A stretch of 64,000 nt of DNA, from contig BCKQ01000001.1 of the NCBI GenBank assembly GCA_001600695.1, forward strand, positions 1,178,732 to 1,242,731. Reading direction: 5' to 3'. Positions 1 through 64,000 of this stretch are shown in pieces (positions within the stretch are counted from its first letter, which is position 1; each line of letters starts with the position of its first letter). The translations under genes and the position numbers were made by a program. Under the pieces are notes generated by a model. The model did no database searches. It had not been told where the DNA came from and saw nothing but the letters and a program-made list of their open reading frames with translations. This DNA is from Ascoidea asiatica JCM 7603 (lineage: Eukaryota; Fungi; Ascomycota).

Positions 1-2
1 AA

Positions 3-2318
3 AATGATTTAACTATAAAAGTTAATAATGATAACAATGAATCTAAAGAAGAATCTAAAGATAAAAATGAAATAAAACCTTCTACTCCTTCAAAAACTTC
101 TCCTTCAAATCCTTCTTTAACGCCTTCTGTTGATTTAAATGATCCAAAAATTAAAAATGTTTTAATTTCTGATTATTCTTTAGATTTATTATTAACAAAA
201 TTAAAAAAATCAATAAATATTTGTGATGAAATTTCTAAATTTTTTAAAAAAAAAGCAAATTTAAATTTAGAATATATTGATCATTTAAAAAAAACTATAA
301 ATCAATTAAAATCTTCTTTAAAAGATCCAAGTTTAAATGATATCATAACATCATCATCATCTTCAACAACATCTTCAACAACTAATAATAATAATTCTAA
401 CTCTAATAATATAAATACAAATAGTAATATTGATAGTTTTAATTTAAAATTTATAAATTTATTATCTTTTGATGATAAATTATATAGTGTTAATCATTCT
501 TTTATAACTTCTTTAATTAAAATTTCAAATGATTTAAATGATTTAAAAGAAATTTATATCAAAAAACGTAAAATTTTAAAAGATGAATCAAAAAAACATG
601 AAAAAGATTATTTAGATTCAATTAATCATGCAAATAAAGCAAAACAAAAATATTATCAAATTTCAAATGATTTAGAAAAATTAAAAACAAATGATCCAAC
701 TAAATTAAATAAATTAAATTTAGCTATAAGAGGTAAAGCAAATAAAAATTTACAACAATTAGAAAATGATTTAATGATTAAATTAAATATTTTAAATAAT
801 GATTATAAATTAAAATCAAATCAATGTATTTTAAAACAAAAAAATTTATTAAATATTATTAGACCAAATTATTCAAATAATTTAAAAAATTATATTTTAT
901 CTTTAAATTTATCTGTAAATTTAAAATTACAAGAATATTCAAATTTACAAGAATCTTTATTATTACATTCCGCAATTACCATTTCTCCATTACAATCAAA
1001 TAAAAATACAATTAAATCAATTGTTATGTCAATAGATGTTGAAAAAGATTTATATAATTATTTAATTAAAAATTCAAAAAAATTATATAAATCTGAATTA
1101 AATCCAATTCAATATAAAACTCATCCATTTTTTACAAATCATCAAGATAATTTAAATTCTCATAAAAAATCTCATTCAAAATCAAATTCAAATACTTTTT
1201 CAATAAATCATTCTCATACTAAATCTTCTTCAAATTCAATATTATCAAATGATATTTCTTCAAAACCAATTCCAAATATACCCATAAGTAGTAATTTAAC
1301 TCCAAATTTAAATTCAAATACAAATACAAATTCAAATTCAAATGCTTTCAGTAGTTCAGTAATATCTCAAACTGCTCCTTTAAATCCTCATTTTACTGGT
1401 GATACAATTGATCCAAATTTAGATACTATTAAAAAAATTACTACTGATATTGATAATAATAAAGATAGTTCTTTTCCAACTATCACTACTTCTTTAGATC
1501 CATTAAAAAGTAGTACTAATACAACTAATACACTTGATACAAATTACACTTCTATTAATAATAATGATAATACTTTAACTAATAATCCATTTTCAATCTC
1601 TCAATTTTCTGCTCTTAATAATATACCTGAAAATAATTTTTCAAATCATTCAAATCTTGGTATATCAATTGATCCATTACCTGGAATTATTATACCTAGT
1701 GAAAAAAATTTCAAAACTTTCAATGTTCCAATTGAAAATTTAATTATTGAAGAAAATTTTGTACCATATATTGTTAAATATTGTATACATTTAATTGATT
1801 TATATGGTTTAAATATCGAAGGTTTATATAGAACTTCTGGAAATTCTTTAAAAGTTCAAGAATTAAAAGAATCTATAAATAATAATCCAAACAATATCAT
1901 TCAAATTATTCCAAAAGATACTAATAATATCATTGATGGTGATATTTATATTATAACTTCATTATTAAAATCTTTTTTCTTAAATTTACCTGAACCTTTA
2001 TTAACTGAAAATTTATATCAAAGATTTATAGATGCTGCTAAATCTCCTGTTCTTGATATGAGAATTAAAAAATTACATCAAATTGTTTTTGAATTACCTG
2101 ATGCGCCTTATTGGACTTTAAGAGCTTTGTTATTTCATTTTAGAAGAGTTGCTCAAAATCAAGATATTAATAGAATGACTGCTTCAAATATTGCTATTGT
2201 TTGGGGTCCAACTCTTTTATCTAAAAATATTGATAATCCAGAAGAAAAAAGTTATCAAGGTAAAGTTATTGAATATTTAATGTTTGCTGCTGATACAATT
2301 TTCGATTCCGAAGATTAA
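3..2318 (+). CDS. RGD1: F-BAR + RhoGAP protein Rgd1 (5'-truncated by window edge)
   Basis: The frame of the 774..2318 ORF reads back to position 3 as NDLTIKV...DPKIKNVLISDYSLDLLLTKLKKSINICDEISKF, resembling the Rgd1 F-BAR start. C-terminal RhoGAP motifs: VPYIVKYC, EGLYRTSG (Arg finger), LLKSFFLNLPEPL, NRMTASNIAIVWGPTL. Confidence 0.9.
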   Translation, partial: NDLTIKVNNDNNESKEESKDKNEIKPSTPSKTSPSNPSLTPSVDLNDPKIKNVLISDYSLDLLLTKLKKSINICDEISKFFKKKANLNLEYIDHLKKTINQLKSSLKDPSLNDIITSSSSSTTSSTTNNNNSNSNNINTNSNIDSFNLKFINLLSFDDKLYSVNHSFITSLIKISNDLNDLKEIYIKKRKILKDESKKHEKDYLDSINHANKAKQKYYQISNDLEKLKTNDPTKLNKLNLAIRGKANKNLQQLENDLMIKLNILNNDYKLKSNQCILKQKNLLNIIRPNYSNNLKNYILSLNLSVNLKLQEYSNLQESLLLHSAITISPLQSNKNTIKSIVMSIDVEKDLYNYLIKNSKKLYKSELNPIQYKTHPFFTNHQDNLNSHKKSHSKSNSNTFSINHSHTKSSSNSILSNDISSKPIPNIPISSNLTPNLNSNTNTNSNSNAFSSSVISQTAPLNPHFTGDTIDPNLDTIKKITTDIDNNKDSSFPTITTSLDPLKSSTNTTNTLDTNYTSINNNDNTLTNNPFSISQFSALNNIPENNFSNHSNLGISIDPLPGIIIPSEKNFKTFNVPIENLIIEENFVPYIVKYCIHLIDLYGLNIEGLYRTSGNSLKVQELKESINNNPNNIIQIIPKDTNNIIDGDIYIITSLLKSFFLNLPEPLLTENLYQRFIDAAKSPVLDMRIKKLHQIVFELPDAPYWTLRALLFHFRRVAQNQDINRMTASNIAIVWGPTLLSKNIDNPEEKSYQGKVIEYLMFAADTIFDSED

Positions 2319-2568
2319 TCAATTCGTTTATATGGTTTTTTTAGGAAAAAATGATATCAAATTTTGTAACCTATAATAAATTTTAGTTATTAACTTGTTC
2401 TTCTTTTTACTCTTATTTAGCTTTTCTACAATACTTTTTTTTTTTTTTTCAAATTATTTTTATATTATTCGTTCTCTTTCCTTTAAAGCTTCTTTATCAT
2501 TCTCTTCAATATAGTACATTCTTAACTTATATACTTAATTTTTCAAAAACTTTTTATTATCAAATTTT

Positions 2569-5500
2569 CTACAGACTTAGATTACCTAAAAGTTTAATTA
2601 ATTCATAATCATCATCCATTTCATACAGAAAGAACTTATCCGAAAACCTTTCAAAGAAGTTTTCATGATTTGAAGTTTTTTCATAAAAATTTAATATACA
2701 TAATCTCTCAAAATAAAATTCTCTTAGCGTTTTATCATTAATTAAATCTCCTTCAATTCCATAGAAAAAGTCAAGCGATTTTTTTTCATAATTATAAAAA
2801 TCAGGATAATAATCTAAATTTGGTAAAAACCCTTCTTTGGTTATGGTGAAATTTGTTTCTTTCAAAAATTTCTCAACATCAATTTTGTCATTAACCAAAT
2901 CTTTACCTTCTTCTGAATATTTCCCACTATTTTTTTCATGAAATTTTTTTAAATTCATATCTTCATTAATTTTTAGATCTCTTAAATTATAAATAAGCTG
3001 GTCTCTTATTGAATATTTATCTGATTCATATTTTTTTCTTTCTCCTTGTTTTAAGTGTGGATAATTTTCTGCTTTAATTATATTCTGAGAAAAACTAATA
3101 ATCTCTTTTTCAGGTAATTTAATCTTTCTTTCCTCTACTTTTGTATGTCTCGTTTTCCTTTTTTTTGAATAGGGTTTATGAAATCTTATACCTCTAGAAT
3201 ATATTTCGTTTCTAACAGTGAAAAATGTTTCAATTCTCAAAAAATATATTGCCAAATATTTTAACTGTGAAATTTCATCTTCAGTTATGTTTAAGTCGTT
3301 TATAATAGAAGTAGGATTTGGATTAGTATTTTTCTTCAAACTTGTTGGATCCACTATATTTAAAAAATCTTCATAGATGTAAGAATCATGAGAGCAACAA
3401 TTTTCTAAAGGTCCTTTAAAATCGGAAAAAGAAAGATATGAAATTTCTGGAAAAACAGCATCTAATGCTCTAGAAATTGAATGCCATAAATGAAGATATA
3501 TTTTTTCTAAAAGAGAGCTGGTTCTTTTCCTTTTCAAAGGGCTGAAATTTTTTGAAGTCCCAATAAAAGAAATATTATAAAACTGAGGTGGAAAACTGCT
3601 TAACCAACTGGCTTGTAATAAATGATATATACGAGGTGGAAACTCATTGATTTTATTTTCTTCTTTAAATTTGCAAATCTCGATTGCTTTTTTAATAAAA
3701 TAAATTAACTTTTTATATCTTACGTAATAGTCAATATAATTTGTCTGCTTCCAAAAGTTAGTGTTATTCAAATATATGAGCTTGACTAAAAATGGCTCTA
3801 GAATTTCCAATTTATCTAAAATTTCATTCAATACTCTAAAATTTATGACAGTTATATATTTTCCTACAATTAGGGCAGAGGGTCCTTGAGAATTATAACT
3901 TGAAAATATCTTTAAGCCTTCCTCAACATTTGTTAAAGCATTAAGAACTGGAGTAAGAAATTCTTTTCTTTTTTCTGCTGTATTTTGAGTGCAAAAGGAT
4001 AAAGTATCAAAATTTGGAATAAAATCGAAAAACTTTTCAGCTGTTGAACGATTTATCAGTCTATCACAAAAATTAAGTGAAGAACAGTGCCATTTTTCTA
4101 TCAACAATATGGTATCAAAACGCAAACTGTCCATTAGAGATTTCAACCTGTCATCATCATTGATTTTTTTAAAATAATACTTAGTATTAAATCTAAAATA
4201 TGTAGAGCAAGTTATGAGTAATTGAATTAGTATATTATTGTTGGATGTCAAAATTTTTCTCACAATTAAATTAATTTTAAGAGACAACTTGTATGAGTAT
4301 GAAGACAATTGTTTTAAATAAATTTTCAAATTATTTTCTCTCTTATTGAGCATCAATATTTTTTTTTCATTTTTTGAATCATAATTAGATTCAAGTGACT
4401 TTTTCAAACCCAGAATTAATTGAAGCTGATTCGAAAATTCACTTAATAGATGATTTGTGGAAAATGAAATTACAGTAAGAAAAAAGATCTCCCATTCACT
4501 TGCATTTCCTTTAGAAAAAGAAGAATATAAAATAAAATCTGAGCGTCCATGTGATAAAAGCCTATAAAGGCCATGCATATTTGTTTCATCGATTTGGCTT
4601 GATGGTGTGATTAAATCGTCTAAAAGTAAAAATGAGGTATTGGTTTTCATAGGATCGTAGGACTTGATTTTGAAAGAGGTTTTTTTTTCCTTTATAATTT
4701 TTTCATATTTATTGGATGGTGGAACTGAGTTTGTAGAATTGAGTGGTATAGCTGAATTTTCTTTATTAAGTATATTGATTAGATTCATTGGATTGTTTTT
4801 GGCTCGAGAATTGGAAGATCTATGTCTAAGAGTAGCTGAGAAGGTTACAACTTTTTCTGGAGAAATCTCTCGAGTTATCTGATCTTTCTGATTTACTAAA
4901 ATTTTAGAAGTGTGCGAAGATTTCGTTCCTGGATTGGAAATTGAGCTTGAATTAAAAATTTCAAAAGGGGTTGTAATTGAATGAGGAACAGAAGTTAAAC
5001 CAGAACTAGAGATATAATTTGATTTAGTATTATGAAGAGATTTTGAAGTTGAGGTTGAAATTGGACTTAAAATCGGAGTTGAAATTGGAGTTGAAACTGG
5101 TTTTGAAAGAAGTTCTGAAAGAGTATTTTGAAAAATGATTAAGGATGTTGTTGGAGATTTAGAATTTGAACTTTCAGCATTGAGATTTGAAATAGAATTT
5201 GAAACTCTAGCTTCATTGCTTGTATTAATCCCCGGGGTAGAAAGAGATTTAACTGAATCTGTATTTTGAATGAGATGTGGTGTAAAATTCAGTCCAGTTT
5301 GCACATTTGAGGGAATGATTGAGGGATCTTGATGAATTTCTTTTTCAAAATAATTACTGTTTTTTATGTTAACTTTGGTGTCTATAGTTTCAATTTTCTG
5401 AGAATTTGAGTAAAACTGTTGATGCGAAAACTGTTGATTTGATAGACTTTTTGAATCATTATAATTTTGGTAGTTCGAAGATGGAATGCTATTAGAATAT

Positions 5501-6535
5501 CTAAATTCTTGATTAGAATTCATTGAACTATAGTTTAAAGTAGAATAACTATCTGAGATTTGATTATTTGATATTTTCAGTAAAGGTGGAGGATTTGGAG
5601 GGTTGAAAGGTTGGGGAATATGAAAATTTTCAGATGGATATTCATGAGTATGTTCAACTAAAGGTCGATTATGATTGAATGCTGAGAACTGATCTGGAAA
5701 TTTGTTTGGAGCTTGATTTGAAAATTGATTTGAAAATTGATCTTGGGGTTGATTTTGAGATTGATTTAAGAATTGACTTGGATTTGAATTTGGATTTTGA
5801 GTATGAAATTGATTCTGATTCGGAGGATGAGAGCTAATTGAAGAATAATTCAAATATGAGTAGGGATTTTGATGAGATTTAGAGAAATTAGGAACACTTT
5901 GCGAGATCTGATTTGATTGAGAAGGACCTTGAGAATAAGGAACCTGAGAAGAATTAACTTGATAGTAAGATGTATTTGAAGAATTATATTCACTTTGATA
6001 AATATTCGGATTATTTTGAAATTTTTGAGAATTAGAATAATTTTGATGCTGTTGTAGGTAAATATTATTAGAATTGTTAGATATTATTGGAAAATCATTC
6101 ATGGAATAAGATTTTGTTATATTTGAAATTGGAAATTGATTATTATTAAGAGACTGATTTTGATAAAAAGGTATATTAGGGGTAATTAAATTTTGATTTA
6201 TTGGGATTGTTTGAAGATTATTATTATAAGCATTTAAAATTTCATTACTTTTTAAAATTAAATTTCTTTTTCTTTGAATATTATTCAATTCCTCTTGAGA
6301 TAAATCTAAATAGGAACATTTTAATTTTTGTAATTCATGATTTAAAAATCTATGAACATTTGTTTCATTGAATCTTTGACATCTAATACATTCTGGCAAA
6401 GATTCATCACATTTTATTCTTCTTTTTTTGCATTGTAAACATCCTAATTTTGAGTTTGTATGTTTTTTTCTTTTTTTCAACCCATTTACAAGAAAATTAC
6501 TATTCTTACCATCATTATTATTATTGTTGTTATTG

Positions 6536-6566
<31 letters not shown>

Positions 6567-6627
6567 AAATGTTATTCGGAAGAGATAAATTACTTGAAGC
6601 GGGAGTATTATATGAATTGAAAGACAT
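2569..6627 (-). CDS. Zn(II)2Cys6 transcription factor (Upc2/Ecm22-like DNA-binding subdomain), paralog 1, with long Q/N/S-rich region
   Basis: KRKKHTNSKLGCLQCKKRRIKCDESLPECIRC-x20-CSY; C-terminal half shares motifs with the two neighbouring ORFs. Confidence 0.9.
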
Positions 6628-8403
6628 TACTATTATATACTTTAATAATAAAGATTGATTAAAAATTAATTGAGATTAAACTTAAGACTTGGAATTCAAA
6701 TAAATGAATGAATATTGAATAGGGAAAAACACTATACTTTTATTTGTTGTTTACAAACAAAAGTAAACAATAGACTGAATAAATTGTGCAGTAAATACGT
6801 ATATGTTTTATACAGTATATTATTTACAATATATTATATATTTATAAAAGAATTTTTATCATGGAAGCTTTTGAATATTTGTTATTTTTATTGGAGTCAA
6901 GTTGAAGAATTTTTGTTTTGTCTTTCTTGATCATATATGTAGAATTTGAAGAATAATATAATATAATATTTTAACATTAAAAATGATATATTAGCAGGCA
7001 AAAAGATCTGCTGTAAAGTGAATTCATTCAGTTCATATTAAGAGTTGCAGGAGATTGGTAAGCAACAACAATATCTAAAAAGCTTTCAACTGCTTTTTTT
7101 GCTTAAAAAGATTATCGATTTTTGAATATTGGAATTTAATTTCTAAAATTTGAAATTTGAAATTTGAAATTTAAAATTCAAATACTAATATTTTACTTTG
7201 AATTTCTTAAATGAAACATAGTTGAAATGAATTTACATTAATCTGTTTCCTAAGGATATCAATAATTAGTAATTAATTAGTAAATGGAAAAATAATTACA
7301 GTTTCATTGTGCAAAATACTCAGATATAAGTAAAGTTTATTGTATTTTGAAGATTTATGAGAACAATACATAATTAGCACTAGTAATAAAACGTACTGTA
7401 TTATACTGTTACTTAGAATAATAAAATTGGATTCAAACTAACAACGAGTTGGAAACTTGTCTTGCCAGTAAGAATATAAATAAAGTATTTTTCACTTTGA
7501 ATTAAGCTGAGAAGAGAGTAGTTTCACTGTAAAATAACTTTCACTGGGAAAGTTCGAGCCAATTGGCACAATAAAAACATAAAATACTTGAATTGAAATC
7601 AATCCTTGAAAAAATCATCTACTTTGCCAATTGCATTTGGATTGACTTCCAATACGAGTAGAAACCTGCTTTGATCCAAAAAAAGGCCAAAGATATTGCA
7701 ATAAATGTCTGACTACTACAGTTTATTTTCATTCTCCAGAACATTATTTGTAACTACTTGTGGTGTTGAAAGTGAGAAATATATTAATACCACAAATATA
7801 CAAAAAAATATTGAACAGAACAGAATGGAATGCTTGAAAGTGTGAATAAACACTAGAATAAACACTGGAATAAGAATAACCACAGGAGTCTTTATATGCA
7901 CAAAAACTCATTCTCGCGTACACTGATACTCAGGCACAATAGGCAAATTTCATTTCTCCCGAAAAAAAACGGTTGCTGTGGGAAGACTCGGGAAGAGGCA
8001 AACAATTTTCCTGCATGTAAAAGCAATTCAGAGCTTCCTAAACCTAGTCCCACAGTTACCCGCGGTTGTTTTTCAGCCACTTTTTCTGTAAAACAAAATT
8101 TATTAAGTTGTTCTGGCGGCTTTTTATGGTGAACAATACTTACGGAATGCGGCAAAAATTATACCGATTCAATGTTCTTCCGTTTTAAACCAGAACTTTT
8201 ATTTTAAAGGATGAAACCATATTCCGCATATTTCTTGGGGGGCGTCTTAATGAAATTTTAAAACTTAAAATTAAGAAAATGTCACTGCGGTACTATAGAA
8301 TTCGAATTTTGGCAGGCTTATGTTGAATATACTTTTTTACGGTAAGCTGGAGTAGAAGTTGGAACAAATAAGCCACATAAATTGATATTTTTTACTACTA
8401 TGA

Positions 8404-8488
8404 GTCATGTGACCATATACTGTTTCGATAAATATGTCATAAATGCTTACACGTGATAATTTTTTTCAACTAAACAATTGTCACATGA
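8404..8488. promoter_or_regulatory. Cluster of three Cbf1-type E-boxes (RTCACRTG)
   Basis: GTCATGTGAC 8404-8413, CACGTGAT 8450-8457, GTCACATGA 8480-8488. Confidence 0.4.
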
Positions 8489-8932
8489 TTACAGTGGCTT
8501 TATCTCTCTTTTAAATTTATCGTTGTCGGTTTCTTTTGGTTTCTGAGTACCCAGATGGGGTGAATTCTGTACACAGTACAATAGTGCACTGCTCTATAAC
8601 TTTGAAATTTTTAGTTTAATTATTTTATTGGATTTTATGTTAAGTATATTTAACATAATTGCATTTTTGATGTATTAACATTACCAATTCTGTATAATAA
8701 ACTGTATCTATATTCAAAGTTATCTTTTTCAAAAAATCTGAATAAGTAAATGAAATCATTGTTTGAAGATGTTTTGATTCTTTTTCACTTGATTGCTAAA
8801 TCAGTAAAAGTATGAACAGTTATAATCTACTTTATACTTGAAATAAAAAAAGAAACACTTTTCCTCCAATTTTATCTGTCTTCAATTCTTCAAGTTTTCC
8901 AAAGTGTATTAACTCTATTTTTCTAACCAAAA

Positions 8933-11749
8933 TTATAATTTCCTTTCATTATTTTTTCCAAGTTCATTACAAAGATCATTAATGAATGAATTCTCCCACT
9001 TTTTATCATTTTCAAATCCTTTAATAAGCTTTTCTGCAATCCCATTATGATACCAATTTTCTTGTGAATGTCTGAAAATTTCTGCTTTATCAATATAAAA
9101 TTTGGTTGCTGTTTCTTTTCTTAAAACTTGTGTTTGTAATCCACTAATTTTACTTTTACTTCTTTTTTCATACTCATAAAGATTAGGTGAATAATCTTTT
9201 TCAAATATCATTCCTTTTTCATTAATTGTAAAATCATTTAAAATTAAATATTTCTCAATATTATCCTCTTCTTCATTTATGTTCATTTCAATTTCTACCT
9301 TTTTTTTGCTCTTTTCTTCAATTTCAATATCTTCATCAATTGATATATGTAAATTATTTAAATCAAACATTAATTCTTCTGTAAAGTCACAATCTTTATT
9401 TTCTCCAATTTCATTGAAAACCTCTTCATCAATCTTTATTATATTATTAAAGTTATTATTATTACTATCCTTAACAATTTTCCCTCTAATATGAGGATAA
9501 TTCTCTGCTTTAATAAAAGTTTTTTTGAACTCAATTATTTCTTTTTCTGGTACTCGAATTTTTCTACTCTCAAATCTTTTATGTGGTTCATCATATTTGA
9601 ATAAATTAGTACAATAATTATTATTCAATTTTAAACCTCTTGTATATAATTCAGTTCTTGTGGCATAAAAATGATGCATTCTTAAAAAATATACTGCAAA
9701 AAATCTTAATTTATTATAGTCTTTTGAATTAAACTCTAAATCATTGATAATTTTTATATTTTTACTATCCTTTTTGTTAATATCTTTATTATCATAAATA
9801 ATATTAAGTAATCCGTCAAATTCATGAATATTAAAAGGTTCTAAACAAACATGAGTAGCCATAAAATCTGAATAATATAAATATGAAACCTCAGGAAATA
9901 TATTATAAAGTAAACTTGATAATGCATACCAAAATAAATAAAATACTTTTTGAATTACTTCACTTAATTTTCTTTCTTTGGAAAGATAATTATATTTCTT
10001 ACCTGTTTCTCCTATATTATGGACATCATTATGACGAATGATTGATATATTAAAAGTTTCCGGAGGAAAAATTTGATACCATTTACTTAAAAGTAAAAAA
10101 TATACACAGCTTGGTAATTCAATAACATTTTTCTCATTTTTTGCTTTACAAGTACTCAAAAGATCTATTAAAAATAAAATTAATTTATCCAATGAAAATA
10201 ATGATTTAAATAATGGAATTCGAGAGAAATGAAATTTTAAGCTATCACCTGTATTGATTGAATTGAAAGCTTTTATTAGTAATATTTTAAAATCTTTTAA
10301 AATATTTATTACTTCATATAAAACATTATAATCAGTTGGAGTAACATAATGTCTTAATATCAAAGATAAAACCCCTTGAGAATAAAACTTGGAAATAAAT
10401 TTTGAACCTTTTGAAGGATCAAAAAAGAATTTTGCTAATGAATTCATATCTTTGAAATGAGAAATTAAATCTAAATCGTAATTGTCAAAATCTTCATCAT
10501 TATTATTATTATTGGAAGATTTATTTTCTGAGAGATTTTGATTATTTTTTATCAAATTTGAGATTGATAAATTATTATAGGAATAGTTTTTAGAATTTGA
10601 ATTAACAACTTTATGCCAATTTTCAACAAAACCTAATAACCCATTACTATAAGTATTAGCAGAAATATAAATATAATCATCATTTAATTTATTTTGATTA
10701 AAAAATAAACATCTGTGATTTGTAAAAGACCAACAAGCTATAATATCATCAAAATCACTTTTTTTATTAGTTTGTAAAGCTTCAACAGTTGCTTCAATTG
10801 AATGATCTAAATAATAAGAAGAAAAATGATCAATTATTAATAAATCTTTATCAAGCTTCTTGAGTTTTGCATTGAAATAATGTATGATTTTATTCAGAGT
10901 AGTTTCTTTATTAAATTTTTCTAAAAAGGAGACATAAAGTTTAATTTTATCCTTTAAATTTTTAAATTGAACATACAAATATTGAATACTGAAAGAAGTC
11001 AAGATTGAATTACTTAACTTATTTGGAATCGAATCAGGATTTGATAAAGTTTGTAACAAAGTATTATCTATAATATAATAGCAAATAAATCTAAATAAAC
11101 CATGAAGATCAGTTGAGTTTAATATTGGTAGAATTTTGAAAGTATCGATGGAGTAGTTTTTTGAAAAATAATAAATATGATAATCTTTTGGGTACCTTTT
11201 GACTTTGAAAGTGAACTTTTTCTTTTCTTGTTTCTTTTCTTGATTTTGATTTTGAACAGATTTTAAAATTGGAATAGAAACTGGAGTTGAAACTGAACCT
11301 TGAATTGAAACTGGATTTGAATTTTGAATAGAACTAGTAATATTCATAGGTTTCTTATGTTTAGGTGCAATTGAAACTTTTCTACTTTCATTGGTAATAT
11401 TCAGATTTGTATCAGTATTTTGCATATTTTGCGCTTTTTTGATTTTGAAAGTGTTAATTTCTTCATCAGTTAGGGAAAGATAGGAACAAGATAACAGATT
11501 ATTATTAGTAATGTTTTTTAAAATATTACTATTATACCTTTTACAATTATTACATTCAGGTAAGATTTCATCACATTTAATTCTTCTTGTTTTACACTGT
11601 TGACAACCTAATCTTGAGTTTTTATGTTTTTTTCTATATTGAGTTTTATTTCCAACTCTGAAAGAATGAAGGCCAGAATTAATTGAGTCATTATTATTGG
11701 TATTAATATTGAAATTGTTTATATTATTATTATTATTGATATTATCCAT
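8933..11749 (-). CDS. Zn(II)2Cys6 transcription factor, paralog 2
   Basis: RKKHKNSRLGCQQCKTRRIKCDEILPECNNC-x18-CSY; shared C-terminal motifs FPEVSY, YFLR, PEKEI, AENYPH. Confidence 0.9.
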   Translation of the reverse strand: MDNINNNNNINNFNINTNNNDSINSGLHSFRVGNKTQYRKKHKNSRLGCQQCKTRRIKCDEILPECNNCKRYNSNILKNITNNNLLSCSYLSLTDEEINTFKIKKAQNMQNTDTNLNITNESRKVSIAPKHKKPMNITSSIQNSNPVSIQGSVSTPVSIPILKSVQNQNQEKKQEKKKFTFKVKRYPKDYHIYYFSKNYSIDTFKILPILNSTDLHGLFRFICYYIIDNTLLQTLSNPDSIPNKLSNSILTSFSIQYLYVQFKNLKDKIKLYVSFLEKFNKETTLNKIIHYFNAKLKKLDKDLLIIDHFSSYYLDHSIEATVEALQTNKKSDFDDIIACWSFTNHRCLFFNQNKLNDDYIYISANTYSNGLLGFVENWHKVVNSNSKNYSYNNLSISNLIKNNQNLSENKSSNNNNNDEDFDNYDLDLISHFKDMNSLAKFFFDPSKGSKFISKFYSQGVLSLILRHYVTPTDYNVLYEVINILKDFKILLIKAFNSINTGDSLKFHFSRIPLFKSLFSLDKLILFLIDLLSTCKAKNEKNVIELPSCVYFLLLSKWYQIFPPETFNISIIRHNDVHNIGETGKKYNYLSKERKLSEVIQKVFYLFWYALSSLLYNIFPEVSYLYYSDFMATHVCLEPFNIHEFDGLLNIIYDNKDINKKDSKNIKIINDLEFNSKDYNKLRFFAVYFLRMHHFYATRTELYTRGLKLNNNYCTNLFKYDEPHKRFESRKIRVPEKEIIEFKKTFIKAENYPHIRGKIVKDSNNNNFNNIIKIDEEVFNEIGENKDCDFTEELMFDLNNLHISIDEDIEIEEKSKKKVEIEMNINEEEDNIEKYLILNDFTINEKGMIFEKDYSPNLYEYEKRSKSKISGLQTQVLRKETATKFYIDKAEIFRHSQENWYHNGIAEKLIKGFENDKKWENSFINDLCNELGKNNERKL

Positions 11750-12299
11750 TTTGTTATTCTTGATGTTATTGATATTATTATTGTTTAAGAATTTTCATTC
11801 TTTGAAAGTATCTTTACACTAGAAGTCCTTCGATAACTATTTGAAGGATTGAAATTTTATATTGACAATACAACAGATAGTCTAAAAAGCAAAGCAAGTA
11901 CTTTTATTGAATAATCAATATGAAAGAATCATAGAATAGAGTAATTGAATAAATCAAGAAATAAAATTTGCCAAAAGATAATATCTAAAAAAGAAAAAAA
12001 AGAAAAATTGGTTAACTGATTTGACTTTTAACGTTATGGATGATACTTAATTTTACTATTATTTCAGAATACTGGAATGCTTTGAGGGAAAATCTTGTTT
12101 GTAACTCTGAATAAACCATAGAGAAACTTAGGCATTTTGGCCATTTTTTTCTACATTTTTCACCGTCCTCTTGCCGGCTTGAAGTATCTCTTAAAGCCGG
12201 GTCTGTTGTCTACCGTCGCAAAATGTGACACGAAGCCACTAAATGTCACTTGCTGTTGCTACAAGCCAGCTGACTTTAAAGTATGTAAATACAGTAAAC

Positions 12300-12318
12300 T
12301 TTTTCCGGACCGGAAAAA
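12300..12318. promoter_or_regulatory. Perfect CGG-containing palindrome, candidate Zn-cluster binding site upstream of paralog 2
   Basis: TTTTTCCGG-A-CCGGAAAAA; a second dyad CCGGCTT...AAGCCGG at about 12174-12200. Confidence 0.45.
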
Positions 12319-12591
12319 CTTTAAGTTTCCAAAGTAGCCACTTGATTATTAGCCACATATTTGGGGTTATCTACCCTCGTTTTTGTCTGTTTTGGGCAAT
12401 ACAGTCCAAACAATATTTCCTAGTTAAGATTTGACATACTGTAAATTCGAAATCGAAAATATATCTAGTGATGTTTTTGTGTGTTAGTACACTTTATTTG
12501 ATAGTTAAATAGTTATACTGTATTAACACTGAATTTATTGGGTTATATAATTACTTTAAATCTTTAATTACCACTTAATGTAGCATAATCA

Positions 12592-15500
12592 TTATACAAA
12601 CACGTACATATTTTTATCTGAATCATAAACCATACTATTTTCATCAATTTTAAACTCTTTAAAGCTTTCAAAACCATTATAAATCCATCTCAAATCATAA
12701 AAGCTATCCCAATTTTTTTCGGAGTAATTTAATATTTCACTTTTGTCAAAATAAATTGCTCTTATATTTTGTTTGGTTGAAATATCCTGAACTGCTAAAT
12801 CTACTTTATTAATTCTTTCTTGAAATTTATCAAATTTTGGGGTGAAATCTAAATTTGGAATTGTTCCAAATTCAGTTACTGGAAAATCATTTTTAATTAA
12901 GTACTCTTTAATATTCATTTCTTTTAAATCTTTAATACCATATTTCTTTTTATTATTAAAAAATTTCTTACTTTTACTCACATTTTTATTCTTATACCCA
13001 ACTCTATTGATATTATAGCATAATATTTTATTAAAATCATATTCTTTTTTATATTTTCCATTTGTCAAAATATCTTTATTAACTTCAAACTCAAACCTAT
13101 CAAAATCTTTTAAATCAATATATTCATTATCTGCATATCCTTTGGGTTTAAGATGAGGGAAATTAACTGGATTAATCTTATTTTTATTAAAACTTGTGAT
13201 TGAAATTTCTGGTATATTAACTCTTCGACTTTTGAATCTTTCATTTATATTGGAACTTTTGATTATTCTATCATATGGGTCAATTAATTTAATTCCAATA
13301 TCAATAAATCGATTTTTAGTAGCAAAATAAAATGATCCTCTTAATCCATAAATCGCATGATATTTTAATTCTATTATATCTTTTTCCGATAATTTAGAAT
13401 CATTTTCAATTAGAATACCATTATCAACTCTTTCATATACTTCTTCTTCATAATCCCCTTCTTTACATTCCTTTTCTTTATAAATATTTAAAAGACCGTC
13501 ATATATATATACTGATGATGGATGTATAGATATTGGCATACCTAAAAAACTGGTATAATAGAAAAATGAAATTTCTGGAAACACACAATATAATATTAGT
13601 CCTGTTAAATTCCAATACGAATACGCAATGACTCTAGACATTACAGATATACTTTTAGTTTTATTTTTGTCAAATTTTTTAACACTCAATGCCAGTTCCG
13701 TTTTATGGAATAAACTTGATGGTAAAATATGATACCAATTTGATAAAATTAGATGGAATACCGATGTTGGTAATTGAATAACACCATCCTTGATAGTGTA
13801 ACTATTAAAAATTTGAACAACATACTCCACGAAATTTATTAGCCTATCATTATTCAAATATATACACCACGCTGTATATTGATCTCTAATTTGATTAAAT
13901 GAAAGTGAATAAAAAACTTTTTCTAAAATTTTTTTGAAGTCTTTTAGATTATTTATAACCTCATATAAAATTTTAAAGTCACTCGGTAAACCATATAGCC
14001 TTAATAAAAATGTTGGGATTCCTTGGGAAAATACCCCTGCATAAAATTTTAAAACCTCATCAGGTTCCAAAATTCTGTTTGCCATAGCTTCTCTATAAAG
14101 CTTATTTTCATTTTTTTCTTTATGTTCTTTTTTAAATTCTTCTTTTATTTGCTTCTCTTCTTGGTTTTCTTCTTCATTCAGTACTTTCTTCATTTTGGAC
14201 ATATTATCGATTAATTTATCACTTTTAAGTTCATTTTCATTTGAATGTGATATTTGAACTTTTTTATTAATATCTTTGATAATTTGAGTGTAAGTGGAAC
14301 AAAATAATCGATTATTCTTTTCGTATAATTTTTCAATAATGCTTAAAATCCCGTTTGATAAAGTATTTGCCCAAAGATGGTTAAAAGAGCCGCAACCTTT
14401 TGAAATATAATCATCAACTTCAAAATGATGAACAATACTCAGGCAAGATAAAGAAGAACAAGCTAATAGATTTTCTAAAACTAAATGTTTTTTGCTTGAA
14501 TTATTAATCTGTTTCAAAGTTTCTGCAATTATAAGTTCAGGGAAAAGTTTCGAAAATTTATTTAGGCTTTCAATAATTTTAGGATAATATGATAAAGTTT
14601 TTTGAATTATATCAATAGCAGCATTAAGTTTTTTAAGAGTTTTTTCCAAGTCAGATTTATTTTGACAATTCAGACCTGTATTTTTTGAAAATTGTAAAAA
14701 TTTAAGAAAAGAATTTCCAAAATAAAAAGTAGTTAAATACTGCAGATATAAGTAATCAATAGTTGCAGAGTATATTGAAAGTGAATCAATTTCATATTTA
14801 CCATCTGGGTCTAAAGATTTTTCAAACACATAATCTATCCAACTTATATAAAACATTCTGTATGAAGTTGATAATTGAGTTTCATTATAGATCGGGGAAA
14901 CTGTTAAAATCTCAGATTTAGCAGAATTCGAAAAATATAAAGATTTGAATTGAGAATTATCCCTAACTTTGAATCTTTTACCAGAAGGTTTAGGCTTGTT
15001 TGAAGGAAATGGATCAGAAACATTTCGCACTGTTTTTCTAAAACTCGATTGTCCTTTAGTATTCGGTTTTTTATTCAAAATAGGAACCATATGAGAATTG
15101 AAATTAGAATTAGAGGCAGAAGGAGAGGAATACTTAGAAGTAAGATTTACATTTGAATTGGAAGTAGAATTGAAGTTGAGACTAGAATTGAAGTTGGAGT
15201 TAAAATTTGAGCTTGAAGTTTCATTATATTGCTGACTAAAGGGTTTATTAGTACTTCCCATAAATTGATCATTGGGTTTCTCATGAGAGTATTTATTTGA
15301 GGGTTGATAGCGAGTTTCACTTATAGAGTGACTGAATGATTGATTCAAAACTTCATCTAAGGATTGATTTCGAATCTGGTTGAAAGGGTGATTCAAAGTT
15401 TGGTCTGGAAAAAGATTTAAAGGTTCATTTAAAGATTGATTGAAGGGTTGATTGATTGACTTATCTGAAAGGTGATCGGGTGTACCAGTCAAAGGCTGAT

Positions 15501-16020
15501 TTGATTGTTGATTAGATTGTTGATCAGTATTAAAGGTAGAACTAAAGTCAGTTGGTAAAGATGAAGATGCTTTTGAAGCTTCAGTTAAAGAAGTATTAGA
15601 CTTGGATTTTGGCAAGGATGAAGATGATTTTGAAGATTCTTTTTTCTTATTCTTTTTCATATTTAATTGAGCGATTTCTTCATCATTCAAATCTAGATAA
15701 GAGCAATTTAAATATTGAGTTTTTTTTTTATAAACTTGTTTATTAGTATTAAATCGTTGGCAATTACCACACTCTGGTAAAACTTCATCACATTTGACTC
15801 TCCTATATTTACATTGAAGACATCCTAATCTTGAATTTGAATGCCTTTTACGTTTCTTGGAGAAAGGATCTTCATCATCAATATCATTTTCATTATCATT
15901 GTCATTATTATTATTGCAATTGTAATTATTTTGGTTACCGTAGTTAGGATAATTATTAAGTCTATTAAAATAGTTGTTACCATAAATATTACTTTCAATT
16001 CTCCTGTTTTGTTGACTCAT
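12592..16020 (-). CDS. Zn(II)2Cys6 transcription factor, paralog 3
   Basis: KRKRHSNSRLGCLQCKYRRVKCDEVLPECGNC-x18-CSY; shared motifs SQG, FPEISF, AIYGLR, NFPHLK. Confidence 0.9.
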   Translation of the reverse strand: MSQQNRRIESNIYGNNYFNRLNNYPNYGNQNNYNCNNNNDNDNENDIDDEDPFSKKRKRHSNSRLGCLQCKYRRVKCDEVLPECGNCQRFNTNKQVYKKKTQYLNCSYLDLNDEEIAQLNMKKNKKKESSKSSSSLPKSKSNTSLTEASKASSSLPTDFSSTFNTDQQSNQQSNQPLTGTPDHLSDKSINQPFNQSLNEPLNLFPDQTLNHPFNQIRNQSLDEVLNQSFSHSISETRYQPSNKYSHEKPNDQFMGSTNKPFSQQYNETSSSNFNSNFNSSLNFNSTSNSNVNLTSKYSSPSASNSNFNSHMVPILNKKPNTKGQSSFRKTVRNVSDPFPSNKPKPSGKRFKVRDNSQFKSLYFSNSAKSEILTVSPIYNETQLSTSYRMFYISWIDYVFEKSLDPDGKYEIDSLSIYSATIDYLYLQYLTTFYFGNSFLKFLQFSKNTGLNCQNKSDLEKTLKKLNAAIDIIQKTLSYYPKIIESLNKFSKLFPELIIAETLKQINNSSKKHLVLENLLACSSLSCLSIVHHFEVDDYISKGCGSFNHLWANTLSNGILSIIEKLYEKNNRLFCSTYTQIIKDINKKVQISHSNENELKSDKLIDNMSKMKKVLNEEENQEEKQIKEEFKKEHKEKNENKLYREAMANRILEPDEVLKFYAGVFSQGIPTFLLRLYGLPSDFKILYEVINNLKDFKKILEKVFYSLSFNQIRDQYTAWCIYLNNDRLINFVEYVVQIFNSYTIKDGVIQLPTSVFHLILSNWYHILPSSLFHKTELALSVKKFDKNKTKSISVMSRVIAYSYWNLTGLILYCVFPEISFFYYTSFLGMPISIHPSSVYIYDGLLNIYKEKECKEGDYEEEVYERVDNGILIENDSKLSEKDIIELKYHAIYGLRGSFYFATKNRFIDIGIKLIDPYDRIIKSSNINERFKSRRVNIPEISITSFNKNKINPVNFPHLKPKGYADNEYIDLKDFDRFEFEVNKDILTNGKYKKEYDFNKILCYNINRVGYKNKNVSKSKKFFNNKKKYGIKDLKEMNIKEYLIKNDFPVTEFGTIPNLDFTPKFDKFQERINKVDLAVQDISTKQNIRAIYFDKSEILNYSEKNWDSFYDLRWIYNGFESFKEFKIDENSMVYDSDKNMYVFV

Positions 16021-17190
16021 GATTTAAACTAAATTATTATTTCTTCTTTAATCAAACTCATTAATAAACTGTAATGATTAAATTATTGAATTATCTACCA
16101 TAAGTAATTGATTAATTGAATTATTGATTATCTGAGTGTTTGGTTGCATCTCAAATTTTTCATAGTTCATTCACTTGATTATTCAAGTTTTTTATATGAA
16201 TAAATGGTTAAATAAATATATTTAAATTGGTAGAAAACTTGTCATTGCTCCACTTGTAACTATATCTAATAAAAATTTTAACTTTAACCTTGGAAATAAA
16301 ATGACATGAGTTTGGAGCTTTATTGAAACTCAAAAGCTCTTCAATAAACGATAATCTGAGTTATTCTCTCTTTGAAGTTTGTTATGAGCAAAAGAATAAA
16401 TAAAAATTCTCAACTTTAGAAGCTAAGAGCTTTCTTTGTGGTTTTCAATATTTTGGTAAATCAAAAAAATGTAAACTTAAGACAGTTCAGTAGCAGTGTT
16501 CTCATGAGCGGACCTTCCAGAGTTCGACCCCGAGATTACGTAATTTCTTACCCAATTTCTTTTTCAAAAGATAGCCAATGAAAACATTAAGTTGAAGCTA
16601 AAACCTGCAGGGGTAAGTTTATGTTTACACATACATTTTTGTACTTATGGATTTTTTGCTATGTTTGTCTGTAAGCCCAAAGTACTAAAAACACTACAGT
16701 AAATAATAGAAATATTTCAAAAATTAAGAAAATTACGTAACCCTTACCCACATAACCGAACTTGCCGGAAGTGAAATTCCCCTATAAAGTTACACTCCGA
16801 ACGTCTAGGCCAAGGCCTATTTATAATTGTACGTAAATTTCAAATGTATAATGGCGTTGATGTACTGATTTATGTAGAGTGAAGCGGTTTGTTTTTTCTT
16901 CAAAAAACTAGCTGAATTTTTACCGGATTTTTTTCCGAAAAATTTTCACAAATACAGAGTTTTCAATATGCTGTATATCAGGGCTACCTAATAAATGGCG
17001 ACATTTTCTTTGTATTGAATATTACTTCTTCGATATCAAAATATTTTATTGAATGCTTTATTTACTAGAAGCGGTTCAGAAAACGATTTTAAAAAATATA
17101 ATCATTCAATAATTTAGTAAATACAATTCATCACAACTACACAACTATAAACTAGAAAAAAAACAGCATTATCCACTTTATTTACCCACA

Positions 17191-20088
17191 TTATTTGATG
17201 CCGAATACAGGTTTAAATTGTTTGATTAATAACCAATCTTCTCTAGAAACATCTTCTCTTAATGCTGGATCTTTTAATGTATCAATACTTTTTCTTGTAA
17301 GTAATGAATATAAAGTATCCGTTTCATCGAAATGTCTTCCCCAAGTTGGTTGGGCAGCTGAAGGGTTATCTAATCTCATTGCAACGCCTGCTGCTGATTG
17401 TCCCTTTTTAACAACTGTTTTTGATTCATGATTAACTTCTAAACTAATAACTCTTCCTAATAATAGTATATCTTTTTGTTTAGTTTCAGGATGAATTTTG
17501 ACTGCACAGATTGGTGTTCCAATTTTCAATGTTCCTTCAACAACATCAACTCCAATAATCATTGGATTTCTTTTATTGATTATTTGAATAGTTTTTAAAA
17601 CAACTGGATATACTGCTAAATCTTTGATTTCTTCTCTTCTTTTCTGTAATAATTTCTCTTGATATTCTTTGAAGGAATCAAATAAATGATAAATAATGTC
17701 AGCATTAAATATTTTGATTTTTTGTTCTTCTGCATACTGTTCTGCTTCTTTATCAATTTTAACATCAAAACATAACATTACTGCAAATTCGGGTGCTTTA
17801 TCAATCATTGCTGTGGCTTTCATAACATCTCTTTTATAAACAGGTCCTAATCCAACTGACATTACTGGAATCTTCATATCTTTTAAGAAATCTAATAAAG
17901 CTTCTAAAGAACCTAATGTTGATGCTTGAACTGTAACCCCTCTACCAGAAGTATCAACTGAATCTAATAATCCAGTCAAATCTTCCATAACATCATCCAT
18001 AAATTCTTCTTCATCTTCTTCAGACTCAACAACTAACAATCTAGAACCAGCAACTGCCTTTTCTAAATCATTTGCTGCAATTTTAACACCTAAAGCTGCT
18101 TTAACTTCTTTATGATGAATGTAATCAGATTTGATTCTTAATTCTCTTAATGGTTGAGGTGTTAATAAAGCCCTAATATTTGTTGCAATCGGTCCATTTA
18201 ACCCGCATAAAACAATTCTATCTCCTTCTCTTAAGACACCATTAGATAAAATTACATCAATTGTAGTACCTAAACCTTCGATAACTTTAACTTCTAAAAT
18301 TGTTGCTTCAATTTCAGATAAATACATTAATTGTTTTGACATTCTCTTTTGAGTTAATTCTAATAATAACCATAATAAATCGGGTACACCTTCTCCAGTT
18401 ACTGCTGATGTTGGAACTATAGAAACATATTTTGCCATATTTTTATTTTGAAAATATAATTCAGAATTTAACCCTTGTTCGGCTAACTCAACTTTAATTT
18501 TTTGATATCTATCATCAAATTCTTGTTGAACTGTATTTTTTTGAGAGTTAAATGAATCTCTGAAAGAATTGTTTGGAATTGCATTCCATCCATATAATCT
18601 ATCAATTTTATTTAATGCTACAACAAATGGAGCTTTTCTATCTCTTAATAATCTTATTGATTCAATTGTTTGTTGTTCTAAACCATGCATGATATCAATA
18701 ACCAAAATTGCAATGTTACAAAGTGAAGAACCTCTTGATCTTAAATTTGTAAAGGACTCGTGGCCTGGTGTATCAATAATTAATAAACCTGGTACATCAA
18801 AAGTTTGTTTCTCAAATTTAGTCATTACTTCAGTTTTCTTTTTAATTGCATCAATTGGGAAATAAGTTGCACCAATTTGTTGAGTAATTCCACCGGCTTC
18901 ACCACCTTGAACATTAGTTTGTCTGATTTTATCTAATAATTTGGTTTTACCAGTATCAACATGACCAAGAATACAACAAATTGGGGAACGTAAATCATTA
19001 GTTTTGGAGAGTTCTTTATTCTTTTTATTTGTTTTAGAGACTGTTGTTGTTGATGATGATGAAGATGGAGGAGTATATTTATTAGTAGTGCTAGGACTAT
19101 TGATAGTTGAAACATTAGATAATTTATCTTCTTTTTTAGATGAAACTTCAGGTATTGGAGTTGAAGAAACAGATTTACTTTCTTTGATATCATTATTCAA
19201 AGATTCAGTTTCCCAATCATCATCAGCTAAAGGTTCATCATCTTGAAGATCTAAGTTTTCCCAATCATCAACAAGAGCTTCTTCTTCTTCTTCATGAATC
19301 TGGGAAATTTTTCCATTTGAAGATTCTTTTTCAGAACTTGTACTTGAAACAGTTGAATTATCTTTGTTTTGAGATTTTTGAGATTTTTGAGCTTTATTTT
19401 TTTTACCATATACTATTTTTTTATTTGATTCTTTTGAATCAGCAGTTGATGATGATTCATCAAGAGCAGCAATCTGAATATTTGAAGATTGTAAAAATAA
19501 AGCTTTTTTTCTTTCCTGATCTTTTTTTAGTTCTTTTTGTTTCTTATTAAGCCATTTACCTTCTGATTTTAACTTTTCTCTTTTTAATCTTTCTTTCTCT
19601 TTTTTTATTTTTTTTTGTTCTTCTTTTAATTTTTCATCTTGAATTCTTTTTTCTTCTTCTTCTTTAATTTTTTGTTCCTCTTCTTCTTTCAATCTTTGTT
19701 CTTCTTCTTCTTGTTTCTTTCTTAATTCCATTTGTTTTTTCAACAATGCAATTCCTGGAGCAATTTTCTTAGCATTACTCTTCTTATTTTTGGAACCCGA
19801 AGAAGCAGTTGGAGGTGGGGTTGTGTCACTGGAATCAGCAGAATTTGATTTTGATTTTGCTTGATCTTTATTGGCTTCACTTATTTGTTTTTTTTGAGCT
19901 TGCTGTTGAGCCTTTTTTTTTTTGGCTAATTCTTTCTTTCTTTGTTTTTCTTTCTCTTTTTTCTCTTTTTCTTTTTCTTTTTTTGATTTCAATACAACTT
20001 TTTTTTCATCTTGCTTAGCTTTAGTTTTTTTTAAAGCATCCATAAAATCATTTGATGGAGCAGAAGCTGATTCTTCAATTTCAGACAT
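17191..20088 (-). CDS. FUN12: Translation initiation factor eIF5B
   Basis: [64 protein letters not shown]; K/E-rich N-terminus. Confidence 0.98.
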
Positions 20089-20367
20089 TTTGAAATAGAT
20101 TAATAATGGGAGTTGAAATTTAGGTAAATTTGTATTATGAAAATAGTAAGTATTTCGTAAAATTATCTAGTGAAATGAATACATTAGTCTTAATATATTG
20201 TACAATAATATTAAGAAAGACAAATTTAAAGTGAATAAATTTGATTCTATTTAAAAACTATTAAAAGGATCACTATTCTCTTTTTTTTGGTTACTTGAGA
20301 TTGAACTGATTTAAATTTCACTCGATTGACCTGTCCCTAAATGGGTTTGGATTTGAAATTGTAATAT

Positions 20368-20378
20368 AAAAATTTTCA
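20368..20378. promoter_or_regulatory. RRPE element upstream of FUN12
   Basis: AAAAATTTTCA about 280 bp upstream of the ATG, next to TCATGTGAT (20401-20409); typical of ribosome-biogenesis and translation genes. Confidence 0.5.
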
Positions 20379-20885
20379 GTGCACAGAAAAAAGGCAATGA
20401 TCATGTGATACACAATCTAGTTTTTGACACCATTATAACGGATCCTTTTTATTTTATTCTTAATATTTTAAACCGAGACCATACAAGCGGGTCTTTTAAA
20501 TGTTTTTTTTCTTAAAGCACGGGACTCTTAAGAGACCAGAAAAAGGGTCTTTTTACCTGAAATAACGAGACCATTTTTGGGGCGCCTGTGTCTAAATTTA
20601 CAGTTAGCGTTGGCTATTTATTTATTTATTAATTGTTTCCAGTGGTTAACGTTACGATGCAAATTGAAATTAAGGTCTTTCATTGATTTGGTACTGAAGT
20701 AGCTGGCCTTGAGTATGGAGTGAAATCGATTTAGGTAAACCTTGAAACCTTTCAAAATAATAATAATAATATAATTAATAATATTTTATCATTTCCTAAA
20801 TATTCTTGATTCAATGATCATTGATCAATGAAGAAAACTAATAGTCTACAGCCAATAATCATCTATTGGAATTATCAAATATATA

Positions 20886-23800
20886 ATGTTTAGTCGTAAT
20901 AAACATAAAAAGACAGGCTCTTTTTTTTGGTCTTCTTCTTCTCCATCAACTGAAAAATCAAATTCAACATCGTTTGAGAAGTCTTCATCTAGATCATCTT
21001 TGAATCCTTCAAATAATCTTAATATAAATTCAAATAAAAGTTCACTTTCTAATAAAGTTTCTAATAAAAATTTAAGTTCTTCAAAGAGATCTCCAAATTC
21101 AAATTTATCCAAATTTGAGCAAACCCCATTTCTTTACGAGAAAAAATATGCAACTTCAATAACAAATAGAACAATATTATTATCGACTTATTCAAGTTTG
21201 AACGACTCTTTAGGTCCCCCTGATTTAATTCTTCTTTCAAAATTCTCAAAATCTATTGATAAAGATATTGGACAATTTCATTATTTAATTGGTTTAGAAG
21301 TTAATTCAATATCTTCTCCTGTTGCATATTTAACTACTTTAATATTCAATGAGAATCAAAAAAAAATAATTAAAGATTCAGATTTATATCAATCTTCTAT
21401 TAATAACATTAATAATACTAGTAATTCTAATAATAATAATGGGAATACTATCAATAATATAAATAATAGCAGTAATAATGATAATGTCAATTTAGCTTCA
21501 AAAAATTTCGAAACTGGTACTTATTGTATATGGAACTTATTTAGTAAATGTGATTTAAGAATTCGAATTGAATTTCCCTCTAAAACTCCTTCAATTCAAA
21601 TTTTAGATAGAAACGGTAAGCAACTCCCATTGAAAACTTTTCAACCTTTGAATTTACCTTTAAAACTATCCAAAAATCAAAATCAGCATCAAAGAACTGA
21701 TTCTAATTACACAAATTCAGCTATCTCTTCAGCTTCTGCTTCAACTACCACTTTCAATGAAAATCATTTAAAAATTACAAATAATAACCTAAAAAACTTT
21801 TCCACTATTTCTTTACATTCAAATACAAATCTTGATTCTCTTGATAACAAAAATATTCCTTCAACTAATTCATCTAATATTCAATCTAATAATCATAACA
21901 AAAGTCTTTCAGTCGATCTAGATAAAATTCTTACTGATTCTTGTTTAGTATCACCTGCTTCCTCTAGTCTAAATTTAACTACAATTGCAAATAATTTAAG
22001 TAATTCAAACCTAAGTACGAATTTAAATAATGCAATTGATAATAGTTCAAATAAAAATTCTGTTGAAAATAATAACATAGAACATAAAAAAGTTAATTCC
22101 TCTTCTTCTTTTTCATCTTCCAGTAATAATATCAATACTAATAATAATATTAATACCAATCCAATAAACCCTTCCAAAAGCAATAATGTTTCAAAATCAA
22201 CTTTAAACTCTTATAATGCATTATTCAATTTAACTGATGATTTTTGGTTAGAAATTTATATATCCGGTTTAATTAGATTATTTCAATTTTCTTCAGATTT
22301 GGATCATTTTAAGCCCGCTTTAATTCAATTAAATCCTTTACAAACTAAATCTTCTGCAAAAAGAATTATAAAGTCAATTCTAAAATTATTACATAGAGGT
22401 CATTTAACAGGTTGCTCAAATTTAAATTCTTCTCCAAATTTTGTTAATAATTATTTAGTTGATACATTATTAAAGGTTTTAGAAATAACTGATTTATATT
22501 ATTATTCAATTGAATTAATTCAACAATTAATTAAAAGAAATTTTTTATATCATTTGATTTTGATCAAAGTTTTATCTCAACAAAAAGATAATGAAATCAA
22601 ATTTGTGAATGAATTAAATAAAGGTATTCAATTTTATACAAATGATAAAAGAGTTAATTCAAATTTCATTAAAATCAACTATTTATATATTTACCTAATT
22701 GAACAGAGTAAATTTTTATTTGAAAAAAAAAAGTTAAATACTTCTTTATATTTGGCTATAAAAGCAGTCGAATCAAAACCTTCTGAATTTATTTGTTGGA
22801 AAAACTTAGTTGAAATATATATTTTTAAAAAAGACTTCAAAAATGCATTATTAACATTAAATTCATGTCCGATTTATCCATTTAATACAACTTTTTATAA
22901 TCATTTGATAAATTCTGAAAATTCTATATTTGACTTAAAAAATTCAGAATTTTTTAAGTTTCCATATCCTTTTATTTTCAAATCTAAGGAAAAACAATTT
23001 TTGAAAGAAAAGATTGATATATATGATAATTCAAACGATTTAAATTCAATTGGAATGATTGGAGATATTTTAATTCATTGTGGTAAAACTGGTCCTTTAT
23101 ACAAGAGAAATTTTGAAAACATGTCAAATGCATATATCGCAAGTGAAAATGAACTTTTAAGCGTTGACCCAACTTTATTAAATTTAAATAGTAATAAATT
23201 GAAAGGTACTCTAAAAGTAGCTTATGATTTATTGGCTAGTTTGGTTATCTTGATTGGTTGGGATTCTTTATTAAATATACGAAAAGAAATATTTGTAATG
23301 CAAAATGAATATAACGAGAAAATTGCCTTATCGAATTTAAAATCAAAAGGTGAAAAACTAGAAAATAATCATAAATCAACAGCAATACCAGGAGAAGCAA
23401 AAGAAACAGAAAAAAATACAGGAGAGGAACTTCTTTTTAAGGAATTTCAGAGTAAAAGGTTATGTGAAAAATGGTTAGATACAATTTTTATATTTTTATA
23501 TGATGATTTAAGAGTTGTAATGGATTGGGAAGAAGAATTCAAAAAAGATTCAAAAAATATTCAACACTCGTCATTAGAATGGGATTTAATCGGACATGTC
23601 GGATATAATGTTAAGCATTATGATTTGAGTATTGCATCATTAAGAACATCAATCTCAGCCAATTATTCAATAATTTCATCTTTGAAATTATGTAAAATTA
23701 TTGATGATTTTTTAATGAATTTCAATAGATTTAAGAAATTAAATCTTGGAGTATTACAAAATTTAAATGATGATGGGTATGATCTTAAAAATGTTTCAAG

Positions 23801-24164
23801 TTTTTCAAAAAATTTATATTCAATTGGATTAAGTAATATTGTAAGTAAAAATCAAAAGCAATTAATTTTAAAAAAAGACAATGTTATAAGTATTGAACAT
23901 GGTAGTTATGATAATAATTTATATTTAGATTTAATTTTAGAATGTATTTTAAAAAATATTTTATGGTATAATAGATGGTATCAAGATTTCTCAATGAATT
24001 CTTTGATTACTTTGAAACATATTTTAAAAGAAAATGATAAAGAGTTCATCAGAAATAAGATTAAATCTAAATTTTTTAGTTTTAAAAAAGATGATAAAGA
24101 AGCGTATGATATTCTTGCATTATTTGATAGATATGTGAATTGGATTGAAATGTTTGAAGATTGA
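20886..24164 (+). CDS. ChAPs-family exomer cargo adaptor (Chs6/Bch1/Bch2/Bud7 family)
   Basis: LGPPDL, IGQFHYLIG, AVESKPSEFICWKNL...FKNALLTLNSCP, IGWDSLLNIRKEIFVM, KRLCEKWLD...LYDDLR, EWDLIG, WYNRWY. Paralog not assignable. Confidence 0.92.
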   Translation: MFSRNKHKKTGSFFWSSSSPSTEKSNSTSFEKSSSRSSLNPSNNLNINSNKSSLSNKVSNKNLSSSKRSPNSNLSKFEQTPFLYEKKYATSITNRTILLSTYSSLNDSLGPPDLILLSKFSKSIDKDIGQFHYLIGLEVNSISSPVAYLTTLIFNENQKKIIKDSDLYQSSINNINNTSNSNNNNGNTINNINNSSNNDNVNLASKNFETGTYCIWNLFSKCDLRIRIEFPSKTPSIQILDRNGKQLPLKTFQPLNLPLKLSKNQNQHQRTDSNYTNSAISSASASTTTFNENHLKITNNNLKNFSTISLHSNTNLDSLDNKNIPSTNSSNIQSNNHNKSLSVDLDKILTDSCLVSPASSSLNLTTIANNLSNSNLSTNLNNAIDNSSNKNSVENNNIEHKKVNSSSSFSSSSNNINTNNNINTNPINPSKSNNVSKSTLNSYNALFNLTDDFWLEIYISGLIRLFQFSSDLDHFKPALIQLNPLQTKSSAKRIIKSILKLLHRGHLTGCSNLNSSPNFVNNYLVDTLLKVLEITDLYYYSIELIQQLIKRNFLYHLILIKVLSQQKDNEIKFVNELNKGIQFYTNDKRVNSNFIKINYLYIYLIEQSKFLFEKKKLNTSLYLAIKAVESKPSEFICWKNLVEIYIFKKDFKNALLTLNSCPIYPFNTTFYNHLINSENSIFDLKNSEFFKFPYPFIFKSKEKQFLKEKIDIYDNSNDLNSIGMIGDILIHCGKTGPLYKRNFENMSNAYIASENELLSVDPTLLNLNSNKLKGTLKVAYDLLASLVILIGWDSLLNIRKEIFVMQNEYNEKIALSNLKSKGEKLENNHKSTAIPGEAKETEKNTGEELLFKEFQSKRLCEKWLDTIFIFLYDDLRVVMDWEEEFKKDSKNIQHSSLEWDLIGHVGYNVKHYDLSIASLRTSISANYSIISSLKLCKIIDDFLMNFNRFKKLNLGVLQNLNDDGYDLKNVSSFSKNLYSIGLSNIVSKNQKQLILKKDNVISIEHGSYDNNLYLDLILECILKNILWYNRWYQDFSMNSLITLKHILKENDKEFIRNKIKSKFFSFKKDDKEAYDILALFDRYVNWIEMFED

Positions 24165-24267
24165 AAAAATCCTAATTGAGAAAATAGAATATATAGTATA
24201 TATTATATATTTGAGTTAGGATACAGTATATAAAATTATAAAAATACTATTTTAAATTTAGTGATAT

Positions 24268-24975
24268 TCATTTTGATTTTTCTGTTTTAAGTTTTAGCAT
24301 TATTTTTTTTCTTTGTTTTAGCATATATGTATATAAAATATAAGAACCAGGAATATAAATCAAAAGTGAAAGTTTTAAGAAATAATTATATAATAAACCA
24401 ATTGAGATAGTTGCTTGATTTAAACTATTATAGATGATTAAGTATTCACTTGATATTCCTATAGGATACAAAATTAAAAATAAATTATAACGTAAAAAAA
24501 TTAAAAAAGTTGGAATATTTTCACCTTTATTTTTGATATTAATTGCATAATATGAATATCTTGTAATTTCAGTTATTGACCATGCAAAAGATAAAGTGAT
24601 ATAAAACCATTTGAAATTTGATAATGAATTTGGTAATAATGAAAAAATTCCCCAGACTATTAATAATCTTGAAGATACTTGAGCAACTGTTGTAAATACT
24701 GGAGCTCTTACATTACCTATAATGGAATTATAAATTTCTACAATTGCTAAAGATTGAACAATAATCAAATAAACACTTGTATTTTTGAATAAATTTGGTT
24801 GCTTTGAGATTAAACTTCCTGGTAAAACATTGAATAAAAAAACACCAAACCATAAAACAGATGAAATAACATTGTAATAATAAATCCAAACTGGCTGAGA
24901 TTTATTTTTGATTGGAGATGCTTTTACTGGAGAATTTGATTCTGAAATTTTGATTGTGTTTTTTAGAGTAGCCAT
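24268..24975 (-). CDS. PHS1: Very-long-chain 3-hydroxyacyl-CoA dehydratase
   Basis: PTPLA motifs VQSLAIVEI, TTVAQVSSRLLIVWGI, AWSITEITRYSYY, LRYNLFLILYPIGISSE, YMLKQRKK. Confidence 0.96.
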   Translation of the reverse strand: MATLKNTIKISESNSPVKASPIKNKSQPVWIYYYNVISSVLWFGVFLFNVLPGSLISKQPNLFKNTSVYLIIVQSLAIVEIYNSIIGNVRAPVFTTVAQVSSRLLIVWGIFSLLPNSLSNFKWFYITLSFAWSITEITRYSYYAINIKNKGENIPTFLIFLRYNLFLILYPIGISSEYLIIYNSLNQATISIGLLYNYFLKLSLLIYIPGSYILYTYMLKQRKKIMLKLKTEKSK

Positions 24976-25238
24976 TTTATATAAACTCTTGTTTTAAATG
25001 AGATTTGATTGATTCCAACTCAATTTTTAACATTCAGTTAAAGATATGTAAAGTAATAATCAAAAGAAACTAAAACTAAATTCATCTAAAAACAAACTTT
25101 AATGAATACAATAATCTTTACTTTACAATAATAGAAATAAGTCGTATCTAACTTTGGTATTTTATTCAAGACTTTTGGTTGGAAACTCGAAAATCCAACA
25201 ATAAGTTGAATTTTAATTAATTAAAAAATTAATAAAAA

Positions 25239-25310
25239 AGGTCGTACCCGGATTCGAACCGGGGTTATCCGGATCAAAACCGAATGTGATCACCACTACA
25301 CCATACAACC
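25239..25310 (-). tRNA. tRNA-Gln(TTG)
   Basis: Reverse complement GGTTGTATGGTGTAGTGGTGATCACATTCGGTTTTGATCCGGATAACCCCGGTTCGAATCCGGGTACGACCT, 72 nt, closely resembles yeast tRNA-Gln; followed by a T-run terminator. Confidence 0.96.
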
Positions 25311-25641
25311 TTTTCTTGTGTTTTTTACCTGCTGTTCCCTTATGGTGTCATGAGCCTAATATTGATTTTGTCAAGCCTAATCACAATAAGAGAAAAAAAA
25401 AGTAATAAACAAGTAACTATAAATCATCTATTTTTTTCCTAATCCACTTAAAGGCTACAAAGTCTGTGTCACCAAAAATCAAATAGTGTAAACTTATAAT
25501 GAAAATTACCTTAAAAAATAAAAGTAAAAAGGTTTTAGAAATTCTAGTTTCAACTGGTACTATTTAAATTCTCAGTTTATCTGAATGAAATAAATCAAGA
25601 TAAAGACAATAGTTCATTTTTCTAAGCAAACTTTTGATAGT

Positions 25642-26610
25642 CTGGGGTTTATGGAGAAATGGAAGGAATTATTCAGAAAAATCAAAATACTGAGAAACAT
25701 TCAAAAAGCCAGAAAACTGAAGCATATCTAAGGTTGTAAGCTTTCTCTTCTGTCAGAAATAAATATTTTGTAATGTTCATACGCTGGGAAAAGTGTGCAA
25801 TTCCCAATTAAAGACGGTTCCTTCTTTGGTTAAGGTTTTTCGCACACATTTTTTTGTATAATTTTTCCAGTTTTTTTTTCCGGGCGTGTTATTTTTCCGC
25901 TGACATTGCCCCCGCCGGCAGCCAGCAAGGGAATGAAGCTGGAACAATTTCCCGGAGGCAAGGAAGTGGGGAAGTAGAGCCAATAAGAGCTGAGATTCAG
26001 GTATCAAAGCTTGAAACCTCTATAATTATTCCATTCGGAAAAACTCTGATACCATTCTGAGGCTTAGCCTAGCTGCTTTTCTTACTTTTTTTCCAAGGTG
26101 ACTCGCCACATTCTCAAATATTAATAGCACAAACCAGCAATTTCAAGCAAATTTCAGCCAAATCTCCCAAAGCAAAGGATTTATCAACAGGAGGTTACAT
26201 ATTTCAAAGTTATTCACATTCTCCAATATGTAGCTCTCTGGGGTTCAAAGTTTTATTTAATCCGTCTTTCACTTTCATTGGTTGTAATTTTCCAGCGATC
26301 TGCCATTTGTTATTTTTCCTGATAAAAGATGGTGAGAGATTACCAATTTGGTATCAATGAATTTAAAATTCTCTTTTCCAATCAATTGTGGGGAGAAAAT
26401 TACTTCTTTTTTCAGTTCTTTAAGCAGTTTATACTTAAAAATCTTGAGTTTTGATTTGCAGATATTTCTCCATAATTTTATGTGAGAATTTCACTGATTT
26501 TAAAAGAAACGTAAGCTTTTTCAAAAAAAGAAAGAAGATTTATTTGCAAGATATGTTTTTGCCTTAAAAATGCAATATCATCAATAGTACTTTTTTAGAT
26601 GGTATAAATA
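25642..26610 (+). promoter_or_regulatory. Glucose-regulated promoter of the sugar porter (Mig1 and Rgt1 boxes, TATA)
   Basis: SYGGGG/CCCCRS at 25642, 25910, 25966, 26238, 26388; CGGANNA/TNNTCCG at about 25876, 25893, 26036, 26258; TATAAATA 26603-26610. Confidence 0.55.
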
Positions 26611-26819
26611 GAGGACCAAATCTCTTGACCTTTTTTGAAATTATTACCTTTCTAATATATAATTAATTGTTAAATCATTCAAAAAACTATTATTCAGTTC
26701 TAAGTTGAATACTTCATCACTTTAAAATTTTAAAATTTCTTTTTATATAACATATTATTTTTATTTTGATAATTTACTTACTATAAAATATTACAAGACT
26801 ATTATTATAATCTTACAAA

Positions 26820-28415
26820 ATGGGTTTAAAAAATTCAAAAATTGTTACAATTTTCTATAAGCCAGAAGAAAAACCAAAAGAAGGTTCATTATGGATGTCT
26901 GCATTTGTCGGTCTTTTTGCAGCTTTTGGTGGTATATTATATGGTTATGATACTGGTAGTATCTCTGGTATAATGGCAATGAAATATGTTTTAAAAACAT
27001 TTCCTAAAGATATACCCGGTGAATTCTCTTCAAAGGAACATTCTTTAATTGTTTCTATTTTATCTGCAGGAACCTTTTTTGGTTCATTATTTGCTCCTTA
27101 TATTTCTGATACTTTAGGTCGTCGTTGGACATTAATTCTTAGTTCTTTAATCGTTTTCAATCTTGGTATTGCTTTACAAGTTGCTTCTTCTGGTATACCT
27201 TTATTAGTTGCTGGTAGAGTTATTGCAGGTTTAGGTTTAGGTTTAATATCATCTGTAATTCCACTTTATCAATCTGAAACTGTTCCAAAAGCTGTTCGTG
27301 GTGCCATTGTTTCTTGTTATCAATGGGCCATTACTATTGGTCTTTTTTTAGCTGCTTGTGTTGAAAAAGGTACTCAATCAAGAAACGATTCTGGTTCTTA
27401 TAGAATCCCTTTAGGTATTCAATTTCTTTGGTCTTTAATTTTAGGTTGTGGTATGATTTTCTTACCAGAAACTCCTAGATTTTGGATTCATAAAGGTAAA
27501 GAAGAAAAAGCTAAGTATTCTTTATCGAAATTAAGAAAACTTCCACTTGGACATGATGAAATTGAAGAAGAATATCAAGATATTAAATCAATTTATGATT
27601 TTGAATTATCTCAAGGTTCTTCAAGTTGGTTAGATTGTTTCAGAGTTTCTAATTCTCAATTAAAAAGACTTATAACTGGTACTGGTTTACAAATGTTTCA
27701 ACAATTAACTGGTATTAATTTTATTTTCTATTATGGAACTACTTTTTTTGGTAATGCTGGTATTAGTAATGCCTTTACAGTTTCTGTTATAACTGATATC
27801 GTTAATGTTGTAATGACAATTCCAGGTATTTATTTAGTTGAAGTTTTAGGAAGAAGATCAATGTTAATTTGGGGTGCTGTTGGTATGTGTATTTCTGATT
27901 TTATCATTGCAATTGTTGGTGAAACAGCTAGTTCAGACCCAGCTAATAAATGTTTAATAGCTTTTGCTTGTCTTTTCATTGCATTTTTTGCAGCAACTTG
28001 GGGTCCAATTTGTTGGGTTATTGTTGGTGAAATCTTCCCATTAAGAGTAAGAGCTAAATCTGTTGCAATGTCAGCAGCATCAAATTGGTTATGGAATTTT
28101 GCAATTGCTTATGCTACTCCATATATGATTGATTCTGGTAAAGGAAATGCTGATTTAGGTACTAGAGTTTATTTCATTTGGGGTGGTTGTAATTTATTGG
28201 CAGTTGCATTTGCATACTATTTCGTCTATGAAACTAAAAATTTGACTTTAGAAGATGTTGATTTATTATATGATCAATATAAAAATGCATGGCAATCCAC
28301 CAAATATGTACCAGAAGTTCATCACTACTCAAAAGATCAATCCAATAAAGAATTTGCAAGTAGCGATATTGATGTTGCCAAGGTTGAAAACTCTTATGAA
28401 GAACAAGCTGTTTGA
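26820..28415 (+). CDS. MFS sugar porter, GXS1/HGT12-like glucose/xylose transporter (Snf3/Rgt2 clade without sensor tail)
   Basis: VGLFAAFGGILYGYDTGSISGIMAM, DTLGRR, PLYQSE, PETPRF, QQLTGINFIFYYG, GEIFPLRVRAK, YETKNLTLE; short C-terminus. Confidence 0.93.
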   Translation: MGLKNSKIVTIFYKPEEKPKEGSLWMSAFVGLFAAFGGILYGYDTGSISGIMAMKYVLKTFPKDIPGEFSSKEHSLIVSILSAGTFFGSLFAPYISDTLGRRWTLILSSLIVFNLGIALQVASSGIPLLVAGRVIAGLGLGLISSVIPLYQSETVPKAVRGAIVSCYQWAITIGLFLAACVEKGTQSRNDSGSYRIPLGIQFLWSLILGCGMIFLPETPRFWIHKGKEEKAKYSLSKLRKLPLGHDEIEEEYQDIKSIYDFELSQGSSSWLDCFRVSNSQLKRLITGTGLQMFQQLTGINFIFYYGTTFFGNAGISNAFTVSVITDIVNVVMTIPGIYLVEVLGRRSMLIWGAVGMCISDFIIAIVGETASSDPANKCLIAFACLFIAFFAATWGPICWVIVGEIFPLRVRAKSVAMSAASNWLWNFAIAYATPYMIDSGKGNADLGTRVYFIWGGCNLLAVAFAYYFVYETKNLTLEDVDLLYDQYKNAWQSTKYVPEVHHYSKDQSNKEFASSDIDVAKVENSYEEQAV

Positions 28416-29458
28416 GTTTTGAAATCTATTTTCATCTTTTTTTATTTTTTCAATTCTTCTTAAATATATAACTATTTATTTTTTAATGTTTTCATTTCCT
28501 TTGCTTTGTTTTTTCTTTTAGTTTTTCTATAACAATGAATTATAATGACACATAATATTCAAACCATCTAATCGATATACTCCTTGTATAAAATTCATCC
28601 TTTACAGAGTAGCAAAGTTTATAAAGATAGGCTCAACTAATAAGACTTTTTTTAAGCATTTTATACTTTGAAACGGTTTTAATTTAAAAATGGAAAAACT
28701 TTCTTAAAAAAAAAAATGAATCTGCACTAATTGATATCATTTAGTTAACTTATTGAAAAATTAATGAATTTTTTTATTTTTTGTAAAATATGACAAAAGA
28801 GAATTTCTAAAAGAATAGAAACGAACAAAAAACTTTTATTTCAAAGATCTATTACAGACCAGTCCTTTCCTAGAACTATTTTGAATTTCAATAATATTTA
28901 TTAATTCATAAGAAAGTTTGAATATTTTTTTCATTTGCAAAGAAAAGTTTTATAGCGAAAATATTAAGAAACTACAACAAACATTGTTTAATATATTAAA
29001 AATACATTTATTAAAATCTACAATTAAATATAGTAAAAAGACATTTGAAACTTAGAAAATCTAATTTTATTGCCATGGTATAAGAAGAATAAATAAATAA
29101 CAAAAGTTAAATTAAAAACCGTTAATAAATAACCCTTGATTTTGTATATGGTATAGTAAAAGAAAAGTACCGGAAAAGAAAAAAAGTTATAACAAGCAGA
29201 ACAAGTTAAATGCGAATGAAAGCCTTAAGTTTAGAAATTAATAGAACCAGAAAAAATTAATTAAATAGAAATATTAAAATATAAAAAGGTAAGAAGTTTT
29301 TAATTTAAATTCAAAAATATTAAAATTGAATCTATATTTAAAAGAAGAACATAGTGGAGAAGCTTTTTGAAAATTGAATCATAGGTATGAAACAAATGTG
29401 TTTGTAATTAAATTTAAGTTAAAACAGAAATTAAAAGATTAAATTTTGATTAATTAAA

Positions 29459-30790
29459 TTACATTATAAACAAAGCTAATAAGGTAATAAAAGAAGTTAA
29501 ACCCATGGATAATTTTGAAGCACCATTGGCAGTTTCAACTTCAGGAACAGAAGAGGTTGGAGTTGAAGTTGCAACTTCTGGAGCTTTACTAGAACCAGTA
29601 GTAACAGTAGAAATTGTTGTTGGGGTTGAAACAATTGTAGTGGCAGAGGTGATTGGTACAGTAGTTGCAACAGTGGTTTCAGAAGAGATAACAGTGCTGT
29701 AAGAAGTACAGACATCTCCGGTACATGAAGTAACTTGAGTTGTAACTGGGGTAGTAATAACAGTACTACCAGTAGATGTAGAAATGGTTGAAACAGAAAC
29801 AGAAGTAACTGTAGATGGAGTTGTAGCAATAGCAGAAGAGGCAGTTGAAGATAATGGACAATAAGTTGTGTATAAAGTTTCAACACCATTAGAAGTGGTT
29901 TTAACAGTAGTTACACCAGTTGTAACAGTGACTGGAGTACAAGAACCGGCAGAACAAGAAGTAATTTCAACAGTAGTTGTAGATGGAACAGCAGTTGTAA
30001 TTGCAGTATAAGTGGTTCCATTAACTGGAGTAACTGAGGCAGAAGTAGTGGCGGTTAATGGACAATAAGTAGTATACATAGTTTCAACACCACTTGAAGT
30101 ATAAGTAACAACAGTGACACCGGTTGTTACTTTAACAGGAGTACAAGCACCAGCAGAACATGAAGTAATTTCAATAGTTGTTGTTGATGGAACAGCAGTT
30201 GTAATTGCAGTATAAGTGGTTCCATTAACTGGAGTAACTGAGGCAGAAGTAGTGGCGGTTAATGGACAATAAGTAGTATACGTAGTTTCAACACCACTAA
30301 TAGTTGAAGTAACAGTTGTGACACCAGTAGTAACAGGAACTTCAGTACATTTATTTTCATTACAAGAAGTAACAGTAATAGTTGTTGGAACAACATCAGT
30401 AGCAGAAGTAGTAGTTATAGTTGAATTTGAAGTTGATGGAATTGAAGAAATTAATTCAAGGGAAGAAGAAGCAGTAGTTGGAGCTTCAGTTGGGATTGAT
30501 AAAGTAGTTCTTGGTTTAATATAACAAGTGTTAGCAGAACAACTAGTTGTTGCTAATGGACAATAAGTTGTATAAATTGTTTCAACGCCAGTAATAGTTG
30601 CAGTTACAGTTGTTACACCAGTAGTAACTGGAACTTCAGTACAAGCAGTATGACCAGAACATGAAGTAATTGTTATAATTTCAGTTCCAATATCACATTC
30701 AGTAACAGTAACAGTATTAGTTGAATTGATATAAGTTGCAGAAGCGGCGGAAACGGCTAAAGCAGAAGCTAAAATAGATGAAAATTTCAT
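29459..30790 (-). CDS. GPI-anchored Ser/Thr-rich cell-wall protein with flocculin type-3 (TxTSC...YTTYCPL) repeats
   Basis: Signal peptide MKFSSILASALAVSAASA; four ITSC..C...YTTYCPL units; C-terminal NGASKL plus hydrophobic tail (GPI signal). Confidence 0.92.
   Translation of the reverse strand: MKFSSILASALAVSAASATYINSTNTVTVTECDIGTEIITITSCSGHTACTEVPVTTGVTTVTATITGVETIYTTYCPLATTSCSANTCYIKPRTTLSIPTEAPTTASSSLELISSIPSTSNSTITTTSATDVVPTTITVTSCNENKCTEVPVTTGVTTVTSTISGVETTYTTYCPLTATTSASVTPVNGTTYTAITTAVPSTTTIEITSCSAGACTPVKVTTGVTVVTYTSSGVETMYTTYCPLTATTSASVTPVNGTTYTAITTAVPSTTTVEITSCSAGSCTPVTVTTGVTTVKTTSNGVETLYTTYCPLSSTASSAIATTPSTVTSVSVSTISTSTGSTVITTPVTTQVTSCTGDVCTSYSTVISSETTVATTVPITSATTIVSTPTTISTVTTGSSKAPEVATSTPTSSVPEVETANGASKLSMGLTSFITLLALFIM
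29982..30281. repeat. Intragenic 204-bp-period duplication with a 96-bp identical core
   Basis: 29982-30077 is identical to 30186-30281. Confidence 0.9.
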
Positions 30791-31902
30791 TGTTTAAATT
30801 ATGAATTGAATTGAAAATTGAGTTTGAATGAACTATTTCTAAGAATATATATGTTTGAATATCTTAATATTTTAATATTTGAAAATTGAATAATTGATTG
30901 AATTGAATTGATTAAAACTTAAATTAATTTAAATATTAAAGCGAATGAATAATAAATTGAAATAAGTAGAAATAATTTTGATAATAGTGATTATGATAAA
31001 ATAATATAAATTATAAGTTTACAAAATAATTAAAAAATATAATAAATTATGAGATTCTTGATTGATTGATAGATAGTTAAAATAGAAAAGAAGAATGTTG
31101 AATCTGAAAAATAGGAAGAAAAGGGAATGTATTTATATTAATCTGAAAATCTTGAATATTAAACAATTATTCATGAATTGATAATTGAATTGCTATTCTG
31201 AGATGAAAGATATACCATTCTCAATCAGAAAATTGTATGAATTTCAATTAAGATCACTGGGCTTTGTTTAAGATTACTATGATTATTATCATGTTTTTTA
31301 AGAAGCAAACTGACACTATTACACTAGTAGCATTTCTTGCTCTTGCTCTTGCTTTCCTCAATTTTCCTTGATTTTCTTTTTCCTTCTTTTTTTTTCTTTT
31401 CTTTTTTAATATATTTTTTCAATTTTTCTAATAATATTTTAATATTCTCTCATATTTTTCTTTGCTTTTTTTGGTTAGTTCTAAGAATAAACTCCAGAGA
31501 AATCTGAGGATGCGAATACAAGAGCATACACCATAAAACAAACCCCTTTGTCATTGGAACACAAGCAACAATAAAAATAAGGCAATGATTGTTTTGAGAT
31601 TGCTGTCGTAGCAGCAGAGTGAGCACATCCTTTCGTCTTTCACACCCAGATTGCTCTCTCTCTGCTATTAATAGTAGTAGTGAAGCAAAGGAAAAAGAAA
31701 ATGAAAAGCAAGGGAATTTGCAACAAGGTAGCAGTTCACCATCCCCCACTCCTGGGAAATACCCTTTGAAAATAGCATTTTCTTTGATTCGAAGGCCCTT
31801 CTCGTAATGGAATAAAGTTATTTTTGATTCTGGATAAAAACTAAAATTAAACAATTCAATTGATTTCAACCTTTTTTTTGGTCTATTTATGAACTTTTGC
31901 TG

Positions 31903-31947
31903 GAACTTCGTGAGCTTCGTGAACTTCGTGAACTTCGTGAACTTCGT
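31903..31947. repeat. (GAACTTCGT)x5 tandem repeat
   Basis: Five 9-bp units, one variant GAGCTTCGT. Confidence 0.9.
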
Positions 31948-33799
31948 TGCTTTCCACTAATTTATTTTTAACATCGGGAAATTAAGGTTAGGGTTGAAGG
32001 TTTTCTGGTAAGCGGAGTCTGACTAATTGGCCCTTGCACGCTTACGTAATTCTATATTTAACTTGCTTCATATGTTCAACAACGCTGCTTAAAACGCAAT
32101 TAAAACGCAATTAAAAACGCAGCTGATACTTTTCTTGCTTCACTTACTGCCGGCTAACCGTTGATTACCCCTGACTCTCAGTTACCAAGGCAACAGGCTT
32201 TGTTGCTCTGTCACTGTTGCCACCACACTGAGCCATGGCTCACAGGTTGTTCCAATGATCGTTGCAGCGACGATTTTCCCAGAAATGCGTTGCTTCAGCA
32301 GCTTGGAAACACTGCAGAAACCGGATGAGTTAACTCTACTTCCACAGCAGCAGCATGCTTCCATAGTCAAAAATTCTTGAGATTACCAATTATTTAAATT
32401 GGTATTAAAAATGGTATTAAAATTGGTATTCCAATTGACGTTGACGATTTTCGGTAACGAATTCAACAGTTTTATTTATTTTCCTTTTATTCGCATTACC
32501 TGTTGAAAGAAGATGTAATTTTTTTAAGCTGGAATATTTTTTTTTTTTGACTTTTTGGAAACAGATATGGCTGATAGAATAGAGTATTAAAAATTCAATA
32601 AAAAAATCAATGAAATTAATAAAATCAATGAAAAGTCAATTTAATTTCCAATATGATAGATATTCAATGTGAAATGGAATAACATTAAGCCTAAATTGAG
32701 TCTCATCAAAGAACTATGGGCTTAGAAACATAAGAAAATAATAAAGACTATTTCAAATCCCAAGTCATTTTTTCCAAACTTCAAGTTTTATTAATCTCTT
32801 TTGGTTAAATTAATTCCATAAAAATATATATATTTATCTTTTTATAATCTTTTTATCTTGAATACCACAAAAAGAAACTACATAAGGTCATTTTCAAAAA
32901 AAAAAAAAAAACGAAAAGGAGGCCATTAAATATATGTGAAACAGAAATCATTCAATTTTTTGAATCATAAAATTATTGAATCGTCAAACAATTGAATCCT
33001 TGAATGAATCAATCAGTTATTAAAATCAATTTGATTACAATTATTACTAAATTGTTTTCTAGTAGTTGAAACACATGTTGTATCAATATGGCCTAATATA
33101 AACAGTAAGGAGTCCAAATTTATTTTTAAAACATCAGTATTTTTCAAAAAAGAACTTCAGTGGCTAATTAATAGATAATAAGCATCATTTTTCACTTCAA
33201 ATCTGTTCCCATTGAAATTTATTATTCTATTTTATTTTCTACGTACCTTTTACTCGACCACTATTGTAGCATTACTATTTTCTGGTTGAATTTCACTGAT
33301 GATATTTTTTTTTATTTCTACTTTTACAGCTGTTGCCGCAAAAGCATCAAAGTGAAAAAAAAATTGAAGTCCGCACTGCGGTTGCATTTCCACCGACATC
33401 TTTACGCGGAAAGATAATATCCGGCAGGCTAAAAGCAGTGCCTTTTGTTGCACCTCGTTACTTTTTATCACCTTTGTCTTTTTACAACCGGGCTTAGTGG
33501 TAATTGGAAACATAAATCCTCAATTGCAGTTCTAAAAATAATAAGATTTTCTCACTACTTTTTCAATTAATTAATTAACTAATTAATTAATCATCAATTT
33601 ATTTTTGCATTTAATTGAATTTAATTTAATTTAATTTTAATTAATTCTAAATTGAATCTTAAAATATAATTTTAATTTCAATTTCAGTTACAATTTCAAT
33701 TTTTGCAGGGATTAACTAATTAAAAATACACTTCGATATATAATTTCATCTAAAAACAGATTTTTGGTTAAATTTGAATATATTATTTAAATATTTTAT

Positions 33800-36070
33800 T
33801 TATAATTTTGATTTTGAAATTAATTCACCTTCCATATATTTTTTATTGATTTCATCTTTAAAAGTATCAATTACTTTATTTCTAACAATTTTCAAAGTAG
33901 CTGTTAAACATCTATTTTCCACTGTGAATGGTTCAATATCAATAATTATATTTTTAATTTTTTCAAAACCTTTTAATAAATTAGTTTTTTCAACATTATA
34001 ATTCAAATTTTTCAAAATTTCAATTTTCATATAATTATTATTTGAAATTTCTTTAATAATTTCTTCTTCAGTTTTATTTTTAAAATTATTTAAATTGATT
34101 TTTTCATTATTTAAAAAAATTTTATTTAAATAATTTTTTAAATTTTCTTTTTCAAAACCAATTATACCAATTAAAAAATTTTCATTTGAATTACCATAAA
34201 TACAAATTTGATTTATAATTGAATTATTACTTGAATAAATATTTTCAATTTTTTCACTTGAAATATATTCACCTTGACTTAATTTAAATATACTTTTAAC
34301 TCTATCAATAATTAATAAATTATTTGTATTTTCTTCAAATTTTCCAACATCACCAGTTTTAAACCAAAATAATTCTTTATCATCAAAAGAATTTTGAGTA
34401 ATAATTAAATCTTTATAATATTTTTTAAAAAGCATTGGACCTTTTAATAAAATTTCTCCAGATCTATTTTTATTCCATTTATAACCCATATTTGGTATAT
34501 CTTTTAATTTAATTTCAATACTTGAACCAACAATACCATTTGTACCAAAAGTTTTTGCATCATTTATAAAACCAGATGTACAACCAGAATGAGATTCAGT
34601 TAAACCATAACCTTGTAAAATACCAATATTAAATAAACCTGAAAAAAATTCTAAAGTTTGTTTATTAATTGGAGCACCACCACAAACAATAATTTTTAAA
34701 TTTTTAAAACCAAGTTTATTTTTAATTTTATTAAAAAAAATTAAATCATATTTTAAACTACCATTATTCCAAGCATTATAATTATTTTTTTTTGGATTTT
34801 TTAAATTTTCAATTTTATAATCAATTGAATTTTTAATTAATTTTATACAATTATTTGGATAACCAATTTTAATTTTTAAAGAATTTTCAATTTTTGTTAA
34901 TAATCTTGGTACACAAAGTAATAAATTTGGTTGAATATTTTGTAAATCATTAAAAAATTTATTTACATTACCAGGTTCAGTTGGAAAATGAACAATTGAT
35001 TCTAATATTAATTCCATACTAAACATATTTCTTGTTAAAATATGTGGTAAAGGTAAGAAACATAAAGTTTTAAATTGAGTATTTAAAGAATTTAAATTAT
35101 CTTTTCTTTGAATTGTTGATAAATTTGAAGTTAAAGCAGAAATTGCATTAAAATGAGATAATTCAACACCTTTTGGATTTGAAGTTGTACCAGAAGTAAA
35201 AGAAATTGTATAAATATCATTTCTTTTTGGAGGTTTAAATTTAAATTTAGATTTATTTTCATTACCAATTTTTAATAAAGTTTTAAAATCAATTAAATAA
35301 ATATTTAAATTTAAAGAAATTTTAAATAAATTATAATCATTTTGAATATTTAAATCTTCAATTGAAATAAAAATTTTAAGATTATTTAAATTATATTTTT
35401 TTTTAATATTTAAAAAATTTAAAATATTTTTTTTATTTAAGAAAATTATTGAAGAATTTGTTTTTTGTAAAATAAAAGAAGATTGATCATTATTTAAAGT
35501 TGAATATAAAGAAGTTGAGATTAAAGAATATGCTTGACAAGATAAATCAATTAATAACCATTCTTTACAATTTGGTAAATTAATTGTTATAATATTAGAG
35601 GAAGTATTTTGATTTTGATTTTGATTTTTTAATAAATAAGATAAACCAGAACCAATTAATTTTCTTAAATTATCAACTTGTTCATAAGATAAATAAGTAT
35701 AAAAATTATCAAAATTATTTAAAATTTTATTATTAAATTTTTTAAAAGCAAATAATTTTTTATTTTTACCAAAATTTTTATTTAAATTAAAATTAAAAAG
35801 ATCAAATAAAGTTTGAATATTTGGATGAAAATTAGTACATAATTGATTATTTTTAGTAAAATCAGTTAATTTATTTTTAAAAATTGGAGAATAGTTATCA
35901 TTATTATCATTATTATCATTATTATATTGAGTTAATTCAGATATAAAAGATTGATGTTTAATAGTTGGTAAATAAGGCATTTTATCTATGACATCTTGAA
36001 CAGACATACCATCTTTATAAATTGGTAAATATACAGTTGGAAAATGATTTAAATTTGAATCTTCAGACAT
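33800..36070 (-). CDS. FAA2: Peroxisomal medium/long-chain acyl-CoA synthetase
   Basis: TISFTSGTTSNPKGV, FLPLPHI, QGYGLTES, GEILLKG, WFKTGDVG, IIDRVKSIFKLSQGEYI; C-terminal PTS1 -SKL. Confidence 0.88.
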   Translation of the reverse strand: MSEDSNLNHFPTVYLPIYKDGMSVQDVIDKMPYLPTIKHQSFISELTQYNNDNNDNNDNYSPIFKNKLTDFTKNNQLCTNFHPNIQTLFDLFNFNLNKNFGKNKKLFAFKKFNNKILNNFDNFYTYLSYEQVDNLRKLIGSGLSYLLKNQNQNQNTSSNIITINLPNCKEWLLIDLSCQAYSLISTSLYSTLNNDQSSFILQKTNSSIIFLNKKNILNFLNIKKKYNLNNLKIFISIEDLNIQNDYNLFKISLNLNIYLIDFKTLLKIGNENKSKFKFKPPKRNDIYTISFTSGTTSNPKGVELSHFNAISALTSNLSTIQRKDNLNSLNTQFKTLCFLPLPHILTRNMFSMELILESIVHFPTEPGNVNKFFNDLQNIQPNLLLCVPRLLTKIENSLKIKIGYPNNCIKLIKNSIDYKIENLKNPKKNNYNAWNNGSLKYDLIFFNKIKNKLGFKNLKIIVCGGAPINKQTLEFFSGLFNIGILQGYGLTESHSGCTSGFINDAKTFGTNGIVGSSIEIKLKDIPNMGYKWNKNRSGEILLKGPMLFKKYYKDLIITQNSFDDKELFWFKTGDVGKFEENTNNLLIIDRVKSIFKLSQGEYISSEKIENIYSSNNSIINQICIYGNSNENFLIGIIGFEKENLKNYLNKIFLNNEKINLNNFKNKTEEEIIKEISNNNYMKIEILKNLNYNVEKTNLLKGFEKIKNIIIDIEPFTVENRCLTATLKIVRNKVIDTFKDEINKKYMEGELISKSKL

Positions 36071-36521
36071 TTTATTATAATTGAGAATATGAATTGAATA
36101 TGAATTGAATATGAATTGAATATGAATATGAATAAGATTTAGATTGTAGAGTTATTTGTATAGTTTTTCCATTTAGAAAAAAAAAAAGTGGTAATTTGTG
36201 TAGTATTTATAATATTTATAATATTTATAATATTTATAGGAATGGAATGTAATCAATTAATTGACTAAGACAAATATTTTTTCACAAAATTTAGTTGGCG
36301 CTAAAGCTTTATTAGTAAAATATTACTGAAATTGTATGAGATAAGAGATTTTAATAATGTTAAAAAGCAGTTAAAGGTCCTAAAACTTGGAAATGTGAGC
36401 TAAGAGTGAAACTGGAATGAATTTAAGGCTGGATCTAGTTGGCCAATGGAAACCAAACCAAAACAGGAATAAAAGAATGTTTCTAGTCAAAAGGGGTTTC
36501 TTTCGAGGCATGAATTGAATT

Positions 36522-36578
36522 GAAGAAGAAGAAGAAGAAGAAGAAGAAGAAGAAGAAGAAGAAGAAGAAGAAGAAGAA
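36522..36578. repeat. (GAA)19 microsatellite
   Basis: Uninterrupted GAA run between FAA2 and tRNA-Asp. Confidence 0.95.
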
Positions 36579-36704
36579 AAAACAACAAAAACAACAAAAA
36601 CTCGAACAAAAACAAGAAAGACCCACGGAAACTATAGCCGTGCCACGGATGAGGCATTGATCCGGTTTATTAGCATTGGTTTATAGAAAATATAAAAAAA
36701 AGAA

Positions 36705-36776
36705 CTCCGCGACGGGGAATTGAACCCCGGTCTGCCACGCGACAAGCGGCAATTCTAGCCACTAAACTATCACGGA
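36705..36776 (-). tRNA. tRNA-Asp(GTC)
   Basis: Reverse complement TCCGTGATAGTTTAGTGGCTAGAATTGCCGCTTGTCGCGTGGCAGACCGGGGTTCAATTCCCCGTCGCGGAG, 72 nt; closely resembles yeast tRNA-Asp; T-run downstream. Confidence 0.97.
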
Positions 36777-37067
36777 TTTTTCCTTGTCAAAAAATATAAA
36801 AAACTTTTCTTCAATGCTATAAGGTCTATTGAAACTTGAAAAAATTGATAATTCATTACTGCTAATTCAATTCCACTACAATTCGTAAATGTTATACTGT
36901 ATAATGTTATATATAATAAGAACTCAATGATTGAAAATTTGAATTAATCAAGAATATTATTAATTTAATTTAACTTTACTATATATTATATATAAAATAA
37001 TATAAAATTAGATAATTTGATAATTTGATAATTTGATAATTTGATTATTATAAGTAATTAATTTTAT

Positions 37068-37676
37068 TTAAAGAAGTAAATAAGAAAATAAAGTGAAAAG
37101 AGAAATAGATAAACCAGAAGTTTTATAATTTAATATACCATCATAATTTGAATTAGCTCCATTAGTTGTAGTAATTGTATGAACTTTTGATTTTGTTGAA
37201 GTTTTTGTTGATGTTGAAGTTTTTGTTTTTGATTTAGTTTTAGTTTTAGTTTTAGTTTTAATTGATGTAGTTTTTTCAGTACTTGTACTTGTAGATTTTT
37301 TATTTAAATTAACATCTTCATTATTATCATCATATTCATTATCATTATCATATACATTATGATGATGATCATCATAATCATTTGAACCCCAATTATTTAA
37401 AAAATCAAAATGTTCTGAAAATGTTGGAATATTTCCCCATCCTAAATAATCTAACATTGAAGTAAATTTATTATATTGATCACGATTTGAAACTTCATTT
37501 GTTTCATCAAAATTTGAATTATAATCTCCATCATCATCATCATGAATATATTCTCCATTTAAAATTTCATCAAGAATTTCATTTTTTTTATTTCTCATTT
37601 CCATAAATGGTGAAAAACTTTCTATAGTTATTAAAAAACTAAAAAAAATAATAAATAAAATATTTCTTAATCTCAT
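37068..37676 (-). CDS. Small secreted, probably GPI-anchored protein of unknown function
   Basis: Hydrophobic signal peptide, acidic D/N/H-rich region, T/K-rich stalk, NGANS plus hydrophobic C-terminus. Confidence 0.75.
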   Translation of the reverse strand: MRLRNILFIIFFSFLITIESFSPFMEMRNKKNEILDEILNGEYIHDDDDGDYNSNFDETNEVSNRDQYNKFTSMLDYLGWGNIPTFSEHFDFLNNWGSNDYDDHHHNVYDNDNEYDDNNEDVNLNKKSTSTSTEKTTSIKTKTKTKTKSKTKTSTSTKTSTKSKVHTITTTNGANSNYDGILNYKTSGLSISLFTLFSYLLL

Positions 37677-38967
37677 TTTTAATTCACAATTTTCTTTTCT
37701 TCCTATACTTCCTACAACTAAATTTAATAAATTACTTTAATTTAACTAGTATTCTTCAATTAATATAAGAAATAAAATAAATAAGATAAATAAATAAAAT
37801 AATAATAGAAAAGAAATTGAAATATATCTCATTATATACGTTTTTTTTTTTTCATTTAAAAAACTAATCAAAGCAATGAAGAAATTTTAATTGATTGGTA
37901 ACTTTAACTACAATAATCTCTTTAATTTACTAAATTTCAATAAAAATGAAATTAGCAATAGAAAAAATAATTAAATTTCATCATAATCAAATCTTTCTTG
38001 CTGTGGAGTCATTTTAATAAAGTATATAAACAAATAATAAGTTGCTACTTTTATAATCCTCTTCTGTCCCAAAGGTCTGTCCTATATACTTCTTCAACAA
38101 GCCCATGCCTATTGCGGTAACTAAAACCCTCGAAACAGACTCTCAAACAACATGCAAGTAAACGCGTAATTTGGTAATCCTGCCGAATCTCTGCGCTTTA
38201 GAAATTGCGCTAGTGTCGCGCTAGTTTTGCGCTGTTCCCGATGTTGCGTCACTCAGACCCCTTTTTTCACCGTCCTCGCCACAGCTACTGCCATAATTAG
38301 CCACCATTAGCCCCAATTGAAGAGAGCAATTGCAATTAGCCACTGCTCCCTGCGAGACCACTTCTGCGGGTTCTCTTGATTACACATCAATCCGTCAAAG
38401 CTCGTTTCTGCTGCTGGTGATGAAATCTCCAAATTCGGTTCCAAACTCACCTTTTAATATAATAAATCTCTAATGAATATGATAATGATTTGAATATCAA
38501 AATATCGATTAGAATATATGAAAATAATATTCTTAATCAAAAATATCTTTAATACAACTTCAACTTCTTATTTTCTTTTAATCTTCTATCATAATATCTT
38601 TCATCAAATATCATTTATCAAATATCAAATATCATTTATCAAATATCATTTATCATATATCGCTAATCAAATACTATTAAATACTATTAAATACTATTAT
38701 ACTAATAAATACTATTAAATATTACTCCTTAACTTTTATCCAAATAATCAAATAATTTTAAATCGTAAAATTTATTTAATATCAAATTTAATTTCCAATT
38801 TATAAATTTTTTGATCTTTACTTAAAGATCATTATTAAACCTTCCAAATTTTAAATTAAAATTTATTCTATATGTGCACTGCTAAAATTTATTAATTGTC
38901 AAAAGACATAACTTAAATTTTTTTAAAAAAAAAAAAAATTCAAATTTTAATCATATTTTTTTAAGAA

Positions 38968-40785
38968 ATGGTAAAAAATCTCTTACAATATGATTCAAAT
39001 TTTTCTAATCCCTCCTGTATCTTTTTAGATATCAGTGATGGGATCAATAATAATAATAATAATAATAATAATAATTATTCAAATAAAAATTTAAATATAT
39101 TAAAAAAAAATTTAAAAACAAATAAAATTTCAAAAAAAATTTCAAAAAAAATTTCAAATTTACAAAAAAATAATTTAAAAATCTCAAAAATTTATAAAAA
39201 TTCAAAAAAAATTAATAAAAATATTAATATTAATATTAATAATAATAATAATAATATTAAAAAAAATTTACAAAAAAATTCATATAATCAAATTGATCAA
39301 TTTAATCAATCAAAAAATCAAATTCAAATTCAAATTCAAACTGAAGTTCAAAATCAAATTCAATCTTTAAATCCAATTGTAAACAAAGTATTTAACTCAA
39401 ATTATCAAGATTCTTTAACTTATATTATTCAAAATTTATCAAAAGATTCTTTAAATTCAAATCAAAAATTTACTTTACTTTCTTTATTATATAATAAACT
39501 TATTAATAATTCAAATTCAAATATTGATAATAATATTAATGATAAATTAATTCATTTATTATTTAATTTATCAAAAGATTCTCATAATCAAAATTTTATT
39601 TTATCTTTATTATCTTTTAAATCTTTATTTTTATTATTTTCTTTAAATTTTGATAATTATTCAAATTTAATAATTGATAGATTTTTACCAGCTTTAAAAA
39701 ATTTAATTTTTAAATCAAATAATGAAAATATTAAAAAAATTGATCCAATTTTTTATTCATTTTTAATTAAAGGTTATACAACTTTATTAATTAATTTTTA
39801 TTCAAATAATGATGATGAAGATTTTGAAGATTTTGAAGATTTTGAAGATATTGAAAATATTATATATTTATTTTTACAAAATTTTGAAAATAATGAAATT
39901 TTTTTTTTAAATAATGATAAAATTCTTTTAACTTTTTTAGAATCTTTAGGTGGATTATTATCATTAATTAATTCAAAATTAAATGAAGAAATTGAAGAAA
40001 TTGAAGAAATTTATGAAATTTATGAAAAATATAATAATTTAATTTTATTAATATTTAATTTAATAATTAAAAAAAATTTATTAAAAAAAAATTATGAAAA
40101 TAAATTAATTTTTAAATCAATTTTAAATTTAATTAATTTATTTTTTGAAAATTTTAAATATTCTATTAAAAAAGATTCAAATTTAATTAAAAATTATTAT
40201 TCAAATTATATTTTAAAGTTTTTTTGTAATAATAATGATAATAATAATGATAATAATAAAGAAATTAAAAAAGAAATTGAAAAATGTTTAAATTTAATTA
40301 ATTATTATATTAATAAAAGTGAATTAAAAATTTTTGAAAATAATTTAGGAAATTTAAAATTAAATTTTAAGATTATTAAATTAAATTCATATTCAAAATT
40401 TTATATTTTTAATCATTTAAAATGGTTATTTGGTAAATCAATTAATTTTCATTTATTTAATAATAATAATAATAATATTTTAAGAATTTTAAATAATTTT
40501 AAATTTATTAATGAAGAAAAAGAAGATATTAATAATAAGAAATGTTATAAGAAATGTGATAAGAAATGTGATAAATTGAAATTGAATTTAAATTCAGATT
40601 TTTTTATAAAATTTCCTTTATCTCCGGTTAGTAATGAAGAAGATAATGAAGAAGAAGATGAAGAAGAAGAAGAAGAGAAAGGTAAATTTATTAATTTAAA
40701 ATCAGATTATAATGAAAATGTTTTTAAAAGTATTGAAATTTTTTCAAATAATAATTCATTAAATTCACATTCAATTATGATTTAA
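38968..40785 (+). CDS. N/K/I-rich protein, possibly a divergent IFRD (interferon-related developmental regulator) ARM-like protein
   Basis: 605-codon ORF; helical central region; KLNSYSKFYIFNHLKWLFG...HL recalls the fungal IFRD C-terminal motif. Family call is tentative. Confidence 0.5.
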   Translation: MVKNLLQYDSNFSNPSCIFLDISDGINNNNNNNNNNYSNKNLNILKKNLKTNKISKKISKKISNLQKNNLKISKIYKNSKKINKNINININNNNNNIKKNLQKNSYNQIDQFNQSKNQIQIQIQTEVQNQIQSLNPIVNKVFNSNYQDSLTYIIQNLSKDSLNSNQKFTLLSLLYNKLINNSNSNIDNNINDKLIHLLFNLSKDSHNQNFILSLLSFKSLFLLFSLNFDNYSNLIIDRFLPALKNLIFKSNNENIKKIDPIFYSFLIKGYTTLLINFYSNNDDEDFEDFEDFEDIENIIYLFLQNFENNEIFFLNNDKILLTFLESLGGLLSLINSKLNEEIEEIEEIYEIYEKYNNLILLIFNLIIKKNLLKKNYENKLIFKSILNLINLFFENFKYSIKKDSNLIKNYYSNYILKFFCNNNDNNNDNNKEIKKEIEKCLNLINYYINKSELKIFENNLGNLKLNFKIIKLNSYSKFYIFNHLKWLFGKSINFHLFNNNNNNILRILNNFKFINEEKEDINNKKCYKKCDKKCDKLKLNLNSDFFIKFPLSPVSNEEDNEEEDEEEEEEKGKFINLKSDYNENVFKSIEIFSNNNSLNSHSIMI

Positions 40786-40849
40786 AATACAATATAATAT
40801 AATATATGATATTGACTTCGATAAAGATATTGTAAAATATTGTAAGATA

Positions 40850-41713
40850 TTAAGTTATATTTTTTTTAATATTATTCCAAAATATATTTCTTTGATTAAT
40901 TAAAGCTAAAGCTAAATTTTTAATTTGAATAATATTAATTTGATTAATTGAATTAAAAAATTGTTGTAAATTTAAATTACCATTAAATTTTTTTTCATAT
41001 TCAAAAGCTTGAATTAACATTTCAAATTTATCAATAGATTTAACAATTTTACCTTCAATTGATAATTGATTTTCATAATTTAACCATAAATTTAAAATTT
41101 TAAAAGAAATTAAAGAATTATATGGTTTTATTAAATTTTCACAAATATATAAAATTGTTTTTAATTCTCTATAATGTTTTTCAAATTTTGAAATTTTATC
41201 AATTGGAGTTATATCACCAACTAAACATTCAGATAAATCATGAATTAAAGAAATTTCAATACATTTTGAAGTATTAAAAGATAAATTATCATCATTATTA
41301 TTATTATTATTAATTAATAATTTTGAAATTATTGCCATTCTATACATATGATCACTAATTGATTCAGCATCTTTTATACCAAAATTTAACCATCCAGTTC
41401 TTTTTTGAGTTTTTAATAAACTTATAATATTTAAAAAAGCAAGAATTAAATTTAAATTTTTTTCATTATCATTATCATTATCATTATCTGAAGTTGTTGT
41501 TGTTGTTGTATTAAAGTTATCATTAATTATAATTTTAATATCATTTGGAATTTGATCTTCTGGTTTCCAATGAGAAAATTTTTCAATATCTTCATTTGTA
41601 AATTCAGAAAGTAAACTTGAATAATCAAAATTAGCATGAGTGATAACTGGAGTATCATTACTATCATTACTATCATTACTATCACTAGTAGAATTTGATA
41701 AAGAGCGAGTCAT
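40850..41713 (-). CDS. HD-domain 5'-deoxynucleotidase (HDDC2 / YBR242W / YGK1 family)
   Basis: LKTQKRTGW, ESISDHMYRM, LIHDLSECLVGDITP, VKSIDKFEM. True ATG is probably 41713 (MTRSLS); the longer ORF-track call runs through microsatellites. Confidence 0.93.
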   Translation of the reverse strand: MTRSLSNSTSDSNDSNDSNDTPVITHANFDYSSLLSEFTNEDIEKFSHWKPEDQIPNDIKIIINDNFNTTTTTTSDNDNDNDNEKNLNLILAFLNIISLLKTQKRTGWLNFGIKDAESISDHMYRMAIISKLLINNNNNNDDNLSFNTSKCIEISLIHDLSECLVGDITPIDKISKFEKHYRELKTILYICENLIKPYNSLISFKILNLWLNYENQLSIEGKIVKSIDKFEMLIQAFEYEKKFNGNLNLQQFFNSINQINIIQIKNLALALINQRNIFWNNIKKNIT

Positions 41714-42110
41714 TTTATTAAGGGAATAATGATAAATGTAATGATAAAGACAATAAAGACAATAAAGACAATATGAATTTAAATAAACGTATAAATTAGA
41801 AGTACATTGGTAATAGTAATATAATAGTAATAGTAATAGTAATAGTAATACTGTAACTGCACACCAGCCACACCGCCTCCCGCTGCGGCTCGTACAACAA
41901 CTACTTCTCTTCTCTTCTCTTCTCTTCTCTTCTCTCTCCTCTCCATCACCGTCCACCGTGTACTCTACCGTCTACCTACCGTCTACTCCTCTCTCTCTCT
42001 CTCCATTTATTCTCTCTCCATTTATTCTCTCTTCTTCATCTACCGTCAACCACTTCTCTTCTTCTTCATTCTCTTCTTCTTCATTCTCGTTGCCGTGATC
42101 GTCTTCTACC

Positions 42111-42151
42111 ACTCTCCCACGTGACAGCATAAGATACTCTCCCACGTGACA
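42111..42151. promoter_or_regulatory. Duplicated Cbf1 site in the divergent HD-nucleotidase/KTI11 promoter
   Basis: ACTCTCCCACGTGACA at 42111-42126 and 42136-42151 (GTCACGTG on the minus strand). Confidence 0.6.
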
Positions 42152-42391
42152 ACAAGGGCATAAAGTTATTTATTGCAACCAGTTCTGGTTCAAGAAAATA
42201 TTCTCTTAAACTTCACCGTTAACTTCATTTTATTCATTTTATTCATTTAAAAGAATCATTTTGTTCATTTACAACTGTTTTCCTCTTCTATCAATAAGAA
42301 TATATCAAACCTCTATCTAAATACAAACACTAATACAATATATTTAATATTCTTATATTTAATATTCTTATATTCTTCTTATTCTTCTTAA

Positions 42392-42700
42392 ATGGGATTT
42401 AACTCAATTTTTGGTAAATTAACAATGTCTTCATTAATAGATTCAATTTATGATCAAATTGAAATTGATGATTTTTCATTTGATTCAATAACTCAATTAT
42501 TTTCATTTCCATGTCCATGTGGTGATAAATTTCAAATATCTTTAGATGATTTAAAAAATGGTGAAGAAATTGCAATTTGTCCTTCATGTTCTTTAATGAT
42601 TCAAATTATTTATGAATTTAATGATTTAAATCAATATATTAAAGAAATTAATAATCAAAATTCAATATCAAATTCTAATCAAAATCCAATATTTGCTTAA
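42392..42700 (+). CDS. KTI11: CSL zinc-finger protein Kti11/Dph3
   Basis: YDQIEIDDF...[16 protein letters not shown]...[10 protein letters not shown]; alternative start ATG at 42425. Confidence 0.95.
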
Positions 42701-42744
42701 TACTCTCTCCTTCTCCTTCTCTTCTCCTTCTTTGTATATTATAT

Positions 42745-42794
42745 TTCATTCATTCATTCATTCATTCATTCATTCATTCATTCATTCATTCATT
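42745..42794. repeat. (TTCA)n microsatellite
   Basis: About 12 tandem TTCA units downstream of KTI11. Confidence 0.9.
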
Positions 42795-43244
42795 TCTTTA
42801 TATATATAAAATTGTTTTATTTTGGTCTCTCTATTATCTTTAGTTATTATATACTTTATATACTTTATATACTTTTTATATACTTTTTATATACTTTTTA
42901 TTCAATAAAATCATTTACTTCTTACTTACTTACCTCTTTGTAGTTTGTCTCCTATAAATATTCAATTAAACGCCGAAACTATTAAAATCCGACATTCACT
43001 TCCATACATTACATACATTACATATATTATATATTACATATATTACATACATTACATACATTATATTATATATGAGGTATTTAAAATAAATAAAGCTTTA
43101 AATTATCTTACTTCTCTTACTTCTCTTATTTATCTTATTTATTATTAGTTTGTTAAAAAGTAAATTAACCGCTGATACAATTATTTTATATTTCTATATA
43201 TTATATCACATATATACATATATACATACATACATACATACATA

Positions 43245-44534
43245 ATGAATATAACAAATTTACAAGATCTTGATAGAAATGATATTCAAGATCCAATTAT
43301 TCTTAAAAATCAAATTTATAATACAAATAACAATAACAACAATAATAATTCATTACCAAAAGAAATAAAAATTGAAAATTTAAATTCAAGAGTTGGTAGA
43401 CCATTAAGAAATATAAAATATTTACCAATTAAAAAAATATCTTTTTTAACAAATAAAACAATTTTACCAAATTTTAATTATGATAAAATTAATTTTAAAA
43501 ATTTAAATATTAATGAAATTATTATTCAAATTAAATCAATTTCTTTAAATCCAATTGATTTAAAAATTAAAAATTATTTTAAATCAGATTTTTATGGTAA
43601 TTTAAAAGGTTTTGGTAGAGAATATTCTGGAATTGTATTTAAATCAAATAATAAAAATTTTAATAATGGTGATATTGTTTCTGGAATTTATTTTCATATT
43701 TTTAATAATGGTACTTTATCTTCTCATATAAAAATTAATTTAAAAATTGATCCAATTATAAAAATTGATAATTTAACTTATAATTTATTAAATTTTAATA
43801 AATTATCTTCTTGGAATTTTACTTTTATAATTATAAATCAAATTTTAAATAAAATTAAATCTTTTTATTCAAATAATAATTTTTTAGATTCTTCAAAAAA
43901 AATTTTAATTAATGGTGGTTCAACTTTTACAAGTTTAATAATTATTCAAATTTTAAAAAAAATTTATAATATTAATAATATAACTATAATTTGTTCAGGA
44001 AATTCAATAAATTTTTTAAAAAAATTTTTAAATATTAATAAAAATTCATTTATTAATTATAGAGAATTTAATGGTGATATAATTAAAAATTTAAATAATT
44101 ATTTATTAATTAATAAAAATTTAAAATTTGATATAATTTTAGATTTTATTGGTGGTTATAAAATTTTATCAAATATTTCAAATTTTATTAATAATAATAA
44201 TAAAAATTCAATATATTTAACAACTGTTGGTGATAAAAAATCAATTTATAAAAAAGATTTAATAAATTTAAATAAAAATTTAATTTTTTCAAAAACAAGA
44301 AATAATTTTAATAAATTAATTTGGGGTTTTAATTATATAAAATTTAATTATAATTTTTCAAATTTAAATGAATGTAATGAATTTTTAAATATTGGTAAAA
44401 ATTTATTATCTCAAGGTAAATTAATTTTATTTATTGATTCAATTTATAATTGGAAAGATATTCAAATTGCTTTAAATAAATTATCAACTCAACATGCAAG
44501 AGGTAAAATAGTTCTTGAAGTTGATGAATTCTAA
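43245..44534 (+). CDS. AST1: Ast1/Ast2-like medium-chain dehydrogenase/reductase-fold protein
   Basis: PKEI...RVGRPLRNIKYLPIK, LNPIDLKI, GFGREYSGIV, ILINGGST, GKIVLEVDEF match the Ast1 pattern. Confidence 0.85.
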   Translation: MNITNLQDLDRNDIQDPIILKNQIYNTNNNNNNNNSLPKEIKIENLNSRVGRPLRNIKYLPIKKISFLTNKTILPNFNYDKINFKNLNINEIIIQIKSISLNPIDLKIKNYFKSDFYGNLKGFGREYSGIVFKSNNKNFNNGDIVSGIYFHIFNNGTLSSHIKINLKIDPIIKIDNLTYNLLNFNKLSSWNFTFIIINQILNKIKSFYSNNNFLDSSKKILINGGSTFTSLIIIQILKKIYNINNITIICSGNSINFLKKFLNINKNSFINYREFNGDIIKNLNNYLLINKNLKFDIILDFIGGYKILSNISNFINNNNKNSIYLTTVGDKKSIYKKDLINLNKNLIFSKTRNNFNKLIWGFNYIKFNYNFSNLNECNEFLNIGKNLLSQGKLILFIDSIYNWKDIQIALNKLSTQHARGKIVLEVDEF

Positions 44535-44611
44535 TCCATTAACTTCATTTATATATTCATTTATTTATATATTCATTTATTTATTATTGACTATTGAAAA
44601 AACTAAAAAAA

Positions 44612-45004
44612 TTATATAAACTCTTTTATTTTAAAATTTAAATCCCTTTTATAAAAAATCCAATTATGTTTATTTTTATTTTTACTTAAAAATGGTAATA
44701 AATTTTCATTTAAATTAAAATTTAAATATAATTCTAATTGACCTAATTTATTCATTAAAATTGTAGTTGTAAAAAGAAAATCTCCTTTATAATCAAAAAT
44801 TAAACTTTCAAATAAAAATTCATCAGAAATTTTATATGAATTTTTTTTTGTTAATTTATTAAAATTTAAATCTGATTCTGGTAATGGAATTTTTGTTAAT
44901 TTTAAAGAATTTGTAAATGATAATAATAATTTTTCTTGAATTTTACTAATTTCTAAATCAAAATTTTTTTCATTATCATTATTTAATATTATTGTTGAAG
45001 TTGT

Positions 45005-45035
<31 letters not shown>

Positions 45036-46243
45036 AATGAGGAGTTAAGAGTTAAATGATTATTTAAATTTTTATAAAAAGTTTCATTCATTGGAGAATT
45101 TAATATTAATATAAAAGGTCTTATATTATTTTCATTTTCATTTTTATTATCTTCATTATCATTATTAATATAATTACCTAAATAAAAATCATAACCTAAA
45201 GGAGATAAATTATAATTTAAAATTGAAATTTTTTTATAAATTTCAGATAAAGATAAAGGTAAAATTTGTTTACAATTAATTTTATTTAAAATTTGATTAT
45301 TATTTTTAATATTAAATTGATTAATATTACATAATTTTGGTAAATGAATTGAAATTTCATAATTACAAGTTTTAAATTCTTTAATATAATTTATAATTGG
45401 ATAATTTAAATTTGAATTACATGAATAAATAATATTTGAAGATCTTTTATAATTTGTTAAATCACAATTTGTACCATGATTAATTTCTTGAATTAAAACT
45501 AAAGAATTTGAATTTGAATTTAATTGATGATTATTATTATTATTATTATTATTAATATTAATATTATTTAAATTATTTGAAGATTGAGAGATGAAATTTG
45601 AAGATAATTGTAAATTTTTTAAATTATTTGAATTATTATTAAATTTACCTAAATAATATAAAGGTAATTGAGGATCTCTTTTATGATTTTGAAATTGAAT
45701 TGGATTATTATTTAAATTTAAATTTATATCATGAAATTGAGATATATAATTATTAAAACAAAATGAATATGTCCAATAACCAGAAATATAATATAAACAA
45801 ATATTATTTAAAGTTTCATTAATAAAATTTATTGCAATTTTTTTAATTTCAGTTTCATTATAATTTAAAATATTTGAAATATTTGAAATATTTTTTTCAT
45901 TTAAATTTGATTTATATAAATCAGGTAATAAATTATATAATGGATTTTTTAAATGATTTGAAATATTTGGAAATAAACAAATAAAAGATTTATTATTTGA
46001 TAAATTAATTAAAGTATATGAATCATTATTTAATAAATTATATATATCATTTTTGTTATTATCATTATTATTAATTGAATTAAATTGATAATTAATTGAA
46101 TATTTTGGATTTGAATATATATCTTCATAAACATTAAATGAATTTACAAAATTAAGTATATAAGATAATAAAATTATTATTATTAAAGATGATGAAGATG
46201 ATGAAGATTTATATGATAATATTGAAAAGGGTATTATTAACAT
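44612..46243 (-). CDS. YOS9: ER lectin Yos9/OS-9 (MRH domain)
   Basis: Signal peptide; FNVYEDIYSNPKY; CLYYISGYWTYSFCF...QFH; GTNCDLT..KR; EFKTCNYEISIHLPKLC. Confidence 0.88.
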
Positions 46244-47078
46244 GATTATTATGACATTTATGATGATTATTAGTAAGAACTAAATGAATTAGAATGAATT
46301 AGAATGTAATTGATTAATATAATGAATTGATATTGGATATTTAATATTTAAACCTTTATTTATTTGATATATTTTATATATTTTATTTATTTGATATATT
46401 TTATATACTGTATTTGATAGAGGCACATAGATTTAGACACAGTTAATAATTGAATTAGGCAATTTAAAAAGATGAGGTGGTGAATTGAAAACACCCCGGG
46501 TTACGTAAGCAGGAGGTAAGCAGGGAGTTGAGGCCAGAGCTGTGGGTTCTCTCCACTTGAAGTGCTCAAACATAAAATTGCATTAAAGCACGTTAACCAC
46601 TTCAATGGGTCTAATCAGTTGTCGCCAGAATAACGGGGTTAGTGCACATGACCTGTCTTCTTGACTAAACAGAGAGTGGCGGTGGGAGTGGCGGCAGAGG
46701 AGAACTGCGATTGGGCAGGATGACCCCTCAGCCTGAACTACGGTGGTGATCAGTGGTGGTGCTTATCGGTAGTAGTAGTGGTAGTGGTAGTTTGCTCCCT
46801 CGAGTGCATCGCCCTTTTATCGTCCATGTGCTTTGCTGCTTGGCTTCTTTGCTTCTTTGCTTCTGTTGTTTTGTTCTTCTGGTCATGGATATTTAAACCA
46901 GAGCTGAATCATGATACGAATGGATTGATTGATTACTCTTAAATATATTCTATATCTAATATATTCTATATCTAATATACTCTTATTTATAATTGCAATC
47001 CATTTCATATTCAATCAATCAATTAATCAATAAATAAATAAATCAATTAACTAAACACTAATATAATATAATATCAAA

Positions 47079-47453
47079 ATGAGATCTCAATTCAAAGATG
47101 AACATCCATTTGAAAAAAGAAAAGCAGAAGCTATGAGAATTCGTCAAAAATTCACAGATAGAATTCCAGTAATTTGTGAAAAAGTTGAAAAATCAGATAT
47201 TCAAGAAATTGATAAAAGAAAATATTTAGTACCTTCAGATTTAACAGTTGGACAATTTGTTTATGTTATAAGAAAAAGAATTAAATTACCTGCAGAAAAG
47301 GCAATTTTTATATTTGTTAATGATATTTTACCACCAACCGCTGCTTTAATGTCAAGTATTTATGATGAACATAAAGATGAAGATGGCTTTTTATATGTTT
47401 TATATTCTGGTGAAAATACTTTTGGTAATGAGAATGGTAATATAAACATATAA
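47079..47453 (+). CDS. ATG8: Autophagy ubiquitin-like protein Atg8
   Basis: [18 protein letters not shown]...[24 protein letters not shown]...YSGENTFG plus an 8-aa tail. Confidence 0.99.
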
Positions 47454-47602
47454 ACATATAAACATATAAACATATACAATTCAAAATATACAATTTAAAA
47501 TATATCTAATAATATAAAAAAATAACTGCTCTCATGCTTCAATTCTATCTCATGTCTCCTGTTGCTTATGATTCTTCTTCTCTTCTCTTCTTCCTTTCTC
47601 TT

Positions 47603-47671
47603 CTCTATCTATCTCTATCTCTATCTCTATCTATCTCTATCTCTATCTCTATCTCTATCTCTATCTCTATC
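47603..47671. repeat. (CTATCT)n microsatellite
   Basis: Hexamer array with occasional CTAT units. Confidence 0.9.
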
Positions 47672-48021
47672 TCTTATTTATCTCTTTTCTCTTTCTGTTT
47701 CTTTCCTCGTAACTTCTGATAATAAACAAACTTCTCTTATCTCATTCTTTGCCACTCACCATCCTCACACCAGCCTTGCTTACATAACAAACACCACTTT
47801 ATTACGTACCCCATATACTAATTTCTATCCTTTAATTTCTTGATCCTTTATTTTTTATTGTTTATTGTTTATTTTTTATTGTTTAATGTTTAATGAAACG
47901 ATAAAGGAAATGATGAATTAAACCAAATGATATTCATTAATATATAAAGTATCATTCAAGGAATATCATTGGAATACTATTGGAATACTATTGGAATACC
48001 CTTAAGAACAAATATATTATA

Positions 48022-48964
48022 ATGTCTTCATTAAATTTAATAAACTTATCTGATCATTTACAATATTATTTCTCAAATAAAAATTCATTAAAAAATTATA
48101 ATATAAATTTACCAATAGATTTAATTTCAATTTCAATTTCAATTAATAAACAAAAAAAATTTAATAATTTAAAAGATAAAATTATTTTATTTTTAGAAAA
48201 AATAACTGAAAAAGTTATAAATTTTATAGAAATTTATTTAAATTTAAATAATAATTCATATCTTTTAAATTTATCAAATTTTAAAAATTGGTTTATTTCT
48301 TTTATAAATTTTACAAATACTTATAATTTATTTTATTTTAATTCAATTTCTTTAAATAATATTAATAATAATTCTAATTCAATTAATCATTCAAATAATA
48401 TAAGTAATAGTAATAGTAATAGTAATAGTAATAGTAATATAAATAATAATAATATAAATTTAAATGATTTAACTATTAATCAATTAAATGATAATATTTA
48501 TCAAATTAATAATTTTAATAATTTTAATCAACTTAATTATAATACTAATATTAATCAATTAAATGATTATACTCAATTCTCTTATAATCATTTAACTAAA
48601 TTAAATAATACAATCAATGATATTAATAATAATGATATTAATAATAATGATAAGAATTTTAATAAAAATTTGAATGAAAATTTTAATGAAAATTTTAATT
48701 CACTTTATAATTATGAAAATTATTTCATAATCTCTTCTGATTCTTTTTCTTCTCAATATTATAGTCCAATTTCTAAATTTTTTAATTATTATTTATTTCA
48801 ATTTCAAATTGATTTAAATTTAAATTTAAATTCATATTCAAATTCAAATTCTAATTCAAATTCAAATAATACTTTTATTTCAAAAAATTATAATTCAATT
48901 GATCTTAATTCAAATTTAATTAATTTTTTCACAAATATTTATATATATAAATCAATTTTAAAAT

Positions 48965-48996
<32 letters not shown>

Positions 48997-50370
48997 AATA
49001 ATGATAATAATTTAATTAAAAATTTTAATTTTAAAAATAATGTTTTAATTAACTTTAATAATTTACAAATAAATTTATTAAATTTATTAAATTTAAATGA
49101 TTTAAATTTAATTTTAAAAAATTTAAATTTTAATCAAATTATCTCTCAAAATTATTTAATTTCAATTCAAACTTTTGAAATAATTTTTAATTTATGGTTT
49201 AATAAAATTGGTCTTAATTCTTTATCTAATGATAATGATCTCAATATTGATATTGATTTTAATATTAATAATATTGATAACAATATTAATAAAAAAAAGA
49301 AGAGGAATAGAAGAAATAGAAATAGATTTAAGAAAAATAAAATGAAATTTAATAAAGAAAAAAATAAAGAAAAAGAAATTGAAAATAAAGAGATTAAATT
49401 TGAAAATGAAAAAAAAGATGGATTGAATAATGAATTAATTGAAAAAGTAATTGAAAATGAATTAAATAATGAATTAAATAATGAATTAAATAATGAACTT
49501 GATAATTCACTTAATAATTCTCTTGATAATGAACTTGATGATGTTAATAGTTATGAAAATATAGATGATTTACTTTTAAAAATGAATATAAATAAAATAA
49601 ATTCAGAAAATATTAATATAAATTCAATTAATAATAATCCAAATATTGGTATAAATCGATTATATAATGATTTTTTACAAAATAATTTTGATCCAATGAT
49701 TAATTCCCTGATTAATTCAATTACAAATTCATATGATAATATAAATTATGATTCAAATTTAAGAAGAAATTTACTTGAATTAGATATTTTAGGTTCCTCT
49801 AATTATACTACTACAACCACAAATAATATTTATAAAAGTAGTAAATATAGAAAAGAAAAGGAGAGGAAAAAAGATAAAGAAAAGAATAATTTTAAATTAA
49901 ATTTAGAAAATAATTTTAATTTTGAAAAATTTTATGATAATTTTAAAGGTAAAATTTTTCTTGATTGTTTTTATAAAATTTTTAATAATAATAATGAACT
50001 TTTAGCAGAATGTGATATATTACGTATAAGAAATTTATATTCAATATTTTATTCAAAAAATTTATTATTTTCATCAAAAAATTCAATTTATTCATCACAA
50101 AAATTATTTTCAAAAAATATTAAATATTCATTATTAAAAAAAATTCATATAAATAATTATATTAATGATCCAATAAATACATTAAATGAAGATTTAAATA
50201 AAGATTTAAATGAAGATTTAAATGAAGATTTAAATGAAGAATTTAATAAAAATATTTCTAATTATATAAATGAAGATATAATTGATTTATTAATATTAAA
50301 ATTAAAATTTCCAATTGAAGTTCCAATTCAAATTCCATTTGATTCAATTGATTTATCTAATTATTCATAA
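48022..50370 (+). CDS. Orphan Asn-rich protein with basic NLS-like patch
   Basis: Long open frame in DNA where stops are otherwise very frequent; first ATG at 48022; KKKKRNRRNRNRFKK; no recognised domain. Confidence 0.65.
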
Positions 50371-50724
50371 TTTTTTAACATTTTAATAGAAGTATTATTA
50401 TATAATAAACATTATATTTGAACTTGTAGTCAAACTGGAAATTTCTATTATTTTCTCTGTCTGTTCAATAACTTAACCCAATAAGGGTCATTAATCAAAT
50501 TCAGTAATGTTTTTGTCAGTTACTCATTCAATTACTTCATTGGATTTGCTTATTGAAAGGGATTGCAATTTGTGATTGTTCTTCAATCTCCAGGAGTTGA
50601 TTCTAAAAGTGCTTCAAGTGCTTTAAGTGCTTTAAGTGCTTCAAGTGCTTCAAGTGCTCAGAAATAAATAAATCATTTCAAATCCACAGAAAGAAATGGA
50701 AATGAATTCAAAAACGAAAACGAA

Positions 50725-50848
50725 ACGCGTCTGAAGAAGAAAAAAAAGAAAAAAAAGAAAAAAAAGAATTTTCGTGTTTTTTCGTGTTTTCGTGTTAGAG
50801 CCCTGGCGACAACTTTTCAGGGCTCTGCCTGCGTTGTTTTCTTACGCG
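50725..50848. promoter_or_regulatory. MCB/SCB cluster upstream of the kinase-like gene
   Basis: ACGCGT 50725-50730; TTTCGTG at 50770, 50780, 50788; ACGCG at 50844. Confidence 0.5.
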
Positions 50849-51220
50849 GTTGAATTGAAATGAAAATACTCGACTTTTTGTTGATGAATGTGAAATAAAG
50901 AAATAAACAAGCAAATAAACAAGTAAATAAAGAAATAAACAAGTAATCAGTCGATGAATTCATCTCAATTCACTTCAATTCATCTCAATTCATTTCAATT
51001 CATCTCAATTCCTAGTTCTCATTCAAAGCAAATACAGTGTTGAAGAGATTAGTACAAAGGAAGTAGTTCCAATGATACCAAAAGGGAAACTATAATTCAA
51101 TGACCTTTCACTCTTTAAAATCTATAATTTTGGTTTATTCCTGATAAGTTTTTTGATAAACTATTAATACATTATCAATTCAATTGTAATATATCAATAA
51201 GAAAAAGAATATAATTCATA

Positions 51221-53266
51221 ATGGATATGCAAGTGTATGGGGATATGAATATGAATATGAATATGAATATGAATATGAATATGAATATGAATATGGATAT
51301 TCAAAATGACAATAATAATAAACAAATTAATAATCAAATTGATCAAATTAATCAAAATGAGGATAATAATAAAGATAATAATGAACATTCAAATATATCA
51401 AATTTAGAAAAACATAAATTTTTATTCATCTTAACTGGAATTCAATCAATTAATAAATTATTAATAAAAAATTGTGAATGTTTTAATTTTATAAGTTTAA
51501 AATTAATAAAATTTTTTAAAGAATTTTTATTATTTAAAAATTTTAAAATTTTTTTTTTACAAAATTCTTATTTTATTTCAAATTTTGAATATATTTATTA
51601 TTTTTTATCTTTACCAAATTATTCAAATCTTTTATTTAATTCAATTATTTATAATTTTAATGATTCTCCATATGATCAACCAAGACAAATTTGGAATCCA
51701 ATTAATAACCTTTTATTATCTAAAAAATTTAAAATTTCTTCAATCTCAAATAATTCTAATAATTCTAGTGATATAAGCAATGATATAAGCAATGATAATG
51801 ATAATGATAATGAAGAATCTTTAAATATAAAAAATGATAATAAAAATAAATTAAAATCTAGAAAACTTTTAAATATTCAAAAAATGAATCTTTTAAATGA
51901 ATTTCATGATATTTTACCTTCTTTAAATTCAATCAAAATTCAAAATTCTCATATTATTAATATTATTAATCATTTTCTTTTCTCAAATGATATTAATAAC
52001 TTAAATAACTTAAATAAATTAAATAAATTAAATAAATTATTTAAATCTTATATTATTAATAATTTAAATAATTTAAATAATTTTAATAAATTTAATCTAC
52101 AATTTATAAATAAAAATAATTTTAAAAATAATTTAAAAAATTTCTTAATAAATTTCTCATTTAAACCAATTTTAATCATTTTAAATAATATAAATATTAC
52201 TAATAATAATATAATTCAAAAAAAGAAAAAAAATGATATAGTTTTTTTAAAAAATTTTCAAAAACGTTCTTTAAATAATTTAAAAATTGATGGATGTTTT
52301 TTAATTAAAAGATCTTCAATATTATTAATTCAATTTAAATTTAATAATGAAATTTCTTTATTAAAATTTGCTTTTAATAATAATTTAAAAAATAATTTTA
52401 AAAATTTACAAATCATTAGTCATATTTTAAAAGAAGCAATTTATTTTTGTATTATTTTTAAATGTTCAAAAATTTTATTAATTGATCAAAATGAATCAAT
52501 TTTTTTAATTATGCCTTCAAATATTATAAATAATAATAATAAAAAAAATAAAATAAATACAATTACAAATAATAAATATACAAAATTATATTCTTTTAAA
52601 GAAATTTCTTTTACATATTTCATATTATCTGAATTAAATTTATCTTTAAATTTTGCTTTAATTTATATTTTATCATCATCAATATCTTCAATTCATAAAA
52701 AATCAAATAAATATTATTTAAAAGATAAATTAATTTTAAAAAATTTAATTTTTTTAGAAAAATATATAAAATTTTCAAATTCAAATGAACAAAAATTTGT
52801 TTTAAAAAAAAATGCATTAAATTTTGCAGCTTATTTATATTTTAATAAATTTAAAAATTCATTATTAGTTTTTAAAACTCCATTAAAAATTTTAAAAATT
52901 TTACAATTTAAACCTGGTAAAGGTCAATTAAGTGAAGTTTTTTTAATTTCAAATGAAAATTTAATTCAAAATAAAAATATAAATTTTGCAATAATTAAAA
53001 TTTTTGATCCAAATTATTTATGTGATTTTAAATTAAATTTATTAGAATTAAAAAATTATTCACCAATTAAAGAATCAAAACATTATTATAAATCTGCTTC
53101 TAAACAATTTTTTAAAGAAGTTGAAGTTTATGATAAATTAAAACATCTTCAAGGTGATATTATACCTTATAAATTATCACAAGGTTATATTGAAACAAAA
53201 GTTATAAAAAATAATATTGAATATGAAATTAGTGGATTATTTATTGTTATTGAATATTGTTTATCA

Positions 53267-53306
<40 letters not shown>

Positions 53307-53590
53307 TACAAAATAAAAAAGCTTTATCATTAGGTTTAAATAATCTTGAAATTTTACATTCATATAATATAGTTCATGGAGATATTAAAAGAAATAATTT
53401 TATTTTAATTTATGATGAATTTAATAATTTAGATCAATTTATTTTTATTGATTTTGGATTAGCAAAAATTGATGAAGAAGCAACAAATGAATTAAAATTA
53501 GAAGATATAAATAATTTAATTCATTCTTTTTTTCCAACAGCTCTAGATGTTAAAGAATTATGTTATTGTTTTGAAAATTTAAACAAATAA
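51221..53590 (+). CDS. Atypical protein-kinase-like protein (C-terminal, truncated C-lobe) with a putative central PD-(D/E)xK-fold domain
   Basis: GKGQLSEVF, AIIKIFD, EVEVYDKLKHLQGDIIP, FIVIEY, LHSYNIVHGDIKRNNF, FIDFGLA. Centrally KIDGCF-x-LLIQFK and EAIYFC...KILLIDQNESIFLI. Kinase fold is confident, nuclease fold tentative. Confidence 0.8.
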
Positions 53591-53851
53591 TTTATATATT
53601 CTTTAAGTTTTTATATAAAATTGCATTACTTTTTTTTTCCATTCCTCTTTTTTTAAAACTTTTAATAATCTTCAACTTGTATTCTACTTTCCTAATATTA
53701 AATCACTATTAATGTACGTCTAGTAAACTCATCTTCAATGATTATTTCAAAAAAGTTATGTAATAATGTAATAATGTAATAATGTAATAAATAATATAAT
53801 AATAAAAATAAAGGTTTATTTTATATTTAATTGAAATTAGTGAAAAAATCC

Positions 53852-53923
53852 TGCCTTTCAAGGGAATCGAACCTGGGTTTCTTTGGCCACAACAAAGTGT
53901 ACTAAAAACTATACGAGAACGGC
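53852..53923 (-). pseudogene. Degenerate tRNA-His(GTG)
   Basis: Reverse complement GCCGTTC TC GTAT AGTTTTTA GTAC A CTTTG TTGTGGC CAAAG AAAC CCAGG TTCGATT CCCTT GAAAGGC A. Anticodon arm is intact, but D-loop GG is TT, 3 of 5 T-stem pairs are broken and the acceptor stem has a G:A mismatch. Confidence 0.8.
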
Positions 53924-54197
53924 TAATTGATGAAATTCGCGAAAAAACATGAATTAAGAAACACTATACACTTTTTGATGTAAATATCATGTGACTGGTC
54001 ATGTGATCTGCTTTTTTTTTGAGGATTGAAATTTAATTTGTTGGTTGAAAGAGAAAATGAAGAAGTGAAATAAATAAAGATTGAAATGAAATGAATTGAA
54101 TTGAATGAATGGACTTTAATGGACTTTAAGGGAATTGATATTATGTTTGGAGTAGAATTATTGGAGTAGAATTATTGGATAAGAAATAGATATTAAA

Positions 54198-55079
54198 ATG
54201 TTTAAATATTCAATTAAGAAAGAAATGAATAATATCAAAAATGTTAATAAATTGTCAATATTAAATTTCTCACGTTCATATAAAATTTCAATTAAAAAAG
54301 ATTTAAATAAAAGTAATAGTAAATTGAATGGTTTATTAAATATAAAAACAAAAACGAATAGTAATTATAATAATAATAATAATAATAATGGAGAATTAGA
54401 AAATATTAAGAAAAGAATAACTTTAAAACCATTAGAATCTAGGAAAACATTTTTAATTGATTTTTATAAAGAAATTTTTAATAATGATATAATTTTATTT
54501 TTACATCATAATAATTTAACAAAATTTGAGAATAATAATTTTAGACATGAAATTTTAAAAATTACTTCAAATGAAGGTAATTTACATATTATTAGAAATA
54601 ATTTATTTAAAGTTTTTTTAAAAAATCAAAATTTAAAAGATCCAGCTGGTTTAAGAAATGAAAAAAATACAATTAAAAAATCTATTGAAAAAGACAATAA
54701 TAATAATAATAATTTAAATTATAAGAAATTAAAGAAAATTATTAATGGACCAACATGTATAATAACATTTAAAGAGAATAAACCTGAATTAATTAAGAAA
54801 TTAATTAATAAATTTTTAATTAATACAAATGAAAAATTAATTTTAATTGGAGGTAAAATTGAAGATAAAATTTATAATTTAAAAGATTTAAATAAATTTA
54901 AATTATTAAATAATAAAATTCAATTACAAAATGAATTAATTGGATTATTAAGTATTTTAAGTGGAATTGGATTAATTAAAACTTTACAATCAACATCAGA
55001 AAATTTATATTTAAATTTAAAAAGTCATGAAGATAATATTAATTCAAAAAAAGATGTTGATGTTAATGAGATTAAATAA
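54198..55079 (+). CDS. MRPL11: Mitochondrial ribosomal protein uL10m
   Basis: Basic presequence; KPLESRKTFLIDFYK, LFLHHNNL, IIRNNLFKVFL, NGPTCII, LIGGKIE, LSILSGIGLIKTLQS...LYLNLKSH. Confidence 0.9.
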   Translation: MFKYSIKKEMNNIKNVNKLSILNFSRSYKISIKKDLNKSNSKLNGLLNIKTKTNSNYNNNNNNNGELENIKKRITLKPLESRKTFLIDFYKEIFNNDIILFLHHNNLTKFENNNFRHEILKITSNEGNLHIIRNNLFKVFLKNQNLKDPAGLRNEKNTIKKSIEKDNNNNNNLNYKKLKKIINGPTCIITFKENKPELIKKLINKFLINTNEKLILIGGKIEDKIYNLKDLNKFKLLNNKIQLQNELIGLLSILSGIGLIKTLQSTSENLYLNLKSHEDNINSKKDVDVNEIK

Positions 55080-55149
55080 ATATATAAAATAAGTAATTGA
55101 ATATGTATGTAAATAGACTATTATAATAAACTAAAATTATATTTTATCT

Positions 55150-55189
<40 letters not shown>

Positions 55190-55228
55190 ATATAATATTG
55201 TAGTATATAGTAGTATAATTGAGAACGT

Positions 55229-56041
<813 letters not shown>

Positions 56042-56564
56042 TTATTATTTACAAAGTAATTTGATTAAAAGAAATATATATTATATATTATATATTATAT
56101 ATTATATTATATTGACATTAATATATTCAATTGAATTGAGTTGATTGAAATGAAATGAAATGAAATGAAATGAAATAAGATTTGTTCTGGGATTGTTTGG
56201 AAAATGATTTGTAGAAACGAGCGAAGAAAAAGGAACAGAGGAAAAACAGAGAAAAAACAGAGGAAAATGAAGACAGGACCAGAGGAAGGGGACCAGAGGA
56301 GGGAGGGTACCACTACCACTGGAGCGGGAGAGAGACCCCGGGTGGTCAGGTGACGGCACGTGAGGAGTGTGGTGAGGCAGAGGGTGCAGCGAAGTGCAGA
56401 CACTAGGTGAGACCAGAATAGTGGCACTCCTTTGATCTCAAAAATACCAGTCCGATGGGTCGCTGTGCAAGTATGTTTGATATACCTGGCAGTACTCACC
56501 GGTACATTGCATCCATGTGCCTGGTTCCAGATACGTAGTTCAATTTCCACTGGAAACAATCCAC

Positions 56565-56621
<57 letters not shown>
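56565..56621. repeat. (AGT)19 microsatellite
   Basis: Perfect trinucleotide run bordering the GC-rich ADK1/MSC2 promoter island. Confidence 0.95.
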
Positions 56622-56622
<1 letters not shown>

Positions 56623-56987
56623 TATTAATATATTACTCGCTTTTAACTCCAATAACCACTTTTATCTATTTTATCAATTTTATCAATTTTATCAATTTAC
56701 TCGAATCATCTGAAATATTTATTCAATGTTCCAATAAGAATAATAAGAATAGTAAGATAAATAAATAACTATATTCATTGTCTATTATTCAATTCAGTTA
56801 TTCAATCATAATCATCTAATATTATAATCATTTACAAGTTACTCAATTCAATTCAATTCAATTCAATTCAATTCAATTAATTCAATTCAATTCACTTTTA
56901 ATTCAATTTATAATCAATTTATAATCTTCTTTTTGCATTCGTATTTCTATCTTATTTAATTCAATCAAATCTTCATATATTCTAAAA

Positions 56988-57680
56988 ATGTCTGATTCTG
57001 ATCATTCTCATTCTCATAATCATAATCATACTCATGATCATGAACATGAACATTCTAATGACCATTCTCATTCTCATAATGATTCTAATATTCATGATGA
57101 ACATAATGAACAAAATGAACATAATCAATTCAATTCAATCTCAATTCCAGTTCCTGATAATTTAAATAATTATAATATTAATATTACTCCAATTAATCAT
57201 AATCATATTCATAATCACTCTCATAATAACTCTTATAATACATTCTCAAATACAAATTTCATAAATCCTACAAATATTTATAATCTAAATAATTCAAATG
57301 ATATAGATCTTAATAATACTAATAATTCAAATAATTTAAATAATTTAAATAATTTAAATAATTTTTCAAATCATTTAATAAATTTCTTTAATTATTTTTT
57401 ACCATTTATAAAAAATAATTATTTTTTTAAAAATTATATACAATTTAATTTTTTTTTTTTAAAAAATTTATTATATAATTTATTCTCAAATAATGAAACA
57501 AAATCAATAACTCAATTTTTAATTTTAAATTTTCTTTTTATGATAATTCAAATGATTTATTCATTTAAATCAAAATCTTTAGGTTTATTCTCTGATTCTT
57601 TACATATGTTATTAGATTGTTCTTCATTATCTATTGGTTTATTTGCAAAATTTGTTTCAAAAGAAAATAAAAGTATTTTT

Positions 57681-57726
<46 letters not shown>

Positions 57727-59036
57727 TATCTAATAAGTTATCTAATAAAAATTCATTAAAATCAACTTCAACAGATTTAAATAATTTAAATTCAAAAAAT
57801 GATATTTTATCTCAAATTTTAATATCAAAATATCCTTTTGGTTTATCAAGAATTGAAAATTTAGCTGCTTTCATTAATGGAATTTTATTATTATCAATTG
57901 TTCAAGATATTTTTTTTCAATCAATTGATAGAATCTTTAATCCAGTTTCTTTAATTAATATTAATCAATTATTAATTGTTTCAACTTTAGGTTTATTAGT
58001 TAATTTAATTGGAATTTTTGCTTTTAATCATGGTCATGATGGTCATTCTCATTCTCATTCACATTCTCATTCTCATTCTACTTCAAATGAACAAAATAAT
58101 AATAATAGTAATAATGACGATAATATGCATGGAATTTTTTTACATATTTTAGCAGATACTTTAGGTTCTGTTGGAGTTATTTTAAGTACATTATTATTAA
58201 AATTTTTTCCATATTTAAAATTCTTAGATCCAGTTTCTTCATTATTTATTATTGGTTTAATTTTTTTATCTTCTTTACCATTATTAAAAAATTCATGTTT
58301 TAATTTATTATTAGTCTTAGATGATAATGAAAAAATTAAAATTAATAATAATAATGGTTTTAATGAAAATAATTATCTTAATGCAGAAACTTTAATAAGA
58401 GAATTATTAAATGATTTATATGAATTACCTGGAGTTTCTAATTATTCTGTTGTTAGAATTTGGAAAGATACTGAATGTGAAGGTACTCATGATAATAATA
58501 ATTGTGATAGTGATGATGAAGATTGTACTATTGATTGTGATTCTGATAATGAAAATGATAATGAAAATGATCATAACCATAATCATTCTCACTTAAATGA
58601 AGAAAACTCTCATAAAGAATATTCTAACGAAGAACATTCTCATTCTCATAATTCAAATATAAAAGATACTCATACTAATAGTAATATACATAATCATAAT
58701 CATAATCATATACATAATCATATACATAATCATATACATAATCATGAAGAAGATCATGAACATACAAATGATGCAAATAGTAGTAATTTAATTGGATATA
58801 TTCATATTCAATATTTAGATGGAGAAAATTCAACAATTATTAAAAAAAGATGTGAGAAATTAATTTTTGAGAAATATAGATTGAAATTATTTATTCAATT
58901 AGAAACAGAATCAAGTAATTGTTGGTGTAGAAATGGAACAATAAATCATCATCTGAATAGTAGTAGTAATAATAATAATAATAATAACAGTAATAGTTTT
59001 TTAAGAAAAAAGGAAAATTCTTCAATGTTTTTATAA
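56988..59036 (+). CDS. MSC2: CDF-family zinc transporter (Msc2/ZnT5-7 clade)
   Basis: FLILNFLFMIIQMIYSFKSKSLGLFSDSLHMLLDC, YPFGLSRIENLAAF, His loop, NMHGIFLHILADTLGSVGVI, GYIHIQY.DGENSTIIKKR, CWC. Confidence 0.9.
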
Positions 59037-59100
59037 TAATTGTATTTAGTTATCACTTATATATTATATACTTAAATTAATAAATTAATTAATTAATTGA

Positions 59101-59799
59101 TTATAAATTTTCTTTTTTATTCTCTTTTTGATCATTTTCTTTTGGTTCATTTTTATATTTTTCAATTAAATTATTAAATCTTAAAAGTACTGGAAATCCT
59201 TCAATAATTTGAAAAAAAGTCCATTCACTTTTAAAATCAAATGGAACTCTATAAAATTTTAATTTTGGTAATAAAATGAAATAAAATTCTAAAAAATGAA
59301 GAATAAATAATGTGAAAAAAATTATATTACTTTTTTCTTTAAGATAATTTATAATTAATAATGAATTTTTAAAATTATTTAATTTTAAGAATTTTATTAA
59401 TATAATTTCAAAAATTAAATTTGGATTAAATTTCATAAGAATTATAATTATAGTTAAGAAAATTGAAAAAAATTCAATAAATTTACTTGGATATATAACA
59501 TCTTGAATTTGAAAATGAGAAAAATTTCTTTTATTTGAAGAAAATTTTGCCATTTCTATTAATCTTTCTCTTGATTCTTTAATATCTTTTAATGGTGGAT
59601 TAAATTGAATTAATTTTTTCATTTCATGTTCTGGTAAAGGTTGAAGATTAAATGAAATTGTGAAATAATCTAAATAAATTTCAGTCATTCTTATATTACT
59701 TAAATTTTTATCAATTGGAATACCTCCATAAACATTAAGATAATCCTCTAAAGCTAATTTATGATCTCTATTCATATGAGATAATATTCTTCTTTCCAT
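59101..59799 (-). CDS. DUF2470-domain membrane protein
   Basis: RILSHMNRDH...RERLIEMA N-terminal motif followed by hydrophobic helices and LHFLE...YRVP...W....IEGF. Confidence 0.75.
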   Translation of the reverse strand: MERRILSHMNRDHKLALEDYLNVYGGIPIDKNLSNIRMTEIYLDYFTISFNLQPLPEHEMKKLIQFNPPLKDIKESRERLIEMAKFSSNKRNFSHFQIQDVIYPSKFIEFFSIFLTIIIILMKFNPNLIFEIILIKFLKLNNFKNSLLIINYLKEKSNIIFFTLFILHFLEFYFILLPKLKFYRVPFDFKSEWTFFQIIEGFPVLLRFNNLIEKYKNEPKENDQKENKKENL

Positions 59800-60624
59800 T
59801 TTGAAACTTGATTATTATTATTATTATTATTATTATTTTTGTATCTTTCCTTGATTAATTACTTGTTTTCTGATCTATTATTGAAGACAGTTATTGATGT
59901 CAACTCAATTGAATATTTTATAATAGATATGAAGTTCTATCAATTGATTAATGGTTCTTTAAATCCAAGATTATTAGAATAGTCTCATCAATATCATTAT
60001 CATTATTATCATTATCATTATTATCATTATATCACTATTATCATTATTATTCTTTTATTAATCAAATCTCGTACAAATCCGAATTTTCACCCCAATTCCG
60101 CGGTAAATTTCCATGTATCGGATTATTAAAGTTTCCGCAAAGACCACTTTTATGGAACTTTTAAAACCTTAAATTTAAAACCAATTTAATGGTACTACCA
60201 CTTACATGGTACTACCACCCCAAAGGTACTACCACCCCACTGGCTCTCTATTTCTTCTTCTTTTTCTTCCCTCTCAAAATACGATTTGAGCCATGGCAAA
60301 CTTGCTGCTAACACGAAACCTGCAAACGTTAACAGATAAATTATATCGACAATAAACAATAAGCTATTTTAACAACATTAACGTTACGTATTAAGCTGAA
60401 CTGAATTAAATTTATATTTATATTTATATTTATATTTATATTAATTATTATCTATTTCATTTATCAATTACTGATTAATTATTGATTAATTATTGTTTAT
60501 CATAAACAATTGCGATTAATATACTCTTGATTTTCCAAATGTTCAAAAATTATCAGTTTATTAAAATATAATCTACAAATCACTTTTCAATTATAATAAT
60601 TTCACTCGCTTTTTATAAAAAAAA

Positions 60625-61968
60625 ATGCATTTAGCCTTTCCTCAAAAACATTCAAAGACTAAATCAAAATCTTTCATACCTGTATCAAATAAATTTCCAA
60701 GATATAGGAAAAGAACTGTATTTTATTTAACTTCAATAATAATATTCATAATATTTTATATAAATAAATATCATAATAATGATAATACTTCCTCAAGTTC
60801 TTCATATTCAAAATCAAATAAAATTTCTTCAGATTTAAATAATAGTAATAAAAATAAAAATTTACCAAAAGAACATGGAATTTATAAAGAAGAAATTTTA
60901 ACTGATAATCAATTTATTTTTCCACCTGTTGAACATGCTCCATTCTTAAGAGAATTGACTTTAAGTAATTTATTTCATTCAAAAGCTGATAAAGATGGTA
61001 ATTTACATTATGTTTATGAAGATGAATTAGATCAATCTGAAAAAGATGAAATTAATAATGAAAAATTACAAGATATTAAAAATGATAACATTAATAATGA
61101 AGATGATCATTTTAAAATTGCAAAAGATGACTTTATTAAACAAGGTAAATTAATTTATAATCATAATTCAAAAAAAAATAAAAATGGTAAAAATTTTCCA
61201 GAAGTTGTAATTGTAACTTCAATAGATTTTGAAAAATTTGAATTAACACATTTAACTAAAATTATTCAAAATAGATTAAATTATTCAAAAGCAAGAAATT
61301 ATGGTTTTTATTGTAGATGGGTACAAGAATTTATACCAATTTTACAAAAATTTAATTCAAATAAAAATTGGGCAAAATTAATGTTAATGAGAGCTGCAAT
61401 GCATTCATTTCCAAATTCAAAATATTTTTGGTATATTGATCAAGATTCTGTAATAATGAGATATGATATTGATATTATTGAATATTTATTAAAACCAGAA
61501 TCTTTAGATTCTTTAATCTTAAGAGATCAACCAATTTTACCACCAAATGGTGCAATTCATACTTATAAAAATATTAATCCAAATGATATAAGATTTTTAA
61601 TAACTCAAAATGGTAATTTATTAGATATAAATTCATTTATAATTATTAATGATATTTATGGTAAAACACTTTTAGAATTTTGGCAAGATGATTTATTAAG
61701 AAAATATCCAAATTTTCAAATGTTACCAGAAAATGCTTTATCACATATTTTACAATGGCATCCAGTTTTACTTTCAAAAACTGCAATTTTACCTCCAAGA
61801 ACTATAGCTGCTTTACATTCTGCAATTCAATTACCAAATGATGGTGATCATATACATTATTCAACTGGTGATTTAATTGTAAGTTTAAAAGATTGTGAAC
61901 AAAGAAAAACTTGTGAAGCTGAATTTGATTTATATTTTCAAAAAATTGATAATAATAAAATAAATTAA
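60625..61968 (+). CDS. MNN11: Alpha-1,6-mannosyltransferase subunit (GT34)
   Basis: Type II TM anchor; FPPVEHAPFLREL, VVIVTSIDFE...IIQNRLNY...YG.Y.RWVQEF, RAAMHSFPNSKYFWYID, ALSHILQWHP. Confidence 0.92.
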   Translation: MHLAFPQKHSKTKSKSFIPVSNKFPRYRKRTVFYLTSIIIFIIFYINKYHNNDNTSSSSSYSKSNKISSDLNNSNKNKNLPKEHGIYKEEILTDNQFIFPPVEHAPFLRELTLSNLFHSKADKDGNLHYVYEDELDQSEKDEINNEKLQDIKNDNINNEDDHFKIAKDDFIKQGKLIYNHNSKKNKNGKNFPEVVIVTSIDFEKFELTHLTKIIQNRLNYSKARNYGFYCRWVQEFIPILQKFNSNKNWAKLMLMRAAMHSFPNSKYFWYIDQDSVIMRYDIDIIEYLLKPESLDSLILRDQPILPPNGAIHTYKNINPNDIRFLITQNGNLLDINSFIIINDIYGKTLLEFWQDDLLRKYPNFQMLPENALSHILQWHPVLLSKTAILPPRTIAALHSAIQLPNDGDHIHYSTGDLIVSLKDCEQRKTCEAEFDLYFQKIDNNKIN

Positions 61969-62247
61969 TTAAATTTATACAGTATATAATATATTTTTTT
62001 CTTATTCTTTAATAAATTTATATCTATCTTACATTTAATCGAATTAGTAAAGTAAAATAAGTTAATCTTAGAGAATTATTTAATATACAATATAATTTTT
62101 TTTAGAAGTAAAATTAACTTTTTTGATTGATTAAAAAATAAGTTATAATTTTTTCTTTTTTTAATATAAAATCTATTTAAATAATATTTAGTATATAATA
62201 TTTAATATTTAATAATATTTAAAAAGATAATAGTATTAAAAATTAAC

Positions 62248-63446
62248 TTATTCTTCATCTTCTTCTTCAGCAGCTTCAGAACCTTTGTTAGCACTTTTTC
62301 TTGCAACACGACCTGGTCTACCACCACCTAATGGAGAAGTTGAAGAATAATCAATATATTTTTGAGAATCTAATCTAACCATAAAAGATGGAATATTAAC
62401 AATTTGTTTACCAACAGCAATATGTCTTTGAGAAATTAAAACTCTTGCATGATGAATAGAATTTGCTAAACCTGCTTTAAATACTTGAGTTTGTAATCTT
62501 CTTTCTAAGAAATCTTCAGTTCTTAAAGCTAAAACATAATCTAATTTTCTTTTATCTTCAGATAAAACACCTAATCTAACTAATCTTCTAATTAAAGCAT
62601 TACCTTCAAATAATCTTTTTGGATCTTTTTCATCTCTTGTTAATAAATCTCTTGCAGCTCTTCTAATTTTTGATAATTGAAAAGAAATTCTATAAATTTC
62701 TCTTTTATTTTTTAAACCATATTCACCAGCTAATTTTAATTCTGCATCTAAACGAGCAGATTCATAAGGACGTTTTGGAACGGAATAAGTTTTTGAGTAT
62801 GTTCTTGGAGCACCTAGATAAATAATAAAAAGAATGTTAGAATATTTATAATCTTTATAAAAAAAGTTAAGATTTATATTATAGATTACATTAATAATAC
62901 ATTATAAGAGATAATGAAAATAATGTTGAAATATATGAAAAAAAGAAATATAAAATTTTGATAGAATATTAGGAATAAAAACAGTGACTGAATCATATGT
63001 ATGTATATATGTGTACTTTGATATATGATCAATATGAAATTATGTAATAATTCTAAGAAAATTTAAATAAATTAAAATTCATACTGATTAATGAGATTTT
63101 TTAAATTCATTCTTATTTAAATGAAATGATAAATTATTTTTCATATATAAATGAACTAGCAAAGTAAATATAAATATAACAACTTATAAAACTTCAAATT
63201 TTTTTGACAATCTACTTGAAATTTTTCAAATAAACCATCTTTCATCCTTTAAAGATAATTTTATTTGACTGAAGAAAGAGTTGAAATAAATCTAGTCATT
63301 ATACAGTTTTTTTTTGCACTTTTATTTTTATTAAAATCAAATTATTCTTTATTATGGATTTGAATTTTTTTTAATTTGATTTTTAAATATAATTTCAATA
63401 TTATTCTTCAATATCTAGTTTTAGATTAACTATACGTACGAGGCAT
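62248..63446 (-). CDS. RPS9: 40S ribosomal protein uS4/S9, two exons: join(63440..63446, 62248..62813), 190 aa
   Basis: Exon 1 ATGCCTC then GTACGT donor; exon 2 after TAG gives [42 protein letters not shown]...EAAEEEDEE*. Absent from the ORF track. Confidence 0.97.
62814..63439 (-). other. Spliceosomal intron of RPS9 (626 nt)
   Basis: 5' GTACGT, branch point TTCTAAC (62836-62842), 3' TAG; splicing restores the conserved MPRAPR start. Confidence 0.93.
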
Positions 63447-63849
63447 ATTGAATTAATTTTTTCCTTTTAATGATATTATTGAAGATAATAATTGTCCTTA
63501 TTGGTGATAAAAGATTTAATCAATTACTAAATAATAGATATACTTTTTTTAAAATTTCAATAATTCAATAATTCTGTAATTCAATGATTCTGTAATTTAG
63601 GTAATGGAAGTTGAGAAAAGTGAAGAATAATGGAAATTCATGAAGAAAAAAGGTACTTTTTGGATAAATTCTATATTATTAAGGTATTCTTTATGTTTAA
63701 TGTATGTATTGTTTGGTTTTTAATACTTTTTGAACAGGTCTTTCAGCACACCTCCTGAGTTTTCACTGGAAATCTTGACGAAAAACAGCATAAATAAAGA
63801 AGACGGAGGAGCAAGCTGGTTACGAGCACGAAAATAAGCCAGGTAAAGC

Positions 63850-63885
63850 TGTGACTGCTTTTTAATAAAAGTATTTTCACGTGAT
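63850..63885. promoter_or_regulatory. Homol-D box and Cbf1 site upstream of RPS9
   Basis: TGTGACTG 63850-63857; TCACGTGAT 63877-63885. Confidence 0.6.
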
Positions 63886-64000
63886 CTATACAATTGGCAA
63901 ATACTGCAACACACTGCATAACATATCCTATATTTGTGATGGTGTCAAGACATGTTTTACTCAAATACAGGACAGGACAGAATTGCAATACTTTTTCAGG

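Follow-up and report, generated by a model that had tools for sequence, protein, structure and literature searches.

A lineage-restricted family in Ascoidea that couples a nuclease-like domain to a minimal kinase in a Spok/Crinkler-like layout

We describe a new, lineage-restricted protein family in which a nuclease-like central domain is followed by a minimal kinase, in a layout resembling that of the Spok and Crinkler proteins; kinship with Spok and nuclease activity are both putative. The member analysed here is encoded in a 64-kb stretch of the Ascoidea asiatica genome (the window). Our leading interpretation, which we put forward tentatively, is that a nucleic-acid-directed (nuclease or nuclease-derived) domain is controlled by its own kinase, and that the protein is a domesticated host factor, probably expressed at G1/S.

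The open reading frame and its relatives

The gene and its N-terminal repeat are placed in the window as follows:

51221..53590, plus strand: whole ORF, 789 aa and a stop; a single open frame for which an intron is unnecessary
51221..51304, plus strand: N-terminal Met-Asn repeat, (ATGAAT)n, rich in in-frame ATG codons

The gene has a G+C content of only 13%, at which one codon in 9 is expected to be a stop, and the chance of 789 stop-free codons is ~2e-40 (at the gene composition, with a stop probability of 0.109 per codon). Besides the 789-aa frame, no overlapping ORF of 80 aa or more was found at 51221-53590. The protein starts with MDMQVYGD and runs through MN repeats into an Asn/Gln-rich stretch; because the Met-Asn repeat offers so many in-frame ATG codons, the true start is ambiguous within 51221..51304. 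Since the N-terminus begins with this repeat, no secretion signal or Crinkler header is evident: inspection revealed neither a signal peptide nor a Crinkler header (Ubl/LFLAK), and Pfam gave no header domain. The protein is presumably intracellular. A script located all of the motifs listed in the earlier note at the residues given for them in the 789-aa ORF. In the central part these are IDGCF at 356 (D357), QFK at 371-373, EAIYFC at 405 and KILLIDQNESIFLI at 417, and in the kinase part GKGQLSEV at 566, AIIK at 590 (K593), EVEVYDKLKHLQGDIIP at 633, HGD at 719-721 and DFG at 744-746.

The same genome encodes two old paralogues of 1258 aa and 630 aa (~30% identical), making three copies in total. 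The 1258-aa paralogue is collinear with the window protein in both modules, with E-values of 3e-12 for the central domain and 5e-23 for the kinase and, with masking, 7e-7 (BLASTP with SEG, composition-adjusted) and 2e-18, respectively. At the N-terminus the two proteins are only marginally similar, sharing an SPY..P..NP motif at E 0.025. For the homologue in Ascoidea rubescens the annotation records just a 285-aa kinase, with a precomputed PF00069 match, and the central domain sits upstream of the annotated kinase at that locus. Two frame breaks interrupt this homologue, and the copy appears broken; its pieces were compared as separate references and never joined. A possible poly-G shift and a possible 20-nt duplication are noted at this locus. 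A homologue on one public contig is the fifth member.

Among 1.84 billion cluster representatives we found no further convincing homologues, and the distribution of the family is taxonomically very patchy. Querying a word index with aa 330-789 or with either alignment, kinase or central, yielded no new member, only generic catalytic-loop kinases, and nothing but these came from scanning metagenomes with the kinase alignment. A further match, a kinase of 550 aa extended by a long C-terminal stretch, was judged to be an ordinary kinase and not counted. The family has so far been seen only in this genome, in A. rubescens and on one public contig. The earlier note knew of no characterised example in Saccharomycotina, and the literature that we searched is consistent with this; it contained no paper linking Spok/Crinkler nuclease-kinase fusions to that group.

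In so AT-rich and slippage-prone a genome, the gene might be a neutral relic that is drifting after the loss of its function. The low G+C content, the large amount of inserted low-complexity sequence (Met-Asn repeat, poly-Asn, loops rich in N/K) and the frame breaks in A. rubescens could be taken as signs of such decay, but the 789-codon frame is intact despite the expected frequency of stops. The kinase catalytic residues are also kept, predicted secondary-structure elements fall on the conserved blocks, and a structured promoter cluster is present, as described below. We therefore regard a neutral relic as very improbable.

The kinase module

The C-terminal module and its parts, all on the plus strand, are:

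52886..53587, plus strand: minimal kinase domain, aa 556-789, from Pkinase, PDB and family-profile matches
52916..52999, plus strand: Gly-rich loop GKGQLSEV (aa 566-573) and beta3 lysine K593 in AIIK
53117..53167, plus strand: alphaC-beta4 motif EVEVYDKLKHLQGDIIP, aa 633-649, with E, Q and P invariant in the family
53264..53310, plus strand: poly-Asn insert (AAT repeat) lying after the hinge and before the catalytic loop
53375..53458, plus strand: catalytic loop HGDIKRNN (aa 719-726; D721, N726) and DFG (aa 744-746)
53459..53587, plus strand: C-terminal tail of 43 aa, predicted to form two helices; LKLxDIN.L kept in the family

A Pfam scan of the full-length 789-aa protein gave zero matches. 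The C-terminal 239 aa matched Pfam Pkinase with an E-value of 5.5e-6, at 26.4 bits and thus below the gathering score of 31.7. A phmmer search of the PDB with the kinase part matched VRK1 and CK1 at 2e-4 to 1e-3, and the family profile matched solved PDB kinases at ~5e-7. The Gly-rich loop, the beta3 Lys, the alphaC Glu, HxD...N and DFG are all present in the window protein. All five family members retain the beta3 K, the alphaC E, HxD, N and the D of DFG, together with the alphaC-beta4 motif E..Y.KL..LQG.IIP. The Pkinase and PDB matches bear out the C-terminal kinase fold with intact core residues that had been read from the sequence, and we conclude that this module is a real minimal kinase, catalytically complete as judged by its residues. 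The earlier note also described a domain ending about 45 aa after DFG; the absence of an APE motif and of a full C-lobe (helices F to I) held up, and the length was corrected to 43 residues. An equally short tail after DFG occurs in all family members. At the site of the poly-Asn insert, the paralogue has an insert that is longer and different.

Profile matches of a paralogue were to RIO1, Kdo and APH. The third paralogue scores above the gathering score of RIO1 and near that of Kdo, which places the kinase in the ELK-like type. The Spok kinase has likewise been assigned as ELK-like (PMC6660238). In this family, an ELK-like N-lobe motif is combined with an ePK-like HGDIKxxN loop and with only two helices after DFG. 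The PADLOC matches, PD-T4-6 and MkoA, fall on the kinase parts only.

Bud32 and Rio1/Rio2 share with the family the pattern E...L..L..G..P, an HGD loop, and a DFG after which the C-lobe is very short and lacks APE, and archaeal Bud32 proteins were among the weak profile matches. By contrast, the proteins described here are extended by 550 aa at the N-terminus, and three of them have an ePK-type Lys in HGDIKxxN. The genome has its own RIO1 at C21:59793 (2.5e-57), its own RIO2 at C1:2144705 (6e-41) and a Bud32-like gene at C7:721193. As these genes lie elsewhere and the family has three members in the genome, a Bud32 or RIO orthologue was ruled out, an outcome that the earlier note had named among those that would refute its reading.

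The central domain and the nuclease question

Upstream of the kinase lies a second conserved region, again on the plus strand:

52151..52690, plus strand: conserved central domain, aa ~311-490, common to two paralogues and A. rubescens
52280..52342, plus strand: predicted beta-hairpin, aa 354-374 (D357, Q371, K373), the proposed PD-(D/E)xK-type motif in QxK form
52406..52510, plus strand: helix, aa 396-412 (starting at the conserved Q397), and strands KILLI and IFLI (aa 417-430)

The conservation of this domain is real. In the same masked BLASTP that related it to the 1258-aa paralogue, the window protein matched the A. rubescens piece at 1e-8, with 49% identity over 37 aa, and the helix and two strands at 52406..52510 are its best-conserved part (49% identity to A. 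rubescens). The proposed motif takes the form D...ExK in A. rubescens (IDGCF...ILIVEAK), DxK in a paralogue (ILLIDFK) and QxK in the window protein (D357-x13-Q371-F-K373), so that its K is kept in three proteins and the acidic position varies between E, D and Q. In the 1258-aa paralogue the first D of the motif is replaced by K, and in the 630-aa paralogue no ExK could be placed. By itself, the D...QxK motif is weak evidence. The core is predicted to consist of a strand (with D357), a strand (with QxK), a helix and two further strands, and this predicted order fits a restriction-endonuclease-like core.

A central PD-(D/E)xK domain had been proposed in the earlier note. What stands of this proposal is a conserved domain containing the motif, whereas a restriction-endonuclease fold emerged from no profile, fold or hhalign result. 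Searches with Pfam, the PDB profile, PADLOC, PHROGs and NCBIfam gave no PD-(D/E)xK profile match to the central domain. AlphaFold models reached a pLDDT of 35 for aa 330-789 from a single sequence and of 47 for aa 216-500 from a 4-row alignment, with 53-69 in the core, which was modelled in the order strand-strand-helix-helix-strand-strand. With these low-confidence models, Foldseek against the PDB gave a best E-value of 0.5. A VIA fold search over the core gave a best Z of 5.3, the top matches being DHHA2 domains at Z ~5, which is noise level. In a second look with VIA, the restriction-endonuclease-like chains 9y1l, 6okh, 1wdj, 3ot2 and 3k93 and Rai1 reached Z 3.3-4.2 only, and a low-confidence helical hairpin of the model accounted for the wide VIA list. 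AlphaFold combined with Foldseek, which the earlier note had named as a check on this region, produced no match above noise, and neither did VIA.

The Escherichia coli Mrr protein, a type IV restriction enzyme (Mrr_cat, PF04471), uses a D...QxK variant of the PD-(D/E)xK motif. The best hhalign alignment, between the family core (Neff 1.8) and a 29-sequence Mrr_cat alignment, paired the QxK strand of Mrr with the ILLIQFK strand of the window protein, at an E-value of 0.56 over 11 columns, which is not significant. The Pfam Mrr_cat model gave zero matches to the family members. The strand-strand-K-helix-E-strand-strand pattern could also represent a degenerate kinase N-lobe, but hhalign of the same core (Neff 1.8) against the family's own kinase profile reached an E-value of only 0.6. 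The language-model neighbours of aa 330-789 were Kdo/APH/Pkinase fungal clusters, some of them carrying SPOK2_N (Pfam PF27653), and for aa 216-500 alone SPOK2_N was the only named family. These neighbours are the sole link to Spok, and we treat them as a lead only.

It is possible, though in our judgement rather unlikely, that these proteins are orphan minimal kinases, and that the central domain serves regulation or targeting in this lineage alone, either having an unrelated fold or being a dead pseudonuclease. In that case the D...QxK motif would be coincidental or vestigial, and the conserved activity would be phosphorylation, for example of a cell-cycle substrate. Such a reading would account for the invariance of the kinase catalytic residues beside variable putative nuclease residues, for the lack of a nuclease family or fold in the output of every tool, and for a G1/S-type promoter (see below), which suits a cell-cycle kinase. 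It sits less well with the motif K, the Q-helix and the two strands being the best-conserved central part, with the fully canonical D...ExK of A. rubescens, and with the SPOK2_N clusters to which the language model is led by the central part alone. Under our preferred reading of a kinase-controlled nuclease or nuclease-derived domain, the first module is a conserved alpha/beta domain whose predicted hairpin-helix-strand arrangement and D...(E/D/Q)xK motif fit a PD-(D/E)xK core, and we infer that it may have a nuclease fold and nuclease activity. The second module, the minimal kinase, would control the nuclease or nuclease-derived domain to which it is attached, a principle on which Spok spore killers and Crinkler REase-kinase toxins are built.

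Comparison with known systems, promoter and likely role

The combination of a restriction-endonuclease-like domain and a kinase is documented in the Podospora Spok spore-killer proteins, SPOK1-4 (PMC6660238; PMC9972908). In SPOK3, an unknown N-terminal part precedes a nuclease-like domain, which a linker joins to an ELK-like kinase (PMC6660238), and the window protein, likewise a single polypeptide, shows the same order: an N-terminal part, then a domain bearing a PD-(D/E)xK-type motif, a linker and a short kinase with a catalytic Asp. The sizes are similar as well (~750 aa for Spok, 789 aa for the window protein), and the window protein possesses the ELK-like C-terminal kinase with a catalytic Asp that is expected of a Spok protein. 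In other respects the two differ. The Spok cluster C-x3-C-x13-C-x5-H-x7-H just upstream of the kinase, which is needed for Spok resistance (PMC6660238), is absent from the window protein; between C415 and the kinase domain the translation has no Cys at all (zero in aa 416-599), in agreement with the earlier remark that the cluster is not evident. Spok has QxxxY ~54 aa after the motif K, whereas the window protein has QIISH 23 aa after K; the conserved Q397 is followed by IISH in the window protein, IISN in the paralogue and LVSN in A. rubescens, and no QxxxY occurs within the central domain. In addition, the window protein has QxK where Spok has ExK, its catalytic loop is ePK-like (HGDIKRNN), unlike that of Spok, and the family consists of ancient paralogues outside a mobile block. 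A HMMER search of the 1.84 billion representatives returned no Spok-like proteins, and sequence homology to Spok was not detectable by HMMER.

The Crinkler effectors offer a second comparison. PMC5289972 describes Crinkler C-termini where a domain of the REase superfamily is joined to a protein kinase, as in Phytophthora infestans CRN8, and in which the nuclease is thought to be toxic and to be regulated by the kinase (PMC5289972, citing Zhang et al. 2016). The window protein may be likened to these C-termini by its domain layout, although the kinase of CRN8 is full-size and that of the window protein is minimal.

The promoter region contains the following elements:

50714..50848, no strand assigned: G1/S-type element cluster, ~370-500 nt upstream of the ATG
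50714 and 50720: ACGAAA
50725-50730: ACGCGT
50770, 50780 and 50788, minus strand: three CACGAAA
50844-50848: ACGCG

This cluster holds three of the six CACGAAA and one of the two ACGCGT found in the 64-kb window, in which ACGCG is observed 8 times against 1.8 expected. By analogy with the SBF/MBF sites of S. cerevisiae, we infer that the SCB/MCB-type cluster may be functional at G1/S, which would set the timing of expression. No MSE- or URS1-like core was found in the promoter. The three copies are all mid-contig and dispersed, and no transposon, repeat, subtelomeric or mobile-element context was seen around the family copies. The neighbours of the A. rubescens locus (VTC, myosin-I) lie elsewhere in the A. 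asiatica genome, i.e., the loci are non-syntenic between the two species.

By analogy with Spok, the gene could be an active killer/resistance element (a meiotic driver or self/non-self factor), in which the nuclease-like domain would attack the DNA of cells or spores without the gene and the kinase would protect carriers. The domain order shared with SPOK3 (PMC6660238), the several copies in one genome and their lack of synteny between species, the apparently broken copy in A. rubescens and the very patchy distribution are compatible with such an element. Nevertheless, we consider it improbable: paralogues that are only ~30% identical argue against recent spread, the copies have no transposon, repeat or subtelomeric context, the Cys cluster required in Spok and QxxxY are absent and Q replaces the acidic residue, and the promoter elements are of the mitotic G1/S kind, with no MSE- or URS1-like core among them. 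We also doubt, to a similar degree, that the family represents the first Saccharomycotina branch of the Spok-type toxin-antidote class, in which a QxK/ExK nuclease would damage DNA, the kinase would neutralise it, and at least one copy would still be a killer/resistance element, for drive or incompatibility, in a yeast of the Ascoidea lineage. Because the copies are ancient, dispersed and mid-chromosomal, bear no mobile-element marks and have an SCB/MCB promoter, a domesticated, host-serving function is more likely than an active meiotic driver.

Nuclease-kinase fusions underlie the Spok meiotic drivers and the large Crinkler toxin class, both of which lie outside the budding yeasts. The present family also exemplifies how very AT-rich, fast-evolving genes can escape family annotation, Pfam being blank on the full-length protein. 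A budding-yeast family of such a layout would offer a tractable system for studying kinase control of an attached nuclease-like domain, and a ready assay is at hand in S. cerevisiae, where expression has been established as a test for SPOK1 (PMC9972908). It would also show whether such modules can become domesticated, cell-cycle-regulated host genes.

The open frame and its kinase module

The ORF at 51221-53590 (+) forms one uninterrupted frame of 789 codons with a G+C content of 13%, in a window of ~22% G+C overall. Given that stop codons should arise roughly once per nine codons at the composition of the ORF, the chance of such an open frame is ~2e-40. All of the residues named in the earlier note were located by script at the positions claimed for them, with 43 residues C-terminal to DFG.

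Motifs located by script search in the window protein
Residue 356: IDGCF (D357)
Residues 371-373: QFK
Residue 405: EAIYFC
Residue 417: KILLIDQNESIFLI
Residue 566: GKGQLSEV
Residue 590: AIIK
Residue 633: E.VY.KL..LQG.IIP motif
Residue 719: HGD
Residue 744: DFG

The full-length protein had no match in Pfam, where the signal is probably masked by low-complexity inserts. The C-terminal 239 aa alone matched Pkinase in Pfam (E 5.5e-6; 26.4 bits, below the gathering score of 31.7) as well as solved VRK1 and CK1 chains (E 2e-4 to 1e-3), and a profile built from the kinase domains of the family matched VRK1, Chk2, CDPK, and CK1 at ~5e-7. Judged by these sequence matches, the kinase fold is real. The domain carries a Gly-rich loop, the beta3 Lys, the alphaC Glu, HGD...N, and DFG, and closes with two short predicted helices.

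Relatives within and outside the genome

In a HMMER search of the whole window protein against 1.84 billion cluster representatives, only three matches were found: P0001 (1e-12), from Ascoidea rubescens, where it carries the annotation of a 285-aa protein kinase domain protein; P0002 (1e-5), from a public assembly; and P0003, which was set aside as an ordinary kinase. P0002 is a 244-aa member of the family with GKG, HGDVRMQN, and DFG, encoded on a 2-kb contig from run SRR26954463; this contig has just 20 nt of sequence before the ORF, leaving no room in which a preceding central domain could be seen. Two paralogues are present in the genome from which the window comes (20.3 Mb in 71 contigs).

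Paralogues of the window gene
Contig 11, 331905-335681 (L008:3906-7682): 1258-aa paralogue, collinear with the window protein
Contig 12 (L016:1450-3342), minus strand: 630-aa paralogue, kinase profile match 6e-18

The 1258-aa paralogue matches the window protein in collinear order, at 3e-12 over the central domain and at 5e-23 over the kinase. It has a long acidic/basic disordered N-terminus, a canonical DxK (ILLIDFK), and the catalytic loop HEDIKEDN, and lacks the Gly-rich loop. The 630-aa paralogue has the most divergent central domain of the family, an ELK-type catalytic loop (HGDLSPGN), and DFL in place of DFG; it scores above the Pfam gathering score for RIO1 and near that for Kdo. Among the findings that would speak against its reading, the earlier note had named a conserved single-copy orthologue in a known kinase family; the gene is not of this kind, since the true RIO1, RIO2, and Bud32-like genes of the genome lie at loci other than those of the family members. 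The matches persisted when SEG masking and composition adjustment were applied to the pairwise comparisons: between the window protein and the 1258-aa paralogue (7e-7 for the central domain, 2e-18 for the kinase), the 630-aa paralogue (1e-7 for the kinase), and the central piece from A. rubescens (1e-8, 49% identity over 37 aa).

This A. rubescens piece comes from a longer gene at the locus L009:8500-10884 (KV454490.1), of which the annotated 285-aa model ASCRUDRAFT_72367 is the end, spanning the kinase only. The central domain lies upstream of the model in other frames (L009:9231-9716 and 9692-10039), with one frame change at a run of G at ~9690 and a second at a 20-nt tandem duplication at ~10013-10052, so that this copy has been either disrupted or assembled incorrectly; the pieces were treated separately and never joined. 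Further upstream is an HHRSYS repeat with an assembly gap. The neighboring VTC and myosin-I genes share 66-70% identity with genes of the window genome, and because those counterparts sit elsewhere, there is no microsynteny between the A. rubescens locus and the window gene. Identity at this level would put the source organism of the window within the wider Ascoidea lineage.

The central domain

The central domain is conserved in a regular pattern, in which a YFEP-type segment is followed by a strand starting at D357, a strand bearing (E/D/Q)xK, a helix opening with a conserved Q, and two more strands. In A. rubescens, the motif takes the canonical form IDGCF...ILIVEAK. This pattern fits a putative PD-(D/E)xK core, for which the searches and models below gave no significant fold match. 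Searches of the domain against Pfam, PDB profiles, PADLOC, PHROGs, and NCBIfam returned no matches. Two AlphaFold models were of low confidence (pLDDT 35 and 47; core 53-69), and the best Foldseek match had an E of 0.5. The VIA wide list was occupied by a low-confidence helical hairpin, and the matches of the second-look list, with DHHA2 domains at Z ~5 and several restriction-endonuclease-like chains (9y1l, 6okh, 1wdj, 3ot2, 3k93, and Rai1) at Z 3.3-4.2, were at noise level. With an Mrr_cat alignment built from 29 bacterial genomes, the best local hhalign match placed ILLIQFK on the Mrr QxK strand, but was not significant (E 0.56, 11 columns). A single ORF of the genome exceeds the Pfam cut-off for Mrr_cat (30.7 bits; C5:1062101-1062421, in a 293-aa open frame), and it is unrelated to the family described here.

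Conservation of the putative catalytic residues is uneven. The 1258-aa paralogue has K in place of the first D, the acidic position varies among E, D, and Q across the family, and for the 630-aa paralogue no ExK could be assigned. In contrast, the residues of the kinase are invariant in the family. The gene might then be a plain orphan kinase joined to a non-nuclease domain, a reading that we consider rather unlikely. The idea that the central domain is a degenerate kinase N-lobe found nothing in its favor when the domain was aligned with the family's own kinase profile (hhalign E 0.6).

Comparison with Spok and Crinkler proteins, and a proposed host role

In SPOK3, a coiled coil at the N-terminus and a functionally undefined domain 1 come first; next are a PD-(D/E)XK domain with K240 and QxxxY, a Cys/His cluster, and a kinase of the ELK-like kind with D667. 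Killing needs the nuclease, and resistance needs the kinase and the Cys cluster (PMC6660238). SPOK1 D680A is lethal to E. coli and yeast via DNA damage (PMC9972908), and about one sixth of Crinkler C-termini are REase plus kinase (PMC5289972). The window protein resembles Spok in its module order and short ELK-like kinase, but differs in having no QxxxY and, as the earlier note had remarked, no Cys cluster; unlike Crinklers, it has no evident secretion signal or header in its repeat-rich N-terminus. Both QxxxY and the Cys cluster are defining features of the Spok family, and membership of the window protein in that family is conjectural. In a language-model atlas, the neighbors of aa 330-789 are fungal Kdo/APH/Pkinase clusters, some with SPOK2_N, and among the 30 neighbors of aa 216-500 taken by itself, SPOK2_N is the sole named family (score 0.91, 173 shared features). 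These neighbors are the one positive pointer to Spok and serve as a lead. The sequence observations of the earlier note stand, and its interpretation is supported in part: the layout is that of Spok and REase-kinases, with a nuclease fold that is putative.

No transposon-like, terminal, or long repeats were found around the gene, only low-complexity families, and ARAGORN found no tRNA genes in window 44000-58000. All three gene copies are well interior to large contigs. The upstream neighbor ORF (window 47980-50370; 796 aa, no Pfam match) is Asn-rich and consists mostly of 12-nt slippage repeats, and the intergenic stretch at 50598-50658 holds five to six tandem 9-nt units (AAGTGCTTC/T). Three CACGAAA and two ACGAAA sites, together with one ACGCGT and one additional ACGCG, cluster approximately 370-500 nt upstream of the ATG; they include half of the CACGAAA and half of the ACGCGT sites of the window, where ACGCG occurs 8 times against 1.8 expected. 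By analogy with the SBF/MBF sites of S. cerevisiae, this cluster suggests G1/S expression of the window gene; neither paralogue has such elements.

The Spok-like layout raises the possibility of an active Spok-like killer, which we regard as improbable given that the paralogues are old and dispersed, that mobile-element context is absent, and that the promoter also argues against it. That the gene is a relic is more doubtful still. For the same reasons of paralogue age and dispersal, lack of mobile-element context, and promoter, we hold a host function to be more probable than an active driver. Overall, these genes constitute a new lineage-restricted family that combines a nuclease-like domain with a minimal kinase, in a layout as in Spok and Crinkler REase-kinases, and the window gene may, at a little under an even chance, be a kinase-controlled nuclease-like host factor.
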